From IMG/VR virus record IMGVR_UViG_3300030085_002431, positions 186,001-250,000 of that record: a stretch of 64,000 nucleotides of DNA. One strand, given 5' to 3'. The notes below the pieces were generated by a model that saw nothing but the letters and a program-made list of their open reading frames with translations, had not been told where the DNA came from and made no database searches. This document shows positions 1 to 64,000 of the stretch, piece after piece. The position numbers and the translations under genes are program-made. Numbering within the stretch: the first letter of the stretch is position 1; each line of letters opens with the position of its first letter.

Positions 1-7
1 CGAAGCA

Positions 8-1207
8 ATGGGTGCTATCTCATTGTATGGAAATACTGGTACATCACCATTCCGTGATTGTGCAAGAAGAACTGCTAATCCAACAAAACAGTCTGACCAA
101 TCACCAATGCCTCCTGGCATGATTGCACCAAATTGCATACCACCAGAAATTGAAGTTTTTGGTGATGGTGTTCTAGGACAAGTCCTTCCAATTGTTGGTA
201 AAGATGGTGGAATTTTAACTGTAAAGGTTATTAATCCAGGTAAGGGTTATTCAAAACCACCATCAATTAATATTATTGATAATACCAATCATGGTAATGG
301 TGCCAGATTACAAGCATCTATTGAAGATGGTAGAATAAGCAACGTTTATGTATTAAACCCAGGTTCTGGGTATTGTCCAGGAAATTATTCATCCATAGTA
401 TCTGATCCATCTTATGTTGTTTTTGCTGATAAGTATTCTGTATTTGAAGGTGATAGTGTAACATTTACTATTCAAACTGAAAATGTTCCTGATGGAAATA
501 AAGTAGAATGGTATTTTAGTGGAGATGTTTCAATAGATGACTTTGATTCTCCAACTGAACTGAGTGGTGAATTGGAAATCAAAAATGGTGAAGCAACTCT
601 TATAGCAAAAATTAGACAAGACAGTGTTACTGAACCTGTAGAAACACTATTTTTCGACTTATATGATAGTGGTGGAGATTATGTTGCAAGGACTAGGGTC
701 TTCCTCAATAATAGACTTTCACCAGTTTTAACACCAGAACCAGACGAACCAGTAGAGTCTCCACCAGGAACACCAGTTCCAAAAACTCCAGACGGTGGTA
801 CTTCTCCTGGAATTGGAACTGGTGGTGGTATTATTCCTGGAATTGGAACTGGTGGCACTGGTGGAACTGGAACTGGAGGTGGTGACCCTGGAATTGGAAC
901 TAATTTTGTTGGTATTATTACTAATATTATTGTTGATAGACCAGGATTTGGATATTCCACTGGTGATAGTGTTGAATTTGGTGGTTGTGTTTATAACCTT
1001 AAGGTCACTGAAACTGGTTCTATTGTTGGGGTTGAGTCTGCATCTTCATGTAAAAATGCTTACGAAGAAAATCCTGGAGAAGGTGTTATTACCACAACTA
1101 ATGGTCAAGCAGGAAGATTATTCGCAGTCTTAGAATTCACTCCTCTTACTAACAAAGTCACAGTTGTCGATGAGTTTGGTGTTATCTCAGTTGTTGATTG
1201 TGTCTAA
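8..1207 (+). CDS. Baseplate hub/gp5-like virion protein, C-terminal part (probably begins upstream of the window)
   Basis: Frame is open from the window edge. Repeated V.NPG.GY motifs typical of cyanophage structural proteins, a Calx-beta-like EGDSVTFT segment and a Gly/Thr/Pro linker. Lies before tail genes. Confidence 0.55.
   Translation: MGAISLYGNTGTSPFRDCARRTANPTKQSDQSPMPPGMIAPNCIPPEIEVFGDGVLGQVLPIVGKDGGILTVKVINPGKGYSKPPSINIIDNTNHGNGARLQASIEDGRISNVYVLNPGSGYCPGNYSSIVSDPSYVVFADKYSVFEGDSVTFTIQTENVPDGNKVEWYFSGDVSIDDFDSPTELSGELEIKNGEATLIAKIRQDSVTEPVETLFFDLYDSGGDYVARTRVFLNNRLSPVLTPEPDEPVESPPGTPVPKTPDGGTSPGIGTGGGIIPGIGTGGTGGTGTGGGDPGIGTNFVGIITNIIVDRPGFGYSTGDSVEFGGCVYNLKVTETGSIVGVESASSCKNAYEENPGEGVITTTNGQAGRLFAVLEFTPLTNKVTVVDEFGVISVVDCV
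805..901 (+). repeat. Gly/Thr-rich coding repeat (cctggaattggaact x3)
   Basis: Three copies encoding PGIGT within a low-complexity linker. Confidence 0.8.
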
Positions 1208-1233
1208 TAAATATCTAAAAATCCTTTTATAAA

Positions 1234-1785
1234 ATGACAGAACAACCAAAAGAGTGGTTTAGACAAGGATTCGGTTACAGAGAGCAATCTGGTGTCTACA
1301 TTGAAGGTAGAGAAGTTGGATACTCTCTAATAACTGATGAAGGTGTTGGGTATACTTATTACAAAGATGGTGGAAAGGAGGATGTTGTTCTAGAAACTTC
1401 ATTAGAAGTTTGTGGTAGGAGAGTAAAAGATAAAGAACCAGCAAAAGTAATCTATGCAAGAAATGGTGATATTCATTTTGAAGCACCAAATGGTCAGATA
1501 ACATTAAAGGCAAAGAACATAAGATTAGTTTCTCAAGATGGTGATGGTGAAGTTACCATTCAAGCAGGTAAAACCATCGAAATTGATGGTCCAACAGCTA
1601 GAGTCAAAGGAACCAATGTTGACATTACAGGAAAAAATTCTGTAAATATGATTGGAAATTATGTAGAATCTGCTGCTGGTGTGCAGCAATCAAGTGCATC
1701 ACTTGTTGATATTTTTCAAGGTTCTTTTATAGGTCAACTTCTAAATTCTCTCGGAAATCTTAAAAAATTCCTTCAACTTTTCTAA
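1234..1785 (+). CDS. Conserved baseplate-associated protein (gp5 C-terminal beta-helix-like)
   Basis: Repetitive G.I.I.A beta-strand pattern; ATAAATA late promoter at 1207-1213. Confidence 0.5.
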   Translation: MTEQPKEWFRQGFGYREQSGVYIEGREVGYSLITDEGVGYTYYKDGGKEDVVLETSLEVCGRRVKDKEPAKVIYARNGDIHFEAPNGQITLKAKNIRLVSQDGDGEVTIQAGKTIEIDGPTARVKGTNVDITGKNSVNMIGNYVESAAGVQQSSASLVDIFQGSFIGQLLNSLGNLKKFLQLF

Positions 1786-1788
1786 ACT

Positions 1789-2706
1789 ATGCCTGCACTA
1801 GCCTCTATTTCAACAATTGGTGATAAACTAATTGTCGGACAAGTTGATACTTCATTTTTGACTGCTACTGGTAGAGTTACACCAGGAACAGCAGTTCTAA
1901 ATGGACCTGTTTATATTGGTGCATCTCCTCAAATTGGTGTTGCTAGAGCAGCATGTATGATTGGTCCTCCTCTTCCTGGACTGTCAGTTCCTGCTTCACT
2001 TGAAGTTACAGGAGTTGCAAATGTCATTGGTGTTTTCAATGTCATAGCTGTTAGTACATTTACTGGTCTCACAACAAAACTTGGAACAACAATTAAGAAT
2101 GCTCTAAGTCTTAAGAATGGTGTTGACCTGAAAAATGCTGTCAATATTGGTAATGGTGTTTCTATTGATAACGCAAAAGCAGTTGTAAATGGTGCAGAGA
2201 CTGTTGCTGGTGTACTTTCTGCACCAGTTGCTAATATTCCATTGGTTAATGGATATTGTACTGGAAATAAATCAATTGGTTCTTTTGATATTCCTCATTG
2301 GAGAAAAGAAAATACTAGAATTCGTCATATAGTTGCTGAGGGACCAGAACCAGGGATATATGTCCGTGGACGTTTAACAGGAAACAATACAATTGAATTG
2401 CCAGAATATTGGGATGGTCTTGTTGACCCAGAATCAATCACCGTAACTCTTACACCTATTGGTTCTTCTCAAGATTTATTTGTTGATTCAATCCCTTGGG
2501 GAAGAAAGGTTATAATTAAATCTGGAAATGCATCTAATATTGATTGCTTTTATGAAGTTTGGGTAGCACGTTGGTTAGATCCAAGAGACCATAGCAAGAA
2601 ACTCCATGTAACTTATGAAGGAAAAACACCAGATGATTACCCAGGTGATGCCAAAGATTTCTTGGTTGGTGGATGGGACTATGACAGAAGAGAGTCTCAA
2701 TGGTGA
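1789..2706 (+). CDS. Virion structural protein with C-terminal chaperone-like domain
   Basis: FDIPH...H...EGPE...RG...IELPEYW..LV...ITV.LTPIG motif seen at C-termini of phage fibre/spike proteins. Confidence 0.55.
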   Translation: MPALASISTIGDKLIVGQVDTSFLTATGRVTPGTAVLNGPVYIGASPQIGVARAACMIGPPLPGLSVPASLEVTGVANVIGVFNVIAVSTFTGLTTKLGTTIKNALSLKNGVDLKNAVNIGNGVSIDNAKAVVNGAETVAGVLSAPVANIPLVNGYCTGNKSIGSFDIPHWRKENTRIRHIVAEGPEPGIYVRGRLTGNNTIELPEYWDGLVDPESITVTLTPIGSSQDLFVDSIPWGRKVIIKSGNASNIDCFYEVWVARWLDPRDHSKKLHVTYEGKTPDDYPGDAKDFLVGGWDYDRRESQW

Positions 2707-2708
2707 CC

Positions 2709-2716
2709 TATAAATA
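2709..2716 (+). promoter_or_regulatory. T4-type late promoter TATAAATA
   Basis: Exact T4 gp55 consensus 30 bp upstream of the 2746 start. Confidence 0.8.
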
Positions 2717-2745
2717 ATTTGAACATATTATCTTAATCTATATTC

Positions 2746-4467
2746 ATGTCCACGACACAAGATATTGTTAATGAGCTGAAAGAAGAACTTGAGTCTAAAA
2801 TCAAGCAACGTGAAGGTTGCCTAGACCAACTAAAGTTGGTTGACGTGACTTTGGACAAAATGGATAAAATAATTAAAAGAATTGATAGAGATGCACAAAG
2901 TCATATTGATGCATTAAATCCATATCTTACTGCAGTTGCGGATGCATATAAAGCAAGAGTTGATGCTGGTTGTAGAAGTAATCTTGAATGGGTAGTTGTA
3001 AGTGAGGAGACTAGACGTTCAAAAGCATTCGTCAGTGATAGAGAGATAACAGTATGGGAGTGTAAAGAAATTGAAAGCCTTGCGAGGCAAGAAAATTATC
3101 ATGGAATGAAGTACTACTCCAAACCATCAGATATAGATTATGGTTCATCTATAATTGGTGAGTTTTTTGGTTTGGTTTCTGCTGGTTCTACAGTCTTAGG
3201 AATTCATACCAGCTCTTTTGAAGCAGCTAATGCTGATGTTCTTGATTATGTCAATGGTATCGAAATTGGTCATGCCATTATTGATGATATTGAAAATCCA
3301 GAATTTTTCGATGCACAAGATATTCCAGTTGTTACTGGATTTGGGTTTACAGACTTTGTTGGTATTGTAACAACTCTTACTGGTGGTATTGATGCAGGCA
3401 GCAATGTTTTTAGACATTTTGGTGCTGGAATTACTACTGACGTGGTAAATTTGTTTAATGCAGGAGAAAGAATTGGTTTAAATGAACCGTTTGTGTCTGG
3501 AAATACAAATCCAGCAGATGTTTTTGCAGTTGGTTTTGCTACTGTTGTTGGATTTGGAACTTCGACTCAAATAATAGAATTTCAGGATCAATTTGGTATT
3601 CCACGACAGGATGAATTTGATATTCAAACTTTAATATTGTCGGAAAACGCAACGCAAGCTGTTGCTGAGCAAGAATTTACTGTTGGTATTCTGACTTCTA
3701 TCGGATGTTATTTCCTCGATACTGCGGCAAAGAAGACATCAGGAATCACTTCATTCTTTGCTATTAGGCAAGATGAAGACTTAGATGCTTCATTTGATTC
3801 TACGGCAAATCCACATAGCCCAGTAAAAATTGGAATTATAAAAGGTGGTAAGATGGGTGTAGGACATAGTGTATTCTATGTTAAAAATGGTGACCCATTT
3901 AAACAGGAAAAATGGAGACCAGAGACTGCACATGATGAGATTAAAATTAAAAAAGGAAAAGATATTCCTGCAGTTAAAGAACCAAAAGTTGGTGCAGGAA
4001 ATGCTCCATATAACGAAGGAAACTTCCAATGGCCAGTAAAGATTGAAACAGAAGAGGATGGAGGAAGTGGTCGTGGATGGAATTATGTTGACACTACATA
4101 TGCTACGAAGGGGCAGCAGGTAATTATCAGCAGTGAAGATGTTGGAGCAGGAAGTAGTTCTGGTTCATCTGTTGGAGTTGGGTATCTGGCAACAAGTGCT
4201 CAAAATCCATCATCGTCAACTTGTTCTGCTCTCGATGATGCTATTTCGCAAGCAGAAGCAGCAAGAGATAATGCCGTTGCTATTCATGAACCACTTGCTC
4301 GGGGAATTATGGCATTATCAGCAACATTAAGAGAAAATAGAGCAGGGAAGCAGATGCTTGCTTGGTCACTTCTTCAAGCATCTAGGTCTTTACGTGATGA
4401 TATTGAAAAATTGACAAAACAAGTTGCGAGTTTACAAAATACTGATTTATCTAAGTATGACGAGTGA
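2746..4467 (+). CDS. Virion structural protein with coiled-coil termini
   Basis: 573 aa ORF with late promoter, in structural cluster. Confidence 0.6.
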   Translation: MSTTQDIVNELKEELESKIKQREGCLDQLKLVDVTLDKMDKIIKRIDRDAQSHIDALNPYLTAVADAYKARVDAGCRSNLEWVVVSEETRRSKAFVSDREITVWECKEIESLARQENYHGMKYYSKPSDIDYGSSIIGEFFGLVSAGSTVLGIHTSSFEAANADVLDYVNGIEIGHAIIDDIENPEFFDAQDIPVVTGFGFTDFVGIVTTLTGGIDAGSNVFRHFGAGITTDVVNLFNAGERIGLNEPFVSGNTNPADVFAVGFATVVGFGTSTQIIEFQDQFGIPRQDEFDIQTLILSENATQAVAEQEFTVGILTSIGCYFLDTAAKKTSGITSFFAIRQDEDLDASFDSTANPHSPVKIGIIKGGKMGVGHSVFYVKNGDPFKQEKWRPETAHDEIKIKKGKDIPAVKEPKVGAGNAPYNEGNFQWPVKIETEEDGGSGRGWNYVDTTYATKGQQVIISSEDVGAGSSSGSSVGVGYLATSAQNPSSSTCSALDDAISQAEAARDNAVAIHEPLARGIMALSATLRENRAGKQMLAWSLLQASRSLRDDIEKLTKQVASLQNTDLSKYDE

Positions 4468-4523
4468 TGTTCTTCGTGGTGACCTATATAGTATAAGAAA
4501 AAGTACACCGAACTTAGAGTCTA

Positions 4524-7500
4524 ATGGCGGACAGATATCCCTTAGTAGCCAACTCTTCCACAAATAGGATAGAAGAGTTAGCAATAAATGATAATTTAAA
4601 TCTAAACAACAACGGAATTGTTGGTGCGTCTACAGTACGGGCAAGTAGTTTTATTGGTGACTTAGTTGGTACTGCAACAACTTCCACGCAATTAACAAGT
4701 GCTTCTAATATTTTAGATGGCATTCTGCCTACAGACAGATTAAGTGGTAATTATAATATTGGTGTATCGACAGCAGATACTCTAACAAATGCTGCAAATA
4801 TTTTAAGTGGAACTGTCCCTAGGGGTAGATTGGATGGTGAATATGATATTGATATAACAGGAACTGCTTCAACTGCAGGTGCATTATCCAATGCTTCAGC
4901 AATTAGTGGTGGTACAATTCCAGCATCTGTACTATCTGGTACTTACAACATTGATATTTCTGGTACGGCATATCGTTCAGTTGGTGCTGCATTATCAATT
5001 ACTGTTCAAAATCAAACTGATAATCAGAATCAATACGTTCTTTTTGCTAAACATACAAATACTGATGCTAGTGCGTTCGTAAATCCAGGTGGACTTACAT
5101 ATAATCCAGGACAAAACTACCTAGGCATTAATACAAGTTTACCAGAGTTTGAACTAGATGTTCTTGGTGATATTAGAGCATCTGGAATCAGTAGTTCAAA
5201 TGTTTCTTTTGCAAACACTGCAACTATTGGTTCACTTAAAGGACTGACTGCTATTGATTCAACCAGTATCAGTACGATTCAAGTATCACTTGGTCTTGAC
5301 CAGTTAAATGACCTGACTGTTATTGGTATTAGTACATTTGAGACTCTCATAGTTCAAAACCAAACGACACTTAATGATTTAAATGCAACTGGTGTCTCTA
5401 CTATTGCAAATGCAAATATAACAGAACTGACGGCAGGAAACTCCAACATTGGAATTGCTACTGCCACAGAACTCAGTGTAGGAATTGGAACTACGGCACA
5501 GACAGTAGTTAGTAGTACAAGAGAATTACAAAATATTGTTGGTGTTGATACTGTAACTTCACAAACTCTCCGTGATAATCTAGGTCTAACTCAATTAGAC
5601 AGCATTAATGTTACGGGTCTCAGTACATTTGCGGATATTGATGCAGATGAAGTAGGTGTCTCAACATTAACTGCAGGAACAGTAAATGCTACAACCTACT
5701 TAGGTAATGGTGCTGCACTTGCTGGAATCGTTACTCAAATCACCGCAGGGATTGGAGTTACACTATCACCATCTAATGGTGTAGGAAACGTACAAATCAA
5801 TGCTTACAGACCAGTTGGCAAGACAATCTTTGTTGCTAAGTCTGGTGATGACAATAATACTGGATTGACTGATAGTCATCCAAAACTAACAATTAAAGCT
5901 GCTGCAGCAGTTGCAGAAGCAGGTGATACTATTAAAGTATATCCTGGTCTTTATCAAGAAGCAAACCCAATTGTACTTAATAAGTTCGTTGCTGTTGAGG
6001 GTCTAGAACTAAGAAACTGCCAGGTAAGTGCATCAAATTCTGCTTTAGATCTCTTCCATGTTAATAATGGTTGCCATATTACTGACCTAAGTTTTGTTGG
6101 TCCTGATGCAACAGGTGGTGCTGCTGCTGTAGCATTCAACCCACTATCGGGTGTTTCTTCTGACAGATTCTTTGATGGTGCAAGACTCATCCGAATGAAT
6201 CTGGATTACATTGCCCGTGAAGCAGTTGGTTTCCTTACCAGTACAGATTATCTAGACCCACCATTTGAAGTAACACCAGGTGGTCCAACTGATTGTGCTG
6301 ATGATATCAAAGATGTCTTCAGAGCAGTGATGTTTGATATCACTAGAGGAGGAAACTCTAAGTGTGTTGGTGCTGGTAAGTCATACTTCTCTGAAGCAGG
6401 AGCACTTCTTCACGTTACTGGAACAGATGCAAATGGATATAGTGTAAAGGATGCAACGATTGCAGCAATGAATAAGGCTGTTGGAATTGCATTTTCTTGT
6501 ATTACTAATGTTTCTTGGACTGGTGGATATCAAAATGAATTCTATCAAGTAAAAGACGTTGGAATTTACGCAGACTCTGCAACTGGTTCTAACCAAGACT
6601 TTGGTTCATGTGCAAATGTTAAATCTGCAATCAATACTTGCGTAGGTATTGTTACAACAATCATTGGTGCTGGAACTACTGGAAACATTAACGCAGGAAT
6701 CAATACAACATATCCTGGTAACAATGGTCAAGGTGCTCCAACCGAAAATCATTCTTCATTCTCCCCTGGTGTTGGTCCAATTACTCAAGGTCCATACATC
6801 AGAAACTGCACAAACTTTATCGGTAACAGCATTGGTCTAAAGGTTGATGGTTTCAATGCAGAACCAGGAGACCTAGATGATATTGGTGTTACTGGTTCAA
6901 TGTCAGTTGACTCCTACACTCAATTTAATCAAGGTGGCATTGGTGTTTCAGTTTCTAATGGTGCATATGCTCAGTTAGTTTCACTATTCACTATTTGCAA
7001 TGAAGAAGCAGTTGTTTCAACTTCTGGTGGTCAACTCGACTTAACAAACTCCAACTCTTCTTTTGGAACTAAAGGTCTTGTTTCTAGAGGTGTTGGAAAT
7101 AATGGAACTAAGTCAATTTATACATTAACTGGTGTAGGACAAACAGAAGCACTGGCAAGACAAAATGAAGTTGTTGTTTCTGGAGTAGGAACATTTAGAC
7201 CATATGATGGTCAAGTCTTATACTTTGACCAACTATATCAGTCCGTCCAGGAAATTAGAGTGTTAGATGCAGGTAACAATTATACCACTGCACCTAGAGT
7301 TACTATTGATGCACCAGTAGGACAGAATGGAATTACGGCACAAGCAACTGCAACCGTAGAGAATGGAAGAATTGCAAGCATAACAGTTATTACTGCTGGT
7401 TCTCAATACGATACAACTCCAAGTGTTACTGTCGAAGGACCAGTTGGTGGTGGTGTAACCGCAACTGCAGAAGTAGCAGTAATGTCACCAATTTATTATA

Positions 7501-7886
7501 GAGTTACTGAAGCAACCTTACCTTCTGCAGGCATTACAACAATCACTCTTGCTAACAATCTAAATAATACAGTAAGTGCGGGAAGTACAGTTTATTTCTC
7601 CAGATTGAGTCAGCAACTTGCATCATCTCACTCATTTGAGTTTATTGGTTCTGGAACAAATATTCTCTTAGCAAAACCTGCTCTTGGTGGTGTAACAATC
7701 CAAGAAAATGAAATTGTGAAACTTGATGGTGGTGAAATCATCTTCACTAGCACAGACCAAGCAGGTAACTTCAGAATTGGAGATGGTATTGTCATTAATC
7801 AGGCAACTGGTTCATTGACTGGTACTGACTTCACGAAGGCACTATTCACGACCATGACCCCATTCATTCTCGCACTCGCAGACTAA
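4524..7886 (+). CDS. Tail fibre-like virion protein (pectin-lyase-like beta-helix and repeat modules)
   Basis: 1120 aa, Gly/Thr/Ser-rich; FVAKSGDDNN.G....P.LTI..A motif; PYIRNCT; AG.NYT..P.VTI repeats. Confidence 0.7.
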   Translation: MADRYPLVANSSTNRIEELAINDNLNLNNNGIVGASTVRASSFIGDLVGTATTSTQLTSASNILDGILPTDRLSGNYNIGVSTADTLTNAANILSGTVPRGRLDGEYDIDITGTASTAGALSNASAISGGTIPASVLSGTYNIDISGTAYRSVGAALSITVQNQTDNQNQYVLFAKHTNTDASAFVNPGGLTYNPGQNYLGINTSLPEFELDVLGDIRASGISSSNVSFANTATIGSLKGLTAIDSTSISTIQVSLGLDQLNDLTVIGISTFETLIVQNQTTLNDLNATGVSTIANANITELTAGNSNIGIATATELSVGIGTTAQTVVSSTRELQNIVGVDTVTSQTLRDNLGLTQLDSINVTGLSTFADIDADEVGVSTLTAGTVNATTYLGNGAALAGIVTQITAGIGVTLSPSNGVGNVQINAYRPVGKTIFVAKSGDDNNTGLTDSHPKLTIKAAAAVAEAGDTIKVYPGLYQEANPIVLNKFVAVEGLELRNCQVSASNSALDLFHVNNGCHITDLSFVGPDATGGAAAVAFNPLSGVSSDRFFDGARLIRMNLDYIAREAVGFLTSTDYLDPPFEVTPGGPTDCADDIKDVFRAVMFDITRGGNSKCVGAGKSYFSEAGALLHVTGTDANGYSVKDATIAAMNKAVGIAFSCITNVSWTGGYQNEFYQVKDVGIYADSATGSNQDFGSCANVKSAINTCVGIVTTIIGAGTTGNINAGINTTYPGNNGQGAPTENHSSFSPGVGPITQGPYIRNCTNFIGNSIGLKVDGFNAEPGDLDDIGVTGSMSVDSYTQFNQGGIGVSVSNGAYAQLVSLFTICNEEAVVSTSGGQLDLTNSNSSFGTKGLVSRGVGNNGTKSIYTLTGVGQTEALARQNEVVVSGVGTFRPYDGQVLYFDQLYQSVQEIRVLDAGNNYTTAPRVTIDAPVGQNGITAQATATVENGRIASITVITAGSQYDTTPSVTVEGPVGGGVTATAEVAVMSPIYYRVTEATLPSAGITTITLANNLNNTVSAGSTVYFSRLSQQLASSHSFEFIGSGTNILLAKPALGGVTIQENEIVKLDGGEIIFTSTDQAGNFRIGDGIVINQATGSLTGTDFTKALFTTMTPFILALAD

Positions 7887-7901
7887 GGAGGAACTTAACA
7901 A

Positions 7902-8255
7902 ATGGCACTCGCAGCCGCAGCAGTTAATAATTTTAAGACTGTTACGAAAGTTGTTCAAACAACTACTGACGTTATCTATGAAGCACCAGTTGGTTTTGTT
8001 GGTGTTATTCTGCTTGCACAATGTGCAAACATTGGTTCTGATGAAGAGACACTAACTTTCTTACATAATAGACAGGTTAGTGGTTCAACTGTAACTACGG
8101 AAATTATTAAAGATTTCCCAATTCCAGGAAACGACACCGCAAATGTTTTATCGGGTAAACTGGTACTAGAGACTGGAGACACCATTTCTGTTAGTGGAAG
8201 CAGTAATACAGATTTAAAATTTATCATCAGTATTCTTGAAACATTTAATCAGTAA
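7902..8255 (+). CDS. Small tail-fibre-associated protein
   Basis: IYEAP...KLVLETGD.I motif; strong SD (aggagg). Confidence 0.6.
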   Translation: MALAAAAVNNFKTVTKVVQTTTDVIYEAPVGFVGVILLAQCANIGSDEETLTFLHNRQVSGSTVTTEIIKDFPIPGNDTANVLSGKLVLETGDTISVSGSSNTDLKFIISILETFNQ

Positions 8256-8264
8256 TATTTAAAA

Positions 8265-10766
8265 ATGTCCGACTATTTAAGTAAAAGAGTAAAGAAGGTA
8301 TTTGGGGAGGGTCTCTCCAACTCTCGTTATGATTACTTGTCACTAGAACAAGCAGAACCTGACCTCGGAAATCCACTGGTTGGACCTTCTTCCATTGGTG
8401 CAAAACCAAACCCAACAGGGGTAGCATATATTCTTGCATCCTTTGCAACAACATCAAAGGCAGATAGATACTGGGTTCCACCATCGGAACTACAGGGTCT
8501 TGGTCTTGGATTGATTCCTGGTGCTTTCACAATTAGAGATGAAGGTGCTACAGTTGGTACTGCAAACAGTTTTACTACTCTAAATTTTGTCGGACAAGAT
8601 GTCGATTTAGATTATGTTGGACCGAATCCAGATGAGCAAACTGGTATTGCAACAGTAAGAATTAATTCCAAAGGTAGAGGAGTTATTAGTGCTATTCAAT
8701 ACCATAGTTCAACAACTCTAACCGATGGTGCTCCAGACTTTGTTTATGATGAGAATACAAACTCAGTTGGTATTGGAACAACTACACCAATTGTTACTCT
8801 GGATGTAAGAGGTACAGCATCCATAAGTGGGATAAGCACATTTAAATCTAATGTTAATTTAGATGATAACACTTCTTTAAGTATTGGAGTTAGTAGTGAT
8901 TTTACTATCACTCATGATGGAACAGATACAAATATTGTAAGTAATACTGGTAAGTTAAATCTAGACTCAGATGATTTAAATATTGCTGCAACTAGGACAG
9001 GTAAAGAATATATTACTGCTGTTGATGGAGCAGCAGTCTCCATTTTCCATAATGGTTTAAATGACACTGGTGCTGGTTCTACTCATAAGAGAATAGAAAC
9101 AACCAGATATGGAACTACATTTAAAGGTAGTGGCGTATTTGAAGAAGGACTTCACGTTGTAGATGATAAAGCAATTAGAGTTGGTACAGGAACTGACTTA
9201 ACCATCTACCATGACGGAACAGATACTTATATTGATAATGAAGAAGGTTCTCTCTATATTAGAGATACTTCCAATGGTGATGTTCGTATCCAAGCAAATT
9301 CTGGTGAAGACTCTGCTATCTTTAACGATGATGGTTCAGTAGAACTATACCATGATAATGTTAAGAAGTTTGAGACTACTGGTATTGGTGCAACTGTATA
9401 TGGTACGTTAGAATCAACGGCAGTAGATACAGAAACAGTCTCTGCTACTACTGTAAATTCATCTGATATCTTTGTATCTGGTCTTACGACTACTACAGAC
9501 TTTAGAACTAAGTATGCTAATGTATCCACAGCAGGTACAATTACAAACTTCTTTGCAACTCATGCAAATGTTGCGGGACTGACTACAACTACCAGATTTT
9601 ACTCTGGTAAGGCATCTATTGGTTCAACCCTCACTGCTACTCATATTGGTATAAACACAGAACCAGAATATCCACTCGATGTCAATGGTGAAGCAAGATT
9701 TGGAGATTTGATTTATGTTAGTAATGGAACTGGTATCACTGGAGAAGTACTCCTTTCTCAAGGAGGTAGTAACCCACCTGTATGGGGTCCTCCAACTAAC
9801 GTTACGGTTGGTTCTGCCCAGTCTGTTTACATCGATGACGTAACTGCTAACCAGACACATTTTCTCACATTCTCTACAGAGGCAGACGATACTGGATACA
9901 TCAAAGTAGATACAGAAGGTCTGTTCTACAATCCTTCATCAAATACACTTGGTATTGGTAGCACTGCTAATCATACCCTGGATGTTCTAGGTGATATTAA
10001 CTTTACTGGAACTCTTCTTCAAAATGGTGAACTTGGTGTATTCTCTCGATGGACTATCGATGATGTATCACAAGATATTTTCCGTTTTGCAGGAAATATT
10101 GGTATTGGAACAAGTACTCTAAGTCATAAGTTCACAGTTCTTGGTGATACTTTACTAGAAGGTGATACAACAATCCGTGGACAGATTGCAAATGGTCTGA
10201 CAGTATCTGGTATTGCAACTATTGACCAGTTCACTTCTGCGGATAGTAATATTGACCTCTTAACTGTAGGTGCGGGTGGAACTGTATTGACTGCAAGTGC
10301 TGATGGCACTGTAGCAGTTGGTATTGGAACCACAACTGCATCTCTAACAGTAGTTGGTGAAACTATCCTTGATGGTGTTACCCACTTTGACGGAACAATC
10401 ACCGAAAAGATTCATAATACTTATGGAACTGATATTCCATCTACAGGTGGAAAGATGACTCTAGATGTCAACACAGGAACAGTGGTTGTTGGAGTTCTCA
10501 CTGAGGCAGTAGGTGAGTGGGCATTTACTGGTGTGGACACTAGTGGTCCAAAAGCAACAACAATGACTCTAATTATTGACTCCGACTCACTACTTGGATA
10601 TGCAGAAACATGTAGTGTAAACGGTGGTGCTCCATTCGGTGTACGATGGGGTGGTGGTATTGCACCTCTGCCAACTAACAACGAGGATATTATTAGTTTC
10701 ACAATTGCAACCGACTCTAATGGTCAAATAAGAGTCTTCGGTTCCTCCTCACTCAACTTTAGCTGA
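8265..10766 (+). CDS. Tail fibre protein
   Basis: 833 aa; repeated VGIGT, LDV.G and DLTIYHDGTD modules. Confidence 0.75.
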   Translation: MSDYLSKRVKKVFGEGLSNSRYDYLSLEQAEPDLGNPLVGPSSIGAKPNPTGVAYILASFATTSKADRYWVPPSELQGLGLGLIPGAFTIRDEGATVGTANSFTTLNFVGQDVDLDYVGPNPDEQTGIATVRINSKGRGVISAIQYHSSTTLTDGAPDFVYDENTNSVGIGTTTPIVTLDVRGTASISGISTFKSNVNLDDNTSLSIGVSSDFTITHDGTDTNIVSNTGKLNLDSDDLNIAATRTGKEYITAVDGAAVSIFHNGLNDTGAGSTHKRIETTRYGTTFKGSGVFEEGLHVVDDKAIRVGTGTDLTIYHDGTDTYIDNEEGSLYIRDTSNGDVRIQANSGEDSAIFNDDGSVELYHDNVKKFETTGIGATVYGTLESTAVDTETVSATTVNSSDIFVSGLTTTTDFRTKYANVSTAGTITNFFATHANVAGLTTTTRFYSGKASIGSTLTATHIGINTEPEYPLDVNGEARFGDLIYVSNGTGITGEVLLSQGGSNPPVWGPPTNVTVGSAQSVYIDDVTANQTHFLTFSTEADDTGYIKVDTEGLFYNPSSNTLGIGSTANHTLDVLGDINFTGTLLQNGELGVFSRWTIDDVSQDIFRFAGNIGIGTSTLSHKFTVLGDTLLEGDTTIRGQIANGLTVSGIATIDQFTSADSNIDLLTVGAGGTVLTASADGTVAVGIGTTTASLTVVGETILDGVTHFDGTITEKIHNTYGTDIPSTGGKMTLDVNTGTVVVGVLTEAVGEWAFTGVDTSGPKATTMTLIIDSDSLLGYAETCSVNGGAPFGVRWGGGIAPLPTNNEDIISFTIATDSNGQIRVFGSSSLNFS

Positions 10767-10772
10767 TAAGAT

Positions 10773-11342
10773 ATGCCTACTTCATTTGGTGTTGCCAAAG
10801 CATTCCGTTCTGGTGAATTCCGTGACCCAGCAGTTACATATGGTGACTTTTTTGTTTTTAATTTCATTATGACTGCTGGTTCTGACTTGGATATCAGGGC
10901 AAAACTTCTCAATCCAACAGGTGTCAATGAGACTATTGGGTGGGGTAGGGATAATACAATGAGATATAATAATATTACCTTTGCATATTGGGGTGGAGAT
11001 AACACGGGTGGTGGTAGAGAAACCTTCTATCTTGACAGGTCACAATTTCTACAAGCATTTCCTACTGCAACATCTTTTGAGTTTGACTTAAGATGCTTTT
11101 GGAACGCAGTTTCTGGTGGTAATGTTATCACTAATATTGATGCATATCAAGGTGGTTCCATGGTTTTGAATACCAATACAAGAGTATGGGAAAATCCTAC
11201 AGCAGACAATGATTTCCCAGCATCTAAATCTGCATCAAAAGTAATTACTCTACAAACATCTAACGTAGAGACAGAAGGTCAGAGAGCATCTAGAGTGCAA
11301 GTCAACCTCAGTGCTGAAACCATTCAGTTCTTTGCCAACTGA
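10773..11342 (+). CDS. Hypothetical protein (fibre-associated)
   Basis: 189 aa ORF 6 bp after the fibre gene; DLDIR...WGGDNTGGGRE motif. Confidence 0.55.
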   Translation: MPTSFGVAKAFRSGEFRDPAVTYGDFFVFNFIMTAGSDLDIRAKLLNPTGVNETIGWGRDNTMRYNNITFAYWGGDNTGGGRETFYLDRSQFLQAFPTATSFEFDLRCFWNAVSGGNVITNIDAYQGGSMVLNTNTRVWENPTADNDFPASKSASKVITLQTSNVETEGQRASRVQVNLSAETIQFFAN

Positions 11343-11389
11343 GGAACTGGCACAAGGTGCTTGACCTTACAGTTTCACTGTGCTATTAT
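11332..11389 (+). promoter_or_regulatory. Palindrome-linked sigma70-like early promoter (copy 1)
   Basis: TTGCCA-N10-TGGCAC, then TTGACC-17-TATTAT with extended TG. Confidence 0.75.
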
Positions 11390-11416
11390 AAGAAGGAACA
11401 CCATTGGTTCACCTAA

Positions 11417-11596
11417 ATGATGATTACCCGAAACGCACTCACTGAGCTGCGTGAACTGCATGAAGATGTGGCAGAAAATTTTACTGACACATACTTTCCT
11501 ATCAGTGGAGAAACTTATTGGACTTGCGTTCAAGCACTTGCTGAAGCAAAACTTGCAGAACTGCGTGGAGAATTGAATGAGCTTGTTGAAGATTGA
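11417..11596 (+). CDS. Small hypothetical protein (59 aa, not in ORF track)
   Basis: MMITRNALTELRELHEDV...; directly follows the promoter. Confidence 0.65.
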   Translation: MMITRNALTELRELHEDVAENFTDTYFPISGETYWTCVQALAEAKLAELRGELNELVED

Positions 11597-11795
11597 TAAA
11601 GCATCTCTAGTTGAACCAAGAGTAAAAACTACCCCAACAAACGTCAATGAAGCACATGAAGCATTGTTTCATTGCACAATGACTCTTCCTGCCGCAGCAA
11701 AGCACTGTGGCATGACTCAGAAAGAGTTAAAGATGACGTTTTTTGAATATCTTAAGTATAATCCTGTTACCTTTGATCCCGAGGACTCTAAATAA
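11577..11795 (+). CDS. Small HTH-like protein
   Basis: TLPAAAKHCGMTQKELK resembles a helix-turn-helix; SD ggag upstream. Confidence 0.5.
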   Translation: MSLLKIDKASLVEPRVKTTPTNVNEAHEALFHCTMTLPAAAKHCGMTQKELKMTFFEYLKYNPVTFDPEDSK

Positions 11796-11817
11796 TACAA
11801 TCGTAGTAGATTGTATT

Positions 11818-12081
11818 ATGAAATACAAGATTACCAACAATTACTGTTTCCATAATGGTATTATCGTTGATATGTATTTCGTCCAAGGCATACCTTTCAC
11901 ATTTGATGATATTGATCCTGCACTCCAGGACGACCCATATGTGAACATTGAAGCAGAAAACACAACAGCATATTCAACAGAAGATCTATACAAATGGTCT
12001 GGATATTTAATGCAAGAGGAGTGTCATCCTCTTCTATATCCACTAGAATTAGAAAATCCTGAGGCACTTCCCCAGGACTGA
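11818..12081 (+). CDS. Hypothetical protein
   Basis: MKYKITNNYC start follows CTAAATA late promoter at 11788. Confidence 0.6.
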   Translation: MKYKITNNYCFHNGIIVDMYFVQGIPFTFDDIDPALQDDPYVNIEAENTTAYSTEDLYKWSGYLMQEECHPLLYPLELENPEALPQD

Positions 12082-12083
12082 TT

Positions 12084-12155
12084 GCCCCCGTAGCTCAGTG
12101 GTAGAGCAGGGCTTTTGTAAAGCTCAGGTCGCAAGTTCAAATCTTGTCAGGGGCT
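12084..12155 (+). tRNA. tRNA-Thr(UGU)
   Basis: Cloverleaf: acceptor stem, D arm TAGCTCAGTGGTAGAGC, anticodon loop TTTGTAA, T loop GTTCAAATC. Confidence 0.92.
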
Positions 12156-12194
12156 TAGGCGATACTGCCGAACCAATCCCTTCCGTGTGACTTT

Positions 12195-12222
12195 AGAAAC
12201 CCTCCCAAAAGGAGGGTTTCTT
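12195..12222 (+). terminator. Stem-loop terminator
   Basis: AGAAACCCTCC-caaaa-GGAGGGTTTCT; followed by late promoter CTAAATA at 12228. Confidence 0.7.
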
Positions 12223-12266
12223 AGTGTCTAAATAGAAAAAGATTAGTATTCTTACGCGGATATAAA

Positions 12267-15200
12267 ATGCCTCTTTCAAGATTAGAGAATTTCCTTAAGA
12301 ACGCAGAAGGCAATATTCTTTATGTTAACCCTTCGGACTTCGATGCTACCGATAGTTTTGAGAACCAAGGTAACTCACTAACGAGACCTTTCAAGAGTAT
12401 TCAGAGAGCACTTGTTGAAGCCGCAAGATTTTCATATCAAGCAGGTGATAACAACGATAAGATTGATAGGACAACTATTCTAGTTTATCCTGGTACTCAT
12501 TACATTGATAACCGTCCAGGTTTTTCTATCGAAGAAATCAATGGTTCTGCAGTATTTAAGGAACAAGTTGCACCAGGACAGTGGGAAGAAAGGAGTCTTC
12601 CAGAATTTGGTGAAACTACCAACTTTGATATTTTTGACCCAGCAAACGATTTAAGAAAATATAACGCAGTTGCTGGTGGTGCAGTTCTTCCTAGAGGTAC
12701 TTCAATTATTGGTCTGGACCTAAGAAAGACAAAAATTAGACCACTATATGTTCCAGACCCATATGATAATAATGTAGAAGAATCAAGTATCTTTAATGTT
12801 ACTGGTACTTGCTACTTTACTGCTTTCACTATTTTTGACGGTGACCCAACAAAGACTGTTTATAATAACTATTCTGAAAATAGAGTAGTACCAAACTTCT
12901 CTCACCATAAATTAACAACATTTACATATATTGATGGTGTAAACAAAGTTAAGTTAGGTAATTATCAAACATACCTAACTGACCTTGACATGTATTACTA
13001 TAAGGTCGCAAAGGCATATGGTGATATAACTGGTAGAGGTCTGGCAGATTTCCCAGTTGGAACTGATTTTGAACCATCTATTGATGAATTTAGAATTGTT
13101 GGTGCTCTAGAAGCAAACCCACTAGGAATTTCTAGTATTCGTGCTGGTAATGGAGATGGTACTGGTGATATTAATGTCATCACAGTTACTACGGCAGATA
13201 GATTAACTGGTTCTACAGCACCTCATAACTTATTTGTAAATAGTCCATTCCTCCTTAACGGAGTTGAGGTTGACCCAGATTCCTATAATGGTTCATTTAC
13301 TGTTAAGGAAGTCGTTGGAATTAACACATTTACCTTCACAACAAATCAATCACCATTAGAATTTTTACCAAATCCTACAGAAATTGATACTGCAACAGTA
13401 TCTGCTGGTTCTGATACTGTAAGTTCTGCTTCACCATACATTTTCAACGTATCTTTGCGTTCCGTCTTTGGCATGTGCGGTATGCACGCTGATGGTAGCA
13501 AGGCTGCTGGTTTTAAATCAATGGTTGTGGCACAGTATACTGGTGTCTCACTACAAAAAGATGATAATGCATTCATTCTTTATGATGAAGGTGCTTTTTA
13601 TGATGAGAATACTCTCCCAGAAAATAGCCCAGAGAGACCTCTCCATACCAATTCAAAAGCAATCTTCAAACCAGATTTTGAGAACTCTCACATAAGAGCA
13701 TCCAACAATGCTTTCATTCAGGCAGTTTCTATCTTTGCTATTGGTTACTCTCATCACTTCTTGACTGAAAGTGGTGGTGATATGTCAATCACCAACTCAA
13801 ACTCCAACTTTGGTAATACATCACTCGAATCTACTGGATTCAAACCAGATGCATTTAACAGAGATGACACTGGATTCATTACACATATCATTCCACCAAG
13901 AGAATTAGTTGCTGATGAAAACTCTGTTACTTGGTTGTCTCTTGATGCTGAAAAAATTATTAATGCTGTAGATACTAGCAAACTCTATATTGCTGGTGCG
14001 AGAAATGAAGAAGTTCCACCAGCATATCAAGTTGATGGTTACAGAGTTGGTGCTAGAGACGATGATGAATTAAATCTAACTATTACTATTGGTACTGCAC
14101 AAACCAATTACACAGCACCAATTTTAATGCCAGTAAGTGGTGGAAATGGTGTATCTGCAAGAAAATCATATCAAATCGTAAGATCAAATAATGAAAATGA
14201 CATTGTAAATGATACAATTTCATTAACACAAGGTCATCAACTAATTAATGGTGAAAAAGTAAGAATTTTTGCAGATAATGGTCAAACACCAGATGGTCTA
14301 GACAATGAAGGTATTTACTTTGCAATCACAACAGGTGTTGGTGCAAATCAAATTAAACTAGCACAATCTGTTAATGATGCACTTGCTAACCAACCTATCC
14401 TAGGAATTTCTAATAACGGTGGTGTCATTACTGTTGTTTCCAGAGTTTCTGATAAACTTCCTGGAGACTTAGGACATCCAATTCAGTTTGATGAAACAGA
14501 ATCAAACTGGTATTTACAATCGGATTCAAATAACAATATCAGAGAAGCAATTGTTGATATTGGTATTACAGAACTTGGTTCAGAAACTTCAACTTCATTC
14601 ATTAATAGAAAATTAGATAATCGTTCTATTGATGATAAGATTTATAAGGTTCGTTATGTTATTCCAAAGGAATATACAAATGCAAAACCACCAGAAGCAG
14701 GATATGTAATTCAAGAATCTGGTAATGTTGGTGTTAGTAGCATTTCATTTACTAATGATACTCTTACGGATTCTACCGAGCTTAGGAATGAAAAAGTTAT
14801 TTCATCTGCATCTGCAGGTCCTATCATTTCAAATGCCCAAGTAGTAACTTTAACAACTGAACTTCCTCATGGTTTAAGTTCTGGTGATACTGTAGAAATT
14901 AAAAACGTAAGGAGTGTTAACAACTCTTTAGCAACAGGAATTACTTCTTCCTTTAATGGAAGATATGAAATTGAGTCTGTACTTAACAGCAAGCAATTCC
15001 AGTATACAATTTCTGGTGTTTCAACTAATCCTGGTGCATTTTCTAATGATATTAACCAGAGAGCAACAAGACAACAGAGAGAAGCACTACCAACTTTCTC
15101 AAGGGCAGCATTTGATAATACATTCTTTATCTACAGGGCTGCACAGGTTAAGAGACATATACCAGGAGCAGATGGACAAGATGGTATTTACCATCTAATT

Positions 15201-18200
15201 TGTTTGCAGTCCAATGTTTCTCCACCATCATCAGTTGGATTTAATCTTGATAGTAAAGAATTTAATCAAGATGTTATTAATCTCTATCCACAGTTAGATA
15301 GAGATAATCTGAACACAAACCCCAAATCATCTACATCATACGCAAATCTACAAATTCTAGGTAGTGTTGTTACAAATGATAAGAGAAATTCAATTACTAG
15401 AGAAGCAATTGATTATTTCACTAAGAATAGTTCTGTAGGTATTGCAATTACTTCTGTAATTATTGCACCAAGTCCTAATCATTCTGGTGATACTGTAACT
15501 ATTGGAACAGAAGTTGAGCACGGACTCAACAAAATTAAAGAAATAACATTTACTAGTGGTGCTGGTTATACACCATCTACTATTTTCTATTCAGTACCAT
15601 TAAACCCAATATCTTCTAGTGGAGAGGGTGCGACAGCAAAAGTAACTACAAATGCTTCAGGTGAAGTTATTGATGTTTCCTTAGTAGACCCAGGTTCTGC
15701 CTATACGACTAACAATACATTAGAAATTCCTGGAGGAACAACTAATTCTATTGTAACAGTTAGCTCAGTAGTTACTAATGCTCAAGTAACAGCAGTCGAA
15801 ATTCATGGTTACAATGAAGATTCATTCAATGGAGTTTATAAGATTGAATCAGTAAGTGGTCCCAAAACACTTATATTGGATGCACCAACTGGAATTTCAA
15901 CATATAGAGAAAATACAACTGGTGAAAAGGGTTATGTAATACCATCTAATGATATTGTTGGACTTACTTCTGCATATATGACCAATGCAGAAACAGGAAT
16001 CACAACAGTTACCGTATCATCTGCTCATGGATTGCTTCCTGGTAATTCTATTAAAATCCTATTTGACTCGGGGTCTCTTCCCAGTGGAGATTATGTTGTT
16101 AATGACGTAGTTGGACTAACAACATTTACATATGTATCTACTGGTTCAACTTCCTATCTAGATTCTTCTAGTGGTTCAATCTTAAGAAAGACACTTGCAC
16201 CTAATGCTCTTAATCTTGGTTCTGGTGAAGAAAATCTAGGTTCCCGTGCAAGTGTATTTTATGATGGACTGACTGCAACAACAAACGTACAGTTCGATAC
16301 TACAAGTTCAACAATTAGTTTCTCAAATCCTGAAGGAGTAAAAAGAGGAGACTTCTTAGATATAAGAGGTGAAATTGTTAGAGTTGCAAGTACATCTAAC
16401 CCATTTGATGTTATTCGTGGTCAACTTGGAACTGTAAAAACAAGTGCTCAATCTGGATCTAAGGTAAGAAGGATTAAGATTCTACCTATTGAGGTAAGAA
16501 GACCATCATTCATGAGAGCATCTGGACATACTTTTGAGTATCTAGGTTTCGGTCCTGGTAACTACTCAACTGGTATGCCACAAAAACAGGATAGAATCCT
16601 TAGTGAAACTGAGGTAATTGTTTCTCAGTCTAAGGAACAAAGAGGTGGTCAGGTTGTTTACACAGGTATGAATGACCTGGGTGAATTCTTCTCTGGTAGT
16701 AAGAAACTAAGTTCTGCAACTGGTGAAGAAACAGTTATTGACGCACCAATTCTTACCTATACTGGTGATGACTCACAGGGTGAATCCAGTGCAGTTTCTA
16801 GTGGTATCTTCGATGAACTACTTGTAAGACAAAGATTAACTGTTGAAGGTGGTGAGAATAATAACCAGTCTTCACAGTTCTATGGTCCTGTTAACTTTAC
16901 TCAGAAAGTTACTAACTTATCTGAATATGGCATAGAAACCAAAGACTTATTCATCAAGGGTACTGCTGCACAGTCTAAACTAATAACAGTTGGTATTTCG
17001 ACTCCAACTTCAACTACTGTCAAATCACCAAGAGTTGGTGATATTCAACTATTATCAAACCCATCCGATGGTTATATTGGACATGTAAGGGTTGATAATG
17101 AATGGAAGTCTTTTGGATTAATTAGCAGAACTGCAGATGAATTAGATGTAAGAGTTGATAAACTTCATGTCAATACTACTTCAACTAGTAATTTTGATTT
17201 TGATGTTGATGGAAACTCTAGAGTTGAAAACTTAGTTGTCTCTGGTTCAATCGTATTCCAGCAACCACAGAGTCTTGGTAATGCAACATTTGAAGACATC
17301 ATTGTAAATAGAACTGCTAGATTCACATTGATTGGTTTAGACCCAGTTACGGGTCTTTCAACAAACTATAATATGATTATGAGTGGGGGCATCTCCCAGC
17401 TGAACGACCTTGATGTAACGGGAATCTCTACATTTGCTGGAAGAGCAGACTTTGAATCTAATATATTTGGTATTGGTGCTAAGTTTGGTAATATCAGAAT
17501 TGGTATTACCGATGATAACACAATTGATACAACAGCAGGTGATATTGTTCTAAACTCTGACAATGGAACTACTAATATTGTTGACAATCTAATTGTTAAC
17601 GGTGATAAAATTGAACTTGCTAAGGGAGATGGAGTTTCTCTTGGTGGAACTATCACATCAAGAAATGATGCTAGGGTATTCCAACTTGGCATGGGTAGTA
17701 CTGATGGTGAATCTAAGATTGTTCTACACTCAAATGATACAACATCTGGACTTTCCAAAGAAGGAATTACAGCACCAGAAGGTTCTCTTACCATTCATAG
17801 AACTGCTGATAATGAAACTACTAGTACTGTTGGTGATTCTCTAATTACACACCAAGGTGCATCTGATTTAGTTGTTTCTGGTGCAAGTTCTGGAAGTAGA
17901 ATTATTTTAAAGACTGATAATACAGAACGTGTAAATGTTGGTACATCAGGAACAATAACTTTCTCAAATACAAATAATGGAACTGCTCTACAGGGACACC
18001 ATGTAAGTCTTGTTCAGTCTGGTGATGGTGATTCTGCACTATCTTGGGTACATGATAAGAACAATATTAACCAGAGATGGTATGCTGGTATTGACGCAAG
18101 TGATAACTATGCTTGGAAACTTGCACATCCAGACCCAACACTAGCATTTAATTCTGAAGATTGGAATAACTCTCAGGAAACCAAACTAACTGTTGATGCT

Positions 18201-19988
18201 AATGGCGATACAGTTGTTGGTGGTGGTTTAACTATTGGTGGTGCATTCCTAAATTCTTCAGCATCTGTCGTAACACTCTTTAGGACACCTGTTCAAGCAA
18301 CTGTACTTAATTCTGCACATACAATTAATATCGGAAGTAATTCCAATACGTCATTTGTAAACATCAGAGGAACTAAGGAAGCAAATAGTACAACTACTGG
18401 TGCATTAACTGTTGGTGGTGGTGCTGGTATTGGTGGAAACCTATATGTTGGTGGTCATATGAATGACACAGACATTCAGGGAACTCTAGATGTAACTGGA
18501 AATGTTACTGTTGGAGGGAATGAGCTTTCTATTAATGCTTCAAATGGTGATATAACAACTCAAGGAAGAGGATCATTTGGTAGTGATTGTACTATTACTG
18601 GTTACCTTGATGTATCTAGTTACATTGAGGCTGATGGAAATGGTATTTTTGGTGGTAATGTTTCTGCTGCTAAACTTATTAAGAATAACCCAGGAGCAGG
18701 AAGCAACTTCTTAAGAGCAAATGGTGAAGATTCTAAATTAACCGACCAAGACTATATTAATTCTCTTGGATTTGTTCCTGGTCAACCAGTTACTTTGAGT
18801 GCATACCCAATTGGTAACTCTATTCTTCTTAAATCTATTGATAGTCAATTTAATGGAAGTAAGCGGGAGTTTAACCTCAAAGCACCAGATGATACGAATT
18901 TCATACCAATTGGTCCTGTAAACTTACTTGTTTCACTTGGTGGTGTTATCCAAGAAGCAGGTAGAGCCTATAATATCAAACAGTCAGGTGGTACATATAC
19001 AAATGTAATTAGATTCACTGATCCACCTCCATCAGGAATGGATTGCTACATTATTGCACTTGGTGGACAAGGTTCCTTAACTGCAAACCCAGAGTGGACG
19101 AAAAAGGGTCAACTCTTGGTAGGCAAGGGCGCCAATCAAGCAAATTTACTTCCTGTTGGTTCTAATGACAAAGTTTTAACAGCAGATTCATCTACTGCAC
19201 TTGGAGTGGCATGGAAGGATATTCCACCTGGTGTTGTTACTGGTGCTATTTTTTACTGGCCAAGTACAACTATTCCTGCTGGTTATCAAAAATGTGATGG
19301 TTCTGCTGCAAAAACACAAGAACTGAGAAACATTGTTGGAAATAATGTTCCAAACATGATTAACAGGTTTGTTCTCAGTGGAAACAGTGTTGGAGGAACT
19401 GGGGGTAAGTGGCAGCATAAACTTGAACAAGATGAAATACCATACCACCGTCATACAATTACTGAAGAGGGAGACCATAACCATACCAAAGGAAAGTATA
19501 AAGCTGGTCGATCTATTGCTGTATCGCATGACGGTCACACGCACCCTGGTTCTGTTGTATCTGGTGAGGGTGGACACGACCACACTATTAGTAAGGGTGG
19601 AAAGCACTCTCATGGTTATGATGACCCTGGACATGACCACGCATACTCAGAAACAGCATTTAGTTCAAACCGTAAACTAGATGGTCAAGGAGAGAAAGCA
19701 TATAAACTTTCCAAAGATGGTTCTAGAACAGGTAAAGATGGAGTTGGAATTAAAATCAAGGCTGAAAACACTGGTCACGATCACAATATAGAGGCTAATA
19801 CTGGCAAGCACGGACATAAGGTTTCTGTTGACAAAGGTGGTGGCCATGACCATGACGTTACTATTCAACCTCATGGAAAGCACAGTCATGGTGGGAACAC
19901 TGGGTATTTTGGCAGAAATACCAACGATATTGTACCAATCCCTATTGTACCTCAATACATCTACTTAATTCCTATTATCAAAACTTAA
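12267..19988 (+). CDS. Giant virion structural/tail fibre protein with C-terminal tail-collar domain and His-x-His-rich tip
   Basis: 2573 aa; MPLSRLENFLKN N-terminus typical of cyanophage virion proteins; collar-like GAIFYW....P.GY..CDG near the C-terminus; many H.H repeats. Confidence 0.8.
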   Translation: MPLSRLENFLKNAEGNILYVNPSDFDATDSFENQGNSLTRPFKSIQRALVEAARFSYQAGDNNDKIDRTTILVYPGTHYIDNRPGFSIEEINGSAVFKEQVAPGQWEERSLPEFGETTNFDIFDPANDLRKYNAVAGGAVLPRGTSIIGLDLRKTKIRPLYVPDPYDNNVEESSIFNVTGTCYFTAFTIFDGDPTKTVYNNYSENRVVPNFSHHKLTTFTYIDGVNKVKLGNYQTYLTDLDMYYYKVAKAYGDITGRGLADFPVGTDFEPSIDEFRIVGALEANPLGISSIRAGNGDGTGDINVITVTTADRLTGSTAPHNLFVNSPFLLNGVEVDPDSYNGSFTVKEVVGINTFTFTTNQSPLEFLPNPTEIDTATVSAGSDTVSSASPYIFNVSLRSVFGMCGMHADGSKAAGFKSMVVAQYTGVSLQKDDNAFILYDEGAFYDENTLPENSPERPLHTNSKAIFKPDFENSHIRASNNAFIQAVSIFAIGYSHHFLTESGGDMSITNSNSNFGNTSLESTGFKPDAFNRDDTGFITHIIPPRELVADENSVTWLSLDAEKIINAVDTSKLYIAGARNEEVPPAYQVDGYRVGARDDDELNLTITIGTAQTNYTAPILMPVSGGNGVSARKSYQIVRSNNENDIVNDTISLTQGHQLINGEKVRIFADNGQTPDGLDNEGIYFAITTGVGANQIKLAQSVNDALANQPILGISNNGGVITVVSRVSDKLPGDLGHPIQFDETESNWYLQSDSNNNIREAIVDIGITELGSETSTSFINRKLDNRSIDDKIYKVRYVIPKEYTNAKPPEAGYVIQESGNVGVSSISFTNDTLTDSTELRNEKVISSASAGPIISNAQVVTLTTELPHGLSSGDTVEIKNVRSVNNSLATGITSSFNGRYEIESVLNSKQFQYTISGVSTNPGAFSNDINQRATRQQREALPTFSRAAFDNTFFIYRAAQVKRHIPGADGQDGIYHLICLQSNVSPPSSVGFNLDSKEFNQDVINLYPQLDRDNLNTNPKSSTSYANLQILGSVVTNDKRNSITREAIDYFTKNSSVGIAITSVIIAPSPNHSGDTVTIGTEVEHGLNKIKEITFTSGAGYTPSTIFYSVPLNPISSSGEGATAKVTTNASGEVIDVSLVDPGSAYTTNNTLEIPGGTTNSIVTVSSVVTNAQVTAVEIHGYNEDSFNGVYKIESVSGPKTLILDAPTGISTYRENTTGEKGYVIPSNDIVGLTSAYMTNAETGITTVTVSSAHGLLPGNSIKILFDSGSLPSGDYVVNDVVGLTTFTYVSTGSTSYLDSSSGSILRKTLAPNALNLGSGEENLGSRASVFYDGLTATTNVQFDTTSSTISFSNPEGVKRGDFLDIRGEIVRVASTSNPFDVIRGQLGTVKTSAQSGSKVRRIKILPIEVRRPSFMRASGHTFEYLGFGPGNYSTGMPQKQDRILSETEVIVSQSKEQRGGQVVYTGMNDLGEFFSGSKKLSSATGEETVIDAPILTYTGDDSQGESSAVSSGIFDELLVRQRLTVEGGENNNQSSQFYGPVNFTQKVTNLSEYGIETKDLFIKGTAAQSKLITVGISTPTSTTVKSPRVGDIQLLSNPSDGYIGHVRVDNEWKSFGLISRTADELDVRVDKLHVNTTSTSNFDFDVDGNSRVENLVVSGSIVFQQPQSLGNATFEDIIVNRTARFTLIGLDPVTGLSTNYNMIMSGGISQLNDLDVTGISTFAGRADFESNIFGIGAKFGNIRIGITDDNTIDTTAGDIVLNSDNGTTNIVDNLIVNGDKIELAKGDGVSLGGTITSRNDARVFQLGMGSTDGESKIVLHSNDTTSGLSKEGITAPEGSLTIHRTADNETTSTVGDSLITHQGASDLVVSGASSGSRIILKTDNTERVNVGTSGTITFSNTNNGTALQGHHVSLVQSGDGDSALSWVHDKNNINQRWYAGIDASDNYAWKLAHPDPTLAFNSEDWNNSQETKLTVDANGDTVVGGGLTIGGAFLNSSASVVTLFRTPVQATVLNSAHTINIGSNSNTSFVNIRGTKEANSTTTGALTVGGGAGIGGNLYVGGHMNDTDIQGTLDVTGNVTVGGNELSINASNGDITTQGRGSFGSDCTITGYLDVSSYIEADGNGIFGGNVSAAKLIKNNPGAGSNFLRANGEDSKLTDQDYINSLGFVPGQPVTLSAYPIGNSILLKSIDSQFNGSKREFNLKAPDDTNFIPIGPVNLLVSLGGVIQEAGRAYNIKQSGGTYTNVIRFTDPPPSGMDCYIIALGGQGSLTANPEWTKKGQLLVGKGANQANLLPVGSNDKVLTADSSTALGVAWKDIPPGVVTGAIFYWPSTTIPAGYQKCDGSAAKTQELRNIVGNNVPNMINRFVLSGNSVGGTGGKWQHKLEQDEIPYHRHTITEEGDHNHTKGKYKAGRSIAVSHDGHTHPGSVVSGEGGHDHTISKGGKHSHGYDDPGHDHAYSETAFSSNRKLDGQGEKAYKLSKDGSRTGKDGVGIKIKAENTGHDHNIEANTGKHGHKVSVDKGGGHDHDVTIQPHGKHSHGGNTGYFGRNTNDIVPIPIVPQYIYLIPIIKT

Positions 19989-20005
19989 TTTTATAATTTT
20001 TTATT

Positions 20006-20611
20006 ATGGATAGTATACAAACTCAAATGTTTCTCCCGTCACAAGTTGTTTCGGGAGATATTGAAAATTTCTCAAAACAAAGTCATCTGTTAATAGATTG
20101 GATTTACAATTACAGGGATAGATTTCCAAGAAGTGCAGAAATAAGCAATGAAAATGGATGGCAAAGTTATGATAAAAAGTTTTATAGAACAGAAGAAACT
20201 TTTGAACCATGGTTAAAACTATTAGTTCAAGAAATTGCAGATTTAGTTGATTCTTATCGTCTCAATTGTGCGATTGACTTGACTTCTTTATGGTTTAATA
20301 TCAATAGTCAATATTCTTACAATGTAAAGCATTCACATCCTGGTGCTCTACTATCTGGAGTTTTGTGGGTAAAAGTTCCAAAAGATTCTGGTAAATTTCA
20401 TTTTGTTTTACCCGATTCTTACTTCCAACCTGAATTGATAGAAAACACAGAAGAGTCTTATGCTAATGAAATGAATTTATTTGGAACTTATCCAGTAGAT
20501 GATAGAGAGGGTAGGTTGATGATATTCCCTTCTAATATGCCACATCGAGTAACGATGAATAAATCTACTGAAGATAGAATATCCATATCTTTTAATCTAA
20601 TTGCAAAATGA
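20006..20611 (+). CDS. Putative 2OG-Fe(II) oxygenase (TIGR02466-like)
   Basis: W.NIN...HSHP...SGVLWV..P...G.L.IFPS...H.V..N...EDRISISFN. Confidence 0.85.
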   Translation: MDSIQTQMFLPSQVVSGDIENFSKQSHLLIDWIYNYRDRFPRSAEISNENGWQSYDKKFYRTEETFEPWLKLLVQEIADLVDSYRLNCAIDLTSLWFNINSQYSYNVKHSHPGALLSGVLWVKVPKDSGKFHFVLPDSYFQPELIENTEESYANEMNLFGTYPVDDREGRLMIFPSNMPHRVTMNKSTEDRISISFNLIAK

Positions 20612-20635
20612 TAAATAATCAAAACACAATAAGTT

Positions 20636-21484
20636 ATGGCAAGAACAGAAATTGAAATAATTAAGGATGGAAAGGTTGTAGAAAACGACCTGGACACTGG
20701 TTGTGTTTCCGCAGATAAATTAGCAACTGATGCGGTTCTTACTGCAAAAATCAAAAATAAGCAAGTTACTCAAGAAAAACTAGCTGATGATATTTCCTTC
20801 TTTCCCACAGGGGGTATTATTATGTGGTCTGGTCAAGCATCAACTATTCCAGGTGGTTGGAAATTGTGTGATGGCAATAATGGAACACCAGACTTAAGAG
20901 GTAGATTTATTGTTGGTGCTAGTGCAAGTGGTGGATACGATCCTGGTGCAACGGGAGGTTCAAACGAAGTAACTTTAACAGAAGCACAACTTGCCACACA
21001 TAAACATGATATAACATCTAACGGAGCCCACGGACATACTACTGGTGGTAGTTCGTCAACTGATAGTGCTGGAGCTCATTCTCATGGTGGTGGGACATCA
21101 CGTCAAGATAGAAACCATACTCATAGTGGTTCAACTACTGAAAATGGATATCATCATCATCCCCCTGTTACTCAAGTTGGTTTTGATAATGAAGGTAATG
21201 GTAATCCACTAAGAATTCTTGCTGAAGATGGTCCTCCATGGGCTGGAACAGTATGGGATTCTGGTGGTGGATCACATGGACACCAATTTACAACTGCTGG
21301 TATTAGTAACGACCACGCTCATACTATTACTACTGATAATCATTCCGGCCATTCACATCCTGTTAGTCTATCAATCGCAGAAAATGGTGCTCACCAACAT
21401 CCATGTGAAAATGTAGGGAGTAGTCAACCACATGAAAATAGACCACCATATTATGCTTTAGCATTCATCATGAAAGTGGCATAA
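20636..21484 (+). CDS. Tail collar / short tail fibre protein
   Basis: GGIIMWSG...IPGGWKLCDG.NGTPDLRGRF collar motif; H.H repeats; HENRPPYYALAFIMK end; ATAAATA at 20611. Confidence 0.85.
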   Translation: MARTEIEIIKDGKVVENDLDTGCVSADKLATDAVLTAKIKNKQVTQEKLADDISFFPTGGIIMWSGQASTIPGGWKLCDGNNGTPDLRGRFIVGASASGGYDPGATGGSNEVTLTEAQLATHKHDITSNGAHGHTTGGSSSTDSAGAHSHGGGTSRQDRNHTHSGSTTENGYHHHPPVTQVGFDNEGNGNPLRILAEDGPPWAGTVWDSGGGSHGHQFTTAGISNDHAHTITTDNHSGHSHPVSLSIAENGAHQHPCENVGSSQPHENRPPYYALAFIMKVA

Positions 21485-21518
21485 ATACAAACGTAATCAT
21501 TCGATATCATTCAAAAAC

Positions 21519-21695
21519 ATGGAAGCGACTAAGATGAGAGAAACTCTCACATTGAGAGCAACAGAAATTCGTGATGAACTTCTGGAACTAGAAAAGACAT
21601 TCAATCAAAAGAAAGAACAGTTTCTTAAACTCACTGGTGCTTTAGAAGCTCTTGATCAATTAGATGCAGATGTCCCATCAACGGCAACAGAGTGA
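21519..21695 (+). CDS. Small coiled-coil protein (58 aa, not in ORF track)
   Basis: MEATKMRETL...FLKLTGALEAL; late promoter ATAAATA at 21481. Confidence 0.6.
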   Translation: MEATKMRETLTLRATEIRDELLELEKTFNQKKEQFLKLTGALEALDQLDADVPSTATE

Positions 21696-21726
21696 TTGTA
21701 AAGCAATCCTCTAGGTCATGTCAATG

Positions 21727-21755
21727 TTGACAAACGGATTATCTAGTGGTATTCT
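21727..21755 (+). promoter_or_regulatory. sigma70-type promoter
   Basis: TTGACA-17 bp-TATTCT. Confidence 0.8.
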
Positions 21756-21761
21756 AATTAA

Positions 21762-21865
21762 GTCTTGAGATGTTCTTTGCGTCTTTGAGAACTCAAGACC
21801 CGTCTTTGGTGATGGACGGTTTTTTACATAAACTGAGGAGGGGTTGGTGTCCCTCCTCTTTTTTT
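21762..21865 (+). ncRNA. Candidate small RNA (three hairpins, own promoter and terminator)
   Basis: Promoter at 21727-21755; hairpins at 21762-21799 and 21800-21819; GC stem plus T7 terminator at 21835-21865; no complete ORF inside. Confidence 0.6.
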
Positions 21866-21922
21866 GTGCCAATTTTAAAGGTGTCTACCAAACCACCCAC
21901 GCACCACCAAATGCCCTATACT
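21866..21922 (+). promoter_or_regulatory. Palindrome-linked early promoter (copy 2)
   Basis: GTGCCA-N10-TGTCTA, C-rich spacer, TATACT. Confidence 0.65.
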
Positions 21923-21948
21923 ACTAAGGTATTCAACGGACAGACCCG

Positions 21949-24081
21949 ATGGCAGTTAATCTTGAAGTCAAAGGTTCCCTGGCAAAGTGCCTGGCAACTG
22001 AAAACCTCATCATTGAACATAAGAAAGTTCCTACTGCATCTTTCGATGTTGACCGTCGTGTGCTGACTCTCCCTAACTGGGACCGAGCATCTGCAACTGT
22101 CTATGACCTTCTTGTTGGTCATGAAGTCGGTCATGCTTTGTTTACTGACAATGTTGACTGGACTGTTGAATACCCTGATGTTCCCAAAGATTTTGTGAAT
22201 GTCCTTGAAGATGTTCGTGTCGAACGTCTTATGAAGAAAAAGTTTGCTGGTCTTTCCAGAACTTTTTACAATGGATACAATGAACTGAATGATGAGGACT
22301 TCTTCTCTACTCGGGATGAAGACCTTGACAAGTGTTCTTTCATTGACCGTATCAATCTGTATTTCAAGATTGGTGCGTTCCATAACATTGCATTCTCCGA
22401 TGAAGAGAATGAATTCCTCACCCGTGCATCTCAGACAGAATCTTTTGATGATGTACTGCGTCTGTCCAAGGATGTTACTGACTTTGTAAAAGCAACAAAG
22501 CAGGAACCGATGCAATCTCCCCTCCCTCAGCAGGGACAGGGAGAGGAAGGTGAGGATGAGGAGCAGGACTCCCCTGAAACCTCCCCTGAGGGGTCTCAGG
22601 CACCCCAGGAGGACGGTCAGCAGGAACCCGTCAAGAACGGCAGCATCCCTGAGGAGAAGCAATCATCTCCTGGTGGTGGTGGCAGTCAACAGCAGGACAA
22701 TGAACTTGAGTCTAAAACTCAAGATTCTTTTGATGAGCAACTTGAAAGTCTCACTAACAAATACAGAAGTGAGGATACTTATTATGTTGAACTTCCTACC
22801 TTTGACCTGGATAAACTGATTATCACTAATGAGTATATTCATAACTACTGCGATAACTGGTATGAAAGTGCCGAAGAAAATCGTTCTTGGGTTGGTGAAG
22901 GTACTAAGATTGCCATGCGTCAGTATGCTACCTTCAAAAAATCTGCTCAGAAGGAAGTCAACTACATGGTGAAAGAGTTCGAGTGCCGTAAGTCTGCTGA
23001 CCAGTATGCTCGTTCCTCCACTGCTCGTACTGGTGTCCTTGATACAGCAAAACTTCACACTTACAAGTACAATGAAGACCTCTTCAAGAAAGTCTCTGTT
23101 GTTCCTGATGGCAAGAATCACGGTCTGATTTTCATCATTGACTGGTCTGGTTCTATGTGCAACTTTATCTTGGATGCATATAAGCAACTTTGCAGTCTGA
23201 TGTGGTTCTGTAAGAAAGTGAATATTCCTTTCGAGGTGTATGCTTTCACTCTTGAACCTTCTGCTTACATTGAGACACAACCTAACCACCCAGATACTTA
23301 CAATCGAAAAGAAGGATTGTTGGTTCCCGAATCATCTTTCCGTCTTCTCAATCTGTTTACCAGCAAGGTAAACAATCCTACTCTGGAAAAGCAGATGGGT
23401 ACTGTTTGGAAGACTGTTTACAGTCACCAATATCGTCAGTATGAGTCACCCAACATTCTGGATTTGTCTGGAACTCCTCTGGGAGAAACTATCATGGCTC
23501 TCCATCAGGTGATTCCTGCATTCCAATCTGCTAACAAACTTCAGAAGGTGAATTGTGTCTTCCTTACTGATGGTGAAGGTTATCAAAATGCCATCACTGT
23601 CAAGAAGAAAAGGTTCTATGATGATGAAGAAATCATTGGAACTACTCGTAAACCGCACGTTGCTATCCGCAATCGTAAACTTGGACGTGTTTATCCTGAA
23701 TTTGATTGGAATCATTTCCCAATGTATTCCAAGATTCTTTTGAACACTGTTCGTGATGCATTCCCTTCAGTGAATCTCATCAACTTCCGTATCACTCCTG
23801 CCCGTGAGTTTTCTAACTGCTGGCACTGGTACGGTAACGGTTCCTCCGACCTGTATGAGAAACTGAAAATGGTTTATCGTAAGCAACAGTGTGTGCAATT
23901 TGATGACACTGGTTATGACCAGTTCAATGTCCTTGCTGCATCCGCACTTAACCAAGATGATGAATTCATCGTCAAGGAAAATGCGACCAAGGCACAAATC
24001 AAAAAGAGTTTCACTAAGATGCTCGGAAGCAAGAAAACTAACAAAAAGATTCTTGGTTCCTTCATCGAACTCATTGCCTGA
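21949..24081 (+). CDS. HExxH metallopeptidase-like / vWA (CobT-like) protein, partner of the AAA+ ATPase
   Basis: HEVGH; N.LED.R; acidic linker; MIDAS DWSGSM, GTPL and FLTDGE motifs. Confidence 0.8.
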   Translation: MAVNLEVKGSLAKCLATENLIIEHKKVPTASFDVDRRVLTLPNWDRASATVYDLLVGHEVGHALFTDNVDWTVEYPDVPKDFVNVLEDVRVERLMKKKFAGLSRTFYNGYNELNDEDFFSTRDEDLDKCSFIDRINLYFKIGAFHNIAFSDEENEFLTRASQTESFDDVLRLSKDVTDFVKATKQEPMQSPLPQQGQGEEGEDEEQDSPETSPEGSQAPQEDGQQEPVKNGSIPEEKQSSPGGGGSQQQDNELESKTQDSFDEQLESLTNKYRSEDTYYVELPTFDLDKLIITNEYIHNYCDNWYESAEENRSWVGEGTKIAMRQYATFKKSAQKEVNYMVKEFECRKSADQYARSSTARTGVLDTAKLHTYKYNEDLFKKVSVVPDGKNHGLIFIIDWSGSMCNFILDAYKQLCSLMWFCKKVNIPFEVYAFTLEPSAYIETQPNHPDTYNRKEGLLVPESSFRLLNLFTSKVNNPTLEKQMGTVWKTVYSHQYRQYESPNILDLSGTPLGETIMALHQVIPAFQSANKLQKVNCVFLTDGEGYQNAITVKKKRFYDDEEIIGTTRKPHVAIRNRKLGRVYPEFDWNHFPMYSKILLNTVRDAFPSVNLINFRITPAREFSNCWHWYGNGSSDLYEKLKMVYRKQQCVQFDDTGYDQFNVLAASALNQDDEFIVKENATKAQIKKSFTKMLGSKKTNKKILGSFIELIA

Positions 24082-24147
24082 CCACCTGGGAGGGTGTCCA
24101 CTCGGACCCCTCCACCCCCCTCAGACCTGCTACAATTACTAGGTAAT
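24079..24147 (+). promoter_or_regulatory. Palindrome-linked early promoter (copy 3)
   Basis: TGACCA-N10-TGTCCA, TGcTACAAT, ATTAC-tag-GTAAT. Confidence 0.7.
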
Positions 24148-24160
24148 CAACAGAGAACAC

Positions 24161-25252
24161 ATGACTGACCAAGCACTTGCTCTTCTTAAAGAAAAGTATG
24201 GCACTGAGTTCGGTGCTAATGCTGTGAAAGAAGTTGCTAAGGAATTGAATACTTCTTATGCTACTCTCTCTAAGTATCTGAACCAGTACAAGGTTGGTCG
24301 TGGTAAGTGGTCCCTGGAGCAAACTGTCCAGGAATTGGAAGAAACTCTTGCCTCCTCTGTTCCAACAATGACTTCTGTAGAGCAAAACCTTATCCCTCAG
24401 AAAGATGATTCCTTCGTCCAGTTTGGTAACTTCAGTGATATTAAAAAGGTTATTGCATCCCGCATGTTCTATCCTACGTTCATTACGGGACTCTCTGGAA
24501 ACGGTAAAACGTTCGGTGTGGAACAAGCATGTGCCCAACTCGGACGAGAACTGATTCGTGTGAACATTACAATTGAGACCGATGAAGATGACCTTATTGG
24601 TGGTTTCCGTCTTGTTGATGGTGAAACCGTCTGGCACAATGGCCCAGTCATTGAGGCCCTGCAACGGGGTGCTGTGTTGCTCCTTGACGAAATCGACCTC
24701 GCAAGCAACAAAATTCTCTGTCTTCAATCTATTCTCGAAGGAAAAGGTGTTTTCCTCAAGAAGATTGGCAAGTTCATTGCACCCTCAGAAGGTTTCCAAG
24801 TATTCGCAACCGCAAATACAAAGGGCAAAGGTTCCGACGACGGACGATTCATTGGAACTAACGTGCTCAACGAAGCATTCCTTGAACGATTCCCCGTCAC
24901 CTTTGAGCAGTCTTATCCGACAGTAGCCATTGAGTCTAAAATCTTGACTAAAGTGGCAGAGTCTCTTAACATTCCTATGGTTGGTGAGCACACTGACTTC
25001 ATTAAGCATCTGTGCGATTGGGCAGACATCATCCGCAAGACCTTCTATGATGGTGGTGTTGATGAGGTTATCTCTACCCGTCGTCTTGTTCACATTATCA
25101 AAGCATACTCTATCTTTGGTAAGAAAGACAAAGCAATGAAGGTATGTCTGAATCGTTTCGATGATGAAACCAAAGCAACCTTTGTCGAACTCTATGACAA
25201 GATTGATGCTAACTTTGAAGTCCAGGAAGATGCTCAAGTTCCTGCCAACTGA
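24161..25252 (+). CDS. cobS: CobS/MoxR-type AAA+ ATPase
   Basis: Walker A GLSGNGKT, Walker B LLLDEID, ATANTKG, NEAFLERF, ISTRRL; standard T4-like cyanophage cobS. Confidence 0.85.
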   Translation: MTDQALALLKEKYGTEFGANAVKEVAKELNTSYATLSKYLNQYKVGRGKWSLEQTVQELEETLASSVPTMTSVEQNLIPQKDDSFVQFGNFSDIKKVIASRMFYPTFITGLSGNGKTFGVEQACAQLGRELIRVNITIETDEDDLIGGFRLVDGETVWHNGPVIEALQRGAVLLLDEIDLASNKILCLQSILEGKGVFLKKIGKFIAPSEGFQVFATANTKGKGSDDGRFIGTNVLNEAFLERFPVTFEQSYPTVAIESKILTKVAESLNIPMVGEHTDFIKHLCDWADIIRKTFYDGGVDEVISTRRLVHIIKAYSIFGKKDKAMKVCLNRFDDETKATFVELYDKIDANFEVQEDAQVPAN

Positions 25253-25338
25253 TTAGTCTATCGTGTGGGTTTGCAGGTTTTTCTACAAACCCACATATAT
25301 AGATATGTGTCAAATCCCCCACTACCTTCCACACTCAA

Positions 25339-25479
25339 ATGTCCACGTTACTCTACGAACTAGACGCAGATTCGATTTACGAGCAAATTATTGAGAATTT
25401 TGATGAAGTTCATGATGTAGAAGATGATGATGACTATCGTGAAGATAGAATGGAACAGATGATTTCTCGTCACGGATGA
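25339..25479 (+). CDS. Acidic microprotein (46 aa)
   Basis: MSTLLYELDADSIYEQ...DDDDYRED; below ORF-track cutoff. Confidence 0.55.
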   Translation: MSTLLYELDADSIYEQIIENFDEVHDVEDDDDYREDRMEQMISRHG

Positions 25480-25488
25480 AGGAGAGTC

Positions 25489-25632
25489 ATGCAAACAATT
25501 ATTTCCGAGGAACTAACAAAGCATGATGACCTTGAAGCATTTGCTGAATATCTTGGTATAGATTACGAAGATTTCTATGAAATGCTTGTTTTAGAGAATT
25601 TTTATGAGTATGATTACGACGATTTGTCTTAA
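25489..25632 (+). CDS. Acidic microprotein (47 aa), paralog of 48212-48361
   Basis: SD aggag; TKHDDLEAFAEYLGIDYEDF. Confidence 0.65.
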   Translation: MQTIISEELTKHDDLEAFAEYLGIDYEDFYEMLVLENFYEYDYDDLS

Positions 25633-25680
25633 GAAACATTGCAACTTTGTTGCATCTTGAACACTTTTATCTAAAATACT

Positions 25681-25947
25681 ATGTCTATTTCCGTCATCTA
25701 TGATATCGATTTAGTCGATGAGAACTATGACGAGGACTTCAAGCAGTTCTATGTCAAAGCAATTGTCGAAGATATGGCACTTGATTATATGGGTGACTAT
25801 TGGAACCCACCTGAATATGGACCCGCAGTTTGTGAAGCAAACTTTATCCTGGAGAAAGAGGAACTACTCCCACACGACCCAAACAATCTAATCGAGTTCA
25901 TTGAAGCACTTGAGTTAGATTGGGAAATCGTAAGAGACGACTACTGA
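25681..25947 (+). CDS. Hypothetical acidic protein
   Basis: 88 aa ORF with PPEYGPA motif. Confidence 0.6.
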   Translation: MSISVIYDIDLVDENYDEDFKQFYVKAIVEDMALDYMGDYWNPPEYGPAVCEANFILEKEELLPHDPNNLIEFIEALELDWEIVRDDY

Positions 25948-25955
25948 CTTAACAA

Positions 25956-26156
25956 ATGAAAGACCAAAACACTATTGTCGATACTGAATCCAAACAAGAT
26001 AAATGGAATCGTGGACTAGATTTGTTTATTGAATCGGTCATGAAACCAGACTCTTCACTACGACAATGTGCTCATAATCAAAAGTGTTACCATGAATTGA
26101 TGGATGTTAGGAATGACGTTCTCGATTACTTAAAGACACTAAGATGGAACAATTAA
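25956..26156 (+). CDS. Conserved cyanophage/cyanobacterial small protein
   Basis: KWNRGLDLFIESV.KPD..LRQCAHNQ.CY.EL motif. Confidence 0.65.
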   Translation: MKDQNTIVDTESKQDKWNRGLDLFIESVMKPDSSLRQCAHNQKCYHELMDVRNDVLDYLKTLRWNN

Positions 26157-26395
26157 ACGGTTATTATTACGGTTTACTATTATTCTTTGGAGTTCTATTT
26201 TACATAGTAGGAACTCAACCTAACGCAGCAAGATATGTAGTTCTTGTACAAAAATATGCTGAAACAAAGTATAGAATGACTAAGTGGTGGTTAGTAAATA
26301 ACCCCAGAAATCCAATAGTCAAATACTTTATGTGGAGACGTTCTCTCAAGTTAGCAGAAGAGGTGAGAAAACGTATAGAAGAGAATAATAAATAA
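26144..26395 (+). CDS. Small membrane protein
   Basis: N-terminal hydrophobic helix; overlaps upstream stop. Confidence 0.55.
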   Translation: MEQLNGYYYGLLLFFGVLFYIVGTQPNAARYVVLVQKYAETKYRMTKWWLVNNPRNPIVKYFMWRRSLKLAEEVRKRIEENNK

Positions 26396-26426
26396 ATCGG
26401 AATGACCTTATTCTTTATTTTTTATC

Positions 26427-26624
26427 ATGCATTACAAACCGTATAGCCCTGAATGGCATAGATATAGGTATTTGAAAGAGGCACTGGACAAGTATCTTGA
26501 TGATTATGTTGAGAATGACGTAATCATGGATGATATTCTTGATGTGCTGGAGAGTCGTTCTGATTCAGCATATGCTGAATACAACAAAATTACAGAATTA
26601 GAATCGAAACTGCGAAGAGGGTAA
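26427..26624 (+). CDS. Hypothetical protein
   Basis: MHYKPYSPEWHR; ATAAATA upstream. Confidence 0.6.
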   Translation: MHYKPYSPEWHRYRYLKEALDKYLDDYVENDVIMDDILDVLESRSDSAYAEYNKITELESKLRRG

Positions 26625-26627
26625 GGT

Positions 26628-26939
26628 ATGCTGTCTACGAAGTACAGACTCCGTTTAGAATTTATTTGTAAGAAAATTGCAAATAAAGAAGAAGTTCAAC
26701 TAGAAGATATGATTTGGGCAGAGAAACTTGCCAAATCTCATACCACTGCTAGAGACTGGTTAAACAAAGCACGTCGTCAATCCAACGGGATTGAGGAGGG
26801 TAGTATTGACGATTTTATGAATAGGATGGGATTAGGAGACCCCGACCCTTCCAATCATAAAACGGGGTTTGATGGTGCTGATGAAATCGTAGACTGGTTC
26901 CAACGTGATAAACCTGATGATTGGAGGCAACGTGACTGA
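26628..26939 (+). CDS. Conserved cyanophage hypothetical protein
   Basis: MLSTKYRLRLE...PDDWRQRD. Confidence 0.7.
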   Translation: MLSTKYRLRLEFICKKIANKEEVQLEDMIWAEKLAKSHTTARDWLNKARRQSNGIEEGSIDDFMNRMGLGDPDPSNHKTGFDGADEIVDWFQRDKPDDWRQRD

Positions 26940-27135
26940 CGATATTATTGTTAATATGGATGGTGGTGTCGGTGGTTCATGGAATGGAGATGAAGTGACC
27001 AAAATGAATATTGCCAAGAATTTGGTAGAAAAAATTGAAGAACTTTTGGATGGCAAAGCACACTACGTTGAGTGCTGTGACCGTACCACACAACACAACA
27101 AAATTGTAATCGAATATAATCACACGAACAAATGA
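26932..27135 (+). CDS. Hypothetical protein (GTG start)
   Basis: SD ggagg before GTG; overlaps both neighbours. Confidence 0.5.
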   Translation: MTDDIIVNMDGGVGGSWNGDEVTKMNIAKNLVEKIEELLDGKAHYVECCDRTTQHNKIVIEYNHTNK

Positions 27136-27371
27136 TTCAAGCATTAGTTTATGGTAACGGTAGTCAAGAATCTGAAAGAGCAAAGATGGTTCTTGAAGCA
27201 TGTGGTCAGGAGGTAAGAGAGTTCTTCCTTGGTGTCCACTTTAGTGACAAACAGTTTCGTGATGAGTTTGGTAGTGAAGCAGAATATCCACAAGTTTCTA
27301 TTGGTTTAGACCATCGTGGCACTTTGAAAGAAACCCTAAAGTACATGAGTGATAACGGAATGTTCTTATGA
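27132..27371 (+). CDS. Glutaredoxin-like protein (lacks CxxC)
   Basis: F..EFG..A.YPQV.I...H.G fold motif; active-site position reads SQES. Confidence 0.65.
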   Translation: MIQALVYGNGSQESERAKMVLEACGQEVREFFLGVHFSDKQFRDEFGSEAEYPQVSIGLDHRGTLKETLKYMSDNGMFL

Positions 27372-27565
27372 ACTATGATGAGTTTGTAAGTCGTGATATT
27401 CAATACTATAAAAGCATGGTTATTTTAGTTGACACCAAGATAAAGTATGGTATGAAGTTCACTGATGAAGAACTCATAATAAAAGATTTAATAATGCAAG
27501 TTGAAGAAAATAATAAAATCAACCAATTGAGGAATAAATATGAAAAACTCTGGGAATCAGAGTGA
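27368..27565 (+). CDS. Hypothetical protein
   Basis: ATGA overlap with upstream gene. Confidence 0.55.
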   Translation: MNYDEFVSRDIQYYKSMVILVDTKIKYGMKFTDEELIIKDLIMQVEENNKINQLRNKYEKLWESE

Positions 27566-27619
27566 CACCCTATGAACTGTCCCTTAGTCCTAGACTAGAG
27601 GGCAGTTTTTTGCTATAAT
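27562..27619 (+). promoter_or_regulatory. Palindrome-linked early promoter (copy 4)
   Basis: GTGACA-N10-TGTCCC, TAGACT-17-TATAAT. Confidence 0.75.
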
Positions 27620-27625
27620 GACTGT

Positions 27626-28000
27626 ATGCCCAAGAAAGCAACCCCTGCATCTAAGACAAGTGCAAACAAACGTGCAACTAAATCGACTGCAACAACTTCT
27701 AGTGACCCTAAGTCAAAAGGAACTGGAAGAGCAACCTCTGCTGCTAAGAAAGCACCTGCAAAGAAGAAAAGAGCAACTAAAAGAAAGCAACCAAAACCAA
27801 CTCTAAAGAATCTAAAAGTTTCTGCAGCTGAAGGAAAAAGATTTCCTTGGCCTTCTTTCCCTTACAAGGTTGTTCATAGAGATGGGAAAGATTTGCAGGA
27901 TATAAAGACCTGCTACTTTGAATGCGAAGAGCATATGAAAAAGTATCTTGTTAGATACGGATTCAAGAAAAACGAATACCACATGTTTACCAATGTCTGA
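27626..28000 (+). CDS. Lys/Ala/Thr-rich basic protein
   Basis: Histone-H1-like N-terminus plus FP.K...KTCYFEC.EH domain. Confidence 0.6.
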   Translation: MPKKATPASKTSANKRATKSTATTSSDPKSKGTGRATSAAKKAPAKKKRATKRKQPKPTLKNLKVSAAEGKRFPWPSFPYKVVHRDGKDLQDIKTCYFECEEHMKKYLVRYGFKKNEYHMFTNV

Positions 28001-28307
28001 AACAGAAACTACAACCGAACAAACAATTCACCCAAAATTGAAACAATCACTAGGTCCAAACAATACTGTTGAAAAGGACATTCCAGAAGATGTTGTTTGG
28101 ATTGATGATGCGTTTTATGTCAAGAAAACACGATTCGGTCTTTATACTTCTATCCTAAAGAATCCTCTGGGTGCCAACTTCATTACTGGTGCTACAGAAG
28201 ATGGTGTTATCACAATGACGAGATGGCATCTGATGTGTATTCAGGACGGTTCTATTGATGATTACACTAGAGTTGTAAACAATGGTATTGTCGGTGGCAA
28301 ACTCTAA
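27993..28307 (+). CDS. Conserved cyanophage hypothetical protein
   Basis: WIDDAFYV..TRFGLY...TRWHL...VGGKL. Confidence 0.65.
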   Translation: MSETETTTEQTIHPKLKQSLGPNNTVEKDIPEDVVWIDDAFYVKKTRFGLYTSILKNPLGANFITGATEDGVITMTRWHLMCIQDGSIDDYTRVVNNGIVGGKL

Positions 28308-28432
28308 CAATAATTTGCCGTTGACATTGGCATTCATTGGAGTTATACTGCTGACACTATCAGTAATTCTTGCTGGGTATTTTCATGGTGACATGCATCT
28401 ACTCACTACACTGAAAAATGCAAAGGAGTTTT

Positions 28433-28678
28433 ATGACTAAACGAGAATTTACAGGAAAAGGTGGAGAAACCTGGGAATGGGAAGAAACCCCTGAAGTCGT
28501 TGCAGCAATCAAAAAACTGCATGAGTCATCTAAAGCAGTTCAAGAAATCAACAGCAAACCTAAGTTCAAAGGGAACTATCAAGGTCCACTTTATGCACCT
28601 CATCCTGAGTTAAAAAAACCCAAGAGAATTGTTAATACCCAAAAAGTAGTAATTACAGAAAAGGAAGGTGAAGAATGA
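28433..28678 (+). CDS. Hypothetical protein
   Basis: SD aggag; YQGPLYAPHP motif. Confidence 0.55.
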   Translation: MTKREFTGKGGETWEWEETPEVVAAIKKLHESSKAVQEINSKPKFKGNYQGPLYAPHPELKKPKRIVNTQKVVITEKEGEE

Positions 28679-28926
28679 ATCCAACTAAACCACTAACACC
28701 CGAAGAAGTTGCAGATGCAGCAGAACAATTCTTTCCTCTGTTTGATATTGTGCATCGTCAAATGCCAGAAAATTCAAACGTTGAAGATACTTTGAAAGTT
28801 ATGGAGTCTGTTTGTGGTCTTGCTCATAAACTGAGAATGCAGTCTGATAACGATAAGGCAGGTCCGTTTGGTTTTAATAAAAAGGTAGAAACCGATGAAG
28901 ATTCTTCATCTAACGAAGAAACCTGA
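28675..28926 (+). CDS. Hypothetical protein
   Basis: ATGA overlap; EDTLKVMESV...GPFGF. Confidence 0.6.
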   Translation: MNPTKPLTPEEVADAAEQFFPLFDIVHRQMPENSNVEDTLKVMESVCGLAHKLRMQSDNDKAGPFGFNKKVETDEDSSSNEET

Positions 28927-29476
28927 TTCCTATGATTTCAGAGAATACATCTATGTATGGGATAATTTCCTATCAGATGAATTCTCTGATTTTTTGGATG
29001 AAGAGATTTATATGCATACCAACTGGAGATACTGTAACTGCGTAGATACTCCAGAATGTTCTCATACAATATGGGGTAGAACTTATAAAGATTGGAGACC
29101 AGAGTATATAAATGACCTAACTGAAGTTCTTGAAAGTAAAACTGGTATTCTAATTCCATCTCCAGAATACGTTGGATTGAATGGGCAAACAATGGGAATG
29201 AATGCTTGTTTACATCAAGACTGTGCTTCATTAGAAGCAAACAAAACAGCATCATTTCTTTATTACATTGGTACAGATGATGCAGATGGAGACTTAATCA
29301 TTTACAATAATGAGAGAGAACCTATTGAAAGAATTGAGTTTGTAAAAAACAGAATGGTTCTTTTTGATGGAAGCATTCCACACTCTGCTGATGGACCAAC
29401 GAGTATGACATTACGAATGTCATTAGTGTATAGAGGTTACTATGAAAACAATAACGGGAATGCGAGTAGTAGGTAG
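28895..29476 (+). CDS. 2OG-Fe(II) oxygenase
   Basis: WDNFL; HQD...F..NR.VLFDG.IPH....P.....R.S. Confidence 0.8.
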   Translation: MKILHLTKKPDSYDFREYIYVWDNFLSDEFSDFLDEEIYMHTNWRYCNCVDTPECSHTIWGRTYKDWRPEYINDLTEVLESKTGILIPSPEYVGLNGQTMGMNACLHQDCASLEANKTASFLYYIGTDDADGDLIIYNNEREPIERIEFVKNRMVLFDGSIPHSADGPTSMTLRMSLVYRGYYENNNGNASSR

Positions 29477-29654
29477 CATTGGTGTTATCGTTGCTTACTT
29501 TGTAATTCTCCATGTAAATATTCTAGCAGGTGTAATAATTAATTTTATTGCTGACCTGATTTCAATTCCATACTTTGTAAAAACAAAAGCATGGGATGTT
29601 GTACTAATGCTATCTTTCCTTCTTGCTATTAGCATGAGCAAGTTAATGACATGA
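29442..29654 (+). CDS. Small ~3-TM membrane protein (paralog of next gene)
   Basis: R.VGS...YF...IPYF...K.WDVV. Confidence 0.65.
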   Translation: MKTITGMRVVGSIGVIVAYFVILHVNILAGVIINFIADLISIPYFVKTKAWDVVLMLSFLLAISMSKLMT

Positions 29655-29869
29655 ATGCAAACACCTTAAGAATTGTAGGAAGTGCCAGTCTTTTGATTGG
29701 ATACTTCCTTCTTTTGTATTTGGATGTTAGGATTGGATGTACGTTCCGACTGGTTGGTGGTTGCATGATGATTCCATTTGCAGTTTCAATCAAGACTTGG
29801 GATGTAGTAGGACTACAATCATTCTTTGCAGTGATTGACGCAACAAAAATTATTCAACTATCAATATGA
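29651..29869 (+). CDS. Small ~3-TM membrane protein (paralog of previous gene)
   Basis: R.VGS...YF...IPFA...K.WDVV. Confidence 0.65.
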   Translation: MNANTLRIVGSASLLIGYFLLLYLDVRIGCTFRLVGGCMMIPFAVSIKTWDVVGLQSFFAVIDATKIIQLSI

Positions 29870-30375
29870 CAGACTGGTTAGAACTATACGAAGCACTTCC
29901 AGGTGAAGAACTAGATAAAATTGCAGTTCTTCGGGTTATGGAATGTACCAACGGTATTATTCAGTATGCACACCGAGATGATGCTGATTATAAACTTTCC
30001 ATTGAAGAAACCCGAAAGGCAATGAACTTCAGTATGGGAAGCATCAAGAGGATGACAATCGAACTCACTGATGAAACCATTACCTTTGAACCTGAGACAG
30101 AAATTCTGATGCGTAAAGCACGGGAACTCTACATCAGTGGTGCTAAGAAAGGAAATGATGAGGACTACTCTGAGTTTCTGGCAATCTCTGCTGCTACAGC
30201 AAGAGCATGTGGTTTGGAGAGACTTGTGCAAGCTGTTAAGACTCTCAAAGAAAAGCAGACCGAAATCCCCTCTCGGTGTATAGTATGGGGACTAGAATAC
30301 CTTCTTCAATTTTTTGACGATGAACATATTCGTGACTTCTTCGGATCCAAAGGACTCAGCGACTTATCTTCCTGA
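29866..30375 (+). CDS. Hypothetical protein
   Basis: 169 aa; ATGA overlap. Confidence 0.6.
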   Translation: MTDWLELYEALPGEELDKIAVLRVMECTNGIIQYAHRDDADYKLSIEETRKAMNFSMGSIKRMTIELTDETITFEPETEILMRKARELYISGAKKGNDEDYSEFLAISAATARACGLERLVQAVKTLKEKQTEIPSRCIVWGLEYLLQFFDDEHIRDFFGSKGLSDLSS

Positions 30376-30835
30376 CAAACATATTGTCAAGATGCCGTTG
30401 GAGTGTTGCCAAATGCTTGCGGTCATTGCGTCGGACAGGTGGGGGCATGGGTACGGCACCCTCCCTAAGGCAGACGGAACCCCCTACAGGACCGAGAAGG
30501 GGGCATTCAGGAACCATCCCTGCACTGCCTGGGCACGGGACACCGTGGACAATGCCTGGTGGATGCTGATGTGGGGTCTGCACCTCTGCGATGAGTACAA
30601 GCATAGATATAACAAGACTCACTCTTGTTACAATACTTTACTTCATGCTCAAAATATCTTCCCAAATGGTAATATAACTAAAGTAACTCCCTTTGCACGG
30701 GCAATGCCTGATGAATATAAATTTGACTCAAGCATTGATACTTTTACTGCTTACAAGAATTACATTAGCAGCAAACCTTGGGTTGCATCTAATTATCTTC
30801 GTGACCCATCCAGAAAACCAGATTGGGTAAATTAA
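30320..30835 (+). CDS. Pyrimidine-dimer DNA glycosylase (DenV)-like family protein
   Basis: MNIF...DKHIVKMPLE..QML...NHPC..W...LC.EY..RY.K.H...AMPDEYK. Confidence 0.7.
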   Translation: MNIFVTSSDPKDSATYLPDKHIVKMPLECCQMLAVIASDRWGHGYGTLPKADGTPYRTEKGAFRNHPCTAWARDTVDNAWWMLMWGLHLCDEYKHRYNKTHSCYNTLLHAQNIFPNGNITKVTPFARAMPDEYKFDSSIDTFTAYKNYISSKPWVASNYLRDPSRKPDWVN

Positions 30836-31080
30836 TGCGTAACTTAATACGAGAGTTCTTTAAACCATCAGAGGATAAAATTTTGGCAAATCAGAATGCT
30901 TTTTACCTTGCAGACAAGGTAATTGAACTTCAAGAACAAGTTGCATTATTAAAAGAGGAGAATTCTTCATTGCGAGAAGAATTGTCAGAAGTTGAACGCA
31001 AACTTAACGCCATACAACCTGTGGTGTATAATATAACAAGTAGAGAGGACCTCTCAAATTATACCTTAGGAGACAAATGA
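30835..31080 (+). CDS. Coiled-coil hypothetical protein
   Basis: TAATG overlap; heptad pattern. Confidence 0.5.
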   Translation: MRNLIREFFKPSEDKILANQNAFYLADKVIELQEQVALLKEENSSLREELSEVERKLNAIQPVVYNITSREDLSNYTLGDK

Positions 31081-31733
31081 AAATCTTTTTAGATACTGCC
31101 GATGTTGACCTGATTCAGGAGGCATACTCCACAGGTCTAATCAATGGTGTTACCACCAACCCTACAATCATCAAAAGAAGTGGCAGAGACTTCGTTGAAG
31201 TAATTAAAGAGATTCAGAGTAAGTTTCCTAACCTTGAATCTATTTCTGCTGAAGTAGTTGCTGATACTGCTGAAGAAATGATTGACCAGGCAAACCAATT
31301 CCAAGGAATGTGGAATGTTACAATCAAAGTTCCTTGCACTGTTGAAGGTCTGAAGGCATGTACTGCACTTGCAGTAAATGGATACAAAGTTAATGTAACT
31401 CTTGTATTCTCTGTTGCTCAGGCAATTCTTGCAGAGAAAGCAGGTGCTACTTATATCTCACCTTTTGTTGGTCGTTGGGAAGATAATTCTGTAGATGGTC
31501 TTGGTCTAATCAAGAACATCCGTGAAGTTTACACTGGTGATAACCGATTCACCACAACTCAAATCCTTGGTGCATCTGTTCGTGATGTTCGTCAAGTTGA
31601 GCAGTGTGCTCTGTTTGGTGCAGATGTTGTGACTATTCCACCTCTTGTCTTCTGGTCCATGTATAAGAATGTAATGACTGAAAAGGGTCTGGCAACATTC
31701 CAAAAGGATTGGGAAGACGCAAATGGAATCTGA
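31077..31733 (+). CDS. talC: Transaldolase (TalC/FSA type), auxiliary metabolic gene
   Basis: IFLDTA, GVTTNPT, IKVP, NVTLVFS, YISPFVGR, ASVR motifs. Confidence 0.95.
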   Translation: MKIFLDTADVDLIQEAYSTGLINGVTTNPTIIKRSGRDFVEVIKEIQSKFPNLESISAEVVADTAEEMIDQANQFQGMWNVTIKVPCTVEGLKACTALAVNGYKVNVTLVFSVAQAILAEKAGATYISPFVGRWEDNSVDGLGLIKNIREVYTGDNRFTTTQILGASVRDVRQVEQCALFGADVVTIPPLVFWSMYKNVMTEKGLATFQKDWEDANGI

Positions 31734-31938
31734 TAATGAAAACGTCCCTTATGTTGAACTTGAACTAGACATTAGGGACGTTCGTGCTATATTTCAATCT
31801 ATATCTGGAACGTTAGATACGTTTGCGGATAATAAAGATGAACCAGAAGAATATGAAACTCGTTTGGTTGCATTAGAGGATTTTCTGAGACGAGTTATCT
31901 TAGAATATAATTTCAAGGTGGAATCTACTGAGGAGTAA
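31723..31938 (+). CDS. Hypothetical protein
   Basis: Overlaps talC stop. Confidence 0.55.
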   Translation: MESDNENVPYVELELDIRDVRAIFQSISGTLDTFADNKDEPEEYETRLVALEDFLRRVILEYNFKVESTEE

Positions 31939-31942
31939 ACTA

Positions 31943-32134
31943 ATGTATGAAGAACTAAATTGTTTTGAAGAAGCACTAAAACACTTTGGAACTCGTGTTG
32001 AAGTCATTTGTGCTATGGAACTTGGTGGTAGAATTACTGCTGAAGATGCCTATCAAATGGTTAAAGATGAGTTGAAGGAAGTTAAAAAGTGTAGAAAACA
32101 ATATAAAAAGGAAGGTATCTGTGGAAACGAATGA
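31943..32134 (+). CDS. Conserved cyanobacterial-type small protein
   Basis: FEEAL.HFGTRVEVICAME.GG.I..EDAYQ. Confidence 0.65.
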   Translation: MYEELNCFEEALKHFGTRVEVICAMELGGRITAEDAYQMVKDELKEVKKCRKQYKKEGICGNE

Positions 32135-32291
32135 AGACTCTTTGAAGATTCATCAAAATGAAGATGGGTCTTTTGCTATTGAGTGGGATAAAAATGACCC
32201 ACGATGGAATTTCATGAACGGATTGACAAGTCAAGAAATTACTGATATCGTAGTGAAAGCAATTAAGGAGCAACTTGATGGCGACGGTTAG
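32121..32291 (+). CDS. Small hypothetical protein (GTG start, not in ORF track)
   Basis: LKIHQNEDGSFAIEWDKNDPRW.FMNGLT. Confidence 0.55.
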   Translation: METNEDSLKIHQNEDGSFAIEWDKNDPRWNFMNGLTSQEITDIVVKAIKEQLDGDG

Positions 32292-32352
32292 TGCGGATGG
32301 TTATTCTGTGAATATCAACATGGAACACGGTGAATTTCAAAAATTGGGTGAA

Positions 32353-32760
32353 ATGAGCACACTTAATGATAAGTGGATTTATGAGTCCCCAGATGGGGGT
32401 AAGACAATCTATCGTCGTAAAGTTGGTTCCTCGCATGAAAGTCGTGAACTTTATGTTCAGGGAAAGTCTGAACATTATTATGATTATGACCGTAATGGGA
32501 ATACTGAGAATCCATTTACTCCTAGACCTATCTCCAGTGAAATTGAAACTACATGGGCAGAGATGGATGCAATGGAACCTCTAACTCCCACTCCTCTTAG
32601 TACACCCAAAAAAGTATGGATTGCTGAGATGGATACTGATGTGACTGTAAAAGTTCCTAGAGAAGCACTCAAGTCTCTTAATTGGAAAGAGGGTGATTCA
32701 CTTCAATGGTCTACTAATTCTGATGGTTCTTTGAGTTTGAGAAAACCTTATTCAGTATGA
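32353..32760 (+). CDS. Hypothetical protein with C-terminal AbrB/MazE-like domain
   Basis: IYESPDGGKT N-terminus; VKVP.E.L..LNWKEGD.L.W....DGS..L.K C-terminus; start codon uncertain. Confidence 0.6.
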   Translation: MSTLNDKWIYESPDGGKTIYRRKVGSSHESRELYVQGKSEHYYDYDRNGNTENPFTPRPISSEIETTWAEMDAMEPLTPTPLSTPKKVWIAEMDTDVTVKVPREALKSLNWKEGDSLQWSTNSDGSLSLRKPYSV

Positions 32761-33914
32761 ATGACAATTTAACAGAGAATAACTATATTATTATTCCTAA
32801 TTTTATATCATATTCAAGAGCAAAAAGTTTAGCAAAACAATTTAATATCTATTGTGCGGAAAATAATGTAGACAGTGATTTACAAGTACAAAATTGTTCT
32901 GCAAAATATGACTTTATACCATTTGTTGAACTTTTGGTAGAAAAAAATGTAGAAGTTAGTCAGTTAGTGGGAGAGCACGTTCTACCAACATATTCTTACG
33001 CTAGAAATTATAGAAATGGTAACGTACTTGCTGGGCATGTAGATAAACCTGGATGTGATATTTCACTAACCGTAAACTTAGAGTGTGATAAAGTATGGGA
33101 TATATGGATTGATACACCACATGGTAGAGAATATGTTTCTCTAAACTCAGGTGATGCTATGTTATACCTTGGTATGAAAGCACAACATGGTAGGGAACCA
33201 TTTGATGGAAAATCATGCACTCAAGTATTTTTGCATTATGTAAGAAGCAATGGACCTTATTTTAGATGTTACTTTGATAAGGACTATGCAAAATCTAATG
33301 ATGAAATTAAAACCAATTCAATTGTCTCTGAGATTGATTCTAAAATAAGTAAAAGTCCTATTGTTGATTATATCAGAGTCTATGAAGGAGTATTCACATC
33401 AGAAGAGTGTAAAACTATTTTGAATGAATATAAGAATGATAGTGGATGGGAAACTAGTAAAGTTGGTTTCAATGGCACAGAGGATAGTGATTATCGCAAA
33501 TGTGATATACTGAATATCTCAAACCAAAAGGTTATAGAAAAAAATCAAAGTGTAAGACTGGGCATTGATAATTTAATTCACAGAAAAGCAATTGGTGTTG
33601 CACAAAAATATGTCACAGAATTTCCATCATGCTGCTTAAGAACTGACAGTGGATATGATTTACTAAGATATAAGACTGGGGGATTTTTTAAGCAACATAC
33701 TGACAGTTATCTGGAACAACCAAGAGCATTGGCAATGTCTATAAATCTAAATGATGACTATGAAGGTGGCAGTCTGGCATTCTTTGATGAAGAGGTAACT
33801 ATTAAGGGTGGACTTGGGTCTGTAATCATATTCCCTGCCAATTACATGTATCCACATCAAATTATGGAAGTAACCAAAGGGACAAGATATGCTATTGTCA
33901 CTTGGTTGAGTTAA
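32757..33914 (+). CDS. Tandem two-domain 2OG-Fe(II) oxygenase (prolyl-4-hydroxylase-like)
   Basis: HVD...H.R in domain 1; HTD...LNDDYEGG...FP...YPH....VTKG.RY in domain 2. Confidence 0.85.
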   Translation: MNDNLTENNYIIIPNFISYSRAKSLAKQFNIYCAENNVDSDLQVQNCSAKYDFIPFVELLVEKNVEVSQLVGEHVLPTYSYARNYRNGNVLAGHVDKPGCDISLTVNLECDKVWDIWIDTPHGREYVSLNSGDAMLYLGMKAQHGREPFDGKSCTQVFLHYVRSNGPYFRCYFDKDYAKSNDEIKTNSIVSEIDSKISKSPIVDYIRVYEGVFTSEECKTILNEYKNDSGWETSKVGFNGTEDSDYRKCDILNISNQKVIEKNQSVRLGIDNLIHRKAIGVAQKYVTEFPSCCLRTDSGYDLLRYKTGGFFKQHTDSYLEQPRALAMSINLNDDYEGGSLAFFDEEVTIKGGLGSVIIFPANYMYPHQIMEVTKGTRYAIVTWLS

Positions 33915-33941
33915 TGATATAATCTGTAAAACAAGATAATT

Positions 33942-34169
33942 ATGGCACTATCTAAATCGGTTGAAAATGCACTTAAAGATGCGGAGAACTCTTTGAGAGA
34001 TGCTCTTGCATTTGCAGCAAGAGCAGAGAAACCATATATTGCAAAACACATTGCTGATATGGTTCATCAGATTGATACTCTCGTTAGTACTGATGCTCTT
34101 ATAGATAAATTGGAAAACAGAAATCCTGGTGACAAAGGAATGTGGGGTCCAATGGTTGACTTTGAGTAG
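33942..34169 (+). CDS. Conserved cyanophage hypothetical protein
   Basis: MALS.SV...L..A...LR.ALAFAAR.EKP. Confidence 0.65.
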   Translation: MALSKSVENALKDAENSLRDALAFAARAEKPYIAKHIADMVHQIDTLVSTDALIDKLENRNPGDKGMWGPMVDFE

Positions 34170-34255
34170 TGTAAAGCAATCCCAAAGACAATCTAAAGAA
34201 CGACCCGTTTCTCCCCGACTTGTGTTAGGATACTTACACACAAACAGAGGAAACT

Positions 34256-34462
34256 ATGACTCTACCCAAAGACAAGCAAATCAAACAAGACCATATTGAG
34301 TCTATGAAAATTGCGGTAGAGCAATATGATATTCGTGCAATTCATCCCGAAAGAATGGAAGAGTTTGCTGAGTACCTTGTGCAAAAACTAAAAGAACAAA
34401 ATACAACTGTGGAACCTGTACAACCCAAACCTTGGAGAAACGGAAATCCACTATCTGAATAA
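34256..34462 (+). CDS. Hypothetical protein
   Basis: SD gagg; AIHP..MEEFA. Confidence 0.6.
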   Translation: MTLPKDKQIKQDHIESMKIAVEQYDIRAIHPERMEEFAEYLVQKLKEQNTTVEPVQPKPWRNGNPLSE

Positions 34463-34632
34463 AATAGAAAAATGACTACTTGCATCCTTGAACTACAGAA
34501 TCAAATTCTAAGACTAGAAGAAAGAGTTTTATCTCTTGAAGAAGAGTCTGTTATTCTACAATTACAATACGACCTTCAGAAAGACGTTCTGGATGCAGCA
34601 TTTGACCTCTGACTAAATAGTCAGAGGTATTT

Positions 34633-36453
34633 TTGTATCTGATGCTTGACGAAGCAAGGAAAAGAGAAAAACTTGCTAACATGGCATTGTTGGCATCTCT
34701 TGGGTTGACTGCTGCTCAAAGTCAAAAAGACTTCTTGAGAACAGGTCACATTGAAGGTCCAGGTTCTGCTTTAATGCAGAGATTTGGGCAGAAGAGACGT
34801 GAGGCAGAAAGAAACCTAGACCACGGTGCTATTTCTCAAGCAGCAAGAAACATCAAAGATAGTGGAGCAAGGAACAAGAAAGTGAAACAGCAAAAGAAAT
34901 CACTCAAAGAGTTCATGCATCTTTCTGAGATGCGTAAGGAAGATAAGGTAAAGGGTAAGGGTAGAACTCCGTTATATAAAACTACTACTAAAAAACGTAT
35001 TGAACCAGATGAAACTGGTCATCTAAAAGTAAGAAGAATTAATAGAACAGTATTAGATTCCCCTGCTGACATGGGTAGATTCAAGCAGGGAATGAAAGAC
35101 CCAACAGCACTTGGACCTGGCATTGATTCTGGTGGTGGTAGACATCCACATGGTGGTGGAGGTTCTGGTGCTAAGAAACCAGGAATTTTGAGAGGTAAGA
35201 AGAGAGTTCCTGGTGAAAAGAAACCAAGAAATAAAATGGTGGATGGTCCTGCACCAGCAGAAAAGGTTGCAAATAGAAGAGCAGCAAAGAAAGCTCAAGA
35301 TAGAATGAATCGTGGACGTAGAGCATTTGAGGGATTCTCTAATTGGAGAGATGATTACTCACCACTAGAAGTTGAGTCATTTGATTTAATTACTAACAAA
35401 CCTCTACAACCAACAGAGGGCATTGGAAGTAAAATTCTCGATGAAAAGTGCTGGCCTGGATATGAAAAGAAAGGCATGAAAACAATGTTTGGTAAGAGGT
35501 ATCCAAACTGCGTAAAAAAGAAAACAAGAAAGGAAGAGGTTGAACTTACTGAAAGAGCACCACTTACCCCACCACCCCCAGTACCATCTTCTAGTTCTTC
35601 TAGTGGTAAGGCAACACTGTCTTCTTTCGGTCACGGTCGTCAATATGGTTCTTCATCAAGTAATACATCAAGACCTGCATCAAGACCTGCATCAAGACCT
35701 GCACCACGTCGTGCTCCACTTACCCCACCACCTCCAGTACCTAAACCAAAGTCTACAGGGGGTGTAGGAACTACTGATGATAACAAGAATGCAACAAGCA
35801 TAAAGGTACAACCATATCAAGCTAAAAAAGGTGATAGTTACGATAGGGAGCAACTTCAGCAACTTAAGGATACGAAGTGGTATCCAGATGGTCAGAAGCG
35901 TAAACCTAAATCTCGTGATGTGTATATAAAGAGAACTCCTGGAGATGGATTACCTCCAGTCAAAATTGATAAAGCAGGGCAACCCGTTCCAGGACAATAT
36001 GGTGTAGTGGGGTATAATGAAGAAGTTGAACTTGATGAGGTGACTCGTAGAGAAATCTCTCTTACTGGTGATGAAGATAAGAAGTTCAAATCACTTTTAG
36101 ATAAAGCAAGGCAGTCAAAGAAGAAACCAGACTCTAATTATAAAAAGGAAGGTGGTCCTGTAAGATTATCTTACTTTGAACGCAAGAAAAAGTTCTTCAA
36201 TAAAGAAGAATTAGAACTTGAAGAAGCAAAGGAAGCAAAGTCTTGTCCTTCTGGTAAGTATTGGTGCTACGACTCAAAAAAGTGTAAGACCATCCCTACG
36301 GGATGGTATGTAGGACGTGGTGGATACCTTGAGAAAGAGGAAGAAACAAAGAAAAAGAATGGCAATGGTAATGGAAATGGTGACCATGGTAGTAATGGTG
36401 GAAGTGATGGTGGCGGGAGCAATGGAGGTGGCAACGGAGGAGGTGGAGAATGA
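34633..36453 (+). CDS. Lys/Gly-rich late protein, probable internal head (poly)protein
   Basis: CTAAATA at 34613; modules separated by EEVELDE-like motifs; KCWPGY...PNCVK module; Gly/Asn tail. Confidence 0.6.
   Translation: MYLMLDEARKREKLANMALLASLGLTAAQSQKDFLRTGHIEGPGSALMQRFGQKRREAERNLDHGAISQAARNIKDSGARNKKVKQQKKSLKEFMHLSEMRKEDKVKGKGRTPLYKTTTKKRIEPDETGHLKVRRINRTVLDSPADMGRFKQGMKDPTALGPGIDSGGGRHPHGGGGSGAKKPGILRGKKRVPGEKKPRNKMVDGPAPAEKVANRRAAKKAQDRMNRGRRAFEGFSNWRDDYSPLEVESFDLITNKPLQPTEGIGSKILDEKCWPGYEKKGMKTMFGKRYPNCVKKKTRKEEVELTERAPLTPPPPVPSSSSSSGKATLSSFGHGRQYGSSSSNTSRPASRPASRPAPRRAPLTPPPPVPKPKSTGGVGTTDDNKNATSIKVQPYQAKKGDSYDREQLQQLKDTKWYPDGQKRKPKSRDVYIKRTPGDGLPPVKIDKAGQPVPGQYGVVGYNEEVELDEVTRREISLTGDEDKKFKSLLDKARQSKKKPDSNYKKEGGPVRLSYFERKKKFFNKEELELEEAKEAKSCPSGKYWCYDSKKCKTIPTGWYVGRGGYLEKEEETKKKNGNGNGNGDHGSNGGSDGGGSNGGGNGGGGE
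35668..35703 (+). repeat. 12-bp tandem repeat tcaagacctgca x3 (SRPA)
   Basis: Seen directly; flanked by duplicated APLTPPPPVP. Confidence 0.85.
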
Positions 36454-37217
36454 CTAGAAAGTTTCTCCATGAAATGCTAGACGAGGCAAGAAGTAAAGAC
36501 CAGCAAATCAAAGGTCAGCAGGCAATGCTCGACCAAAAGATTAAAGCAGAGTATGATTCTATAACTAAAGACATTCCTCGGAAAAAGAAAAAAGTAACTA
36601 CAGGAACTGGTGCTTCACCATATCAGGTTTATAAAGCACCTCCTGCTGGTAACTATGTTCCTGCACCAAAGAGAGTTTCTGAAGACTATAAGAATCTTCC
36701 TAGAGATAGAATGGCAAAACAATATGACAGGAAGAAAGATAAGAACTATGATGAGTTCCATAAGCAAAATCCTATGGGCATAGGACCAAGGGTTTCCAGA
36801 GGAAAGAGTGACACTCAGATTGACCAACATGGCAATAGTAAAGAAACTAAGGCAATTAGTGGACAATTAAAGAACAATCCTAGATTCTATGATTCTAGTC
36901 ATGAACAATGGCAGAGAATGCAATCCAAGTTCAAGAGTAAAAAGAACTCTGATGCTACTGGTGAAGTAGCAAGAAGATTAAATCCTAAATCTTATGGTGA
37001 AGAATATAAAAATTTTCCTTCCGATAAAGTAGAGAGAAAACTTAAAAAGGTTGTGGATTCTATTGAGAAGAATCCAAAAGACCTCGGTTTTAAAAATACT
37101 CTTAAGAAGAGGAGAATTGGCAATCTAAAAGCAGAACTTTCTACTGACGAAAGGGAAAGAGAATCTCAATCTAAGTTCATAAGTAAAATAAATAAAAGAA
37201 AAGAAAGCAGACAATGA
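36450..37217 (+). CDS. Lys-rich late protein, probable internal head protein
   Basis: MLDEAR motif shared with upstream gene; internal E.YKN.P.D repeat. Confidence 0.55.
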   Translation: MTRKFLHEMLDEARSKDQQIKGQQAMLDQKIKAEYDSITKDIPRKKKKVTTGTGASPYQVYKAPPAGNYVPAPKRVSEDYKNLPRDRMAKQYDRKKDKNYDEFHKQNPMGIGPRVSRGKSDTQIDQHGNSKETKAISGQLKNNPRFYDSSHEQWQRMQSKFKSKKNSDATGEVARRLNPKSYGEEYKNFPSDKVERKLKKVVDSIEKNPKDLGFKNTLKKRRIGNLKAELSTDERERESQSKFISKINKRKESRQ

Positions 37218-37369
37218 AACCTACTCCAAGAGAAGCAAAAGTAATCCACGAGCACTACGAGAAGGTAGTTGAGCATCTCCTAGCAGAAGGATATGCAGAA
37301 GATAAAGAAGCAGCAGATAAGATTATCGAGGGAATGAGTGCTGCATGGTATAGTCTAATTGTAGACTGA
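37214..37369 (+). CDS. Small hypothetical protein (51 aa)
   Basis: HLLAEGYA....AA..II.GMS..W; ATGA overlap. Confidence 0.6.
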   Translation: MKPTPREAKVIHEHYEKVVEHLLAEGYAEDKEAADKIIEGMSAAWYSLIVD

Positions 37370-37437
37370 GGACGGTCTGGTAACTGTCCACAGACGTTGC
37401 CAGAGACCCCAACCCATGCTATGATTACTAGGTAATC
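37369..37437 (+). promoter_or_regulatory. Palindrome-linked early promoter (copy 5)
   Basis: AGGACG-N10-TGTCCA, TTGCCA-17-TATGAT, ATTAC-tag-GTAAT. Confidence 0.75.
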
Positions 37438-37453
37438 GAGAGAGGAACGACCA

Positions 37454-37684
37454 ATGCATTTCGTTGAGTTTACTCAATCTTCCGCAATCGCAAAGGTTGC
37501 GTTTGACCATGATAATGGTGAAATTGGTGTTGCTTTTACTGCTGACCCCGACAAGTTTTACTTCTTTGAGTGTGACGATACGGATGGGTTTGTGACTAAA
37601 CTTGAAGAGACAGTGAACAAAAACGAATCACTGGGACGGTTTATCTCCGAATTACGGAAAGACGGAACTCTAGTTTCCGTCTGA
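37454..37684 (+). CDS. KTSC-domain-like small protein
   Basis: SSAI..V.FD......V.F......Y.F...SLGRFI. Confidence 0.55.
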   Translation: MHFVEFTQSSAIAKVAFDHDNGEIGVAFTADPDKFYFFECDDTDGFVTKLEETVNKNESLGRFISELRKDGTLVSV

Positions 37685-37691
37685 CCTAAAC

Positions 37692-37763
37692 GGGACTGTC
37701 GCATATTGGTTAATGCTCACTGCTTATAACGGTGTAAACTGGGTTCAATTCCCAGCAGTCCTA
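37692..37763 (+). tRNA. tRNA-Ile(UAU)
   Basis: Acceptor GGGACTG/CAGTCCT; anticodon stem CACTG/CGGTG with loop CTTATAA; T loop GTTCAATTC. Confidence 0.85.
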
Positions 37764-37766
37764 CTG

Positions 37767-37940
37767 AGGAACTTGAGACGTTCCCGACCAAAGGTGCCCA
37801 GCGGTTCGGATATACCGAAACCCTGTAGTTGGGAATCAGCCCCCTTTGGATATTTGCGGAGGACCTGCATCTTACTCCGTTACAAACTGTCAGTATGTTG
37901 GGTCTAGTGCCCCATAGCAAGCATACGGATAAGTGTAATG
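37767..37940 (+). ncRNA. Large structured RNA between two tRNAs (possibly manA motif)
   Basis: Pairings GGAAC/GTTCC, CCAAAGG/CCTTTGG, CCCAGC/GTTGGG, GGTTCGG/CCGAAACC, CTTACTCCGT/ACGGATAAG, GTATGTTG/CAAGCATAC; family identity from memory only. Confidence 0.6.
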
Positions 37941-37943
37941 TAT

Positions 37944-38027
37944 GGGAGTGTGGCGGAATCGGTAGACGCACCAGACTTAAAATCTGTTGGGAGTAATCCC
38001 GTGGGGGTTCAAGTCCCCCCACTCCTA
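37944..38027 (+). tRNA. tRNA-Leu(UAA)
   Basis: GGGAGTG/CACTCCT; loop CTTAAAA; long variable arm. Confidence 0.92.
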
Positions 38028-38042
38028 CTATTTCATTTTATT

Positions 38043-38624
38043 ATGATTACAACTGAACAATTCAAAGAAATCTGCGAGACTCAAGTTGATTGGAATAAAG
38101 TCTTTGGCACTTTCCGAGATGTTTCTGAAGACCCTGGACTGAAGAGTAACTCTGATAACTTCTTCCGTTCAAAAGCATTTGAACTTGCTGTTTGTTGCTG
38201 TTCCCCATTCAAATATGTGGATGAGGATGGTGTAGACTTTCACATGGAATATAATGGTGAAACTATTCGCATCGAACAGAAGGCACTGAAGGGTTTCTTT
38301 TATGGGAATGGTAAGTGTAAACAAGTTAAGATGAAAAACTATCGGGGTGATGTCAGTGAGGCAACATTCAACCGATACAAAACAGAAAACAAATTTGACT
38401 TCGTGATGATTGTTGATTACAAGAATCATAAAGTTGCCATCGCATCAAGAGAGACAGCACAGAAGTGTTATGTCAGTAAAGGTGATGGAGTGTTCTCCAT
38501 GTTCACACCAAGTGATATGACTATTTTGAATCTAGACTTAGATTACTTTTCTTTTCCATCTTCTCAAATTCGTCTATCTGATGTGATAAATGATACTATA
38601 GTTAATTGGATTAGAGAAAGATGA
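38043..38624 (+). CDS. Putative PD-(D/E)xK nuclease-like protein
   Basis: E...GVDF....IRIEQK pattern; true start follows tRNA-Leu. Confidence 0.45.
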   Translation: MITTEQFKEICETQVDWNKVFGTFRDVSEDPGLKSNSDNFFRSKAFELAVCCCSPFKYVDEDGVDFHMEYNGETIRIEQKALKGFFYGNGKCKQVKMKNYRGDVSEATFNRYKTENKFDFVMIVDYKNHKVAIASRETAQKCYVSKGDGVFSMFTPSDMTILNLDLDYFSFPSSQIRLSDVINDTIVNWIRER

Positions 38625-38778
38625 TTAACCTATTCAAACTAAGCATTGCTAGAGGACGTTGGGGTGCTCTGAGCAGAGTAGATAAAGAATTGGTAAGAAA
38701 TGCTTCCTTTGGCAAATTGATGGGAGCATGTTATATTAGAAGTAGTAGATTATCTTCCTGGAGTTGTAATACCTTAGA

Positions 38779-39621
38779 ATGAAACAATTTCCACTTAAAA
38801 CATGTCTGCGGTATCCAGGTGGCAAGAGTAAAGCACTGAAAACTCTTGCTCCCTGGTTTCCTAGTGACTTCAAAGAGTTTCGTGAACCATTTCTAGGTGG
38901 GGGTAGTATCTCCCTGCTCATCAGTCAGAACTATACGAGTTGCCCTATCTGGGTGAATGACAAGTATTTTTATTTGTATAATTTCTGGGTTCAACTTCGG
39001 GATAATGGTCTTGTATTAACAGAGAAACTGAGAAACATCAAACAAGAAGCTCTTGGTGATGATGAAGCACATAAAGAACTGTTCAAAAGGTATCAGAGTG
39101 ACATTGAAACTCTGGAACCCATTGAGCAGGCAGTTGCTTTCTTCGTGATGAATAAGTGTTCTTATTCTGGTTTGACTGAGAACTCCACTTTCTCTGTTCA
39201 GGCATCACGTTCTAACTTCTCTCTTGTTGGTATTGATAAACTGCCAAAGTATTCTTATATTATTAGAAACTGGAAGATTACTAACATTGACTATGCTGAA
39301 GTAATGAATGCTCCAGGTGAAGATGCTTTTGTATTCCTCGACCCTCCTTACGACATTAAAGACTTTCTTTATGGTACTGGTCGTAAACTTCATAGTTCTT
39401 TCAGTCATGAAAGGTTTGCTGATGATGTGGACTCGTGCCCGCATCGGTTCATGATTACATATAACGTGAATGACTGGTTGTTGAACCGTTACAAGGAGTA
39501 TAATCTCAATGAATGGAAACTCCGTTATTCAATGGTACACAGGGGTCAGAAGGGCACACAGGACAATGTGAAGACTGAATTGCTGGTTACTAACTATGAC
39601 CTGCCTGAGGTTGAAGTATAA
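38779..39621 (+). CDS. dam: DNA adenine methyltransferase (D12/Dam family)
   Basis: LRYPGGKS, EPFLGGGS, VND, FLDPPY. Confidence 0.9.
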   Translation: MKQFPLKTCLRYPGGKSKALKTLAPWFPSDFKEFREPFLGGGSISLLISQNYTSCPIWVNDKYFYLYNFWVQLRDNGLVLTEKLRNIKQEALGDDEAHKELFKRYQSDIETLEPIEQAVAFFVMNKCSYSGLTENSTFSVQASRSNFSLVGIDKLPKYSYIIRNWKITNIDYAEVMNAPGEDAFVFLDPPYDIKDFLYGTGRKLHSSFSHERFADDVDSCPHRFMITYNVNDWLLNRYKEYNLNEWKLRYSMVHRGQKGTQDNVKTELLVTNYDLPEVEV

Positions 39622-39647
39622 ATATACTTACGACCTGCTGAACGATA

Positions 39648-40382
39648 ATGAACCTCAACGACATTAACAATTTAACTAATAATATTCTTTCTGAGTCAAC
39701 ACACCAGAAAGATGATTTCTTGAATCGTTGGCCTTACACTTCACCATATTTGGAAGAGAAGAAGAGTTACAAGTACAAGAATTGTGGATGTGGTAAGAAC
39801 CCATGTGAAACTTATGGTGATAAAGCAGAACCAGTATCTGAAGGTGCAACCCATAAAGGTCTCGAAAAGGTAGCAAGCAAGTTAGAGGGTGCAAGTAAAG
39901 CACATGCAAAACAAGCAGCAAAGATTAGAGACCATGTTGAAGACATGAAGGAAGAGAATCTTGCTGAAATTGCACCTGCTCTTGCTGGTGTTCTAAAAAT
40001 GGGAGCAAAAGCAGCAGGAAAAGCAGCACTAAGAAAAGGTGCGATGAAGGTAGCAAACAAAGTTACTCAGAATCCTTCTGATGATGAGGAGATGAGTGAA
40101 GAACTCAATCCTAAACTCAAAGCAATTGATGCTAAGAATAAGGCAAGAGTTGAAGCAGAAGGTCGTGCCGCAGCAGCAGAAAGACAAAAGAGACGTGAAT
40201 CTGCCGATGCTTACAGAAAACATAAGAATGAAGTAATGGCAAAAGGTGGAAGACCTGTTGATGCACTTGATTCTTGGATGAGAAAGAAATTAGGTATGGA
40301 ACATGTTGAGACTGTATCTAAACTCATCGAATCCAATCAATTCTCTGAAGAAGAACTACTTAAAATTATTGAATCAATGTGA
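39648..40382 (+). CDS. Late protein, probable internal head protein
   Basis: TATAAATA at 39617; several L/V-x-E motifs; CGCG.NPC.TYG module. Confidence 0.55.
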   Translation: MNLNDINNLTNNILSESTHQKDDFLNRWPYTSPYLEEKKSYKYKNCGCGKNPCETYGDKAEPVSEGATHKGLEKVASKLEGASKAHAKQAAKIRDHVEDMKEENLAEIAPALAGVLKMGAKAAGKAALRKGAMKVANKVTQNPSDDEEMSEELNPKLKAIDAKNKARVEAEGRAAAAERQKRRESADAYRKHKNEVMAKGGRPVDALDSWMRKKLGMEHVETVSKLIESNQFSEEELLKIIESM

Positions 40383-40397
40383 ACTAATATCATTATT

Positions 40398-40976
40398 ATG
40401 AATTTTGAAATAATAAATGAAGACCTTTATTCGGTCACAGATTGTTTATCTTCGACCGATTTTTCATTGATTGATGATGAATTCAATTGTAGATATAATA
40501 ATTGGTTATTTACCAAAAAAGAAACTGATAGACCAGATTGGTATCCTTTAAGGGGATTTTTAGAAAAGAATGATACTGAGGATTGGAATCTAGGATATAA
40601 TTTTCAATTAATTAGAGTAGGAACAACAATAAAATTACATTGTGAGCATTTGTTGAAAAAAAAGTTGCTCTTTAAAAGAGTGCATACAAACATACAATTT
40701 TTTGGACAAGAATCTACATTTCATCAAGACACTGAAGAAAGAGAAAGTGGTAAAGATTGGTCTTTTTTAATTTTTGTTGATACTCATTGGAATACTGAAC
40801 ATGGTGGTGATTTTATTTGTATGTTAGAAAATGGTAAGTACAAAAATATTCCATTTATTCCTAATAACGGTGCTTTATTTAATTCTGTATTGGAACATAG
40901 AGGTGCTGCACCAAATGCACTTTGTTTACACAAACCAAGAAAAACTGTACAATTCTTATTTAATGAAATAGATTAA
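40398..40976 (+). CDS. 2OG-Fe(II) oxygenase
   Basis: FHQD...W....GG...PN.G.LF.S..EH.G..P. Confidence 0.8.
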   Translation: MNFEIINEDLYSVTDCLSSTDFSLIDDEFNCRYNNWLFTKKETDRPDWYPLRGFLEKNDTEDWNLGYNFQLIRVGTTIKLHCEHLLKKKLLFKRVHTNIQFFGQESTFHQDTEERESGKDWSFLIFVDTHWNTEHGGDFICMLENGKYKNIPFIPNNGALFNSVLEHRGAAPNALCLHKPRKTVQFLFNEID

Positions 40977-40983
40977 TTTTGTT

Positions 40984-41580
40984 ATGGATTTTATTTTAGA
41001 AACTTACATTAAAGATATTTCTATCTGTGACCGTTTAGTTGACTTTTTCAATAATTCAGAGTATTCTAGATTAAGAAAGAGACCAGGGACTACAAGTGGT
41101 GGAATTACTCCTACACAAAAAGAGTCTACGGATCTTTCAATTTTTCCTCAAGAATTTAGTGAACCAGAATTAAGTCCAATTGGTGATTACATCCCACAAT
41201 TATTTGGTTGTGTAGATGAATATGTTGCAAAATATGCATGGTGTAACGCATCTACAGCTCAATTTGGAATCCTAGAAAGAATTAATATTCAGTTCTACAA
41301 ACCTGGAGAGGCATTTCATGGATGGCATTTTGAACGTGGTAGTTCTGATTTCCCTGCTTGCGGAAGACATCTAGTTTGGATGACATATTTGAACGATGTT
41401 GATGATGGTGGTGGTACAGAATTCTTTTATCAAGAAAAAGTAACCACTGCAAGAAAAGGAAAAACTGTTATTTGGCCAGCAGATTGGACACATACACATA
41501 AAGGTGAAGTTTCCAACACTGAGCACAAATATATAATTACTGGTTGGTTAAATTACGACCTTACTTCTATAAAGATGTAA
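40984..41580 (+). CDS. 2OG-Fe(II) oxygenase
   Basis: WHFE...R.LVWMTYLNDV..GG.TEF...WPA.WTH.HKG...KYIITGW. Confidence 0.88.
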   Translation: MDFILETYIKDISICDRLVDFFNNSEYSRLRKRPGTTSGGITPTQKESTDLSIFPQEFSEPELSPIGDYIPQLFGCVDEYVAKYAWCNASTAQFGILERINIQFYKPGEAFHGWHFERGSSDFPACGRHLVWMTYLNDVDDGGGTEFFYQEKVTTARKGKTVIWPADWTHTHKGEVSNTEHKYIITGWLNYDLTSIKM

Positions 41581-41588
41581 TAAGTATT

Positions 41589-41673
41589 GGAGAGGTGGTC
41601 GAGTGGTTTATGGCACTGGTCTTGAAAACCAGCGATGTGCAAGCATCCGTGGGTTCAAATCCCACCCTCTCCG
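41589..41673 (+). tRNA. tRNA-Ser(UGA)
   Basis: GGAGAGG/CCTCTCC; loop CTTGAAA; long variable arm. Confidence 0.93.
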
Positions 41674-41702
41674 TTGACAGCACTAGCATTTTATGTTATA
41701 CT
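41674..41702 (+). promoter_or_regulatory. sigma70-type promoter
   Basis: TTGACA-17-TATACT with extended TG. Confidence 0.85.
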
Positions 41703-41708
41703 GTCTAG

Positions 41709-41779
41709 GTCAAGCAAATTACTTGACTGCGGTATTCCCCTTTGATGGATTCAGGAATAGCGGCGATAGGAATCCATCA
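41709..41779 (+). ncRNA. Hairpin plus H-type pseudoknot in the leader of tRNA-Val/Pro
   Basis: GTCAAG/CTTGAC; TATTCC/GGAATA crossed with TGATGGATTC/GAATCCATCA. Confidence 0.55.
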
Positions 41780-41782
41780 TAT

Positions 41783-41857
41783 GCTTGAATAGCTCAGAGG
41801 TAGAGCATCTCCTTTACACGGAGGCGGTCGGGGGTTCGATCCCCTCTTCAAGCACCA
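41783..41857 (+). tRNA. tRNA-Val(UAC)
   Basis: GCTTGAA/TTCAAGC; loop TTTACAC; encoded CCA. Confidence 0.92.
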
Positions 41858-41931
41858 CGGGACTTAGTTCAGTTTGGTAGAACGCTGCTTTTGGGAAGCA
41901 GAGGTCACAGGTTCAAATCCTGTAGTCCCGA
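41858..41931 (+). tRNA. tRNA-Pro(UGG)
   Basis: CGGGACT/AGTCCCG; loop TTTGGGA. Confidence 0.92.
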
Positions 41932-41963
41932 TTCCCTTCGGGGAACCTATCATATTCTTTATC

Positions 41964-42134
41964 ATGAAAATCAACTTATGGTATTCTAAGAGTATGTCGC
42001 AATGGCGGTGGACTCTTACAGAAGAGTTTAAGAATGGAGTTACTAAACTGGAACAGCATTCTGGTCAACACCCATTTCTTAGAGATGCTATGAATGATGT
42101 CGCTAACACAGTAGAATATCTTTTGGATAAATGA
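41964..42134 (+). CDS. Small hypothetical protein
   Basis: MKINLWYS..M.QWRWTL...LR.AM.DVA.TVEY. Confidence 0.65.
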   Translation: MKINLWYSKSMSQWRWTLTEEFKNGVTKLEQHSGQHPFLRDAMNDVANTVEYLLDK

Positions 42135-42838
42135 ACGTTATTAGTTTTCCTTCACCTTTTATTGCACAGTCTTCCATTGATGAAAAACTCCATTTGGAGT
42201 TGAAGTGTATGTACACTGAGATGGTACAAAAAGACCTGAGTCCGAATAAACAAAATTTTGCTGATGGTGACTTTAAAAGATTTAGTTCTAAAGCAAATAA
42301 TTACGAATCAGAAGTCTGGGGTGCTGGTGAATTAGAAGACTATAACGGTCGATTAGCAAAGCAACTTCAAAAAGCTTTCAATAAGGTAATTGAACATCAA
42401 CAATTTCCTCAGATATGTGTAGCTAGTAAAATTGATAAAGTATGGTGGGAGTTTTATGAACCCTATGGGTGTCGTCCAGTAGTTAATTATCCATGTTCTG
42501 ATTTTACAGGAATTTATGTAGTTGATTGTCAACAACATGATGTGATTAACTTCACTAGTCCTTTGATTTCTGTGACTTCAGGAAAGACACATTCTCCAGA
42601 AATAAAAGATGGAGATGTTCTTATTGCTCCTAGTGAACTTTTGATATCATCAAAGACATTTACTAAAAAATCTCTACTGTTCTATTTCACCATTGATTGC
42701 CAGTGGCAAGACTATGATGTTAAAACAAAAGAAGAACTATTTGGTCTTGAACAACAAAGTTCTGCTTTCAAACAAAAGTCTAGAAAAAGACTTTCTGGTT
42801 CAGTTGATGACCGTGTTAGACTGGGTGGGTATTTTTAG
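42131..42838 (+). CDS. Degenerate 2OG-Fe(II) oxygenase-like protein
   Basis: F.SP...GIY...P....GD.LI.PS.L fold motifs; metal-binding His residues not evident. Confidence 0.5.
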   Translation: MNVISFPSPFIAQSSIDEKLHLELKCMYTEMVQKDLSPNKQNFADGDFKRFSSKANNYESEVWGAGELEDYNGRLAKQLQKAFNKVIEHQQFPQICVASKIDKVWWEFYEPYGCRPVVNYPCSDFTGIYVVDCQQHDVINFTSPLISVTSGKTHSPEIKDGDVLIAPSELLISSKTFTKKSLLFYFTIDCQWQDYDVKTKEELFGLEQQSSAFKQKSRKRLSGSVDDRVRLGGYF

Positions 42839-42850
42839 GGTATGTACTAA

Positions 42851-42922
42851 TCCTCTTTAGCTCAGCGGTAGAGCGAACGACTGTTAATCGTTTGGTCCCT
42901 GGTTCGATCCCAGGAAGGGGAG
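42851..42922 (+). tRNA. tRNA-Asn(GUU)
   Basis: TCCTCTT/AAGGGGA; loop CTGTTAA. Confidence 0.92.
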
Positions 42923-42925
42923 TCT

Positions 42926-43007
42926 GTCGATGTGGCGGAATTGGTATACGCGCTGGGTTTAGGTTCCAGTGGAGCAATCCATGAAGGTTCAAGTCCTTTC
43001 ATCGACA
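42926..43007 (+). tRNA. tRNA-Leu(UAG)
   Basis: GTCGATG/CATCGAC; loop TTTAGGT; variable arm. Confidence 0.92.
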
Positions 43008-43017
43008 CTTCTTCATT

Positions 43018-43209
43018 ATGAAATTCTCTGAATATACATTTGGGGGTCGTCCTATTACTCCCATAAATCTTCTTCTTCTCATTAGTGAAATGGAAGGTAC
43101 TTACCAACATCTCAAATATATGGGATTTGAGGAAGATATGAATATTATTGATGAAATGAAGAAAAAGTACTATAAAATGTACTTCAAACTTAATAAAAAA
43201 GAAAAATGA
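43018..43209 (+). CDS. Hypothetical protein
   Basis: LISEMEG.YQHLKYMGF.EDM. Confidence 0.6.
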   Translation: MKFSEYTFGGRPITPINLLLLISEMEGTYQHLKYMGFEEDMNIIDEMKKKYYKMYFKLNKKEK

Positions 43210-43757
43210 TTAATAGGTGTTTTCCCAAAGATTTTTATATTAAGTTTGAAATTCCAAACTATGATGAACTTCTAGAATTTTGTGAAAAGAAAACTGAAGT
43301 AAACAATGAAAAGTTTACTTGGGGTGCTGATTGCAACCTGGATAGAGTTCCACTTAATGCTGAAGAGACTTCTTCTATTATTGGACCGTCTGTTCAACAA
43401 TTTGCTAAAATTCTAGGAAAAGACTTTGGATGTTATTCATCAGACCCTTGGATAAATCACTATACAAGAGGTTCTTATCAAGAGGTTCATTCTCATTCAG
43501 AAAATGATTTTGCTTCAGTATTTCTGTTGAATGATGGAGAAGAGTTTTCTCAGTTTTACTTCTATAATGAAGTGTCAATGGCAGAATCTAGATGGAGTCA
43601 TGCTGTTCCTGAGATTGCTAATAGCCAAATATATCCTATCTTAACAGAAGGTGAAGTAATTTTCTTTCCTGGTTGGTTACAACATGGTGTTACACCACAT
43701 AAAAGTGATATTGTAAGAAAAACTCTTGCATGTAATTATAATTTTGCATTTAACTAG
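43206..43757 (+). CDS. 2OG-Fe(II) oxygenase (TIGR02466-like)
   Basis: WIN.Y..G.YQE.HSH...EG..IFFP.WL.HGV.PH...RKT. Confidence 0.85.
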   Translation: MINRCFPKDFYIKFEIPNYDELLEFCEKKTEVNNEKFTWGADCNLDRVPLNAEETSSIIGPSVQQFAKILGKDFGCYSSDPWINHYTRGSYQEVHSHSENDFASVFLLNDGEEFSQFYFYNEVSMAESRWSHAVPEIANSQIYPILTEGEVIFFPGWLQHGVTPHKSDIVRKTLACNYNFAFN

Positions 43758-43830
43758 GGGGGTTTAGCTCAGTTGGTAGAGCACCTGCTTTGCAAGCAGG
43801 AAGTCAGGGGTTCGAGTCCCCTAACCTCCA
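43758..43830 (+). tRNA. tRNA-Ala(UGC)
   Basis: GGGGGTT/AACCTCC with G3:U70; loop TTTGCAA. Confidence 0.93.
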
Positions 43831-43846
43831 TGTAAAGAACAGAACT

Positions 43847-44302
43847 ATGAAAATAGAAGTAGAAGGTTCTCCTGTTCTCAGAAAGAAATCAAAAAGAGTT
43901 TCAAATATAAACAACGATATCCGAAAGTTTTGTGCTGAGATGGCACAGACAATGAGAGATGCAAAGGGTATTGGAATTTCAGCACCCCAGGTGGGGGTAT
44001 CTAAACGCATCATAATTGTTAATGATGGAGGAAATGATTGGGTATTGATTAACCCAGAAATTATTTGGGATGATGGTAAAAGAGTTTCTTTTAATGAGGG
44101 TTGTTTAAGTGTTCCTGGTGAATATGCAGATATTCTCAGACCAGACAGGATTAGGGTGAAATATAGAGAACTATCTGGGAGACCTCAGACTGTAGACTTA
44201 GACGGTTTATTGTCAAGGATAGTGCAACATGAAATTGACCACTTAAATGGCATTCTTTTCACAGATTACTTGACTGATAGAGGAAGTGCGATTACTATAT
44301 AA
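43847..44302 (+). CDS. def: Peptide deformylase
   Basis: GIGISAPQVG, EGCLS, QHEIDHLNG; short C-terminus. Confidence 0.95.
   Translation: MKIEVEGSPVLRKKSKRVSNINNDIRKFCAEMAQTMRDAKGIGISAPQVGVSKRIIIVNDGGNDWVLINPEIIWDDGKRVSFNEGCLSVPGEYADILRPDRIRVKYRELSGRPQTVDLDGLLSRIVQHEIDHLNGILFTDYLTDRGSAITI
44270..44298 (+). promoter_or_regulatory. sigma70-type promoter for tmRNA (inside def 3' end)
   Basis: TTGACT-17-TACTAT. Confidence 0.7.
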
Positions 44303-44304
44303 AG

Positions 44305-44545
44305 TGTTCAAGAGGTTGCGAAGTCTGTTGTTTTGGACAGGGGTTCGATTCCCCTCACCTCCATTCATGGGGGTGCCATGGTTTCGACAGGGCAAAAAGG
44401 TCGTAATTGTTGACGGGACATAAACATAGATGCAAACACATCTGAAACCGCAGCAAATAACATTGTTGCATTCTCCCGCAGCACCGTTGCTGCCTGAATG
44501 GGGGATGGGGGATAAGTCTTCCTTCTAATCCAATAGACTCTTGGG
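44305..44545 (+). ncRNA. ssrA: Circularly permuted (two-piece) tmRNA, cyanobacterial type
   Basis: T arm GGGGTTCGATTCCCC plus CACCTCCA (to 44363) precedes the 5' piece GGGGGTG..GGTTTCGAC (from 44369); G3:U70; tag ORF 44453-44497 ANNIVAFSRSTVAA*. Confidence 0.9.
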
Positions 44546-44565
44546 GGTGAGATGCCCCTCTTTTT
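44543..44565 (+). terminator. Intrinsic terminator after tmRNA
   Basis: GGGGGT-gaga-TGCCCCT followed by CTTTTT. Confidence 0.7.
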
Positions 44566-44606
44566 GTATAAATACTCCAGAGTTAATTAAACTTAGGATA
44601 CTTTTT

Positions 44607-44774
44607 ATGAAATCTTTAGTCGCAAAGGGTGCATCCAACGTAGCACCATTCGCAGCAGCATCTGCGGTCGCAATCTTTAGTGCCATTATTGGATTTGGTT
44701 TCTATCATGGGGCATTCCACATGAATGGAAACAGCACCCATTGCCATGCAGAAGGAGTATGCCATAACCACTGA
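44607..44774 (+). CDS. Small membrane protein with His/Cys-rich C-terminus
   Basis: TATAAATA at 44567; one TM helix; ends HCHAEGVCHNH. Confidence 0.55.
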   Translation: MKSLVAKGASNVAPFAAASAVAIFSAIIGFGFYHGAFHMNGNSTHCHAEGVCHNH

Positions 44775-44895
44775 TTATGAGTAAAACTATTATTATTGCC
44801 TTGATTGCATCTGCTGTCAGTATTACTACCTGGGAATGGATGCACATTGTTTATGGAGTTGATGAACTACCACAACAAACTATAGGAGTAAAGAA

Positions 44896-45111
44896 ATGAG
44901 CAGATTTAGAGACCTATTTGAAGGTGCAGCACCAGCACCACCAGAAGTTTTTGATGCACCTGCTGAATCAGCAGAACTAACCCCACCTCCAGCACCTGGA
45001 ACCATTAAAGAAGAGGTATTTGGGGAAGCAGCAGCACCTCCAGCAGTAGAGGTAACTGAACCAGAAGCAGCACCAGAAGCAACACCAGAACCAAGAACAT
45101 TTGGTATGTGA
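44896..45111 (+). CDS. Pro/Ala/Glu-rich small protein
   Basis: SD aggag; MSRFRDL. Confidence 0.55.
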   Translation: MSRFRDLFEGAAPAPPEVFDAPAESAELTPPPAPGTIKEEVFGEAAAPPAVEVTEPEAAPEATPEPRTFGM

Positions 45112-45178
45112 TGACAGTTGGGTAACTGTCCACTGATACCCCCACTACAACCGAGACGTGCTATGATTACTAGGTAAT
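45111..45178 (+). promoter_or_regulatory. Palindrome-linked early promoter (copy 6)
   Basis: ATGACA-N10-TGTCCA, TGcTATGAT, ATTAC-tag-GTAAT. Confidence 0.75.
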
Positions 45179-45181
45179 CAA

Positions 45182-45382
45182 ATGAAGGGCATGTCTCGGA
45201 TTTTTATTGAAGGGAAACAGTACGAACACATCAACGATGACATCCATGATGGGTGGTGGTTGATTCCTGAAGATGATGTTTTTGAGTCTATGGATGATGT
45301 TCTGGAAGATGAATTTGAATCCAAACTTGAAACTGAGGAAACAGATTGGTTTGGTGGTGAAGACCCACTAGCACAACTCTGA
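45182..45382 (+). CDS. Highly acidic small protein
   Basis: About one third Asp/Glu; first gene after the promoter cassette. Confidence 0.6.
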   Translation: MKGMSRIFIEGKQYEHINDDIHDGWWLIPEDDVFESMDDVLEDEFESKLETEETDWFGGEDPLAQL

Positions 45383-45411
45383 TTTAACTTTTCGTCCTTA
45401 ATTTTTTTATC

Positions 45412-45792
45412 ATGGCAACTCGTTCACGCATCGGTATTCAAATTGGTAACGATATTCTTTCTGCTTATCATCATTGGGATGGTTATCCTGAGTGGTTGGG
45501 TCGGATTCTCAAGACACACTACAATACGAAGGAGAAAGTAGCAGAACTCATTGACGGTGGTGATATGTCTGTTGCTTGGGGTGATGACAACAAACCTGAG
45601 TATTATGCTGACCGTGGTGAGGATTGTCCTCCTTCTTATATGTCTATGGATGAGTATCTCACCAAAGATAATAATGAAGAATATGCGTACATGTTCACTA
45701 GTGCTGGATGGGTTTGCTATAATATGAATGAGTTTGACGACTCAAAGCAACCTGAATTGGTTGAAATCTCTGATGTTCCTCTTGCTGCTTAA
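45412..45792 (+). CDS. Conserved phage hypothetical protein
   Basis: MATRSRIG...Y.HWDGYP...G..L..HY...ELIDGGDMS. Confidence 0.75.
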   Translation: MATRSRIGIQIGNDILSAYHHWDGYPEWLGRILKTHYNTKEKVAELIDGGDMSVAWGDDNKPEYYADRGEDCPPSYMSMDEYLTKDNNEEYAYMFTSAGWVCYNMNEFDDSKQPELVEISDVPLAA

Positions 45793-46397
45793 TGTTTGGA
45801 TGGAAAGTTGATAGTAATACGCAAAGATTTTCGGTATTTCCTACCTTAATCTATGTCATTGATATTCCTGAGGTTGTGGAAGACCTCGGGGATATTCTTT
45901 CTGCTGTAAAGTGGAGGATGCCAGATGATGATAGGAGTGGTTCGGAATCTTTCTTTGTTCTGGATGAACATCAGCACCTGAAGGATTTATTTACTGAGAG
46001 AGTAAATACTGCGGTGTCTGAATTGCAATATACTGTTCCATTAAAACTTACAACAAGTTGGTTTTTTAGGTTAAAACCTGGAGCAAAACATCCTAAACAT
46101 AAACATACCAATTCTTTTTGGAGTGCAAGTTTTTACTTTGAAAAAGGTGAAAGAGAAGCACTAAATATATCCGCACCTGCCCATGCTATCAATGTTCCAG
46201 TGAACACACAAGATATGGGGATAGTTCCATATGGAAGATTATCTTTCCCTGCGGAATGTGGTAAACTAATTTTGTTTCCCAGTCATATGGAACACTGGGT
46301 AAATGAAAACACCTTCAATAAAACTAGACACGTTCTGGCAATGAATTTCATGCCAGATGGAGAAACTGGTTTCCTAGATTCAACTTTCACCTATTAA
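45792..46397 (+). CDS. 2OG-Fe(II) oxygenase (TIGR02466-like)
   Basis: SW....PG..H..H.H.NS..S..FY...G.LILFPS...H.V..N.....R. Confidence 0.85.
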   Translation: MFGWKVDSNTQRFSVFPTLIYVIDIPEVVEDLGDILSAVKWRMPDDDRSGSESFFVLDEHQHLKDLFTERVNTAVSELQYTVPLKLTTSWFFRLKPGAKHPKHKHTNSFWSASFYFEKGEREALNISAPAHAINVPVNTQDMGIVPYGRLSFPAECGKLILFPSHMEHWVNENTFNKTRHVLAMNFMPDGETGFLDSTFTY

Positions 46398-46398
46398 A

Positions 46399-46599
46399 AT
46401 GACTACCAAACGTAAAATGGTCTGCGTTGACCCTCGTTCTAATGCTGCTCGTCTCCGTTTTGTGACTGAGATGAGTAAACTTCACTCTTGTTATATTGAT
46501 AATGAACTTAATGGTATTCTTTACCTGACTTCTATCAATGGCAAGTATCGTTTCAGTATGAATAAGAAAGAAGATAAGAACTGGGCAGTTGTAAAGTGA
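46399..46599 (+). CDS. Hypothetical protein
   Basis: V.P.S..A..RF...M..LHSC...L.SIN..Y.F...D..W. Confidence 0.6.
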   Translation: MTTKRKMVCVDPRSNAARLRFVTEMSKLHSCYIDNELNGILYLTSINGKYRFSMNKKEDKNWAVVK

Positions 46600-46757
46600 T
46601 TGACGAGCAAACTAGACTTATACTTGCTTTGTATCAAGTAGATAATTTAGTTGAACTTACTAAAGATAATGAATATAAACATTATCTCTACTGTAAGTTG
46701 TCATCTATTAAATGTGAATTAGAGAGACAACTACACAACATGGTCAATCCACCAAAG

Positions 46758-46816
46758 AAGACACTTGAGTAAGTGGCACACAGGGGGTTGCAAGACCCCC
46801 TTTTTGATGCCATACT
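46758..46816 (+). promoter_or_regulatory. Palindrome-linked promoter with embedded terminator (copy 7)
   Basis: AAGACA-N10-TGGCAC; GGGGGT-tgcaag-ACCCCC-TTTTT encloses the -35; CATACT -10. Confidence 0.7.
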
Positions 46817-46840
46817 AACGGAGTAGTCAACAAGGACCAC

Positions 46841-47005
46841 ATGAATCGTCCCGAAGTTCTTCTCACTGCTGCTGATTATCTTGAGGATATTAAAGCACGG
46901 TGGGAGATTCACCAGTATGAAGTAACTAAACTGCGTGAAGACATTGCAACTTGTTTCAATGCAATCACCGATGCTGCTTACTACACATCTACTGGACAAT
47001 TCTGA
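46841..47005 (+). CDS. Small hypothetical protein (54 aa)
   Basis: SD aagga; lies between two promoter cassettes. Confidence 0.6.
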   Translation: MNRPEVLLTAADYLEDIKARWEIHQYEVTKLREDIATCFNAITDAAYYTSTGQF

Positions 47006-47050
47006 TAGTGTCACAGGGGAGGTTGCGGACCTCCCTTTTTCATGTATAGT
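46993..47050 (+). promoter_or_regulatory. Palindrome-linked promoter with embedded terminator (copy 8)
   Basis: TGGACA-N10-TGTCAC; GGGAGGT-tgcgg-ACCTCCC-TTTTT; TATAGT. Confidence 0.7.
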
Positions 47051-47073
47051 TAAAGAGTCAAAGCAAACGAGAC

Positions 47074-47340
47074 ATGTTCTCAAACCTCTCTAAAATCAAA
47101 CCGAAATTTCGTACCTCTGGTCGAGTTTCTGGTAACTTTGGACGCAACAAAGTAAAAGCAGGTTCCTCTATGAAGGGAATCGGTGAAACTAATGCAAAGG
47201 TTCTAAAAATGACGACGCAAGAAGAGTATCTTCAACGTCTCCGTGATGCTTATGGCACTACTACAAATCCACGGATGAGGGAGTTCATCTATCTCGAAAT
47301 CCGTAAGATTATGGTACAACGGGGACAATGGGTAAAGTGA
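47074..47340 (+). CDS. Basic hypothetical protein
   Basis: SNLSKIKPK.RT.G..SGNFG. Confidence 0.65.
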   Translation: MFSNLSKIKPKFRTSGRVSGNFGRNKVKAGSSMKGIGETNAKVLKMTTQEEYLQRLRDAYGTTTNPRMREFIYLEIRKIMVQRGQWVK

Positions 47341-47513
47341 TTTATTCCTATGCAGAACTTGAATCGACTTATTATCAATTCAAGAATCTGATTGATAGAG
47401 AACGTAAACTTCATGAAATGGACATGATGATTAACCCCGAGCATCTTGATTTGCTTGAGTATGAAATCATGCCATTGATGGAGGAGATTGTTTTCTACGA
47501 CCCCACTCCTTGA
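47328..47513 (+). CDS. Hypothetical protein
   Basis: Overlapping start; ends DPTP. Confidence 0.5.
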   Translation: MGKVIYSYAELESTYYQFKNLIDRERKLHEMDMMINPEHLDLLEYEIMPLMEEIVFYDPTP

Positions 47514-47599
47514 ATACATAATTATCATGCTTGACAAAAAACAAGCATGATAGTATTATCAAACCATAATCAACTACTTTATTAGATTATCACTGTAAG

Positions 47600-47827
47600 A
47601 TGACTTACGATAACAAAACTCTTCAAGAGTACGAGAAAGAACTCAAAACTCAAAAGAAGAAGTTCGACAAGATGACCAAGCAATACAAGAAGTGTACTAG
47701 TAATTATCAAGCAGAAATGCTCTATGATGATTTGACTATCTTGAGTGAAGATATTCGACAACTACAACTTATTGTTAAAGAATTGCGTGAGGAAAAACGA
47801 CTTGCAAAAGTTCTTGAAGATGCCTGA
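47600..47827 (+). CDS. Coiled-coil hypothetical protein
   Basis: TTGACA-type promoter upstream (~47531). Confidence 0.55.
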   Translation: MTYDNKTLQEYEKELKTQKKKFDKMTKQYKKCTSNYQAEMLYDDLTILSEDIRQLQLIVKELREEKRLAKVLEDA

Positions 47828-48137
47828 TTTGTATAGTGAAGTTCTGAAATACGAACGTAACTTTCCATCTTATTTCGTTATGTCAAAATACACAAAAGAA
47901 TCATTTGCGGAAGAAATCTCCCGCAATTCTCAACTTCGGGATGATTTTCTGCAAGAATATGTTGATGATATTGTCTTCAACCTATCAATCAAAGAGTTGA
48001 GAAAAAGTTATTCAAACACTCTTTTGAATCTTCTGTATCAAGATTGTGATGCAGACCAAGAGGTTCAAATTGTTGAAGAAGTTGCAGACGTTCATCCACA
48101 CATTCTCAGAAGATTTGGAGTAGATGTGACAGTGTAA
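47820..48137 (+). CDS. Hypothetical protein
   Basis: MPDLYSE start overlaps upstream gene. Confidence 0.55.
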   Translation: MPDLYSEVLKYERNFPSYFVMSKYTKESFAEEISRNSQLRDDFLQEYVDDIVFNLSIKELRKSYSNTLLNLLYQDCDADQEVQIVEEVADVHPHILRRFGVDVTV

Positions 48138-48183
48138 CCACTGACACAAAACACTTTACAAACTAGTCACCATCTGCTAAGAT
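48126..48183 (+). promoter_or_regulatory. Palindrome-linked early promoter (copy 9)
   Basis: GTGACA-N10-TGACAC, TTTACA-17-TAAGAT. Confidence 0.7.
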
Positions 48184-48211
48184 GTATTCATCAAGTCAAG
48201 GAGATTCCCCC

Positions 48212-48361
48212 ATGGTTGACACCTGCACTCGTCACGATGATTATGAGACTTTTGCTGTAAAGTATCTGGGAGTTGACTATGAAGATTTTGTAAATCTTCA
48301 GTTGGGTTGCTCCGAAGATGATGATGATTTCACTGAGTATTATTACAATACTTCTCGGTGA
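48212..48361 (+). CDS. Acidic microprotein (49 aa), paralog of 25489-25632
   Basis: SD aggag; TRHDDYETFAVKYLGVDYEDF; terminator hairpin follows. Confidence 0.65.
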   Translation: MVDTCTRHDDYETFAVKYLGVDYEDFVNLQLGCSEDDDDFTEYYYNTSR

Positions 48362-48392
48362 TAATTAGTAGGGGTTAATTACCCCTCTATTT

Positions 48393-48466
48393 GTCTTGTT
48401 AGCTCAGATGGATAGAGCAACTGCCTTCTAAGCAGTCGGTCGAAGGTTCGAGTCCTTCACAAGACG
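48393..48466 (+). tRNA. tRNA-Arg(UCU)
   Basis: GTCTTGT/ACAAGAC; loop CTTCTAA. Confidence 0.92.
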
Positions 48467-48481
48467 TTATTTTTTAGAAAG

Positions 48482-49084
48482 ATGCTTAATAGACCTGTTG
48501 TAATTAAAAGAGTATTAAAACCTGATTTTTTTTATGATGTGAATAAAACGATTCACCATCACATGAGATGGGCAATCAATAATTATTCAGAAGGTCCAGG
48601 TGATAGTGCCAATGACCCAGTTTCCTGGGGAGTAGTACATAAAAATTGTGAACCAATAATATATAAGGCAGCAACTATAATTAAACTTAAAATTTTACGT
48701 CATATCAGACAAAAAATTCAAATATGTAAGATACACTATAATGCTCAGACTTCTGGGCAAGCATCAAAATTCCATCACGACTTTGACCAAGAACTTTGTT
48801 GGACATTTGTTTTATTTACAGAAAAACATTGGGATACACAATGGGGTGGTGAGTTTGTTTGTCAGCATCCACTAAGTAAAGAATATTTTCATACCCCATA
48901 TATTCCAAATAGTGGTGTGTTGATACCTTCAAGTTGGCAACATTATGGACAATCTCCTTCCGCAATAACTGACAAGGTAAGAACTACACTTGCAATTTGT
49001 TATATGGAAGCAGAAACTTTAGAAGATGAACTTGAACACTATAAATCTAAAGGAGAAATTGATACTCTTCACGAGTTCGTGTAA
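48482..49084 (+). CDS. 2OG-Fe(II) oxygenase
   Basis: FHHD...W...WGGEF...PN.GVL.PS.W.H.G..P.....R. Confidence 0.8.
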   Translation: MLNRPVVIKRVLKPDFFYDVNKTIHHHMRWAINNYSEGPGDSANDPVSWGVVHKNCEPIIYKAATIIKLKILRHIRQKIQICKIHYNAQTSGQASKFHHDFDQELCWTFVLFTEKHWDTQWGGEFVCQHPLSKEYFHTPYIPNSGVLIPSSWQHYGQSPSAITDKVRTTLAICYMEAETLEDELEHYKSKGEIDTLHEFV

Positions 49085-49090
49085 ATACTT

Positions 49091-49588
49091 ATGACGGTAT
49101 CAAAAACTCCTATGGAATATCTTCGGATACAACCTGGAAGAACGGTTCTAGTTCTTAATGCAACTTACGAACCAATAAATTTAACGGACTGGAAAAGAGC
49201 AGTTGTGTTACTCATGAAAGAGAAAGCACAACTGCTTTCTAATACTGTAATAAGACTTGTCAATTATATTAAACTACCATATAGTCTGATGATGAATCAT
49301 AAACCATCAAGGTCTATGATTTACAAACGTGATGGAAATAAGTGCCAATACTGTGGTTCAACAAAAGAACTTAGTATTGACCATGTTCATCCAAGAAGTA
49401 AGGGGGGAAGAGATACTTGGGAAAATCTAGTAACAGCATGTACAAAATGCAATATCAAAAAAGGTAATAAATTATTAGAGGAGTCTGGAATGGTTTTAGT
49501 TAGAAAACCTAGGGCACCATTAAATAAGATTGAATTATCTTTGAACAAATCAAAAAACTCTGAGTGGACACAGTATTTTTATGCCTAA
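49091..49588 (+). CDS. HNH endonuclease (McrA-like)
   Basis: LVLNA.YEP; RD...CQYCG....IDHV.P.SKGG...WENLV.AC..CN.KKG. Confidence 0.92.
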   Translation: MTVSKTPMEYLRIQPGRTVLVLNATYEPINLTDWKRAVVLLMKEKAQLLSNTVIRLVNYIKLPYSLMMNHKPSRSMIYKRDGNKCQYCGSTKELSIDHVHPRSKGGRDTWENLVTACTKCNIKKGNKLLEESGMVLVRKPRAPLNKIELSLNKSKNSEWTQYFYA

Positions 49589-49747
49589 ACTAAGTAACGA
49601 GTTTTATACAGTTGAATATGAACTTCAGGGTGAAAAGAAGTTTGCGTGTTATTTTAGTTTAGAATCAGCACAAGAAGCAATGATGAAGATGATTAAACGT
49701 GGTCAAGTCGTCAATGGATTAGAAACAAAATCCTTAAATGACACCGT

Positions 49748-49805
49748 GTGACACCTGTAGAACCGTCTACAACACCTCCCAAAACCTCTTGGGGGGTGTT
49801 ATTGT
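49748..49805 (+). promoter_or_regulatory. Palindrome-linked promoter with stem-loop (copy 10)
   Basis: GTGACA-N10-CGTCTA; AACACCTCCCAA/TTGGGGGGTGTT hairpin; TATTGT. Confidence 0.6.
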
Positions 49806-49827
49806 ATGTGCATACAAACAAAGGGTG

Positions 49828-49998
49828 ATGACCTATTCTGAATTGCTTCAAGTTATTATTCGCATGTCACCTGAACAACTGAAGCAAGATGCTACAGTGT
49901 ATGATATTTCAGGTGATGAGTATTACCCAATCTACGATGTTAAGTACAACGTAGATGACCACATTCTTGACCCTGACCATCCTTATTTCACTTTTTGA
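49828..49998 (+). CDS. Small hypothetical protein
   Basis: MTY.ELL....M..EQL.QD.TVY...DEY. Confidence 0.6.
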   Translation: MTYSELLQVIIRMSPEQLKQDATVYDISGDEYYPIYDVKYNVDDHILDPDHPYFTF

Positions 49999-50170
49999 TG
50001 GACCCTCGAATTATTACTCGACTGGAACTTATTGTTGACCGTCTTGAATCTGCTTGGTTGACATGTCAAAAGTATCAATCAGACGGTGGATATGCAGAAT
50101 CTGCTGGTTATAGTTGCTCTGCAATGGAAGGCAGTGCCAAACAACTTCGTGACATTATTTCTGAAATCAA

Positions 50171-50461
50171 ATGAACTACACACTCAAAGAACTCCAGCAA
50201 CGTGTGAACAAACTGATTGAACAACAGGGAGAAGATGCACACTGTGCCGCATGGATTTACACCAAGCACGATTGTCATCTAAAGGATGAAGATGGTGAGT
50301 TTGACTATAACAATAACGTAGAAGATCCTGATGTTGTTGAACGTATCTTCGATGATGTTGGCAACGTTGATTACATCTATCAGGTGATTCAAGAATGTGT
50401 TGATGAAGTTGTAGAAGAACAAAGTAAAGAAAGCATCTGTGATGCTTGGTCTTTTGATTGA
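50171..50461 (+). CDS. Hypothetical protein
   Basis: MNYTL.ELQ.RV..LIEQQGEDA.CAAWIYT. Confidence 0.65.
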   Translation: MNYTLKELQQRVNKLIEQQGEDAHCAAWIYTKHDCHLKDEDGEFDYNNNVEDPDVVERIFDDVGNVDYIYQVIQECVDEVVEEQSKESICDAWSFD

Positions 50462-50482
50462 AAACTAACTACTTTTTTTATT

Positions 50483-50782
50483 ATGTCTGCATCTGTTGAA
50501 GTAATCGAAGAATTTATCCGCAATCAAATTGCAAAACCTACTGCTAATCCTACGATTGTTCGTAGTTGGTGGAGGTATGCGAATGAGAGTGGTTATTTTC
50601 ACATGCCACCATCTCATGCTCCTGGTTTCTGCCGAAATGCAAAACAGGCAGGAAAGAATATCAATGAAGAATTTGGTTTTGATGTAATCAAAATGCACTT
50701 CTATGGTATTTGGAAGAACAATGAGACCAAGAACTTCTCACCATGGGAGAAGGACCATGCCAGTTGTGAAGGTGTCCACTAA
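50483..50782 (+). CDS. Hypothetical protein
   Basis: 99 aa ORF in operon. Confidence 0.5.
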   Translation: MSASVEVIEEFIRNQIAKPTANPTIVRSWWRYANESGYFHMPPSHAPGFCRNAKQAGKNINEEFGFDVIKMHFYGIWKNNETKNFSPWEKDHASCEGVH

Positions 50783-50813
50783 ACCCCCCACTGGGGTCAA
50801 AACCGTGTATTCT
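50757..50813 (+). promoter_or_regulatory. Palindrome-linked early promoter (copy 11)
   Basis: ATGCCA-N10-TGTCCA, C-tract, TATTCT. Confidence 0.7.
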
Positions 50814-50836
50814 AAGAGAGTCAAAGGAACAGACCA

Positions 50837-51250
50837 ATGAACACCAACCTCACTCAAGAGAAAATCATCGACCTGATTGAACAGTTCTGCGATGTTCTTC
50901 GCACTAACTACCAAACCTATTCAATCGAGATGCACCGTCGTCACATCACTGCGGGAGATGATGAGACTGGTTATCATCAGAAGTGCATTGATGCTCTCTC
51001 TGAGGGTGAAGGTGTAGATAACTACGTCTACACAAAGGGCAGAAAGTATGCTAAAATTGTGCATGTAGTTTCATCCAGTGGTCAACAATCTGCCCACGCA
51101 TTTGTTGACTTGAAGACTGGAGATGTCTACAAATCTGCCTCTTGGTCTGCACCTGCAAAGGGTATTCGTTACAACCTCGTTGATGAGAAATCTCGTCACG
51201 CAATGTATCAACGTGCAGACTGGGCAGGTTCTTACCTCTACGTCAAGTGA
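50837..51250 (+). CDS. Conserved phage early protein
   Basis: GRKY.KI...S.HAFVD.KTG.VYK.ASW.APAK..RY...ADWAG.YLY. Confidence 0.75.
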   Translation: MNTNLTQEKIIDLIEQFCDVLRTNYQTYSIEMHRRHITAGDDETGYHQKCIDALSEGEGVDNYVYTKGRKYAKIVHVVSSSGQQSAHAFVDLKTGDVYKSASWSAPAKGIRYNLVDEKSRHAMYQRADWAGSYLYVK

Positions 51251-51259
51251 TTGTACCGA

Positions 51260-51535
51260 ATGAGTTACACTCCGCAAGTTGATGACTATGTAAAATGGAC
51301 AGATTCCCTCGGTAGAGTTACTGAGGGATGGGTCTATTTTGTAGATAGTGCTTACATTACAATCGAAGTTGGTGTAAAGTGTAAGACTGATGAAAACATC
51401 AAAGATTGCCCTTTGCATCAAAAAATTCATACTCTTATTTGTTGCTTTCCAGAAAATTGGGAAGAATTAGAGTATGTTACCAATCGTAGAGATGAAGAGA
51501 AAACATCCTATGATAAAATCCCCTCACGTTACTAA
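51260..51535 (+). CDS. Hypothetical protein
   Basis: Y.PQV.DYV.W....EGWVYF....YITIE. Confidence 0.65.
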   Translation: MSYTPQVDDYVKWTDSLGRVTEGWVYFVDSAYITIEVGVKCKTDENIKDCPLHQKIHTLICCFPENWEELEYVTNRRDEEKTSYDKIPSRY

Positions 51536-51823
51536 TGCACGAATCTACTCTTGACTTATTCTGCCAACATGCAGATGAAATTATTGCTGATGAATACGCA
51601 AAAGAAATTGAACTAAAGGCAGCAGAACTTGAACTGCCCGTTGATTATTATATGCAGGAGTTTATGTGATGTTTACTGTTGATGAATTGAGGTATTTGCA
51701 AAATGTTTTATCTGTTGCCAGTTCTTATACTATTGCTAGAAATGAGCAAATCGACCTCCCCACAGTAAAGCATAAAGAACTAGAAAATAAAATTAGAAAT
51801 AAAATCACACAAATGACTGTCTA

Positions 51824-52165
51824 ATGTTTAACTGGGAATCTACAGTTCGACTTGCAAGTGGTTATCTTAAAAAGGTAAATCTCACTGGATATAATACAGT
51901 AGAAGATGCTAATGCTGCTGCAAGAGGTCAAACAGGTGGAGGTGAAGTTCTTATCACTCAGAGAGTGAATGATATATCACCACCACCAATGTATGTTAGA
52001 CATGAACCCGAATGTCATAAAGTATATGAAGAAGTTGACCATTCTTATATGGATCAACTAGAAGAAGATATGTATTTGTATCTTTGTGAAGTCGCAATTA
52101 GACGAGGTGAAGAACCACCATCAGTCGAAGATTTTTATATTTGGTTAGAAGATAATTTTAATTGA
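51824..52165 (+). CDS. Hypothetical protein
   Basis: 113 aa ORF. Confidence 0.55.
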   Translation: MFNWESTVRLASGYLKKVNLTGYNTVEDANAAARGQTGGGEVLITQRVNDISPPPMYVRHEPECHKVYEEVDHSYMDQLEEDMYLYLCEVAIRRGEEPPSVEDFYIWLEDNFN

Positions 52166-52170
52166 ACCCT

Positions 52171-52228
52171 GTGCCACCTGAGGTGGTGTCCACTACCCTG
52201 CCCATTGCCGTGGGTGGGGTGCTATATT
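52171..52228 (+). promoter_or_regulatory. Palindrome-linked promoter with stem-loop (copy 12)
   Basis: GTGCCA-N10-TGTCCA; ACCCTGCCCA/TGGGTGGGGT; TGcTATATT. Confidence 0.7.
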
Positions 52229-52252
52229 TGTTTCACAAACGAGGTCAAACGA

Positions 52253-53488
52253 TTGTTCACACTTCTCCCCTACCAGCAACGTGCCCTCGATGCAGTGCAA
52301 ACTAATCGCAAGGGTTCTGTATTTGTTCCTACTGGTGGTGGCAAAACTGTTATCATGATGGAAGATGCAAAGCAACGTATTGCACGGGCATCTAAACCCC
52401 TCACCTTCCTGATTGTTGCTCCTCGCATTCTCCTCGCAAACCAACTTTGTGGTGAGTTTGAAGAGTACCTAGATAATAAAGATATTCACTATATGCACTG
52501 CCATAGTGGAGAAACTCACCACTTCAAGAGTACAAATCCAGAACTCATCAAACTGTTTGCAAATACTGCAAAAGTTGGTGGTGAGCATTGCTTCATTTTT
52601 ACTACCTACAATTCTATTCATAAAGTCAATGATTCAAAGATTGACGTTGATGTTGTTTACTTTGACGAAGCACATCACTGCGTCAAGAAAAACAACTTTG
52701 TGGGTATTGCTCAGACTAGTGCAGACGCAAATAATTCTTATTTCTTTACTGCTACTCCTAAGTATCATGGTGGAGTTGAATCCATGAACAATACCTCTGT
52801 TTATGGTAACAACATCATCTCTATTCCTGCTCAAGAATTGATTGATGCAGGTAGCATTATTCCCCCTAAAGTTGTATCCTATGAATCACAAGACACCCGC
52901 AGTCGTGAAAATGCTGCGTGGGTCGATGGTAAGAATGTCATTGGCATTTTGCGTGGGATTACTGACACCGATGCTCCTAAAGTTCTTGTTGCATCTCCAA
53001 GCAGCAAGTGCATCTGGGAAATGTTCACTGAAACCGATGTTCTTATTCAACTGAAAGACATGGGTTACACCATCATGCACATCACATCTAAGCATGGTGC
53101 TTACATCGACAAAACCAAAGTTTCCCGTGAAGTATTCTTTGAGAAGATGTCTGAGTTCGGTGCTGACCCTGATAAAAAGTTCATTGTCTTCCACTATTCT
53201 ATTCTGTCCGAAGGTATGAACGTGCATGGTCTGACTCATTGCATCATGCTCCGCAATCTTCCTGTGATTGAGATGGCACAGACTGTCGGTCGTGTTATCC
53301 GTATGCACCGAGATGACCGCAAAGCAATCGCAGAAGGTAAAATGAAAGCAGGTGAGTTTGCTTTCTATAAGAAACCCTGTGGTCACGTTGTTATTCCTAC
53401 CAACAACAACTATGGAGACCGTATCATCAAGCAACTGCAAAACGTTGTTGATACTATCTTTGTCAAGGGTGAAGTTCCGATTGCATAA
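52253..53488 (+). CDS. SF2 DEAD/DEAH-box helicase (type III restriction Res-like)
   Basis: L.PYQ; PTGGGKT; DEAHH; TATP; LSEG; QTVGRVIR; TTG start with SD gagg. Confidence 0.88.
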   Translation: MFTLLPYQQRALDAVQTNRKGSVFVPTGGGKTVIMMEDAKQRIARASKPLTFLIVAPRILLANQLCGEFEEYLDNKDIHYMHCHSGETHHFKSTNPELIKLFANTAKVGGEHCFIFTTYNSIHKVNDSKIDVDVVYFDEAHHCVKKNNFVGIAQTSADANNSYFFTATPKYHGGVESMNNTSVYGNNIISIPAQELIDAGSIIPPKVVSYESQDTRSRENAAWVDGKNVIGILRGITDTDAPKVLVASPSSKCIWEMFTETDVLIQLKDMGYTIMHITSKHGAYIDKTKVSREVFFEKMSEFGADPDKKFIVFHYSILSEGMNVHGLTHCIMLRNLPVIEMAQTVGRVIRMHRDDRKAIAEGKMKAGEFAFYKKPCGHVVIPTNNNYGDRIIKQLQNVVDTIFVKGEVPIA

Positions 53489-53513
53489 ATTATTATGTGT
53501 CACGCATAATATA

Positions 53514-53678
53514 ATGCCATTTACGAAGAAGTTTCCCCGTTCTGGGGATACTAAGCACATTAGAGTTCCAGTTGTTTATTCTGACTTAGTGTTAGAGTTA
53601 ATGGAAGTCTATGACAGTAAGTTTGAGATAGATAAGGGCAAACATTTACTCCGAAAGTATATCAACTCAGTCAAGTAG
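53514..53678 (+). CDS. Small ribbon-helix-helix-like protein
   Basis: TKHIRVP beta-ribbon followed by helices. Confidence 0.45.
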   Translation: MPFTKKFPRSGDTKHIRVPVVYSDLVLELMEVYDSKFEIDKGKHLLRKYINSVK

Positions 53679-53679
53679 T

Positions 53680-53738
53680 ATGCCAGTCCTGGAACTGGTC
53701 TAATCCCCCTTGCCCTTCTTAGGGTGAGGGGTTATAGT
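53680..53738 (+). promoter_or_regulatory. Palindrome-linked promoter with stem-loop (copy 13)
   Basis: ATGCCA-N10-TGGTCT; CCCCTTGCCCT/AGGGTGAGGGG; TTGCCC-17-TATAGT. Confidence 0.7.
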
Positions 53739-53758
53739 GTATTCATACACAGGAACGC

Positions 53759-54349
53759 ATGAAACTTACCACCAACGAAGTTGCAGCAAAACTGAAAGTT
53801 ACTGATTTTTCTGCATTTCAAAAACCTGGCAAGAATAAGGGTGCCCGTGGTCAACTGCTGGAGACTGCTCTGGGTATTAGTAATTCCTCTGACTTGACTG
53901 ATTTGATTGACGGTGAACTGAAATCTTTCACTCAGGGAGAATCTATTGCTGTCACTCAAATTAAACATTGCCTGCATGAAATTATCAGGGATGAAGTTGG
54001 ATTTTATGATAGCAAAGTTGGTGAGAAACTGAGACAAACCATTTATGTTGGTTTCACACGTTCTAATGATTATATTGGAACTGCAACAATTAGTTTCGAC
54101 AGTTGCCCTAAGCATTTCTGTGAACTCGCAGAAGATTATGAATATATTTGTAATGAAATCCGCAATCGTTACAATAACAGTCAAGAACTGAGTACGATTA
54201 CTGGTCCTAATAAATTGCTTCAAATCCGTACTAAAGCAAGCAAGAATAAGTGGGGACAATACACTCCTTTGGTGTATAATGATAAAGTTATGAAAGATAA
54301 AAATATGGCATTTTATCTCTGCACACAATTCGGTAAAACTATTATTTGA
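53759..54349 (+). CDS. MutH/Sau3AI-family endonuclease
   Basis: KNKG..GQLLE..LG...S....D...GELK; E...VT; EDYE.I; LQIRTK; AFY, all diagnostic of the MutH/Sau3AI fold. Confidence 0.8.
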   Translation: MKLTTNEVAAKLKVTDFSAFQKPGKNKGARGQLLETALGISNSSDLTDLIDGELKSFTQGESIAVTQIKHCLHEIIRDEVGFYDSKVGEKLRQTIYVGFTRSNDYIGTATISFDSCPKHFCELAEDYEYICNEIRNRYNNSQELSTITGPNKLLQIRTKASKNKWGQYTPLVYNDKVMKDKNMAFYLCTQFGKTII

Positions 54350-54353
54350 GAAC

Positions 54354-55175
54354 ATGAGAAAACCATTCCTTAAATGGGCAGGTGGTAAAACTAAAGTCCT
54401 GCAACATATTTTGCCCCTTATTGGTAATGTTGACCACTTCATTGAACCATTCGCAGGTTCTATGTCTGTGGGGTTAAATGTACCTGCAAAAGTGTGTGTT
54501 CTGAATGATGTTAATGGGCACATCATCCAACTTTACCAGCATCTTATTGGTGAGGGTGAGGACTTTATTAACTACTGCGAATCCTTTTTTGTGGATGGTA
54601 ATGTATCTGATTTGTATTATGAGAGAAGAACACTATTCAATGAAACTGAGGATAGTAGAGAAAGGTCTGCATTGTTTGTTTATTTGAATCGACATGGATT
54701 CAATGGACTGACAAGATATAATAAGAGTGGTGAATATAATGTTCCTTTTGGTAAGTATAAAAAACCATACTTTCCGAGAGACGAAATGATGGAATTTAGA
54801 TATAATATGCAGAGAAAAATGCTTCTTAGAATGACAGCATTTGATTTTGCAGACCCAGTGTTGTATAAGAATCTTTCTGCTGGTAGTGTAGTTTATTGTG
54901 ACCCACCTTATATTCCGTTGAATGAAACTTCCAACTTCACGGCATATTCTACTGATGGGTTTACTAATAACGACCAAATTAGATTGAAGCAACTTGCACT
55001 TAATCTGAGAAGACAGGGAGCAAAAGTAATCATTAGTAATCACGATGTACCTGCTGCCCGTGAATTGTACTCTGACGCATCTAGAATCATCGAAATTAAC
55101 GTGAGTCGCAGTGTGAGTGCTAAGGGTGGTTCTAGAGGTAAAGTGGGGGAAATCCTAGCAGTTTATGAACCCTGA
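54354..55175 (+). CDS. dam: Dam-like DNA adenine methyltransferase (likely GATC)
   Basis: FLKWAGGK, EPFAGS, YLNRHGFNGL.RYN..G.YNVPFG.YK, YCDPPY; close to enterobacterial Dam motifs. Confidence 0.92.
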   Translation: MRKPFLKWAGGKTKVLQHILPLIGNVDHFIEPFAGSMSVGLNVPAKVCVLNDVNGHIIQLYQHLIGEGEDFINYCESFFVDGNVSDLYYERRTLFNETEDSRERSALFVYLNRHGFNGLTRYNKSGEYNVPFGKYKKPYFPRDEMMEFRYNMQRKMLLRMTAFDFADPVLYKNLSAGSVVYCDPPYIPLNETSNFTAYSTDGFTNNDQIRLKQLALNLRRQGAKVIISNHDVPAARELYSDASRIIEINVSRSVSAKGGSRGKVGEILAVYEP

Positions 55176-55176
55176 T

Positions 55177-55233
55177 GTGCCACATGTTCTAGTGGCACAG
55201 TAAATGAGCACAGACCCCAAAATTTGCTATTCT
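55177..55233 (+). promoter_or_regulatory. Palindrome-linked early promoter (copy 14)
   Basis: Perfect GTGCCA-N10-TGGCAC; TGcTATTCT; near-identical to 58740-58793. Confidence 0.75.
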
Positions 55234-55259
55234 ATAGAAGTCGTCAGGGGATTGCCCAC

Positions 55260-55445
55260 ATGGTCACTAAAACACTCACATTTGAAGAAGAGACCGATTT
55301 GGTTTCATCCCTTTACTCTGCCGTTGCTTATTTTAAGCAGTTGGAAGAAGAATCCATCAATAACAAAGATTATTGGAAGAAACGGATACAAGAAGCACAA
55401 AACGTTGCTGATAAATTTTACGCAGAACTGAAGGCATCACTGTGA
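55260..55445 (+). CDS. Hypothetical protein
   Basis: First gene after the cassette. Confidence 0.55.
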   Translation: MVTKTLTFEEETDLVSSLYSAVAYFKQLEEESINNKDYWKKRIQEAQNVADKFYAELKASL

Positions 55446-55645
55446 ACGCACTGACTGAAATGGAAACTATTCTCAACCTCCAGGATTGTCTGACGGAGAA
55501 GCAACTTACTGCTCTCCGTGACATGGTAGAGTTTTATCGAGATTTTCAAGAAGAGTTGTATGATTATCCTGCTGAAGAAAATCTTTTCACAGGATCACAA
55601 CTCGAACTGTTTCAAATCTTCGATGTCAATCGTATTGACAGTTGA
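55442..55645 (+). CDS. Hypothetical acidic protein
   Basis: GTGA overlap. Confidence 0.55.
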   Translation: MNALTEMETILNLQDCLTEKQLTALRDMVEFYRDFQEELYDYPAEENLFTGSQLELFQIFDVNRIDS

Positions 55646-55881
55646 GATTTGAAATCATATAATTACTTCTGAAGTTTATTTTCAAGACTAAAACAATCAA
55701 TGGAGAACGCAGTCAAGAACCAGATGCACACATCCGTAAATGTTACCATCTATTTTAATGCTGAAATGGATGATTTGGATGTGAAAGATTTTGTAGAATC
55801 TTCTCTTGAAAAGTATTGTCATCCTGATCATATTGTTCAGGATTATGAATACTGGCACTCCAATGAGTCTTGAGTGACGCA

Positions 55882-55950
55882 AGGACAGTTCTAACACTGT
55901 CCACTAAACCCCCCATGGCACCCTTCTGGGTGCTATCATTACGAAGTAAT
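55882..55950 (+). promoter_or_regulatory. Palindrome-linked early promoter (copy 15)
   Basis: AGGACA-N10-TGTCCA; GCACCC/GGGTGC; TATCAT; ATTAC-gaa-GTAAT. Confidence 0.75.
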
Positions 55951-55963
55951 CAATCAAAGGCAC

Positions 55964-56365
55964 ATGTCTGTCACAACCCGACTCAAGGATTCCACCATTG
56001 ATGTCATTCATGAACTGGTTGAAAATAACTATCATGATGGTGACATTTATGAGTTCATCAACACCTACGGTGAAGATGCACTGGAAACTTGCTACGAGGA
56101 TTATGTAGAACTCGGAGAATCTTATTCCTTCGAGGCAGTTGATGTTTTCTGTGAAGAGTTTTCAATCGAAGAGATTGGTAACTTCCAAGATGCTTATTAT
56201 GGTGAATATGAAACACCTGCAATTTTTGCAGAGCAATTCACTGATGACACAACTGCAATGGAACTTCCTAACTATGTTGTTGTTGATTGGGAAGCAACTT
56301 GGGAGTGCAATCTTCGGCATGATTTTATCTGGTCCGAAGGATTTGTTTTCAACCGCAACTTCTGA
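55964..56365 (+). CDS. ArdA-like acidic antirestriction / DNA-mimic protein
   Basis: Very acidic; F.DAY.GEY.....FAE........LP.Y...DWE..W..L resembles the ArdA C-terminal domains. Confidence 0.6.
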   Translation: MSVTTRLKDSTIDVIHELVENNYHDGDIYEFINTYGEDALETCYEDYVELGESYSFEAVDVFCEEFSIEEIGNFQDAYYGEYETPAIFAEQFTDDTTAMELPNYVVVDWEATWECNLRHDFIWSEGFVFNRNF

Positions 56366-56572
56366 TTGATGCAATTTTTAATTACTGAGATTGAGTTTGA
56401 TTTCACTGATGCTTTTGACGGTGAACCAAGTGCAGAATCTAAAAAAGAATTATATGATGATGTACTTGGTGAAGTGTGGGAAGCACATGATGAAGAAGAT
56501 TTAATTGATGAAATATCTGCTTGCACGGGTTGGTGCATTAACTCTATTGATTACAAACACATTCTAAAATGA
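56366..56572 (+). CDS. Hypothetical acidic protein
   Basis: T.IEFDF...WEA.DE.DL..EI...TGWCI..IDY. Confidence 0.65.
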   Translation: MMQFLITEIEFDFTDAFDGEPSAESKKELYDDVLGEVWEAHDEEDLIDEISACTGWCINSIDYKHILK

Positions 56573-56781
56573 TGACTCTCTCCAAAGACAAACTGCAACA
56601 CATTAAAGAGAACTATGCACAACTAATCCTTGACGGGATGGATATGCGTTCCCTTGAAGCATTTGCAATGGAATCTATTCTCCAAAACATGGAAATGTGG
56701 GATGAGAAAGATATTAAGGAAGAAGTTCTTGATTACTATGGGGAAGAAACCTGGAACGATTTGCTAGAAGTAGATGACTAA
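56569..56781 (+). CDS. Hypothetical acidic protein
   Basis: Y...ILDGMD...L..FA; ATGA overlap. Confidence 0.6.
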   Translation: MMTLSKDKLQHIKENYAQLILDGMDMRSLEAFAMESILQNMEMWDEKDIKEEVLDYYGEETWNDLLEVDD

Positions 56782-57097
56782 TGCCTGGGCACTTTTGTGG
56801 GACGAAATTTATCCTAACGGTGAAATGAACAAACCAAAACCATTTCAATCTAATCAATTTGAGGTTGAGAAACAACGAGCAATGTCTAACATTGAAGATG
56901 TAACTAACTCTCAAGAGGATTGGGAAGATTTCTGGTATAATTCTGAATCTGAGGGTAAAGATGTTCTTGAAGAAAATGTAGAGGAGGATAATACTCCCAA
57001 AACATTTTCTTATGATGGTTGGATTCCCAAAGAAAAGTTTGGTATTAAAAATACAAAACAGTTCTTTGAGAAAAATGGAAAACCATTTATGGGTTAA
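56774..57097 (+). CDS. Hypothetical protein
   Basis: Overlaps upstream stop. Confidence 0.5.
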   Translation: MTNAWALLWDEIYPNGEMNKPKPFQSNQFEVEKQRAMSNIEDVTNSQEDWEDFWYNSESEGKDVLEENVEEDNTPKTFSYDGWIPKEKFGIKNTKQFFEKNGKPFMG

Positions 57098-57150
57098 TCT
57101 CAACAGTTTCACATAAACAGTCGATGAGACTGCACGGCATGACCTAAGAC

Positions 57151-57178
57151 ACCTGCATGACCAAAATGCAGGTTTTTT
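57151..57178 (+). terminator. Intrinsic terminator
   Basis: ACCTGCAT-N7-ATGCAGGT-TTTTT. Confidence 0.7.
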
Positions 57179-57300
57179 AGTTTTTGACACCTTTCAAACT
57201 CTAGTCATAGCAAGGGTTCTCATTTGTGACACATGTGAGAATTGCTGTCCTGGTCACTTCCCGCATAAATTAAAGAGTAAAGAATTTTTTATTTTATTGT

Positions 57301-57654
57301 ATGGAAGACAATGATTTAAGTCAATTTCCTTCACAACTTTTCTGTGAATCTGAATTACTTGGTGTTAGTTTCACGTTTGGTCCTAATCCTAATCCCTATA
57401 GGAGAAGTCCAAAGATGTATTATATTGAATTAAAGGATAAATCATTTAACTCAGAATTTCCTGATGATTATACTGAGGTTAATTATGAAACAATTCATCC
57501 AGATAATTTTGATGAAGTTGTCAGATGTAGGGAGAAATTAAAATCAGAGTGGTGGAAAAGATATCAATATATTGATGAAAATCCAGATATATTTGGTGCT
57601 GGTGCTGATTTTGGGGAAACTGATATTAACCTCGAAACGGATGAAATTGGTTGA
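57301..57654 (+). CDS. Hypothetical protein
   Basis: 117 aa ORF. Confidence 0.5.
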   Translation: MEDNDLSQFPSQLFCESELLGVSFTFGPNPNPYRRSPKMYYIELKDKSFNSEFPDDYTEVNYETIHPDNFDEVVRCREKLKSEWWKRYQYIDENPDIFGAGADFGETDINLETDEIG

Positions 57655-57669
57655 GTCTTAAGTGACTCA

Positions 57670-57726
57670 AGGACAGTTCTAGCACTGTCCACTAAACCCC
57701 CCACACGGGGCAAAATCGTGTATTGT
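57670..57726 (+). promoter_or_regulatory. Palindrome-linked early promoter (copy 16)
   Basis: AGGACA-N10-TGTCCA; near-identical to copy 15; TATTGT. Confidence 0.7.
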
Positions 57727-57752
57727 ATAAGAGTCAAAGAGATTCGCACTAA

Positions 57753-58004
57753 ATGCAACTCACATCCAAAGATGGTCACATGGTTGTTGATTTTTATTCC
57801 CTGAAGTTTGCTGATGGGACTGAGCACAATCGTTTGGCACTTAAGGTTGTTACTTTCTGTGGTAAAACCCAATCGAAAAGTTACATCAACATCAAAGATG
57901 TAAAACGTGAGGTAGAATCTCGTATTGAGGGTTATGGTTACAAACAAACCCGAATCAATAAAGAACCTCAATTCTTTAACTCAGCAATGGCATGTGCCTG
58001 CTGA
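57753..58004 (+). CDS. Hypothetical protein
   Basis: MQL.SK.G.MVVDFY...EV.SR...YGY. Confidence 0.65.
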   Translation: MQLTSKDGHMVVDFYSLKFADGTEHNRLALKVVTFCGKTQSKSYINIKDVKREVESRIEGYGYKQTRINKEPQFFNSAMACAC

Positions 58005-58010
58005 TATTAA

Positions 58011-58128
58011 CTGGGCAGTACAGTATTTAACGTAAGACCCAGCATGAGATGGCATACCCGTTACGGTCACTGTGCTGACGTTCCTGAGTGAACTTCCGTG
58101 GGTCGGTTAATCCTGTCAGCAACATCTC
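58011..58128 (+). ncRNA. Candidate structured RNA (pseudoknotted 5' leader)
   Basis: CTGGG/CCCAG; GAGATG/CATCTC; ACCC/GGGT; ACGG/CCGT; TCACT/AGTGA; loop GCTGAC pairs with GTCAGC. Confidence 0.55.
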
Positions 58129-58164
58129 TTTAGTACACAAACACAAACCACATTTAATTTCATT

Positions 58165-58335
58165 ATGTCTGCAACTGTTGAATTTTCTCGTGATGTCATG
58201 CTGGGTATGCTCCGCAAGGGCAAAAACGGCAAGGAAATCATGGACATTCTCAACGTGATTGCTCCTGAGTCTGATGGTGATTCTGCTGCCTCTGATTATG
58301 GTCAGGGCAACGGATTCGACCCGATTGACTTCTGA
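58165..58335 (+). CDS. Small protein (56 aa, not in ORF track)
   Basis: MSATVEFSRDVMLGMLRKG...; followed by GGGGAGTTA/TAACTCCCC hairpin. Confidence 0.65.
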   Translation: MSATVEFSRDVMLGMLRKGKNGKEIMDILNVIAPESDGDSAASDYGQGNGFDPIDF

Positions 58336-58385
58336 TTGAGTCGGGGAGTTAATAACTCCCCACATTTGTTTTTTTGTTTTATATC

Positions 58386-58724
58386 ATGAATCAAACTGAA
58401 CCCACCGAATTGCAATGCTCCCAAGTTTTTTGGGTAGTTGGTGCTGCTCAAAGACTTGCTAATCTTGGTTTACTCGATGAAGTACCGATTGGGATTGCAA
58501 TGGAGAAGAATGATGAATGGATTGAACTAGATAAAACTCGGCATTTTCTTTTTGAAAATGACTTTGAGATAGCATCAATCTTTTATGCTCTTGTTACTAA
58601 TGACGGGAAACTAGAAGATAATTATGATGAGAGTACTTTTGACAATATGACTCAAGTTCTCATTGATTACAAAGACAATCGAATCGAGTTGGTTCGATGT
58701 GCATTAGAGCACTGTCTTGTGTGA
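58386..58724 (+). CDS. Hypothetical protein
   Basis: WVVGA..RLA.LG. Confidence 0.55.
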   Translation: MNQTEPTELQCSQVFWVVGAAQRLANLGLLDEVPIGIAMEKNDEWIELDKTRHFLFENDFEIASIFYALVTNDGKLEDNYDESTFDNMTQVLIDYKDNRIELVRCALEHCLV

Positions 58725-58739
58725 GTCTAGTGCTCATGT

Positions 58740-58807
58740 GTGACACATGTACTAGTGGCACAGTAAATGAGCACAGACCCCAAAATCTGCTATCATTACA
58801 AAGTAAT
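58740..58807 (+). promoter_or_regulatory. Palindrome-linked early promoter (copy 17)
   Basis: GTGACA-N10-TGGCAC; TGcTATCAT; ATTAC-aaa-GTAAT. Confidence 0.75.
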
Positions 58808-58821
58808 CAATCAGGGACCGC

Positions 58822-59502
58822 ATGGACCGCAAGCAAGTCATCGAAAAGATTCAAGCAATCCTGAAACTTCAGGAAGGTACGACTTTCGATGGTGAAGCAG
58901 ATAATGCTGCTAAGATGATTGATATGCTGTGCAAAAAGTACGGTGTAACTATCGACGAAGCAACCGAAGTTCAGGTTGAAGATGAGATTTTCCTGAAGTT
59001 CAAGAAAATCAATGTTGCTTATGCAACTCTTCTCAATGCGATTGCATATTTCTATGATGCAAAAGCATATCTCAAAACCGATGTGAATGGAAACAAAACC
59101 ATTCAAGTTATTGGTTCTGAGGCACAACAGATTCAAGTGCGAATCTATTTCGATTATCTTGTAGATTGCATGGAGAAAGAAACTGAAACTGCACACAAAG
59201 CAGAGAAGATTATTGCTCAACTTCAGGGTAATAAACTCTCTCGCAGTTTCAAAACTAACTTCCGCAAAGGTTTTGCTGAGCAAGTTATGAACCGTCTGCA
59301 AGATAAGAAGAAACAAGAGGGTCGAGTTCATGAGCACAAAGCAGTGACCGATAAGGCACTCTCAACCCGTCGATTTAACACTTCTCGACGTATGAATGGT
59401 GCGAGTGGTTACGGTGGCAATGCTGGGGCATCTGCGGGTGGTTCAGTGTCACTTAACCGTCAGGCATCAGGTGCTTCACAAAAGCAAATTGTTGGGGTAT
59501 AA
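58822..59502 (+). CDS. DUF2786-like protein
   Basis: I.KI..IL.L......EA..A...I..L..KYG N-terminus; F..GFA..V..RL; G...G..V.L.R C-terminus. Confidence 0.7.
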   Translation: MDRKQVIEKIQAILKLQEGTTFDGEADNAAKMIDMLCKKYGVTIDEATEVQVEDEIFLKFKKINVAYATLLNAIAYFYDAKAYLKTDVNGNKTIQVIGSEAQQIQVRIYFDYLVDCMEKETETAHKAEKIIAQLQGNKLSRSFKTNFRKGFAEQVMNRLQDKKKQEGRVHEHKAVTDKALSTRRFNTSRRMNGASGYGGNAGASAGGSVSLNRQASGASQKQIVGV

Positions 59503-59528
59503 TATACCCCTCTCTTTTTTTATCCAAA

Positions 59529-60020
59529 ATGAATCAAGAAATTAAAGTCTATGATGATTTTCTGAGTAAAGAAGATCATGATAGACTTGTTCATTTATTT
59601 TCTGGATTAGGTGAGTATTCTAAATTCCCATGGGAATGTGTGGATAATGATAGACCAAATCTAATTAAATTTACTCATGATTTTTGGTCTCATGGTCCGA
59701 TGGGTAATTATAGTGAATGGATTGGACCTCTTACATATGCGTTAGATATTAAATCTTTAGTGTTTGCTTTTGCTTCCTTATATCCAAAAGGTAGTGAACT
59801 TGTTGAATTTGATTATCATGTAGATATTGATTTTGCATGTACGACTTGTGTGTATTATGTAAACACATGCGATGGATATACTAAATTTGAAGATTGTGGA
59901 ACTGTGGTAGATAGTGTTGCCAATAGATGTTTAGTTTTTCCGAGTCAATTAAGGCACACAGGTACAAATGTGACTGATACTAATAAACGGTTAATCATCA
60001 ATATGAATTTCTTCAACTAA
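59529..60020 (+). CDS. 2OG-Fe(II) oxygenase
   Basis: YDDFL; HVD...YYVNT.DGYT.F....V.SVANR...F.....H.GT..T....R..IN.NF. Confidence 0.85.
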   Translation: MNQEIKVYDDFLSKEDHDRLVHLFSGLGEYSKFPWECVDNDRPNLIKFTHDFWSHGPMGNYSEWIGPLTYALDIKSLVFAFASLYPKGSELVEFDYHVDIDFACTTCVYYVNTCDGYTKFEDCGTVVDSVANRCLVFPSQLRHTGTNVTDTNKRLIINMNFFN

Positions 60021-60487
60021 TGAGTGATATATTATTATTAACACCATCAAGACATTCTTTCAGCACGGATGATAATGATTATTGCTTTATTTTTGTGCAT
60101 GACTTAGCAATCAAGGCATCACCATCACATCTGAAAGAAGTAAATTTTGATGATATAGAATATGCTGGTGCGGAGTATTATCCACAACGAGCAGGATGGA
60201 ATTGCCAATGTTGTAGTGGGAAGAAATATGCAAATGCAAATATCTATTTTCCAGGATTATTAGTTGAAGGATTAAGTAAAAAATCAAAATATAAGTTAAT
60301 TGATGGTCGGCACAGATTAGATAAGATGAGGTTTAATGGCATGACCAAATCAAAGTTTTATGTGTTTGATTATAGTGAGGTGAAGGAGTTAATTTATCAC
60401 TGTAATACACAAGATGAAAAGGATGAAATACTGAATAACGTTGCGGAGGAATGTATGCACCTGAGAGACACCATGGACCTTCTCTAA
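60020..60487 (+). CDS. ParB/Srx-like domain protein
   Basis: P.L.......Y.LIDGRHRL. Confidence 0.55.
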   Translation: MSDILLLTPSRHSFSTDDNDYCFIFVHDLAIKASPSHLKEVNFDDIEYAGAEYYPQRAGWNCQCCSGKKYANANIYFPGLLVEGLSKKSKYKLIDGRHRLDKMRFNGMTKSKFYVFDYSEVKELIYHCNTQDEKDEILNNVAEECMHLRDTMDLL

Positions 60488-60521
60488 CCTACCTGAAATC
60501 TGTCTAGACTAGTATATCTCA

Positions 60522-60591
60522 AAACCACTTGTTCAACTGGCACAAACACGACCCCAAACCCCTGAAAAATTTGCTATCATTACTATGTAAT
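60522..60591 (+). promoter_or_regulatory. Palindrome-linked early promoter (copy 18)
   Basis: AAACCA-N10-TGGCAC; TGcTATCAT; ATTAC-tat-GTAAT. Confidence 0.65.
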
Positions 60592-61107
60592 GAGAAAGGG
60601 AGTTCAACTTGAGCACTGCTGACAAACTTGAGAAAGCATTTTATTTGAATCTGATTCGATTGGTTGATGAAGTTCAGGGCAATGTTAAATTGCAATCACA
60701 AGTTACCTACAAACAAAAAAGTGCCTGGGTAAAACAAACTAAGTCTCAGAAAACAAAAAAAGATGCACTTTCTAAAATCAAATGACTAGCATCAGAACAA
60801 CCTACGACATCAAAACAAGAGAGAAACTTTACACTGTGATTCATAATCACAAAGTTATTCTCACTCCACACATTACCAACGCAATTCTCTACGTTCACAA
60901 ATGCAAGTAATTGACATCAACATCATGCAATTCTGCCAAGAGCAAGAAGCAGATTTAGAAATGGTTCTTGATTATCTTAACTCTCAAATTGATAATCCTA
61001 CACAGGAACAAATTGATGAGGCATGTAAGATATATGATGATTATCTTGAAGATGTAGACTTTATCAATTCTCTCTGATATAATAACCAAGTAATCCAATT
61101 AAACATA

Positions 61108-61380
61108 ATGCTTAAGGCAATTACATCACTATTACTATCAGTTACCTTATGGGTACAAGTTCCACAATGGAATGATGATTGGAGTAATTGTGCAGTAGAT
61201 GTTCCTGACACTAGTTGTCATTGGTACATTGTAAATGCCGATAATACTTTTGGTGAAGGATTCGATTGGGAAACTGCACCATGGTATTCGATTGAAGGAT
61301 TACAAGACATTGCTAATCTTCATGATGAGGTAATTAGTAATGGTCACACTTATACAGTTGAAGCATTACAAAATCAATGA
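61108..61380 (+). CDS. Secreted/membrane-anchored hypothetical protein
   Basis: N-terminal hydrophobic stretch; WVQVPQW.DDW..CAVDVPD..CHWY. Confidence 0.65.
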   Translation: MLKAITSLLLSVTLWVQVPQWNDDWSNCAVDVPDTSCHWYIVNADNTFGEGFDWETAPWYSIEGLQDIANLHDEVISNGHTYTVEALQNQ

Positions 61381-61682
61381 CGAAAAGGGTAAAGGATTTA
61401 ATTAGTGAACTCGAACTATTAAATCCGAATGAATCTATCTTTGCTTTATATTATACAAAGGAGGATGTAAAACAATTAGATTACTATTGTACTGATTGTT
61501 ATCCTTATACTGATGAACTAGCAGAGAAGACAATTACTAAACTAACTGAAGATGGTGATGTAAAGAATACAGTAGACAAGTTAGTTACTAATACAATGAG
61601 AGATGATACTAGTTATCTCGTACAAGAAGAATGTAGATTAGATAGTATTGACAAGGTATTAAATGACTCTCCGAGTTACTAA
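61377..61682 (+). CDS. Hypothetical protein
   Basis: ATGA overlap. Confidence 0.55.
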   Translation: MTKRVKDLISELELLNPNESIFALYYTKEDVKQLDYYCTDCYPYTDELAEKTITKLTEDGDVKNTVDKLVTNTMRDDTSYLVQEECRLDSIDKVLNDSPSY

Positions 61683-61684
61683 AA

Positions 61685-62680
61685 AGTGCATCTGTGGAAA
61701 AACTTGTGGAAAAACAATCATTAAATAAATGGTTAAAAAAACATAGTTGCGTGTTTTATGTTTTCCACAGAAGGTGTTGAAAAAGTATATAAATACCCTG
61801 TTTTATCTTCGTTATTATGTTCTAAACCCCTCTGGTTATTGTTATCTAAGACCGCAGTATATCATGAGTTGACAAAAAAGTCAAGAAAATTTCTGAAACT
61901 TTTTGAGTCTCACACATATTATTCGTCTGATATAAGACTCAACAAAACTGTAAGATTTTATGAGTCCTCTGAGTCTCACTGATTCGTCCATTCTTATGCG
62001 AAACTCACTGGTCTCAGAGAACTTATGAGTCTCAGACCACTCGAAAATTCGTCCACTGGACACAGTAGTCTCATTGTTTTGCGTGTAGACTACTAGGGTG
62101 GTTTTGAGGGAGGGAAGTATTACACAGCACTATGTGATAATAATTACACAGTGAGTTTGTATTAGTTTTCCACAGGCAAAGTATTAGTTATCCACAGACC
62201 CTGTGGAAAAGTATTATAAACCTGTGGAAAACTTTATACCTGGGGGAGGGGTTTATATTACTAATACACAGTGAGTTTCTGATTGTTTATAAACACCAGT
62301 ACTACTCACAAACACTCCGAGGGTTTCTAATACTTTACAGATTGCCCTTCGTGTATTATAATAAAACAGTGTTGTGTAATTATAATTAAGTAGTACTGTT
62401 TAATTCTTATACCCACGGGGGGGTTATTAATAACAATTACTTAGTGAGTTCGTTATTGTTATTATACAGCACTAAATGACAGTAACCCTCGGGGGGGTTA
62501 GGTTTTTTATAAAAACCGATGGGTCCCCCTAACCTACAAAAGTATGCATCCACGAGACCTTTACCCCGCATATAAAAATTTTTCCGAGGGGAAAAACGGG
62601 TCTCCGAGGTCCGTTCAAGAAAAAAAATTCCGAGGGGAAAAAATAGGTTAAAAACCCTGTGAGTGCTATATAACGGAGAA
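61685..62680. other. Gene-free repeat-rich region, candidate replication origin with DnaA-box cluster
   Basis: TT(A/T)TCCACA or its complement at 61693, 61705, 61761, 62166, 62188, 62202, 62223; GAGTCTCA repeats; AT-rich tracts. Confidence 0.6.
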
Positions 62681-62695
62681 TAAAAATTTCTAAGA

Positions 62696-62839
62696 ATGAC
62701 CGAAGAAGAGAAGGAGTTACTCATCGAGTGCATTCAATTCCGTTTACAGCACGACAAGTCTTTAAATAGTAATGAAGTATTACGTGAAGATTTGGAAGAA
62801 TTGCTCTTTAAAGTAGAGGATATTGATGACTACGTATGA
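62696..62839 (+). CDS. Small hypothetical protein
   Basis: MTEEEKELLIECIQFR; 47 aa. Confidence 0.5.
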   Translation: MTEEEKELLIECIQFRLQHDKSLNSNEVLREDLEELLFKVEDIDDYV

Positions 62840-62984
62840 CATAAAAGTCAAAGGTTTAACAGTAATGGAGAGAGTTACTCCAGAGCAACTCACACAGAGT
62901 ATGAAAGATGCTCAAATGATTGTGTGGTTGAGAGGGGGTAAAATGGAAGACGTTGAGTATGTAATAAATACAAAGTCTTCTTGA
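62826..62984 (+). CDS. Small hypothetical protein
   Basis: MTTYDIKVKG; SD gagg. Confidence 0.5.
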   Translation: MTTYDIKVKGLTVMERVTPEQLTQSMKDAQMIVWLRGGKMEDVEYVINTKSS

Positions 62985-63013
62985 GACGAAAAAAAACCCC
63001 GTCCGCAACGTAG

Positions 63014-63042
63014 TTGCATTTGATGTGAAGGGGTGATATAAT
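63014..63042 (+). promoter_or_regulatory. sigma70-type promoter
   Basis: TTGCAT-17-TATAAT with extended TG. Confidence 0.75.
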
Positions 63043-63066
63043 TATAGAGTTGGAATTTACATTTTT

Positions 63067-63819
63067 ATGGCCAAAGGATTTACAGTAAAAGCAAAGGCAC
63101 CGACAGTTAATAAGAACGTTGACGAATTCGACCTTGCAGCAGCAAAGGAGATGATTAAAGGTAAGGCAGTTGTATTTTGTCTACCTGGACGAGGATGTTC
63201 ATATACGTTTATGAAGAGTTTTGTACAATTGTGTTTTGACCTTGTACAAGCAGGTGCGAGTATTCAGATTAGTCAAGACTATAGTTCCATGGTGAACTTT
63301 GCACGATGCAAGTGTCTTGGTGCTAATGTATTGCGTGGACCGAATCAGAAACCTTGGGATGGTAAACTGCAATATGATTATCAGTTGTGGATTGACAGTG
63401 ATATTGTCTTCGACACCGAGAAGTTCTATCGTCTTGTAGCAATGGATAAGGACATTGCAGCAGGTTGGTACATGACTGAGGATGGTCGTACTACGAGTGT
63501 TGCTCACTGGTTGGAAGAGGATGACTTCCGTACCAATGGTGGAGTGATGAATCACGAAACTGCTGAGACCATGCCGAAGCGTAAAAAACCGTTTACCGTT
63601 GACTACACTGGTTTCGGATGGGTTCTGATTAAGAACGGAGTCTTCGAGAGTCTTGAGTACCCCTGGTTTGCTCCTAAGATGCAGCAATTTGAATCGGGAG
63701 AGGTTCAGGATATGTGTGGTGAGGATGTCTCCTTCTGCCTGGATGCCAAGGAAGCAGGGTTTGAAATCTGGTGCGACCCGAAGATTCGTGTTGGTCATGA
63801 AAAGACCCGAGTTATCTGA
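63067..63819 (+). CDS. Conserved cyanophage GT-A fold glycosyltransferase-like protein
   Basis: LWIDSDI (DxD), GFGWVLI, GED..FC, VGH.K. Confidence 0.75.
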   Translation: MAKGFTVKAKAPTVNKNVDEFDLAAAKEMIKGKAVVFCLPGRGCSYTFMKSFVQLCFDLVQAGASIQISQDYSSMVNFARCKCLGANVLRGPNQKPWDGKLQYDYQLWIDSDIVFDTEKFYRLVAMDKDIAAGWYMTEDGRTTSVAHWLEEDDFRTNGGVMNHETAETMPKRKKPFTVDYTGFGWVLIKNGVFESLEYPWFAPKMQQFESGEVQDMCGEDVSFCLDAKEAGFEIWCDPKIRVGHEKTRVI

Positions 63820-63825
63820 GTCATT

Positions 63826-63848
63826 GACCCCTACGGGGGTCTTTTTTT
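63826..63848 (+). terminator. Intrinsic terminator
   Basis: GACCCC-tacg-GGGGTC-T7. Confidence 0.85.
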
Positions 63849-63852
63849 ATGG

Positions 63853-63881
63853 TTGACGGAGGGTCTTGGAGGTGTTATAGT
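63853..63881 (+). promoter_or_regulatory. sigma70-type promoter
   Basis: TTGACG-17-TATAGT with extended TG. Confidence 0.75.
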
Positions 63882-63948
63882 GTATTCAAGCCACTGATGG
63901 GTGGTGAAAAAAACCGTAAAAAACAACCGTTTAGGAGACACCAAAATT

Positions 63949-64000
63949 ATGGCAGCACGTCGTGGCAGTGGAAACACCAAACTTGACCCAGTTCCTAAAA
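63949..64000 (+). CDS. Small basic protein (truncated by window end)
   Basis: SD aggag; MAARRGSGNTKLDPVPK. Confidence 0.55.
   Translation, partial: MAARRGSGNTKLDPVPK

What the first reader, a model, noticed from the sequence alone, without database searches (positions are those of the whole stretch)
53680..55175. Early two-gene cassette: stand-alone MutH/Sau3AI-like nuclease plus Dam-like methylase
Seen: a 196 aa MutH-fold ORF 4 bp upstream of a methylase with enterobacterial-Dam-like motifs, bracketed by two promoter cassettes. Established: MutH cuts at GATC sites lacking adenine methylation, and Dam methylates GATC. Inference: a phage-borne restriction-modification-like system that attacks unmethylated DNA of co-infecting phages or the host while protecting itself, or a minimal strand-discrimination system. 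No mutS or mutL is present in the window.
Basis: partly seen in the sequence, partly recalled or inferred. Interest (0 to 1): 0.7.

Follow-up and report, generated by a model that had tools for sequence, protein, structure and literature searches.

The report
Cyanophage GATC nuclease–methylase pair
A marine cyanophage carries a MutH-type nuclease and a Dam methylase that most likely work as the phage's own restriction-modification pair: they mark phage DNA at GATC and cut unmarked host or rival-phage DNA.

Summary
A 196-aa ORF (53759-54349) lies 4 nt upstream of a 273-aa Dam methylase (54354-55175), between two repeated stem-loop/promoter cassettes. The window belongs to a 250.6-kb T4-like cyanophage.

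The nuclease is a true MutH homologue. It keeps every catalytic residue and the GATC- and methyl-sensing residues. It is neither canonical MutH nor Sau3AI, and it lacks the His/His/Glu latch through which MutL activates MutH. The methylase keeps E. coli Dam's GATC-contact residues.

Comparative evidence favours a restriction-modification-like module:
- The nuclease is monophyletic in cyanophages, and 24 of 25 loci place it at or one gene from one of two different adenine-methylase families, which swapped at least twice. One phage fuses the two genes.
- All 25 isolate records with the nuclease also have Dam; Dam occurs without it.
- Bacterial relatives sit in R-M loci.
- GATC is depleted in carriers (O/E 0.13-0.25 where the genes are linked, 0.66 unlinked). 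It is not depleted in non-carriers on the same hosts (0.86-0.97).
- Hosts mostly lack Dam and have one GATC per ~110 bp.
- The phage has no MutS or MutL.

No biochemistry exists. The target (host DNA or rival phages) and behaviour on hemimethylated DNA are inferred.

The parts
53680..53758 (+). Upstream intergenic cassette (PeSL-like). It holds a short stem-loop at 53683-53698, a C-run/G-run inverted repeat at 53705-53731, a -35-like TTGCCC at 53710-53715 and a -10-like TATAGT at 53733-53738, 20 nt before the ATG.
   Evidence: Sequence; promoter scan. The 3' half (TATAGTGTATTCATACAC) is conserved in related loci L006-L008. It belongs to a cassette family seen in at least 9 gaps of the window.
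53759..54349 (+). MutH-like PD-(D/E)XK endonuclease, 196 aa, predicted to be specific for GATC and sensitive to N6-adenine methylation.
   Evidence: The residue map is K27/E35/D48/E53/K55/K90 = E. coli MutH K48/E56/D70/E77/K79/K116, and Q155/R157/K159/F185/Y186 = Q182/R184/K186/F211/Y212. All are invariant in 120 phage homologues.
54350..54353 (+). 4-nt spacer (GAAC) between the nuclease stop codon and the methylase ATG. There is no cassette here, so the two genes are read as one transcription unit.
54354..55175 (+). Dam-family (D12 class, alpha group) N6-adenine DNA methyltransferase, 273 aa, predicted target GATC.
   Evidence: The DPPY motif is present. The EcoDam DNA-contact residues K9, N120, L122, R124, P134 and Y138 are identical, and Y119 is F (alignment; residue roles from PMC4417163).
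55176..55259 (+). Downstream intergenic cassette (PeSL-like). It holds an 8-bp-stem hairpin TGTGCCAC-N8-GTGGCACA at 55176-55199, then GAGCACAGACCCC and TGCTATTCTATAGA before the next ATG at 55260.
   Evidence: A 55-nt copy at 58739-58793 is 95% identical (family D3). Metatranscriptome contigs break at 55176 and 55231, as expected for a repeated element.
53517..53678 (+). Small ORF (53 aa) between the core helicase and the cassette. Whether it belongs to the module is uncertain.
   Evidence: It is conserved together with the nuclease in the three loci that share the window's gene order (L006-L008, 65-73% identity). No Pfam or PHROG match.

Best explanation
The two genes form a phage-encoded, GATC-specific restriction-modification-like module that sits in a variable region of a T4-like cyanophage.

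The Dam enzyme methylates the adenine of GATC on phage DNA, so packaged and incoming genomes are marked. The MutH-like enzyme is most likely a monomeric PD-(D/E)XK nuclease. It would nick or cut GATC sites that lack the methyl mark and would not need MutL.

Its substrates would be two kinds of DNA. One is the host chromosome, which has about one GATC per 110 bp in a host lineage that mostly has no Dam. The other is any co-infecting phage whose GATC sites are unmethylated. The outcome would be host shut-off with nucleotide recycling, exclusion of rival phages, or both.

The phage lowers the danger to its own freshly replicated DNA by carrying about four- to eight-fold fewer GATC sites than expected.

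Shown here: the homology, conserved residues, gene linkage, distribution and site statistics. Inferred: GATC specificity of both enzymes, methyl sensitivity, independence from MutL, the target DNA and the timing.
For: (1) Homology and active site. The profile hits MutH at E 3e-16 over its full length, and the AF2 model matches MutH-DNA complexes. Catalytic residues E56/D70/E77/K79/K116 and DNA-reading residues Q182/R184/K186/F211/Y212 of MutH are all present, and all are invariant in 120 phage homologues of 65-99% identity. Tyr212 is reported as important for sensing methylation status (PMC3848065). Dam-insensitive Sau3AI has Ser at that position.

(2) Methylase. Its three best groups of solved relatives are E. 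coli Dam, DpnM and T4 Dam, which from my own knowledge are GATC methylases. The contact residues are conserved.

(3) Linkage. In 25 loci the nuclease is next to a D12 Dam in 10. In 12 it is directly followed, with a 4-nt overlap, by a PF05869 'Dam' methylase; in 1 that methylase is one gene away; in 1 (S-CAM7) the Dam lies 32 kb away. L008 has the window's gene order with PF05869 in the place of Dam. On the nuclease tree the phage clade is one group (99/97) and the partner type changes at least twice. In S-8S29 the Dam stop codon is lost and the frame reads through into the nuclease, giving a 492-aa fusion ORF.

(4) Asymmetry typical of R-M. All 25 phage records with the nuclease also have Dam, while 64 cyanophage records have this Dam.

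(5) Bacterial relatives. Four of six looked up lie beside adenine methylases, three of them D12 class. One has D12 plus N6_N4 methylases together, a two-methylase layout that I recall (own knowledge) from the DpnII system. The other two lie beside Type I HsdR genes.

(6) GATC O/E.
- Carriers with linked genes: own genome 0.23, S-RIM8 0.13, WH25-B 0.20, S-8S29 0.25.
- Carrier with unlinked genes: S-CAM7 0.66.
- Dam only: 0.60 and 0.61.
- Non-carriers S-PM2, S-TIM4 and S-SSM2: 0.88, 0.86, 0.97. S-TIM4 and S-SSM2 were isolated on WH8102, as were carriers S-8S29 and S-H25.
- CCGG is near zero in the eight Synechococcus myoviruses of about 170-190 kb sampled and in this genome, but less depleted in S-CAM7 (0.34).

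(7) Hosts. WH7803 and four other picocyanobacteria have no D12 methylase. In 201 genomes of that family, 28 have any D12 hit (about 12 strong), 4 have PF05869 and 2 have a DpnII-type nuclease. Host GATC O/E is 0.99-1.04.

(8) No MutS, MutL or PF05869 was found in the phage genome.

(9) Precedent. Chlorovirus and marseillevirus GATC R-M systems are used for host-DNA recycling or virus exclusion (PMC7253447; PMC7248222). Cyanomyoviruses lack the T4 genes denA, denB and ndd, and an undescribed host-DNA degradation route was postulated for them (PMC2984593).
Against: No enzyme activity, methylome or infection data exist for any member.

Canonical MutH is nearly inactive without MutL and prefers hemimethylated sites (PMC3848065; bioRxiv 10.64898/2026.04.21.719898). 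If the phage enzyme kept those properties it would be a poor restriction enzyme and would nick the phage's own new strands.

The GATC specificity of the PF05869 partners is assumed from the family's characterised members, not shown.

The GATC-avoidance comparison rests on 10 genomes, several of them closely related. S-CAM7, a carrier, is only mildly depleted (0.66).

Five metagenomic contigs with the nuclease (12-35% complete) show no D12 Dam, although all five carry PF05869.

A second D12-class methylase of unknown specificity is present in this genome and in all five nuclease-less cyanomyoviruses searched (S-PM2, S-TIM4, S-SSM2, ACG-2014b, S-RIM12). If it also made GmATC, rival phages would be immune.

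Host GATC methylation by some other methylase class was not excluded.
Confidence: 0.7

Rival explanations
1. Portable strand discrimination. The phage Dam marks parental phage strands, and the MutH-like enzyme nicks the new strand at hemimethylated GATC. Host MutS and MutL activate it, giving the phage methyl-directed mismatch repair in a host that has no MutH.
For: The protein is closer to MutH than to any restriction enzyme. It keeps Tyr212 and Lys116. Annotation pipelines call it MutH. The remaining GATC density, about 1 per 1.15 kb, would still serve repair.
Against: No MutS or MutL was found in the phage. The latch that transmits MutL binding in E. coli MutH (His112, His115, Glu68; bioRxiv 10.64898/2026.04.21.719898) is Lys86, Glu/Gln89 and Leu46 here. 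The score against the MutH equivalog model is 24 bits against a cut-off of 243, and no family member comes close. Bacterial relatives sit in R-M loci, not repair loci. The MutH-like family was not found in 201 host-family genomes, so host MutL has no history with such a partner. Strong GATC avoidance is not expected if the sites were useful.
Confidence: 0.07
2. The two genes are functionally unrelated neighbours in a gene-shuffling hot spot. Dam is an orphan methylase used for anti-restriction or gene regulation. The nuclease has another job, such as repair, recombination or homing, or another specificity.
For: The region is hyperplastic and flanked by mobile-looking cassettes. Dam occurs without the nuclease in many cyanophages. 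In S-CAM7 the two genes are 32 kb apart. The neighbouring helicase is simply a core gene, present in 419 records.
Against: The nuclease is never found without an adenine methylase in complete genomes. It is adjacent to one of two different methylase families in 22 of 25 loci, translationally overlapped in 12 of them, and fused in one phage. The MutH GATC-reading residues are invariant. GATC avoidance tracks the nuclease more than it tracks Dam alone. GATC restriction enzymes of the DpnII type are rare in the host family, 2 of 201, so anti-restriction value is small.
Confidence: 0.1
3. The nuclease works on the phage's own DNA. It nicks transiently hemimethylated GATC sites behind the fork to create 3' ends that feed the recombination-dependent replication typical of T4-like phages.
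For: Canonical MutH cleaves hemimethylated sites about 10-fold faster than unmethylated ones (PMC3848065). The pair is co-transcribed.
Against: Selection has removed about 75-87% of expected GATC sites from carriers with linked genes. That is the opposite of what a useful cis-acting site would show. Most cyanomyoviruses replicate without this gene. Bacterial relatives are R-M genes.
Confidence: 0.06

Closest known systems
MutH, the methyl-directed mismatch-repair endonuclease of gamma-proteobacteria (PDB 2AOR/2AOQ, 2AZO)
   Same: Same fold over its full length and a single domain of about 200 aa. Identical catalytic set (E56, D70, E77, K79, K116). Identical LQIR-K and FY motifs that read GATC and the adenine methyl group.
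   Different: About 20% identity, far below the family cut-off. It is 33 residues shorter than the 229-residue E. coli MutH, with two 6-residue deletions against its own family profile. It lacks the H112/H115/E68 latch used for activation by MutL. It is encoded by a lytic phage without MutS or MutL. It is paired with a methylase in one operon, and its bacterial relatives lie in R-M loci.
Sau3AI, a Type II restriction endonuclease cutting GATC (PDB 4PXG)
   Same: A MutH-like catalytic domain used for restriction at GATC, which shows that this fold can serve as a restriction enzyme.
   Different: Sau3AI is about 490 aa, with a second, non-catalytic MutH-like effector domain. It has Ser where MutH and the phage enzyme have Tyr212, and it lacks the IR-K motif. 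From my own knowledge, it is insensitive to Dam methylation and is partnered with a C5-cytosine methylase.
DpnII/MboI-type GATC restriction-modification systems (Dam-like DpnM, with or without DpnA, plus the nuclease)
   Same: Same logic: a D12 Dam-family methylase protects GATC, and the nuclease cuts unmethylated GATC. One bacterial relative of the phage nuclease sits beside D12 plus N6_N4 methylases, which I recall (own knowledge) as the DpnII layout. DpnM is the second-best solved relative of the phage Dam.
   Different: The nuclease family is unrelated (PF04556, against the MutH fold). Those systems are cellular defence systems; this one is a phage gene pair.
Virus-encoded GATC R-M systems: chlorovirus PBCV-1 R.CviAI/M.CviAI and Marseilleviridae mel_015/mel_016
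   Same: A lytic virus carries both nuclease and methylase for GATC. The viral genome is m6A-protected. Proposed roles are host-DNA recycling (chloroviruses) or exclusion of unmethylated co-infecting viruses (marseilleviruses). In melbournevirus the nuclease is transcribed before the methylase (PMC7253447; PMC7248222).
   Different: Those are viruses of eukaryotes. Whether their CviAI-type nuclease is related to MutH was not tested here. The cyanophage module is interchangeable with respect to its methylase family.
T4 host-DNA degradation: denA/denB nucleases with hydroxymethylcytosine as the self mark
   Same: Works like it in principle: a DNA modification lets the phage's nucleases tell host DNA from phage DNA.
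   Different: No homology. The mark is m6A at a 4-bp site rather than global hmC. Cyanomyoviruses lack denA, denB and ndd (PMC2984593).
PeSL (promoter-early stem-loop) cassettes of T4-type phages
   Same: Short repeated intergenic units combining a stem-loop and a sigma-70-like promoter. They flank variable genes in hyperplastic regions (PMC2839356; PMC4122927; window).
   Different: The sequences differ from the published coliphage and vibriophage PeSLs. The term 'cyanophage' does not occur in the 2014 paper. Activity is not tested.

Membership tests
Canonical MutH (NCBIfam NF003458 / TIGR02248 equivalogs) | Score above the curated equivalog cut-off | tested here: not met
   24.4 bits against a cut-off of 243, and 17.8 against 229.9. 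The best of 57 family members reaches only E 1.2e-17.
Canonical MutH (NCBIfam NF003458 / TIGR02248 equivalogs) | PD-(D/E)XK active site E56, D70, E77, K79 plus K116 | tested here: met
   E35, D48, E53, K55 and K90 align to them. All are invariant in 120 phage homologues.
Canonical MutH (NCBIfam NF003458 / TIGR02248 equivalogs) | GATC-reading and methyl-sensing residues (Q182/R184/K186, F211/Y212) | tested here: met
   LQIRTK and AFYL align with LQIRPK and GFYL and are invariant. The role of Tyr212 is taken from PMC3848065.
Canonical MutH (NCBIfam NF003458 / TIGR02248 equivalogs) | MutL-responsive allosteric latch His112/His115-Glu68 | tested here: not met
   The aligned residues are K86, E89 (Q/E/A/K across the family) and L46/T47. 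The latch is described in bioRxiv 10.64898/2026.04.21.719898.
Canonical MutH (NCBIfam NF003458 / TIGR02248 equivalogs) | Works with MutS and MutL encoded in the same genome | tested here: not met
   No MutS_V or MutL match in the complete phage genome, with positive controls ringing in the named control genomes. Use of the host proteins was not tested.
Canonical MutH (NCBIfam NF003458 / TIGR02248 equivalogs) | Nicks the unmethylated strand of hemimethylated GATC | not testable with these tools
   Needs an enzyme assay.
Sau3AI-family Type II restriction endonuclease (NF040973) | Two tandem MutH-like domains, about 490 aa, with a model hit | tested here: not met
   A single domain of 196 aa. The window protein has no NF040973 hit; 4 of 57 family members hit it weakly.
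Type II restriction-modification system (GATC) | Nuclease and methylase genes linked and co-inherited | tested here: met
   A 4-nt gap here. A methylase is adjacent in 22 of 25 loci and within one gene in 23. All 25 isolate genomes with the nuclease have Dam.
Type II restriction-modification system (GATC) | Both enzymes recognise the same site, and methylation blocks cleavage | not testable with these tools
   Only inferred from conserved contact residues of both proteins.
Type II restriction-modification system (GATC) | Carrier genome avoids the recognition site | tested here: met
   GATC O/E is 0.13-0.25 in the four carriers with linked genes, 0.66 in S-CAM7 (unlinked), and 0.86-0.97 in three non-carriers. 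The sample is small and partly related.
Dam family, D12-class N6-adenine methyltransferase (TIGR00571 / PF02086) | Score above the curated cut-offs | tested here: met
   TIGR00571 246.4 bits against 114.85; PF02086 205.3 against 22. The enterobacterial equivalog PRK10904 is not reached (259 against 441), so this is a family member, not the E. coli orthologue.
Dam family, D12-class N6-adenine methyltransferase (TIGR00571 / PF02086) | DPPY catalytic motif and the GATC-contact residues of EcoDam (K9, Y119, N120, L122, R124, P134, Y138) | tested here: met
   DPPY is present. Six of the seven contacts are identical and Y119 is F (alignment; residue roles from PMC4417163).
PeSL regulatory cassettes of T4-type phages | Repeated intergenic stem-loop plus early-promoter unit flanking variable genes | tested here: inconclusive
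   The repeat family and its architecture are shown. Promoter-like hits are not above chance in the region scan. One metatranscriptome contig starts at 53726. Activity is untested.

The most novel reading that the evidence does not exclude
The phage imports methyl-directed strand discrimination into a MutH-less, Dam-less cyanobacterium. Its Dam marks parental phage strands, and its MutH-like nickase couples to host MutS/MutL, or acts alone at replication forks, to direct repair or recombination of newly made phage DNA. That would make it a portable two-gene fidelity module rather than a weapon.
Probability: 0.06. Interest if true: 0.85.

Novelty: new variant of a known kind. Interest (0 to 1): 0.55.

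Why it matters
T4 degrades its host's DNA with denA and denB, and protects itself with hydroxymethylcytosine. Cyanomyoviruses have neither, and how they treat host DNA is an acknowledged gap (PMC2984593). A GATC nuclease with a methyl self-mark would give a subset of abundant marine phages exactly that self/non-self discrimination.

It is directly testable in cultured pairs. S-RIM8 carries the module; S-PM2 does not and is a candidate non-carrier control, though its record names no host.

The family is large: at least 978 clusters at 90% identity in metagenomes. It would also be a natural single-domain MutH that probably needs no MutL, which is of interest as a methyl-sensitive GATC nicking enzyme.

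Interchange of two methylase families around a constant nuclease, and GATC avoidance that follows carriage of the nuclease, together give a clean example of a virus shaping its own genome around a weapon it carries.

Tried and rejected
- DNA search of the region against the phage collection (megablast): no match.
- Single-sequence search of the nuclease against PDB sequences: only chance hits. A family profile was needed.
The single protein was used instead.
- The helicase as a third component: rejected. It is a core gene in 419 cyanophage records, so its proximity reflects an insertion hot spot.
- Dam search in five metagenomic contigs with the nuclease: none found, but the contigs are only 12-35% complete, and all five carry PF05869.
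A host handle was obtained through the phage psbA gene instead.
- The MutH-like family in 201 host-family genomes: nothing found, but without a positive control in that search.
- Literature searches for a cyanophage MutH or a cyanophage-encoded R-M system: no description found in the library searched.
- Metatranscriptome contigs: one 213-nt contig over 53726-53938, and pieces over the methylase at 92-95% identity. This is too thin, and DNA carry-over is possible, so it was not used as evidence of timing.
- One distant relative (P0153) lay on a contig too short to be informative.
- No complex prediction was run, because the report makes no binding claim that it could decide.
Full report
**What is there**

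The window is bases 186001-250000 of a 250,613-bp virus record that CheckV rates 100% complete. Its G+C content is 38%, and nearly all genes lie on the + strand. Protein matches place it among the T4-like cyanophages (Kyanoviridae). The nuclease's relatives in isolates are all Synechococcus myoviruses. The neighbouring helicase is shared with 419 cyanophage records. The phage psbA is 93-96% identical to those of Synechococcus and Cyanobium genomes. The sequence recurs at about 100% word identity in marine metagenomes of several studies.

At the reported place there are two ORFs on the + strand: 53759-54349 (196 aa) and 54354-55175 (273 aa), with 4 nt between them. Upstream lie a core helicase (52205-53488) and a 53-aa ORF (53517-53678).

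**The nuclease**

Single-sequence evidence is thin:
- Pfam gives only MvaI_BcnI at E 0.01.
- The NCBIfam MutH models give E 1.3e-5 over the full length, but 24 bits against a cut-off of 243.
- PHROGs files it in a family of unknown function.
- phmmer against PDB sequences finds nothing.

The family is large. There are 978 clusters at 90% identity at E below 1e-3, mostly from marine metagenomes, and some are named MutH by JGI. There are 190 representatives at 50% identity.

A profile of 57 diverse members hits H. influenzae MutH (E 2.9e-16) and E. coli MutH (4.3e-15) over the whole length. It then hits Sau3AI (2.4e-5) and BcnI (1.2e-3). None of the 57 reaches the MutH equivalog cut-off, so this is a separate branch of the MutH/Sau3AI fold. 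The AlphaFold model is confident (pLDDT 96.4, pTM 0.91). Its best Foldseek matches are the MutH-DNA complexes 2AOR and 2AOQ (probability 1.0, TM 0.65), followed by Sau3AI, MvaI and BcnI.

Residue mapping through the profile gives:

| Window residue | E. coli MutH residue |
|---|---|
| K27 | K48 |
| E35 | E56 |
| D48 | D70 |
| E53 | E77 |
| K55 | K79 |
| K90 | K116 |
| Q155 / R157 / K159 | Q182 / R184 / K186 |
| F185 / Y186 | F211 / Y212 |

All of these are invariant in 120 phage homologues that are only 65-99% identical overall. A recent cryo-EM preprint describes E56 as a metal ligand and K116 as the residue that positions the attacking water. Tyr212 is reported as important for sensing methylation status (PMC3848065). 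Sau3AI, which by my own knowledge ignores Dam methylation, has Ser at that position and lacks the IR-K motif.

The His112/His115-Glu68 latch tells a different story. MutL binding releases an inhibitory loop through this latch. Here the aligned residues are K86, E89 (variable across the family) and L46/T47. I infer a GATC-specific, methyl-sensitive enzyme that is probably not gated by MutL. This step is inference from alignment only.

**The methylase**

- PF02086 matches at E 1.7e-60.
- TIGR00571 (dam) scores 246 bits against a cut-off of 115.
- The enterobacterial equivalog is not reached (259 against 441).

The best solved relatives are E. coli Dam (3e-64), DpnM (5e-42) and T4 Dam (6e-14), which from my own knowledge are GATC enzymes. 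The DPPY motif is present. The EcoDam contacts K9, N120, L122, R124, P134 and Y138 are identical, and the intercalating Y119 is Phe (residue roles from PMC4417163).

**The cassettes**

Both flanking gaps belong to a repeated intergenic family seen at least nine times between 45 and 61 kb. Each unit has a stem-loop, a run of C, and TGCTAT/TATAGT about 25 nt before the next start codon. The downstream cassette has a 95% copy at 58739-58793. The 3' half of the upstream one is conserved in related phages.

This is the architecture of the PeSL elements described for other T4-type phages (PMC2839356; PMC4122927). Promoter activity is not shown. The sigma-70 scan of the region is not above chance. 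The only RNA evidence is one short metatranscriptome contig beginning at 53726. No cassette separates the two genes, so I read them as one operon.

**Comparative evidence for a functional pair**

I compared 25 loci: the window, four isolate genomes and 20 IMG/VR contigs.
- In 10 loci the nuclease is next to a D12 Dam, in either order.
- In 12 loci it is followed, with a 4-nt overlap, by a 166-189-aa methylase of a different family (PF05869 'Dam', E 1e-15 to 5e-20).
- In one locus that small methylase is one gene further on.
- In S-CAM7 the D12 Dam lies 32 kb away, next to the helicase.

L008 has exactly the window's gene order, but with the small methylase in the Dam position. On a tree of the nucleases the phage sequences form one clade (99/97). 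The partner type changes at least twice on well-supported branches.

In S-8S29 the Dam stop codon is replaced and the frame runs through the spacer into the nuclease. This gives the 492-aa ORF annotated in GenBank.

All 25 isolate records with the nuclease also carry the D12 Dam. The Dam is found in 64 cyanophage records. The nuclease is therefore never seen alone, but the methylase is, which is the usual asymmetry of R-M genes.

The helicase is a core gene, so its proximity carries no functional weight.

I looked up six distant bacterial relatives:
- Four lie beside adenine methylases. One of these is flanked by D12 and N6_N4 methylases, a two-methylase layout I recall from DpnII. One is overlapped by a D12 methylase and fused to DUF6996/DUF6997.
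- Two lie beside Type I HsdR genes.

**Site statistics**

Against a second-order Markov expectation, GATC O/E values are as follows:

| Genome | Status | GATC O/E |
|---|---|---|
| This genome (217 observed, 956 expected) | nuclease + Dam, linked | 0.23 |
| S-RIM8 | nuclease + Dam, linked | 0.13 |
| WH25-B | nuclease + Dam, linked | 0.20 |
| S-8S29 | nuclease + Dam, linked | 0.25 |
| S-CAM7 | nuclease + Dam, unlinked | 0.66 |
| ACG-2014b, S-RIM12 | Dam only | 0.60, 0.61 |
| S-PM2, S-TIM4, S-SSM2 | no nuclease | 0.88, 0.86, 0.97 |

CCGG is almost absent from the eight Synechococcus myoviruses of about 170-190 kb sampled and from this genome (S-CAM7 0.34), and AGCT is low in the same genomes. 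GATC avoidance is therefore not part of a general palindrome avoidance.

Carriers and non-carriers share hosts: S-8S29 and S-H25 (carriers) and S-TIM4 and S-SSM2 (non-carriers) were all isolated on WH8102. DpnII-type nucleases are rare in the host family, 2 of 201 genomes. A host-imposed cause is therefore unlikely. The simplest reading is that the phage's own nuclease selects against its site.

The sample is small and partly related, so this is suggestive evidence, not proof.

**Hosts**

- Synechococcus WH7803 and four other picocyanobacterial genomes have no D12 methylase.
- Among 201 genomes of the same GTDB family, 28 have any D12 hit, about 12 of them strong.
- Four of the 201 have PF05869.
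- None has the MutH-like family (that search had no positive control).
- Host GATC O/E is 0.99-1.04. WH7803 has 2209 sites in 240 kb, about one per 109 bp. The phage has one per 1155 bp.

**Mechanism proposed**

Dam keeps the few phage GATC sites methylated. The nuclease attacks unmethylated GATC, which is abundant in host DNA and in cyanophages such as S-PM2.

Virus-encoded GATC R-M systems with these roles are known in chloroviruses (host-DNA recycling) and marseilleviruses (exclusion of unmethylated relatives; the nuclease is transcribed first) (PMC7253447; PMC7248222). Cyanomyoviruses lack the T4 genes denA, denB and ndd, and an undescribed route of host-DNA degradation has been postulated for them (PMC2984593).

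I put 0.7 on the R-M-like mechanism. Within it I cannot separate host degradation from phage exclusion.

The weak point is hemimethylated DNA. Canonical MutH prefers it. If the phage enzyme does too, it would nick the phage's own new strands until Dam catches up. That would fit the strong GATC avoidance, but it also keeps the repair and replication-priming rivals alive.

**Rivals**

- Methyl-directed repair using host MutS/MutL (0.07). It is disfavoured by the missing latch, the absence of phage MutS and MutL, the R-M contexts of relatives, and site avoidance.
- Unrelated neighbours (0.10). It is disfavoured by the methylase swapping, the overlap and the fusion.
- Self-nicking for replication (0.06). 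It is disfavoured by site avoidance and by the rarity of the gene among cyanomyoviruses.

**Novelty**

Annotation pipelines already label some members 'MutH'. I found no paper describing a cyanophage MutH-like nuclease or a cyanophage-encoded R-M pair in the library searched. Virus-borne R-M systems and MutH-fold restriction enzymes are both known. I therefore rate this a new variant of a known kind: a single-domain, probably MutL-independent MutH relative used with interchangeable Dam-type methylases by marine phages.

Noticed in passing
window 38779-39621 (+): A second D12-class adenine methylase (280 aa). Its best solved relative is 7M6B (E 3e-58), and it is only weakly similar to E. coli Dam (E 2e-4). 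The same type is present in S-PM2, S-TIM4 and S-SSM2, which lack the nuclease and show no GATC avoidance. Its specificity is unknown.
   Followed up: partly
whole genome G000 (window included): CCGG occurs once in 250.6 kb (146 expected). AGCT O/E is 0.33 and CGCG 0.24. CCGG is also near zero in the eight Synechococcus myoviruses of about 170-190 kb sampled, but 0.34 in S-CAM7, whatever the nuclease or Dam status.
   Followed up: partly
genome 210-250 kb = window about 24000-64000: GATC is even rarer in this hyperplastic, small-ORF region: 10 sites in about 40 kb, against 4-18 per 10 kb elsewhere. Neither gene of the pair contains GATC; the nearest sites are 52052 and 55593.
   Followed up: no
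L139 3397-4820 (ACG-2014b) and L140 3657-5080 (S-RIM12): Where S-RIM8 has Dam, the MutH-like gene and the helicase, these phages have Dam, a 144-aa PD-(D/E)XK nuclease (PF20472, E 2.7e-11; phrog_6124), a 303-aa ORF (phrog_5778) and the helicase. This may be a non-homologous nuclease in the same slot. GATC O/E there is 0.60.
   Followed up: partly
L003 3113-4591 (Synechococcus phage S-8S29): The Dam stop codon is lost and the 70-nt spacer is in frame, giving a 492-aa Dam-MutH-like fusion ORF as annotated in GenBank.
   Followed up: yes
window 53517-53678 (+): A 53-aa ORF between the helicase and the cassette. It is conserved only in loci with the window's gene order (L006-L008) and has no family match. 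By eye the sequence looks like a short strand followed by two helices, which was not tested. It could be a small DNA-binding regulator.
   Followed up: partly
window 45112, 50758, 52172, 53680, 55176, 55874, 57655, 58725, about 60540: A family of intergenic stem-loop plus promoter-like cassettes (PeSL-like) with several sub-types. Some pairs are 87-95% identical over 52-55 nt.
   Followed up: partly
window 61983-62695: A 713-nt stretch without ORFs. It carries repeated CACAGTGAGTT motifs, CCACAG/CTGTGG inverted motifs and several G-run/C-run hairpins. It may be an origin or another regulatory region.
   Followed up: no
window 44303-44606 and 48362-48481: Intergenic gaps containing tRNA-like T-arm sequences (GGTTCGATTCC, GGTTCGAGTCC). 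No tRNA scan was run.
   Followed up: no
L017 8684-9682: A 332-aa ORF with a weak DUF6551 match sits between the MutH-like gene and the PF05869 methylase in one metagenomic lineage.
   Followed up: no

What the first reader, a model, noticed from the sequence alone, without database searches (positions are those of the whole stretch)
58011..58165. Riboswitch-like pseudoknotted leader in front of an unannotated 56-aa gene
Seen: a hairpin (CTGGG..CCCAG), then a closing helix GAGATG/CATCTC around nested helices ACCC/GGGT, ACGG/CCGT and TCACT/AGTGA. The apical loop GCTGAC is perfectly complementary to GTCAGC just inside the 3' closing strand. An unstructured A/C-rich linker leads to the ATG at 58165, which has no obvious SD. 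I do not recognise the fold as a known riboswitch or ribozyme. Inference: a novel cis-regulatory or catalytic RNA.
Basis: partly seen in the sequence, partly recalled or inferred. Interest (0 to 1): 0.7.

Follow-up and report, generated by a model that had tools for sequence, protein, structure and literature searches.

The report
Conserved structured leader RNA in cyanophage
In front of a small, real, conserved cyanophage gene lies an 86-base RNA module that is almost invariant in related phages, has a closing stem kept by compensatory mutations and can be missing entirely, so it is a genuine new structured leader element, though nothing shows it is a riboswitch or ribozyme.

Summary
Folding energy is no better than shuffles (z +0.67), so the support comes from comparison. 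The window is the end of a 250.6-kb T4-like cyanophage record. The 56-aa ORF is a real gene: many homologues, pN/pS about 0.1-0.45, and a terminator behind it. The region has three parts.

- **Hairpin H1 (58011-58042).** One compensatory pair is seen in relatives.
- **The 86-nt module (58046-58131).** It is single-copy. 80 of 83 positions are invariant in at least 8 haplotypes whose neighbouring coding sequence differs by pS 0.05-0.31. It is precisely absent in one close relative (L100). In L102/L103 its closing stem P1 is rebuilt by two compensatory pairs.
- **The linker (58132-58164).** It is A/C-rich, G-poor and has no Shine-Dalgarno (SD) sequence. All 47 distinct leaders of the gene family share this feature.

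The loop-tail helix extends to 8 bp, is rare by chance (p about 0.005-0.04) and gains a G.U>G-C change. The pseudoknot is therefore plausible but unproven. Two metatranscriptome assemblies start at 58033-58036, inside H1. There is no Rfam match, no expression platform, and the element occurs only in a narrow clade.

Best reading: a lineage-specific cis-acting leader domain that affects stability or translation, probably recognised by a protein or the ribosome. It is a new motif of moderate interest.

The parts
57655..57726 (+). PeSL-like hairpin plus promoter element upstream of the preceding gene. It is the probable start of read-through transcripts that cross the leader.
   Evidence: One of four repeats of the same hairpin + (A/C)(G/C)TAAA + TGnTAT architecture in the window. 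The kind is described in PMC2839356 and PMC4122927.
57753..58004 (+). Upstream gene, 83 aa, phrog_500, function unknown.
   Evidence: It is syntenic in every locus that carries the module.
58011..58042 (+). Hairpin H1. The outer stem is CTGGG/CCCAG and the loop motif is ACAGTATTTAAC.
   Evidence: Fold z -1.87. The G-C>A-U compensatory pair in the H1b copy of L102/L103/L086/L087 is shown. In H1a of L102 the stem is kept while the loop is replaced by a longer hairpin. The loop motif is unique in the genome.
58033..58036 (+). RNA 5' end (transcription start or processing site) inside the 3' half of H1.
   Evidence: Contigs of two metatranscriptomes from one study begin here, with no cover of the upstream gene. 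X4 has an 811-nt contig from 58036. X11 has a 200-nt contig aligned from 58036 plus 3 unaligned nt. TATTTA (58024-29) lies 7 nt upstream, but no canonical sigma-70 promoter was found.
58046..58131 (+). 86-nt structured module, a discrete insertion/deletion unit. P1 is 58046-51/58123-28, P2 58056-60/58099-103, P3 58064-66/58096-98 and P4 58067-71/58087-91. The loop-tail helix is 58073-80/58114-21.
   Evidence: Precisely absent in L100. 80 of 83 positions are invariant in at least 8 haplotypes. P1 has two compensatory pairs, and there are G.U>G-C changes at 58060/58099 and 58080/58114. It is single-copy. No Rfam match.
58132..58164 (+). Unstructured, A/C-rich, G-poor, SD-less linker; the translation-initiation region.
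   Evidence: Fold z +2.08. Its sequence varies between haplotypes while its composition is kept. Across 47 distinct family leaders the composition is A 41.5%, C 33%, G 3.3%, against 17% G upstream of other ORFs in the window.
58165..58335 (+). Gene for a 56-aa protein: a conserved N-terminal 36 residues, then a variable acidic tail ending in D-F.
   Evidence: 23 protein clusters. 34 viral and 64 metagenomic loci. pN/pS is 0.10-0.45 in 7 of 8 comparisons. No Pfam or PHROG family. Two helices are predicted at low confidence.
58343..58361 (+). Intrinsic terminator-like hairpin with a T-run, ending the unit.

Best explanation
The region is the leader of an SD-less mRNA for a small ORFan gene, in a hyperplastic, cassette-rich part of a large T4-like cyanophage genome.

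**Transcripts.** Some enter from the upstream gene. Others begin at about 58033-58036, inside hairpin H1. Whether that end is an internal promoter or a processing site is unresolved.

**The module.** The next 86 nt (58046-58131) fold into a compact domain closed by P1. It contains a bulged hairpin (P2-P4) whose apical loop can pair with the 3' junction, which would make an H-type pseudoknot.

**The linker.** The domain is followed by a G-poor A/C-rich stretch that stays single-stranded. I infer that it serves as the ribosome (S1-type) landing pad.

**How it works (inferred).** The module acts in cis on the mRNA's stability and/or translation. The near-invariance of its loops suggests that a protein or the ribosome recognises it, rather than a metabolite. 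The architecture is that of the T4 gene 32 operator: a 5' pseudoknot followed by an unstructured stretch that reaches the AUG.

**Shown:** the gene is real; the sequence is under constraint; P1 and H1 are base-paired; the module is a discrete indel; the linker is a family-wide feature; there is an RNA 5' end near 58036.

**Inferred:** the pseudoknot, the binding partner, and the direction of any effect on expression.
For: **Gene.** Homologues. pN/pS is 0.10-0.45. A terminator follows it.

**Constraint.**
- The module shows 0-2 substitutions plus one 1-nt indel. The adjacent 171-nt CDS shows 4-26 substitutions, and the linker differs at about 14-50% of its positions.
- pS of the CDS is 0.05-0.31.
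- Eight haplotypes differ only at 58086, 58094 and 58099, and in L102 also at P1 and 58114.
- The 1-nt indel at 58086 excludes a coding explanation.

**Structure.**
- P1 has two compensatory pairs (G-C>U-A and U-A>C-G), and 100% of cells are paired in the revised reader fold.
- The G.U>G-C changes at 58060/58099 (several haplotypes) and 58080/58114 fit an RNA of the + strand.
- The loop-tail helix is rare by chance and is the best-predicted helix in the ensemble, with P(unpaired) 0.04-0.12.
- The nested MFE alternative breaks pairs at 58094 and 58086.

**Leader.**
- RNA contigs cover the leader and the gene, and two start at 58033-58036.
- The linker is G-poor in all 47 family leaders and unusually unstructured.
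- More distant homologues have a promoter element, then a 5' hairpin or larger stem-closed inserts, then the same kind of linker.
Against: - Folding energy of the module is ordinary.
- Covariation rests on a single divergent lineage (L102/L103), so it may be one evolutionary event. P2-P4 never vary in an informative way.
- The module is dispensable in L100. In L102 a second hairpin (H1b) lies between it and the linker, so close coupling to the start codon is not conserved.
- Recombination in a mosaic phage region could inflate the apparent conservation.
- The 5' end comes from assembled contigs of one study, not from mapped primary 5' ends. Other runs have contigs that cross H1.
- No partner protein is identified. 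The 56-aa product has no recognised RNA-binding fold.
Confidence: 0.45

Rival explanations
1. A metabolite-binding riboswitch (a new class) controls translation of the 56-aa gene.
For: - The domain is compact and closed by P1, and the stem covaries while the interior is invariant. This pattern is typical of aptamers.
- A pseudoknot is possible.
- It lies in a 5' leader, and riboswitch-like motifs are known in cyanophages (own knowledge).
Against: - No Rfam match, even at E<=10.
- No terminator and no helix that sequesters the start codon. A 33-nt unstructured linker intervenes.
- It occurs only in one narrow clade, before one ORFan with no metabolic link.
- It is absent in L100 and displaced in L102.
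Confidence: 0.1
2. A generic structural stabiliser or insulator. Any stable 5' domain protects the mRNA from RNase E/J, or keeps the linker free, with no specific partner.
For: - Other lineages carry unrelated hairpins or stem-closed inserts at the same place, or none at all, while the linker is always kept.
- An RNA 5' end lies just upstream.
- 5'-terminal stem-loops are known stabilisers (own knowledge).
Against: - The loops and junctions are also invariant. A purely generic structure would not need that.
- 10 unpaired nt would precede P1 if the 5' end is at 58036.
Confidence: 0.2
3. A small selfish or recombination-borne insertion (MITE-like or cassette debris) with no function of its own. 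Its conservation reflects a recent spread.
For: - Clean presence/absence polymorphism (L100 against the window).
- Terminal inverted repeat.
- It sits in a hyperplastic region full of PeSL-like shuffling elements.
- Weak similarity to a promoter-region variant of related leaders.
Against: - Single copy in the genome, and found in no other context.
- No target-site duplication.
- The termini covary while the interior is fixed, the reverse of what transposon ends show.
- It is present in lineages whose CDS differ by pS about 0.3, yet only 2 of 71 interior sites differ.
Confidence: 0.1
4. A separate small RNA, or a self-cleaving ribozyme, transcribed or processed from the intergenic region.
For: - An RNA 5' end lies 10 nt upstream of P1.
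- In L102 the module is separated from the linker by another hairpin.
- The topology is pseudoknotted.
Against: - No ribozyme family matches.
- No contig ends or joints were seen inside the module other than at strain-variable sites.
- No terminator follows the module.
- RNA contigs run on into the gene (X4 58036-58847).
Confidence: 0.08

Closest known systems
T4 gene 32 mRNA translational operator (own knowledge of the T4 literature)
   Same: A structured, pseudoknot-type element at the 5' side of the leader is followed by a long unstructured stretch running into the start codon. T4 gene 32 mRNA is also generated or stabilised by 5' processing.
   Different: - There is no sequence similarity.
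- The linker here is A/C-rich rather than A/U-rich.
- The product is a 56-aa protein with no sign of an OB-fold single-strand-binding domain.
- Autoregulation is untested.
PeSLs: promoter-early stem-loop cassettes of T4-type phages (PMC2839356, PMC4122927)
   Same: - The window has four repeated hairpin+promoter elements flanking small ORFans.
- Distant homologues of the 56-aa gene carry such an element directly upstream.
- H1 marks the recombination boundary of the cassette in L086 against L102.
   Different: - The 86-nt module is not repeated and has no promoter consensus.
- It lies downstream of the presumed RNA start.
- H1's loop motif is unique in the genome, and its promoter function is unproven.
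Pseudoknotted riboswitch aptamers found in marine bacteria and phages (for example the glutamine-II/Downstream-peptide motif, SAM-II/V, preQ1)
   Same: Similar size (about 80 nt), a closing stem that covaries around a fixed core, a possible loop-tail pseudoknot, and a position upstream of a short ORF.
   Different: No model match in Rfam 15. No expression platform. A very narrow distribution. Dispensable in close relatives.
SD-independent, S1-dependent translation enhancers (CA-rich leaders such as the TMV omega-type poly-CAA; own knowledge)
   Same: The family-wide ACAAAC/CAA-rich, G-poor leader with no SD.
   Different: This concerns only the linker, and binding to S1 was not tested.

Membership tests
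Riboswitch (any class) | Match to a curated aptamer model | tested here: not met
   Rfam 15 at gathering thresholds gives nothing in 58011-58165. At E<=10 there are only chance-level hits, for example SAM-Chlorobi at 16.3 bits against a gathering score of 35. The related loci also give nothing.
Riboswitch (any class) | Expression platform: a terminator, or an alternative helix that hides the RBS or start codon | tested here: not met
   No terminator lies between the module and the ATG. The linker and start region are mostly unpaired in the ensemble and less structured than shuffles.
Riboswitch (any class) | Aptamer helices supported by covariation across diverse lineages | tested here: inconclusive
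   Only P1 has two-sided changes, and these are in one lineage. P2 and the loop-tail helix have one-sided G.U>G-C changes. P3 and P4 never vary.
Riboswitch (any class) | Specific ligand binding | not testable with these tools
   Needs in-line probing or ITC.
Known self-cleaving ribozymes | Match to a ribozyme model, or an RNA end at a cleavage site inside the element | tested here: not met
   No ribozyme family appears at E<=10. The recurrent RNA end is at 58033-58036, upstream of P1, not inside the module.
H-type pseudoknot | Both helices (P2-P4 and loop-tail) form in the same molecule | tested here: inconclusive
   The two helices share no nucleotides. The loop-tail helix is rare by chance. 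The variable sites fit the pseudoknot better than the nested fold does. No compensatory change discriminates between the two.
PeSL (promoter-early stem-loop) | A stem-loop joined to a sigma-70-like promoter, repeated in hyperplastic regions | tested here: not met
   This is met by the four repeats at 55176, 55880, 57655 and 58735. It is not met by H1 or the module: both are unique in the genome, and no canonical promoter was found.
MITE-like mobile element | Multiple copies, target-site duplication and conserved terminal repeats | tested here: not met
   Single copy. Only 1 nt of junction ambiguity in L100 against the window. The terminal repeat covaries instead of being conserved.
T4 gene 32-type operator | The regulated product is a cooperative single-strand nucleic-acid-binding protein that binds its own leader | not testable with these tools
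   The product has no family match, and the model is of low confidence.

The most novel reading that the evidence does not exclude
The module is a new phage-specific pseudoknotted RNA sensor, for a small molecule or for a host or phage protein. It would gate SD-independent, S1-type initiation on the adjacent A/C-rich landing pad. That would be a switch whose expression platform is ribosome recruitment rather than RBS masking.
Probability: 0.12. Interest if true: 0.75.

Novelty: new member of a known kind. Interest (0 to 1): 0.45.

Why it matters
Cyanophage hyperplastic regions are full of ORFans whose regulation is unknown. This case pairs an SD-less, A/C-rich initiation region, conserved across a whole gene family, with an exchangeable structured 5' domain. 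One version of that domain is under far stronger constraint than the protein it precedes.

If the module binds a factor, it would be a handle on how these phages control early genes in hosts where SD-independent initiation is common. Natural alleles are already available as controls: module present (the window), absent (L100) and displaced (L102). If it is only a stabiliser, it still documents modular turnover of leader structures beside PeSL-type cassettes.

Tried and rejected
- **Rfam** on the window, on the region at E<=10 and on 12 related loci gave nothing relevant.
- **The reverse strand** folds no better than shuffles (z -0.75). The G.U/G-C variation fits only the + strand.
- **Coding explanations.** The antisense ORF 58027-58365, the overlapping + ORF 58088-58258 and the 81/86-aa upstream extensions called in some metagenomes are excluded by the 1-nt indel at 58086 and by non-conserved frames. 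The uORFs starting at 58044 and 58049 are absent in L102.
- **Searches for the module elsewhere.**
  - Two viral contigs patterns were tried. One gave only chance hits plus the G3 leaders. The other gave none.
  - Genome contigs gave none.
  - The phage isolate collection matched only the upstream gene at DNA level and gave no protein match.
  - A covariance model run over 54 sources and over the window's own genome found only the window, L102 and L103.
- **Descent of the module from the PeSL-like promoter element.** Local alignment is only marginal (p 0.03-0.05, one shared 10-14-mer).
- **Long-range pairing** of 58037-58047 with codons 11-14 of the gene. It dominates the MFE but is broken without compensation in L081, L099 and L102.
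- **HDV-like or other ribozyme topologies** built around the 58036 end did not fit and had no model support.
- **Protein structure.** The prediction was too weak (pLDDT 59) to justify a fold search. The protein atlas gave no hit.
- **The genome search 'relatives'** is not available for a virus record.

Full report
**Context.** The window is bases 186001-250000 of a 250,613-bp viral record. DNA matches are to T4-like Synechococcus myoviruses. The window carries a cyanobacterial-type permuted tmRNA and about ten tRNAs. The finding lies in a stretch of small ORFans. Four copies of a hairpin-plus-promoter repeat punctuate this stretch (55176-55240, 55880-55940, 57655-57726, 58735-58800). This architecture is the one described as PeSLs, the composite terminator/promoter cassettes that mediate ORFan shuffling in T4-type phages (PMC2839356, PMC4122927).

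**Observation.** The loop-tail complement extends to 8 bp (UGCUGACG 58073-80 with UGUCAGCA 58114-21). The last 20 nt before the ATG contain no G.

- Single-sequence thermodynamics gives no support. The whole region has z +0.67, the reverse strand -0.75, the module -0.19 and the P2-P4 hairpin -0.13.
- H1 alone reaches z -1.87.
- The linker plus start region is significantly less structured than shuffles, z +2.08.
- With the unpaired bases shuffled, a loop-tail helix of 7 Watson-Crick pairs arises in 0.5% of trials, and 8 pairs including G.U in 4%.
- Rfam 15 gives no match at gathering thresholds, and only chance-level hits at E<=10.

**The gene is real.**
- The 56-aa ORF has relatives in 34 viral contigs, 64 metagenome contigs and 23 protein clusters.
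- The first 36 residues are nearly invariant. The tail is acidic, variable and ends in D-F.
- pN/pS against the window is 0.10-0.45 in seven of eight comparisons.
- A terminator-like hairpin with a T-run follows at 58343-58361.
- The protein belongs to no Pfam or PHROG family. Its model is weak, showing two helices and a disordered tail.

**Anatomy from comparison.** Close relatives (77-100% amino-acid identity) divide the region into three parts.

1. **H1 (58011-58042).** In L102, L103, L086 and L087 a second copy (H1b) has CTAGG/CCTAG in place of CTGGG/CCCAG. That is one compensatory pair, with the loop motif ACAGTATT(T)AA kept. In H1a of L102 the stem is kept and the loop is replaced by a longer hairpin.
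2. **The 86-nt module (58046-58131).**
   - It is precisely absent in L100 (89% amino-acid identity), where the sequence reads CCCAGCAT|AGTACAC.
   - It is present in L102/L103, between H1a and H1b.
   - It is single-copy in its genome.
   - It was found in no other context: not in viral contigs, prokaryote genomes, phage isolates or the 54 sources scanned with a covariance model.
3. **The linker.** Its sequence varies freely, but its composition is fixed. Across 47 distinct leaders of the whole gene family it is A 41.5%, C 33%, G 3.3% and T 22%. Upstream of other ORFs in the window, G is 17%.

More distant (largely freshwater) homologues have a different arrangement. They carry a PeSL-like promoter element, then a G-rich 5' hairpin or larger stem-closed inserts (or nothing, as in L018 and L109), then the same kind of linker.

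**Constraint.**
- Against the window, the module shows 0-2 substitutions plus a 1-nt indel.
- The adjacent 171-nt CDS shows 4-26 substitutions, and the linker differs at about 14-50% of its positions.
- Synonymous divergence of the CDS is 0.05-0.31.
- At least eight module haplotypes exist. Apart from L102, they differ only at 58086 (G, A or deleted), 58094 (U/A) and 58099 (U/C), in almost every combination. The other 80 positions are fixed, loops included.
- The indel rules out coding on either strand.
- Metatranscriptome contigs show the same picture. Variants are dense in the flanking genes. Inside the element they occur only at 58086, and just after P1 at 58130.

**Structure tests** (alignment A1, six haplotypes).
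- P1 has two fully compensatory pairs in L102: G-C>U-A and U-A>C-G.
- P2 and the loop-tail helix each have a G.U>G-C change.
- P3 and P4 never vary.
- The nested MFE and RNAalifold fold shares P1 and the GCUGACG/YGUCAGC helix. It loses pairs at 58094 and 58086.
This is modest support for P2-P4, and so for a pseudoknot.
- By rough reckoning the two folds are about isoenergetic. No pseudoknot-aware program was available.
- The G.U/G-C alternations are compatible only with an RNA of the + strand.

**RNA evidence.** Many marine metatranscriptomes hold the region.
- In two samples of one study, contigs begin at 58036 (X4; 811 nt, running through the gene) and at 58033-58036 (X11). In both there is no cover of the upstream gene.
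- In four other runs, contigs cross H1 from the upstream gene.
- An RNA 5' end inside the 3' half of H1 is therefore likely, alongside read-through transcripts.
- TATTTA (58024-29) lies 7 nt upstream of 58036 and TACAGT (58019-24) slightly further. The consensus scan finds no sigma-70 promoter there, and spacing to a -35-like CTGATA is not conserved in L081.
- Promoter and processing site therefore cannot be told apart.

**Interpretation.** The element is a genuine, constrained, structured part of the leader of a real gene.

The family-wide constant is the G-poor, SD-less linker. The structured domain upstream of it is exchangeable between lineages. In the marine clade of the window it has become one specific module that tolerates almost no change. 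That combination argues for a cis-acting role in mRNA stability and/or translation, with recognition by a macromolecule.

Three observations argue against a classical riboswitch:
- there is no expression platform;
- the distribution is narrow;
- the module is dispensable in L100 and displaced in L102.

Three observations argue against a selfish element:
- it is single-copy;
- it has no target-site duplication;
- its termini covary around a fixed core.

The closest known architecture is the T4 gene 32 operator, a 5' pseudoknot followed by an unstructured run into the AUG. That is a resemblance in how it may work, not family membership.

**Verdict.** It is a new member of a known kind, of moderate interest.

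Noticed in passing
window 44274-44588 (tRNAs at 37692-48467 and 12084-12155): The phage carries a permuted, cyanobacterial-type tmRNA with tag peptide ANTSETAANNIVAFSRSTVAA, beside about ten tRNA genes.
   Followed up: no
window 55176-55240, 55880-55940, 57655-57726, 58735-58800: Four repeats of a hairpin (GTGCCAC..GTGGCAC or GGACAG..CTGTCC) + (A/C)(G/C)TAAA + TGnTAT promoter-like box. Each lies before a small ORF. They are PeSL-like cassette boundaries, and the same element precedes distant homologues of the 56-aa gene.
   Followed up: partly
window 58037-58047 with 58196-58206: An 11-nt perfect complement between the 3' half of H1 plus CAUGA and codons 11-14 of the 56-aa gene. It dominates the MFE of the transcript, but synonymous changes break it without compensation in L081, L099 and L102.
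   Followed up: yes
window 58165-58335: The 56-aa product has two predicted helices (residues 9-17 and 22-31) joined by a G-x-x-G turn, and a disordered acidic tail ending D-F. From memory this resembles helix-extended-helix motifs and SSB-type acidic tips. No family match was found.
   Followed up: partly
L004-L008, L015, L020, L034, L110 (upstream of the gene match): In some relatives the short G-rich 5' hairpin of the leader is expanded by 60-70-nt stem-closed inserts, for example GATAAC..GTTATC enclosing two mini-hairpins. Structured inserts therefore turn over at this position.
   Followed up: no
L016, L030, L141 (promoter region) against window 58096-58109: A shared CCG(Y)TGGGTCGGTT and CACTGTGC between the module and the promoter region of one leader type. 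The alignment is only marginally better than shuffles (p 0.03-0.05).
   Followed up: partly
L068 and L069: The same 276-kb metagenome contig holds two copies of the locus about 8 kb apart in opposite orientation. This is probably an assembly artefact or a terminal repeat.
   Followed up: no

Follow-up and report, generated by a model that had tools for sequence, protein, structure and literature searches.

A conserved, phased array of host-type DnaA-box motifs in a gene-free region of a T4-like cyanophage

A gene-free stretch of about 1 kb in a T4-like cyanomyovirus carries a conserved, phased array of the binding motif of the host replication initiator DnaA, a feature that is not expected for T4-type phages but is shared by many marine cyanomyoviruses. 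The array was found in a 64-kb window of DNA (64,000 nucleotides, positions 186,001 to 250,000 of IMG/VR record IMGVR_UViG_3300030085_002431), and most likely marks a replication origin or control region assisted by DnaA, although binding of DnaA is itself inferred from sequence alone. The initial annotation had reported seven perfect boxes and one near-match in two sub-clusters, with boxes in both orientations and AT-rich tracts beside them, and this observation proved correct in all its coordinates. The phage is assigned to the T4-like cyanomyoviruses because its relatives carry gp25 and gp6 just downstream.

The gap that holds the whole module extends over 1013 nt (61683-62695), between an ORF at 61377-61682 and an ORF at 62696-62839. 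Small ORFs inside the gap are not conserved: among relatives retrieved through a neighbouring protein (here L075 to L078), L078 has a 1-nt insertion right after the ATG of the 74-aa ORF, and L077 has an insertion of ~300 nt. Cluster 1 starts with two exact TTTTCCACA boxes on the minus strand, at 61693-61701 and, 12 nt further on, at 61705-61713 (read as TGTGGAAAA on the given strand), followed by an exact TTTTCCACA on the plus strand at 61761-61769, which forms a head-to-head pair, with a 5-nt spacer, with the near-match at 61775-61783 (TGTTGAAAA, or TTTTCAACA as a box on the minus strand). Cluster 2 comprises an exact TTTTCCACA at 62166-62174 (plus strand), the variant TTATCCACA 22 nt later at 62188-62196 (plus strand), an exact box on the minus strand at 62202-62210, head-to-head with the preceding one across a 5-nt spacer, and a last exact box on the minus strand, 21 nt further, at 62223-62231 (both TGTGGAAAA as read). 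No other exact TTTTCCACA is present in the window. The degenerate consensus TTWTNCACA is not enriched in the window (12 found, 12.1 expected), whereas the strict forms are: per 64 kb, 0.8 exact TTTTCCACA and 1.6 TTWTCCACA are expected for independent bases, against 6 and 9 observed, of which 7 lie inside 540 nt. Since the largest cluster in 300 Markov simulations was 2 and the Poisson estimate is about 1e-15, chance is rejected as an explanation.

The boxes are under purifying selection. In relatives that were not selected for boxes, 60 of 72 box columns (83%) are invariant, against 454 of 941 other gap columns (48%), a difference reached by only 3 of 20000 random placements; the corresponding figure in the short, poorly aligned tail of the upstream ORF is 16%. 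The first box, at 61693, is present in 4 of 5 distinct relatives and absent in L078. The boxes at 61761, 62166, 62202 and 62223 have 9 of 9 invariant columns, and those at 61775 and 62188 have 8 of 9; the near-match at 61775 is a perfect TGTGGAAAA in L078, and the variant at 62188 is TTTTCCACA in L075 and L077. That the motif might be equally frequent elsewhere, or the boxes not conserved in related phages, had been named beforehand as grounds for rejection, and neither was found to be the case. A BLAST search of the gap against 50,697 phage records, a collection that does not include the phage of the window, returned no match, and no Rfam family matched the gap at gathering or at E-value thresholds.

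Our survey shows in addition that the array is not peculiar to this phage, a point missed by the initial annotation, but is a widespread though patchy feature of cyanomyoviruses. Whereas an IMG/VR scan for a bare palindrome was too unspecific, the array itself recurs in more than 100 IMG/VR contigs with at least 17 unrelated types of flanking sequence (flank families). Direct boxes are 11-12 or 21-22 nt apart, that is one or two helical turns, and the head-to-head pair has a spacer of 4-5 nt, although much wider ranges were allowed in the search; in a sister family the box corresponding to that at 62223 is flipped. In 74 of 121 loci the array lies upstream of the same module, consisting of a glycosyltransferase-like gene, gp25 and gp6 in the same order. 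It is present in the isolates S-PM2, S-RIM32, P-TIM68, S-BM3 and S-SM2, and in the complete S-PM2 genome (LN828717) the only cluster is at 9689-9722. In contrast, only 7-8 of 36 unselected loci with the glycosyltransferase-like gene (about 20%) have it within 2.5-7 kb upstream, and P-SSM2, S-SSM7, ACG-2014f, Sf-FS3, S-CAM9 and Bellamy lack it there, so that it cannot be the universal origin of these phages.

The motif behaves like a DnaA box. Six of the seven strict boxes are TTTTCCACA, the form of the cyanobacterial host clade (PMC4009838, PMC2275245), as the initial annotation had stated; position 3 is T in 87% of the boxes across phage loci that were not forced by the search, and one-mismatch variants differ only at positions 1, 2, 3 or 5 and never at 6-9. 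Bacterial chromosomal clusters show the same 21-22 nt phasing. Three cyanobacterial chromosome clusters from a scan of bacterial genomes of mixed phyla, none of them next to dnaN, have the same box order, with a 6-10 nt head-to-head spacer and 21-22 nt to the next box.

Around the boxes lie further elements resembling those of origins. An AT-rich tract enclosed by cluster 1 (61709-61748), a candidate unwinding element whose sequence block is conserved in relatives, is among the least stable 1% of 40-mers of the window by nearest-neighbour stability, and 62354-62393 is among the least stable 0.11%. However, results across the other flank families are mixed: adjacent instability is strong in only some of them, the neighbouring DNA is not unusually unstable in several, and a search for a universal AT-rich motif next to the arrays found none. 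A leftward sigma-70-like promoter (61856-61884, minus strand; TTGACT-17-TATACT, TG-extended), antisense to all genes, reads into cluster 1 and its AT-rich tract, and in relatives its hexamers are kept or improved (TATAAT in L075, TTGACA in L077 and L078) while the spacer varies. A rightward sigma-70-like promoter (62334-62362, plus strand; TTTACA-17-TATAAT, 11/12) overlaps the least stable DNA of the window, and both hexamers are kept in L075 (TTGACA / TATAAT) despite changes in the spacer. Promoters reading into the boxes are also predicted in S-BM3 and P-TIM68, although promoter scans were not enriched over shuffled sequences. Between the two clusters (61905-62074, plus strand) are iteron-like repeats, comprising 3 of the 5 GAGTCTCA and both ATTCGTCC of the window, all on one strand; they are locally enriched but irregularly spaced, their positions shift in L075 although the motifs are kept, and L077 has the module duplicated. 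Iteron-like repeats accompany the array in S-PM2 and S-BM3 as well, and an unrelated Butyrivibrio phage has the layout boxes, iterons, boxes, AT-rich DNA. GC skew showed no inflection, but rises monotonically in the window and across the whole S-PM2 genome because nearly all genes share one strand, which makes this test uninformative here.

We favor, tentatively and with a probability of about 0.42, the view that the gap is a cis-acting module in which two phased arrays of the host's DnaA box act as a replication origin. In this view, host DnaA in its ATP form would bind the high-affinity boxes early in infection, oligomerise along the phased sites and, together with transcription from the flanking host-type promoters, above all the leftward one, open the adjacent unstable DNA. 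The phage's own helicase loader, helicase and primase (gp59, gp41, gp61) would then assemble there for the first, origin-dependent rounds of replication, before recombination-dependent replication takes over, so that DnaA boxes would take the role that the MotA-dependent middle promoter plays at T4 oriF and oriG. The motif, its clustering, conservation and phasing, its single syntenic locus, and the promoters and unstable DNA at the level of sequence have been demonstrated here, whereas binding of DnaA, opening of the DNA and the start of replication at this site are inferences. The absence, in our search, of any phage protein family that accompanies the array across flank families points to a host factor. 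T4-type phages, on the other hand, are not known to need DnaA, which is not mentioned in PMC3016281. The interpretation of the initial annotation, either a phage origin assisted by host DnaA or an oriC/datA-like decoy that shuts down host initiation, is partly supported: sequence alone cannot choose between the two, but the surrounding anatomy, with conserved promoters firing into the boxes, very unstable DNA, iteron-like repeats and one cluster per genome at a syntenic site, leans towards an origin-like or transcription-coupled module rather than a pure decoy.

The array shares with bacterial oriC regions, in particular cyanobacterial oriC next to dnaN (PMC4009838, PMC4674748), the 9-mer variant, several boxes in both orientations, direct boxes spaced by whole helical turns and adjacent easily melted DNA, but it sits in a lytic T4-like phage with no dnaA or dnaN nearby, no skew switch is seen, and it has only 7-8 boxes in two clusters. 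In iteron-type origins that use host DnaA as a helper (P1 oriR, F oriS, RK2 oriV, pSC101), DnaA boxes likewise flank short direct repeats and an AT-rich region, and RK2 oriV has inverted box pairs; however, the repeats described here are irregular, with variable spacing, the phage brings its own replisome, and no Rep, DnaA, HTH or other replication or DNA-binding domain was found in Pfam and PHROGs scans of ten flanking ORFs. T4 origins consist of a promoter and an AT-rich unwinding element, with an R-loop primer at oriF and oriG, and oriE has an early promoter and iterons (PMC3016281). The leftward promoter of the window, whose predicted transcript would run into 61748-61709, has this layout at the sequence level, analogous layouts occur in S-BM3 and P-TIM68, and the array lies in or near a late-gene region, upstream of gp25; T4 oriF lies in uvsY next to gene 25, a parallel that is no more than a lead. 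T4 origins nevertheless have no DnaA boxes and use MotA-dependent promoters, whereas cyanomyoviruses are reported to lack MotA and the promoters here look like plain host sigma-70 promoters. With E. coli datA the array has in common a cluster of high-affinity-type boxes outside oriC, but datA acts on the host's own initiation cycle and needs IHF, and nothing here beyond the boxes themselves indicates titration.

Among the alternatives, which we consider unlikely but which are not excluded, the one that survives best is a transcription switch responsive to DnaA, in which DnaA bound 35-120 nt downstream of host-type promoters would block, terminate or tune early transcripts at the border between the early hypervariable region and the late baseplate genes, so that phage gene expression would read the host's replication or energy state. 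In its favor, sigma-70-like promoters read into the boxes in the window (the leftward promoter), in S-BM3 (TTGACA-17-TAGACT, boxes from about +35) and in P-TIM68, TTGACA-containing 8-mers are the words most often shared among flank families, and an optional regulatory module would fit the patchy distribution. In addition, TATAAATA (61788-61795, plus strand), a match to the T4 late-promoter consensus, follows the cluster-1 pair by 4 nt; it is one of 4 in the window, all on the plus strand, and is invariant in relatives. Nevertheless, the leftward promoter has no gene to express, as no minus-strand ORF lies downstream of it, the position of the boxes relative to promoters is not constant, and four to eight phased boxes are more than a simple operator needs.

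Somewhat less likely, the array could be an operator for a phage-encoded protein whose site coincides with, or was derived from, the DnaA box. The conserved motif extends beyond the 9-mer, as AG-TTTTCCACA-G(G), one relative (L324) has changed all five boxes in concert to TTCTCCACA, a variant also found in S-SM2, as would fit a co-evolving binder or a hairpin, and the head-to-head spacing of 13-14 nt start-to-start is specific to the phage arrays and is not the commonest in bacteria. However, an exact match to the host-clade box in 17 unrelated flank contexts is very unlikely by coincidence, variation is confined to four positions, of which 3 and 5 are the degenerate ones of the consensus, and neither a co-occurring protein family nor, in the neighbouring genes scanned, a DNA-binding domain was found. 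A datA-like sink, in which the replicating phage genome would multiply high-affinity boxes, titrate host DnaA and stop new rounds of host chromosome replication, is more doubtful still. Seven to eight high-affinity-type boxes per genome copy, and the patchy distribution expected of an accessory host-takeover function, would agree with it, but a sink needs no fixed phasing, no neighbouring promoters or unstable DNA and no fixed genomic position, all of which are conserved, S-PM2 and P-TIM68 with only 2-3 boxes would be weak sinks, and cyanomyoviruses degrade host DNA anyway. A purely structural element, a cruciform or an RNA hairpin or terminator without any role for DnaA, is very unlikely, for although the four boxes of cluster 2 form an imperfect 70-nt palindrome (62164-62233; dG -32.4 kcal/mol, z -7.3) and both outer arms changed together in L324 and stay complementary, the stems never covary across 17 flank families and are always the same 9-mer, tandem direct boxes at 11 or 22 nt cannot pair with each other, the boxes stay intact where a sister family flips box 4 and where L075 breaks the outer stem without compensation, and no U-tract follows the hairpin.

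T4-like cyanophages are among the most abundant viruses in the sea, yet on the start of their replication a review reports only that a single theta origin was predicted for Syn9 (PMC2984593). In the literature searched, no paper links DnaA boxes to cyanophages or T4-like phages, and Sullivan 2010 searched only late, Pho and NtcA motifs, though an earlier mention in Weigele 2007 (Syn9 origin prediction) or Mann 2005 (S-PM2 genome) cannot be excluded. The array provides a concrete, mutable site in cultured isolates for asking whether these phages recruit the host initiator, how their replication is coupled to host physiology and whether host initiation is affected. A more far-reaching possibility, which we regard as unlikely but not excluded, is that many T4-like cyanophages have replaced the MotA-type origin trigger of T4 by the host initiator. 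Phage replication would then depend on the host's DnaA-ATP level, and so on light, energy and cell-cycle state, providing a molecular link to the light and diel dependence of cyanophage replication, and exchange of the module among phages would explain its patchy, all-or-none distribution. The analysis also shows that the large gene-free gaps in the hypervariable region of these genomes are functional DNA, conserved about as strongly as the genes around them. Further along the gap of the window, a terminator-like hairpin followed by a T-run (62483-62510, plus strand; fold z -2.9) delimits, together with the promoter at 62334, a possible RNA of ~140 nt, and L075 has a different hairpin at the same place.

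All coordinates in the initial annotation, which had reported a cluster of DnaA boxes in a gene-free region of a T4-like phage, were found to be right, and its observation stands. Exact copies of TTTTCCACA, on either strand, start at 61693, 61705, 61761, 62166, 62202 and 62223, TTATCCACA starts at 62188, and the one-mismatch site TTTTCAACA is located at 61775. These are the only exact TTTTCCACA in the 64-kb window, where composition predicts 0.8. For TT(A/T)TCCACA the window holds 9 copies against 1.6 expected, of which 7 lie within 540 nt; the largest cluster in 300 first-order Markov simulations was 2, and a Poisson estimate is about 1e-15. Since the loose consensus TTWTNCACA is not enriched in the window as a whole (12 found, 12.1 expected), the signal is specific to the strict box. 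Two isolated TTATCCACA words, at 59639-59647 (- strand) and 60178-60186 (+ strand), lie inside coding ORFs 2 kb upstream of the gap and are also present in the closest relatives, but they are single and within genes, so they are probably due to chance. The boxes themselves lie in a 1013-nt gap (61683-62695) between two + strand ORFs, and the small ORFs inside the gap are broken by indels in relatives.

The window is part of a ~250-kb T4-like cyanomyovirus (IMG/VR contig 3300030085_002431). It carries cobS-like and other cyanomyovirus genes, ten tRNA genes (12084-48467) and a cyanobacterial-type (permuted) tmRNA (44274-44588) with tag peptide ANTSETAANNIVAFSRSTVAA, the tRNA and tmRNA genes all being on the + strand. 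The gap is followed by two small ORFs and a gene for a 250-aa glycosyltransferase-like protein (phrog_1574), after which, in relatives, come the baseplate genes gp25 and gp6. All genes in this region are on the + strand, and GC skew rises steadily through the site.

Eight IMG/VR loci, representing five distinct sequences, were retrieved through the 101-aa protein encoded upstream of the gap. Although they were therefore not selected for boxes, all of them keep the boxes. In the alignment, 60 of 72 box columns are invariant, against 454 of 941 other gap columns, and only 3 of 20000 random placements of eight 9-nt blocks do as well; the six right-hand boxes score 52 of 54. The near-match at 61775 is a perfect box in the most distant of these relatives, L078, which on the other hand lacks the two left-most boxes, while TTATCCACA at 62188 is TTTTCCACA in two others, L075 and L077. 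The gap as a whole is strongly conserved.

A scan of IMG/VR for TTTTCCACA, followed by 8-30 nt, TTWTCCACA, 1-10 nt and TGTGGAAAA, returned 113 stretches, giving 102 distinct flanks that fall into 17 flank families once the boxes are masked. Spacing is tightly constrained despite the wide ranges allowed: the two direct boxes are separated by 12-13 nt in 79 of 102, and the head-to-head pair by 4-5 nt in 94 of 102. When all neighbouring boxes are counted, same-orientation start-to-start distances peak at 11-12 and at 21-22 nt, that is, at one or two helical turns. Bacterial chromosomal clusters retrieved with the same pattern also peak at 21-22 nt, and three cyanobacterial chromosomal clusters show the same order of a box, 6-10 nt, an inverted box, and then 21-22 nt to the next inverted box. 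In 74 of 121 phage loci the retrieved DNA also contains the glycosyltransferase-like gene, gp25 or gp6, always downstream and in the same order, with gp6 identities ranging from 38 to 100%. The array is therefore a syntenic feature of a broad range of T4-like cyanophages.

Among cultured phages, the array is present in S-PM2 (three boxes in a 440-nt gap 7.6 kb upstream of gp25), S-RIM32 (two clusters 1 kb apart), P-TIM68, S-BM3 (a degenerate version) and S-SM2 and, by BLAST only, in DSL-LC03, S-CREM1 and DSL-LC02. It is absent within 4-8 kb upstream of the glycosyltransferase-like gene in P-SSM2, S-SSM7, ACG-2014f, Sf-FS3, S-CAM9 and Bellamy. In an unselected sample of 36 IMG/VR loci with that gene and at least 2.5 kb of upstream sequence, 7 have two or more exact boxes within 120 nt, 8 have three or more boxes with at most one mismatch, and 28 have none at all. 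The element is all-or-none and present in about one fifth, and this patchy distribution means that it cannot be the general origin of cyanomyoviruses. In the complete S-PM2 genome there are 9 exact boxes (4.6 expected), and the only cluster is the array at 9689-9722.

Several lines of evidence bear on whether the motif is a DnaA box. The literature gives TTTTCCACA as the DnaA box of the cyanobacterial phylum, places oriC next to dnaN in Prochlorococcus (PMC4009838, PMC2275245, PMC2836286), and reports DnaA interaction with the predicted oriCs in Cyanothece (PMC4674748). In the phage arrays, position 3 is T in 167 of the 193 boxes that were not forced by the search pattern. Among 27 one-mismatch boxes next to exact ones, the mismatch is at position 1, 2, 3 or 5 and never at 6-9, whereas random one-mismatch words in the window hit positions 6-9 in 12 of 23 cases; this agrees with the consensus TT(A/T)TNCACA at positions 3 and 5 and at the fixed 3' CACA. 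Two features call for caution. The conserved motif extends to AG-TTTTCCACA-G(G), and one relative, L324 (5520-5635), carries the same architecture with all five boxes changed to TTCTCCACA (C at position 3), including the inverted copy and three tandem 11-nt units; S-SM2 also has one TTCTCCACA. The change in L324 could reflect tandem duplication and gene conversion at a tolerant position, a host with another preference, or a co-evolving phage protein. No protein family was found to accompany the array across flank families, and no DNA-binding or initiator domain was found in ten neighbouring ORFs, both of which fit a host-encoded binder.

Within the gap, cluster 1 (61693-61783) consists of two direct boxes 12 nt apart, a 47-nt AT-rich tract, and a head-to-head pair with a 5-nt spacer. 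The most unstable part of the tract, 61709-61748, is in the least stable 1% of 40-mers of the window, and a TATAAATA follows the pair. A leftward sigma-70-like promoter (TTGACT-17-TATACT with TG, 61884 to 61856) points into cluster 1, although it has no ORF to express and all genes run the other way. In relatives its hexamers are kept or improved while the spacer changes, which is the mark of a real promoter; it should be kept in mind, however, that the promoters predicted here are consensus matches that are not enriched over shuffled sequences, and that only their conservation pattern supports them. Between the two clusters lie repeats of GAGTCTCA (3 of the 5 in the window) and ATTCGTCC (both in the window), which keep their motifs but not their positions in L075. 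In L077 a ~300-nt insertion (about 1270-1830 of that locus, against window 61830-61930) duplicates the iteron-like and G-rich module, so that the repeat block expands and contracts.

Cluster 2 (62166-62231) has four boxes in the order > > < <, at 22, 14 and 21 nt start-to-start, which together form a 70-nt imperfect palindrome. Downstream are G-runs and three copies of an ACACAGTGAGTT-containing repeat. More broadly, G-runs (GGGTGGTTTTGAGGGAGGG, GGGGGAGGGG and GGGGGGG twice) at 62096-62116, 62241-62252, 62412-62424 and 62490-62497 are each followed by an AT-rich repeat containing ACACAGTGAGTT or TTAGTGAGTT (repeats at 62137-62167, 62257-62287 and 62430-62460), giving three to four copies of a composite unit, with the box cluster sitting between two of them; G-rich non-template DNA could favour R-loops. 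Further downstream, a rightward sigma-70-like promoter (TTTACA-17-TATAAT, 11/12, 62334-62362) overlaps the least stable DNA of the whole window (62354-62393, 0.11%) and is followed by a terminator-like hairpin at 62483-62510. Together they delimit a possible ~140-nt non-coding RNA, whose fold has a z of -2.9 and for which no Rfam match was found; L075 keeps both promoter hexamers and has a different hairpin at the terminator position. A direct repeat AAAAA(T)TTCCGAGGGGAAAAA, in two copies 46 nt apart (62574-62642), with further CCGAGG copies at 62317 and 62604, lies just upstream of ORF 62696. Similar company is seen elsewhere: S-PM2 has an AT-rich tract and AAATCTCA / TTAAGATTTC repeats, S-BM3 has CTAGTAGA-type repeats, a pair of divergent strong promoters and an AT-rich tract, and P-TIM68 has a TTGACA-17-TAATAT promoter about 115 nt upstream of its pair.

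The most likely mechanism, in our view, is that the arrays bind host DnaA and, with transcription from the flanking host-type promoters, open the adjacent unstable DNA so that the phage replisome can assemble. This would be a DnaA-assisted origin for the first rounds of replication. The logic follows that of T4 oriF and oriG (promoter plus AT-rich unwinding element) and of oriE (early promoter plus iterons) (PMC3016281). It also follows that of plasmid and phage origins in which DnaA boxes are used beside iterons. Such a layout is seen in an unannotated intergenic region of Butyrivibrio virus Bo-Finn (MN882552 14450-14870; 1480-1900 of locus L387), which has tandem TTATCCACA / TTTTCCACA boxes, six copies of a 20-nt iteron (ACATGTTGTATTTTGGAATG), more boxes and an AT-rich tract, and looks like a classic iteron origin. 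What our analysis establishes is the motif, its clustering, the selection on it, its phasing and synteny, a single locus per genome (for this phage, within the 64 kb examined), and promoters and instability at the sequence level, whereas binding, opening and initiation are inferred. The origin reading thus remains tentative, with a probability of about 0.42, while the narrower claim that the boxes are genuine DnaA-binding sites is considered likely. DnaA-box clusters are a familiar feature of origins, but a conserved, phased array in T4-like phages was not found described in the literature searched, although a passing earlier mention cannot be excluded, and that literature attributes no role to DnaA in T4-type replication (PMC3016281). 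The interpretation in the initial annotation, of either a host-DnaA-assisted phage origin or a decoy titrating DnaA, is partly supported.

Other explanations appear less likely. The boxes could mediate DnaA-controlled transcription across the border between early and late genes, which is possible but unlikely. Slightly less probable is a phage-encoded binder, which is kept alive by the extended motif and the L324 variant. A DnaA sink is doubtful, and is disfavoured because phasing, promoters, unstable DNA and position are conserved, and because some phages have only two or three boxes. A purely structural hairpin is very unlikely because the stems never covary, direct repeats cannot pair, a sister family flips box 4, and L075 breaks the outer stem while the boxes stay intact, and chance is excluded.

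A 287-aa ORF lies within about 250 nt of the box array in each of two large phage contigs (284 kb and 205 kb), at L095 1127-1990 (- strand) and L093 2662-3525 (+ strand). The L095 ORF matches GIY-YIG/HNH homing endonuclease families, which is possibly relevant to the patchy spread of the module. The same 41-nt palindrome of DnaA-box-like words was found on many contigs of single Verrucomicrobiota genomes (MAGs CAZMOR01 and CAYMTY01), which suggests a dispersed repeat family built from this motif.
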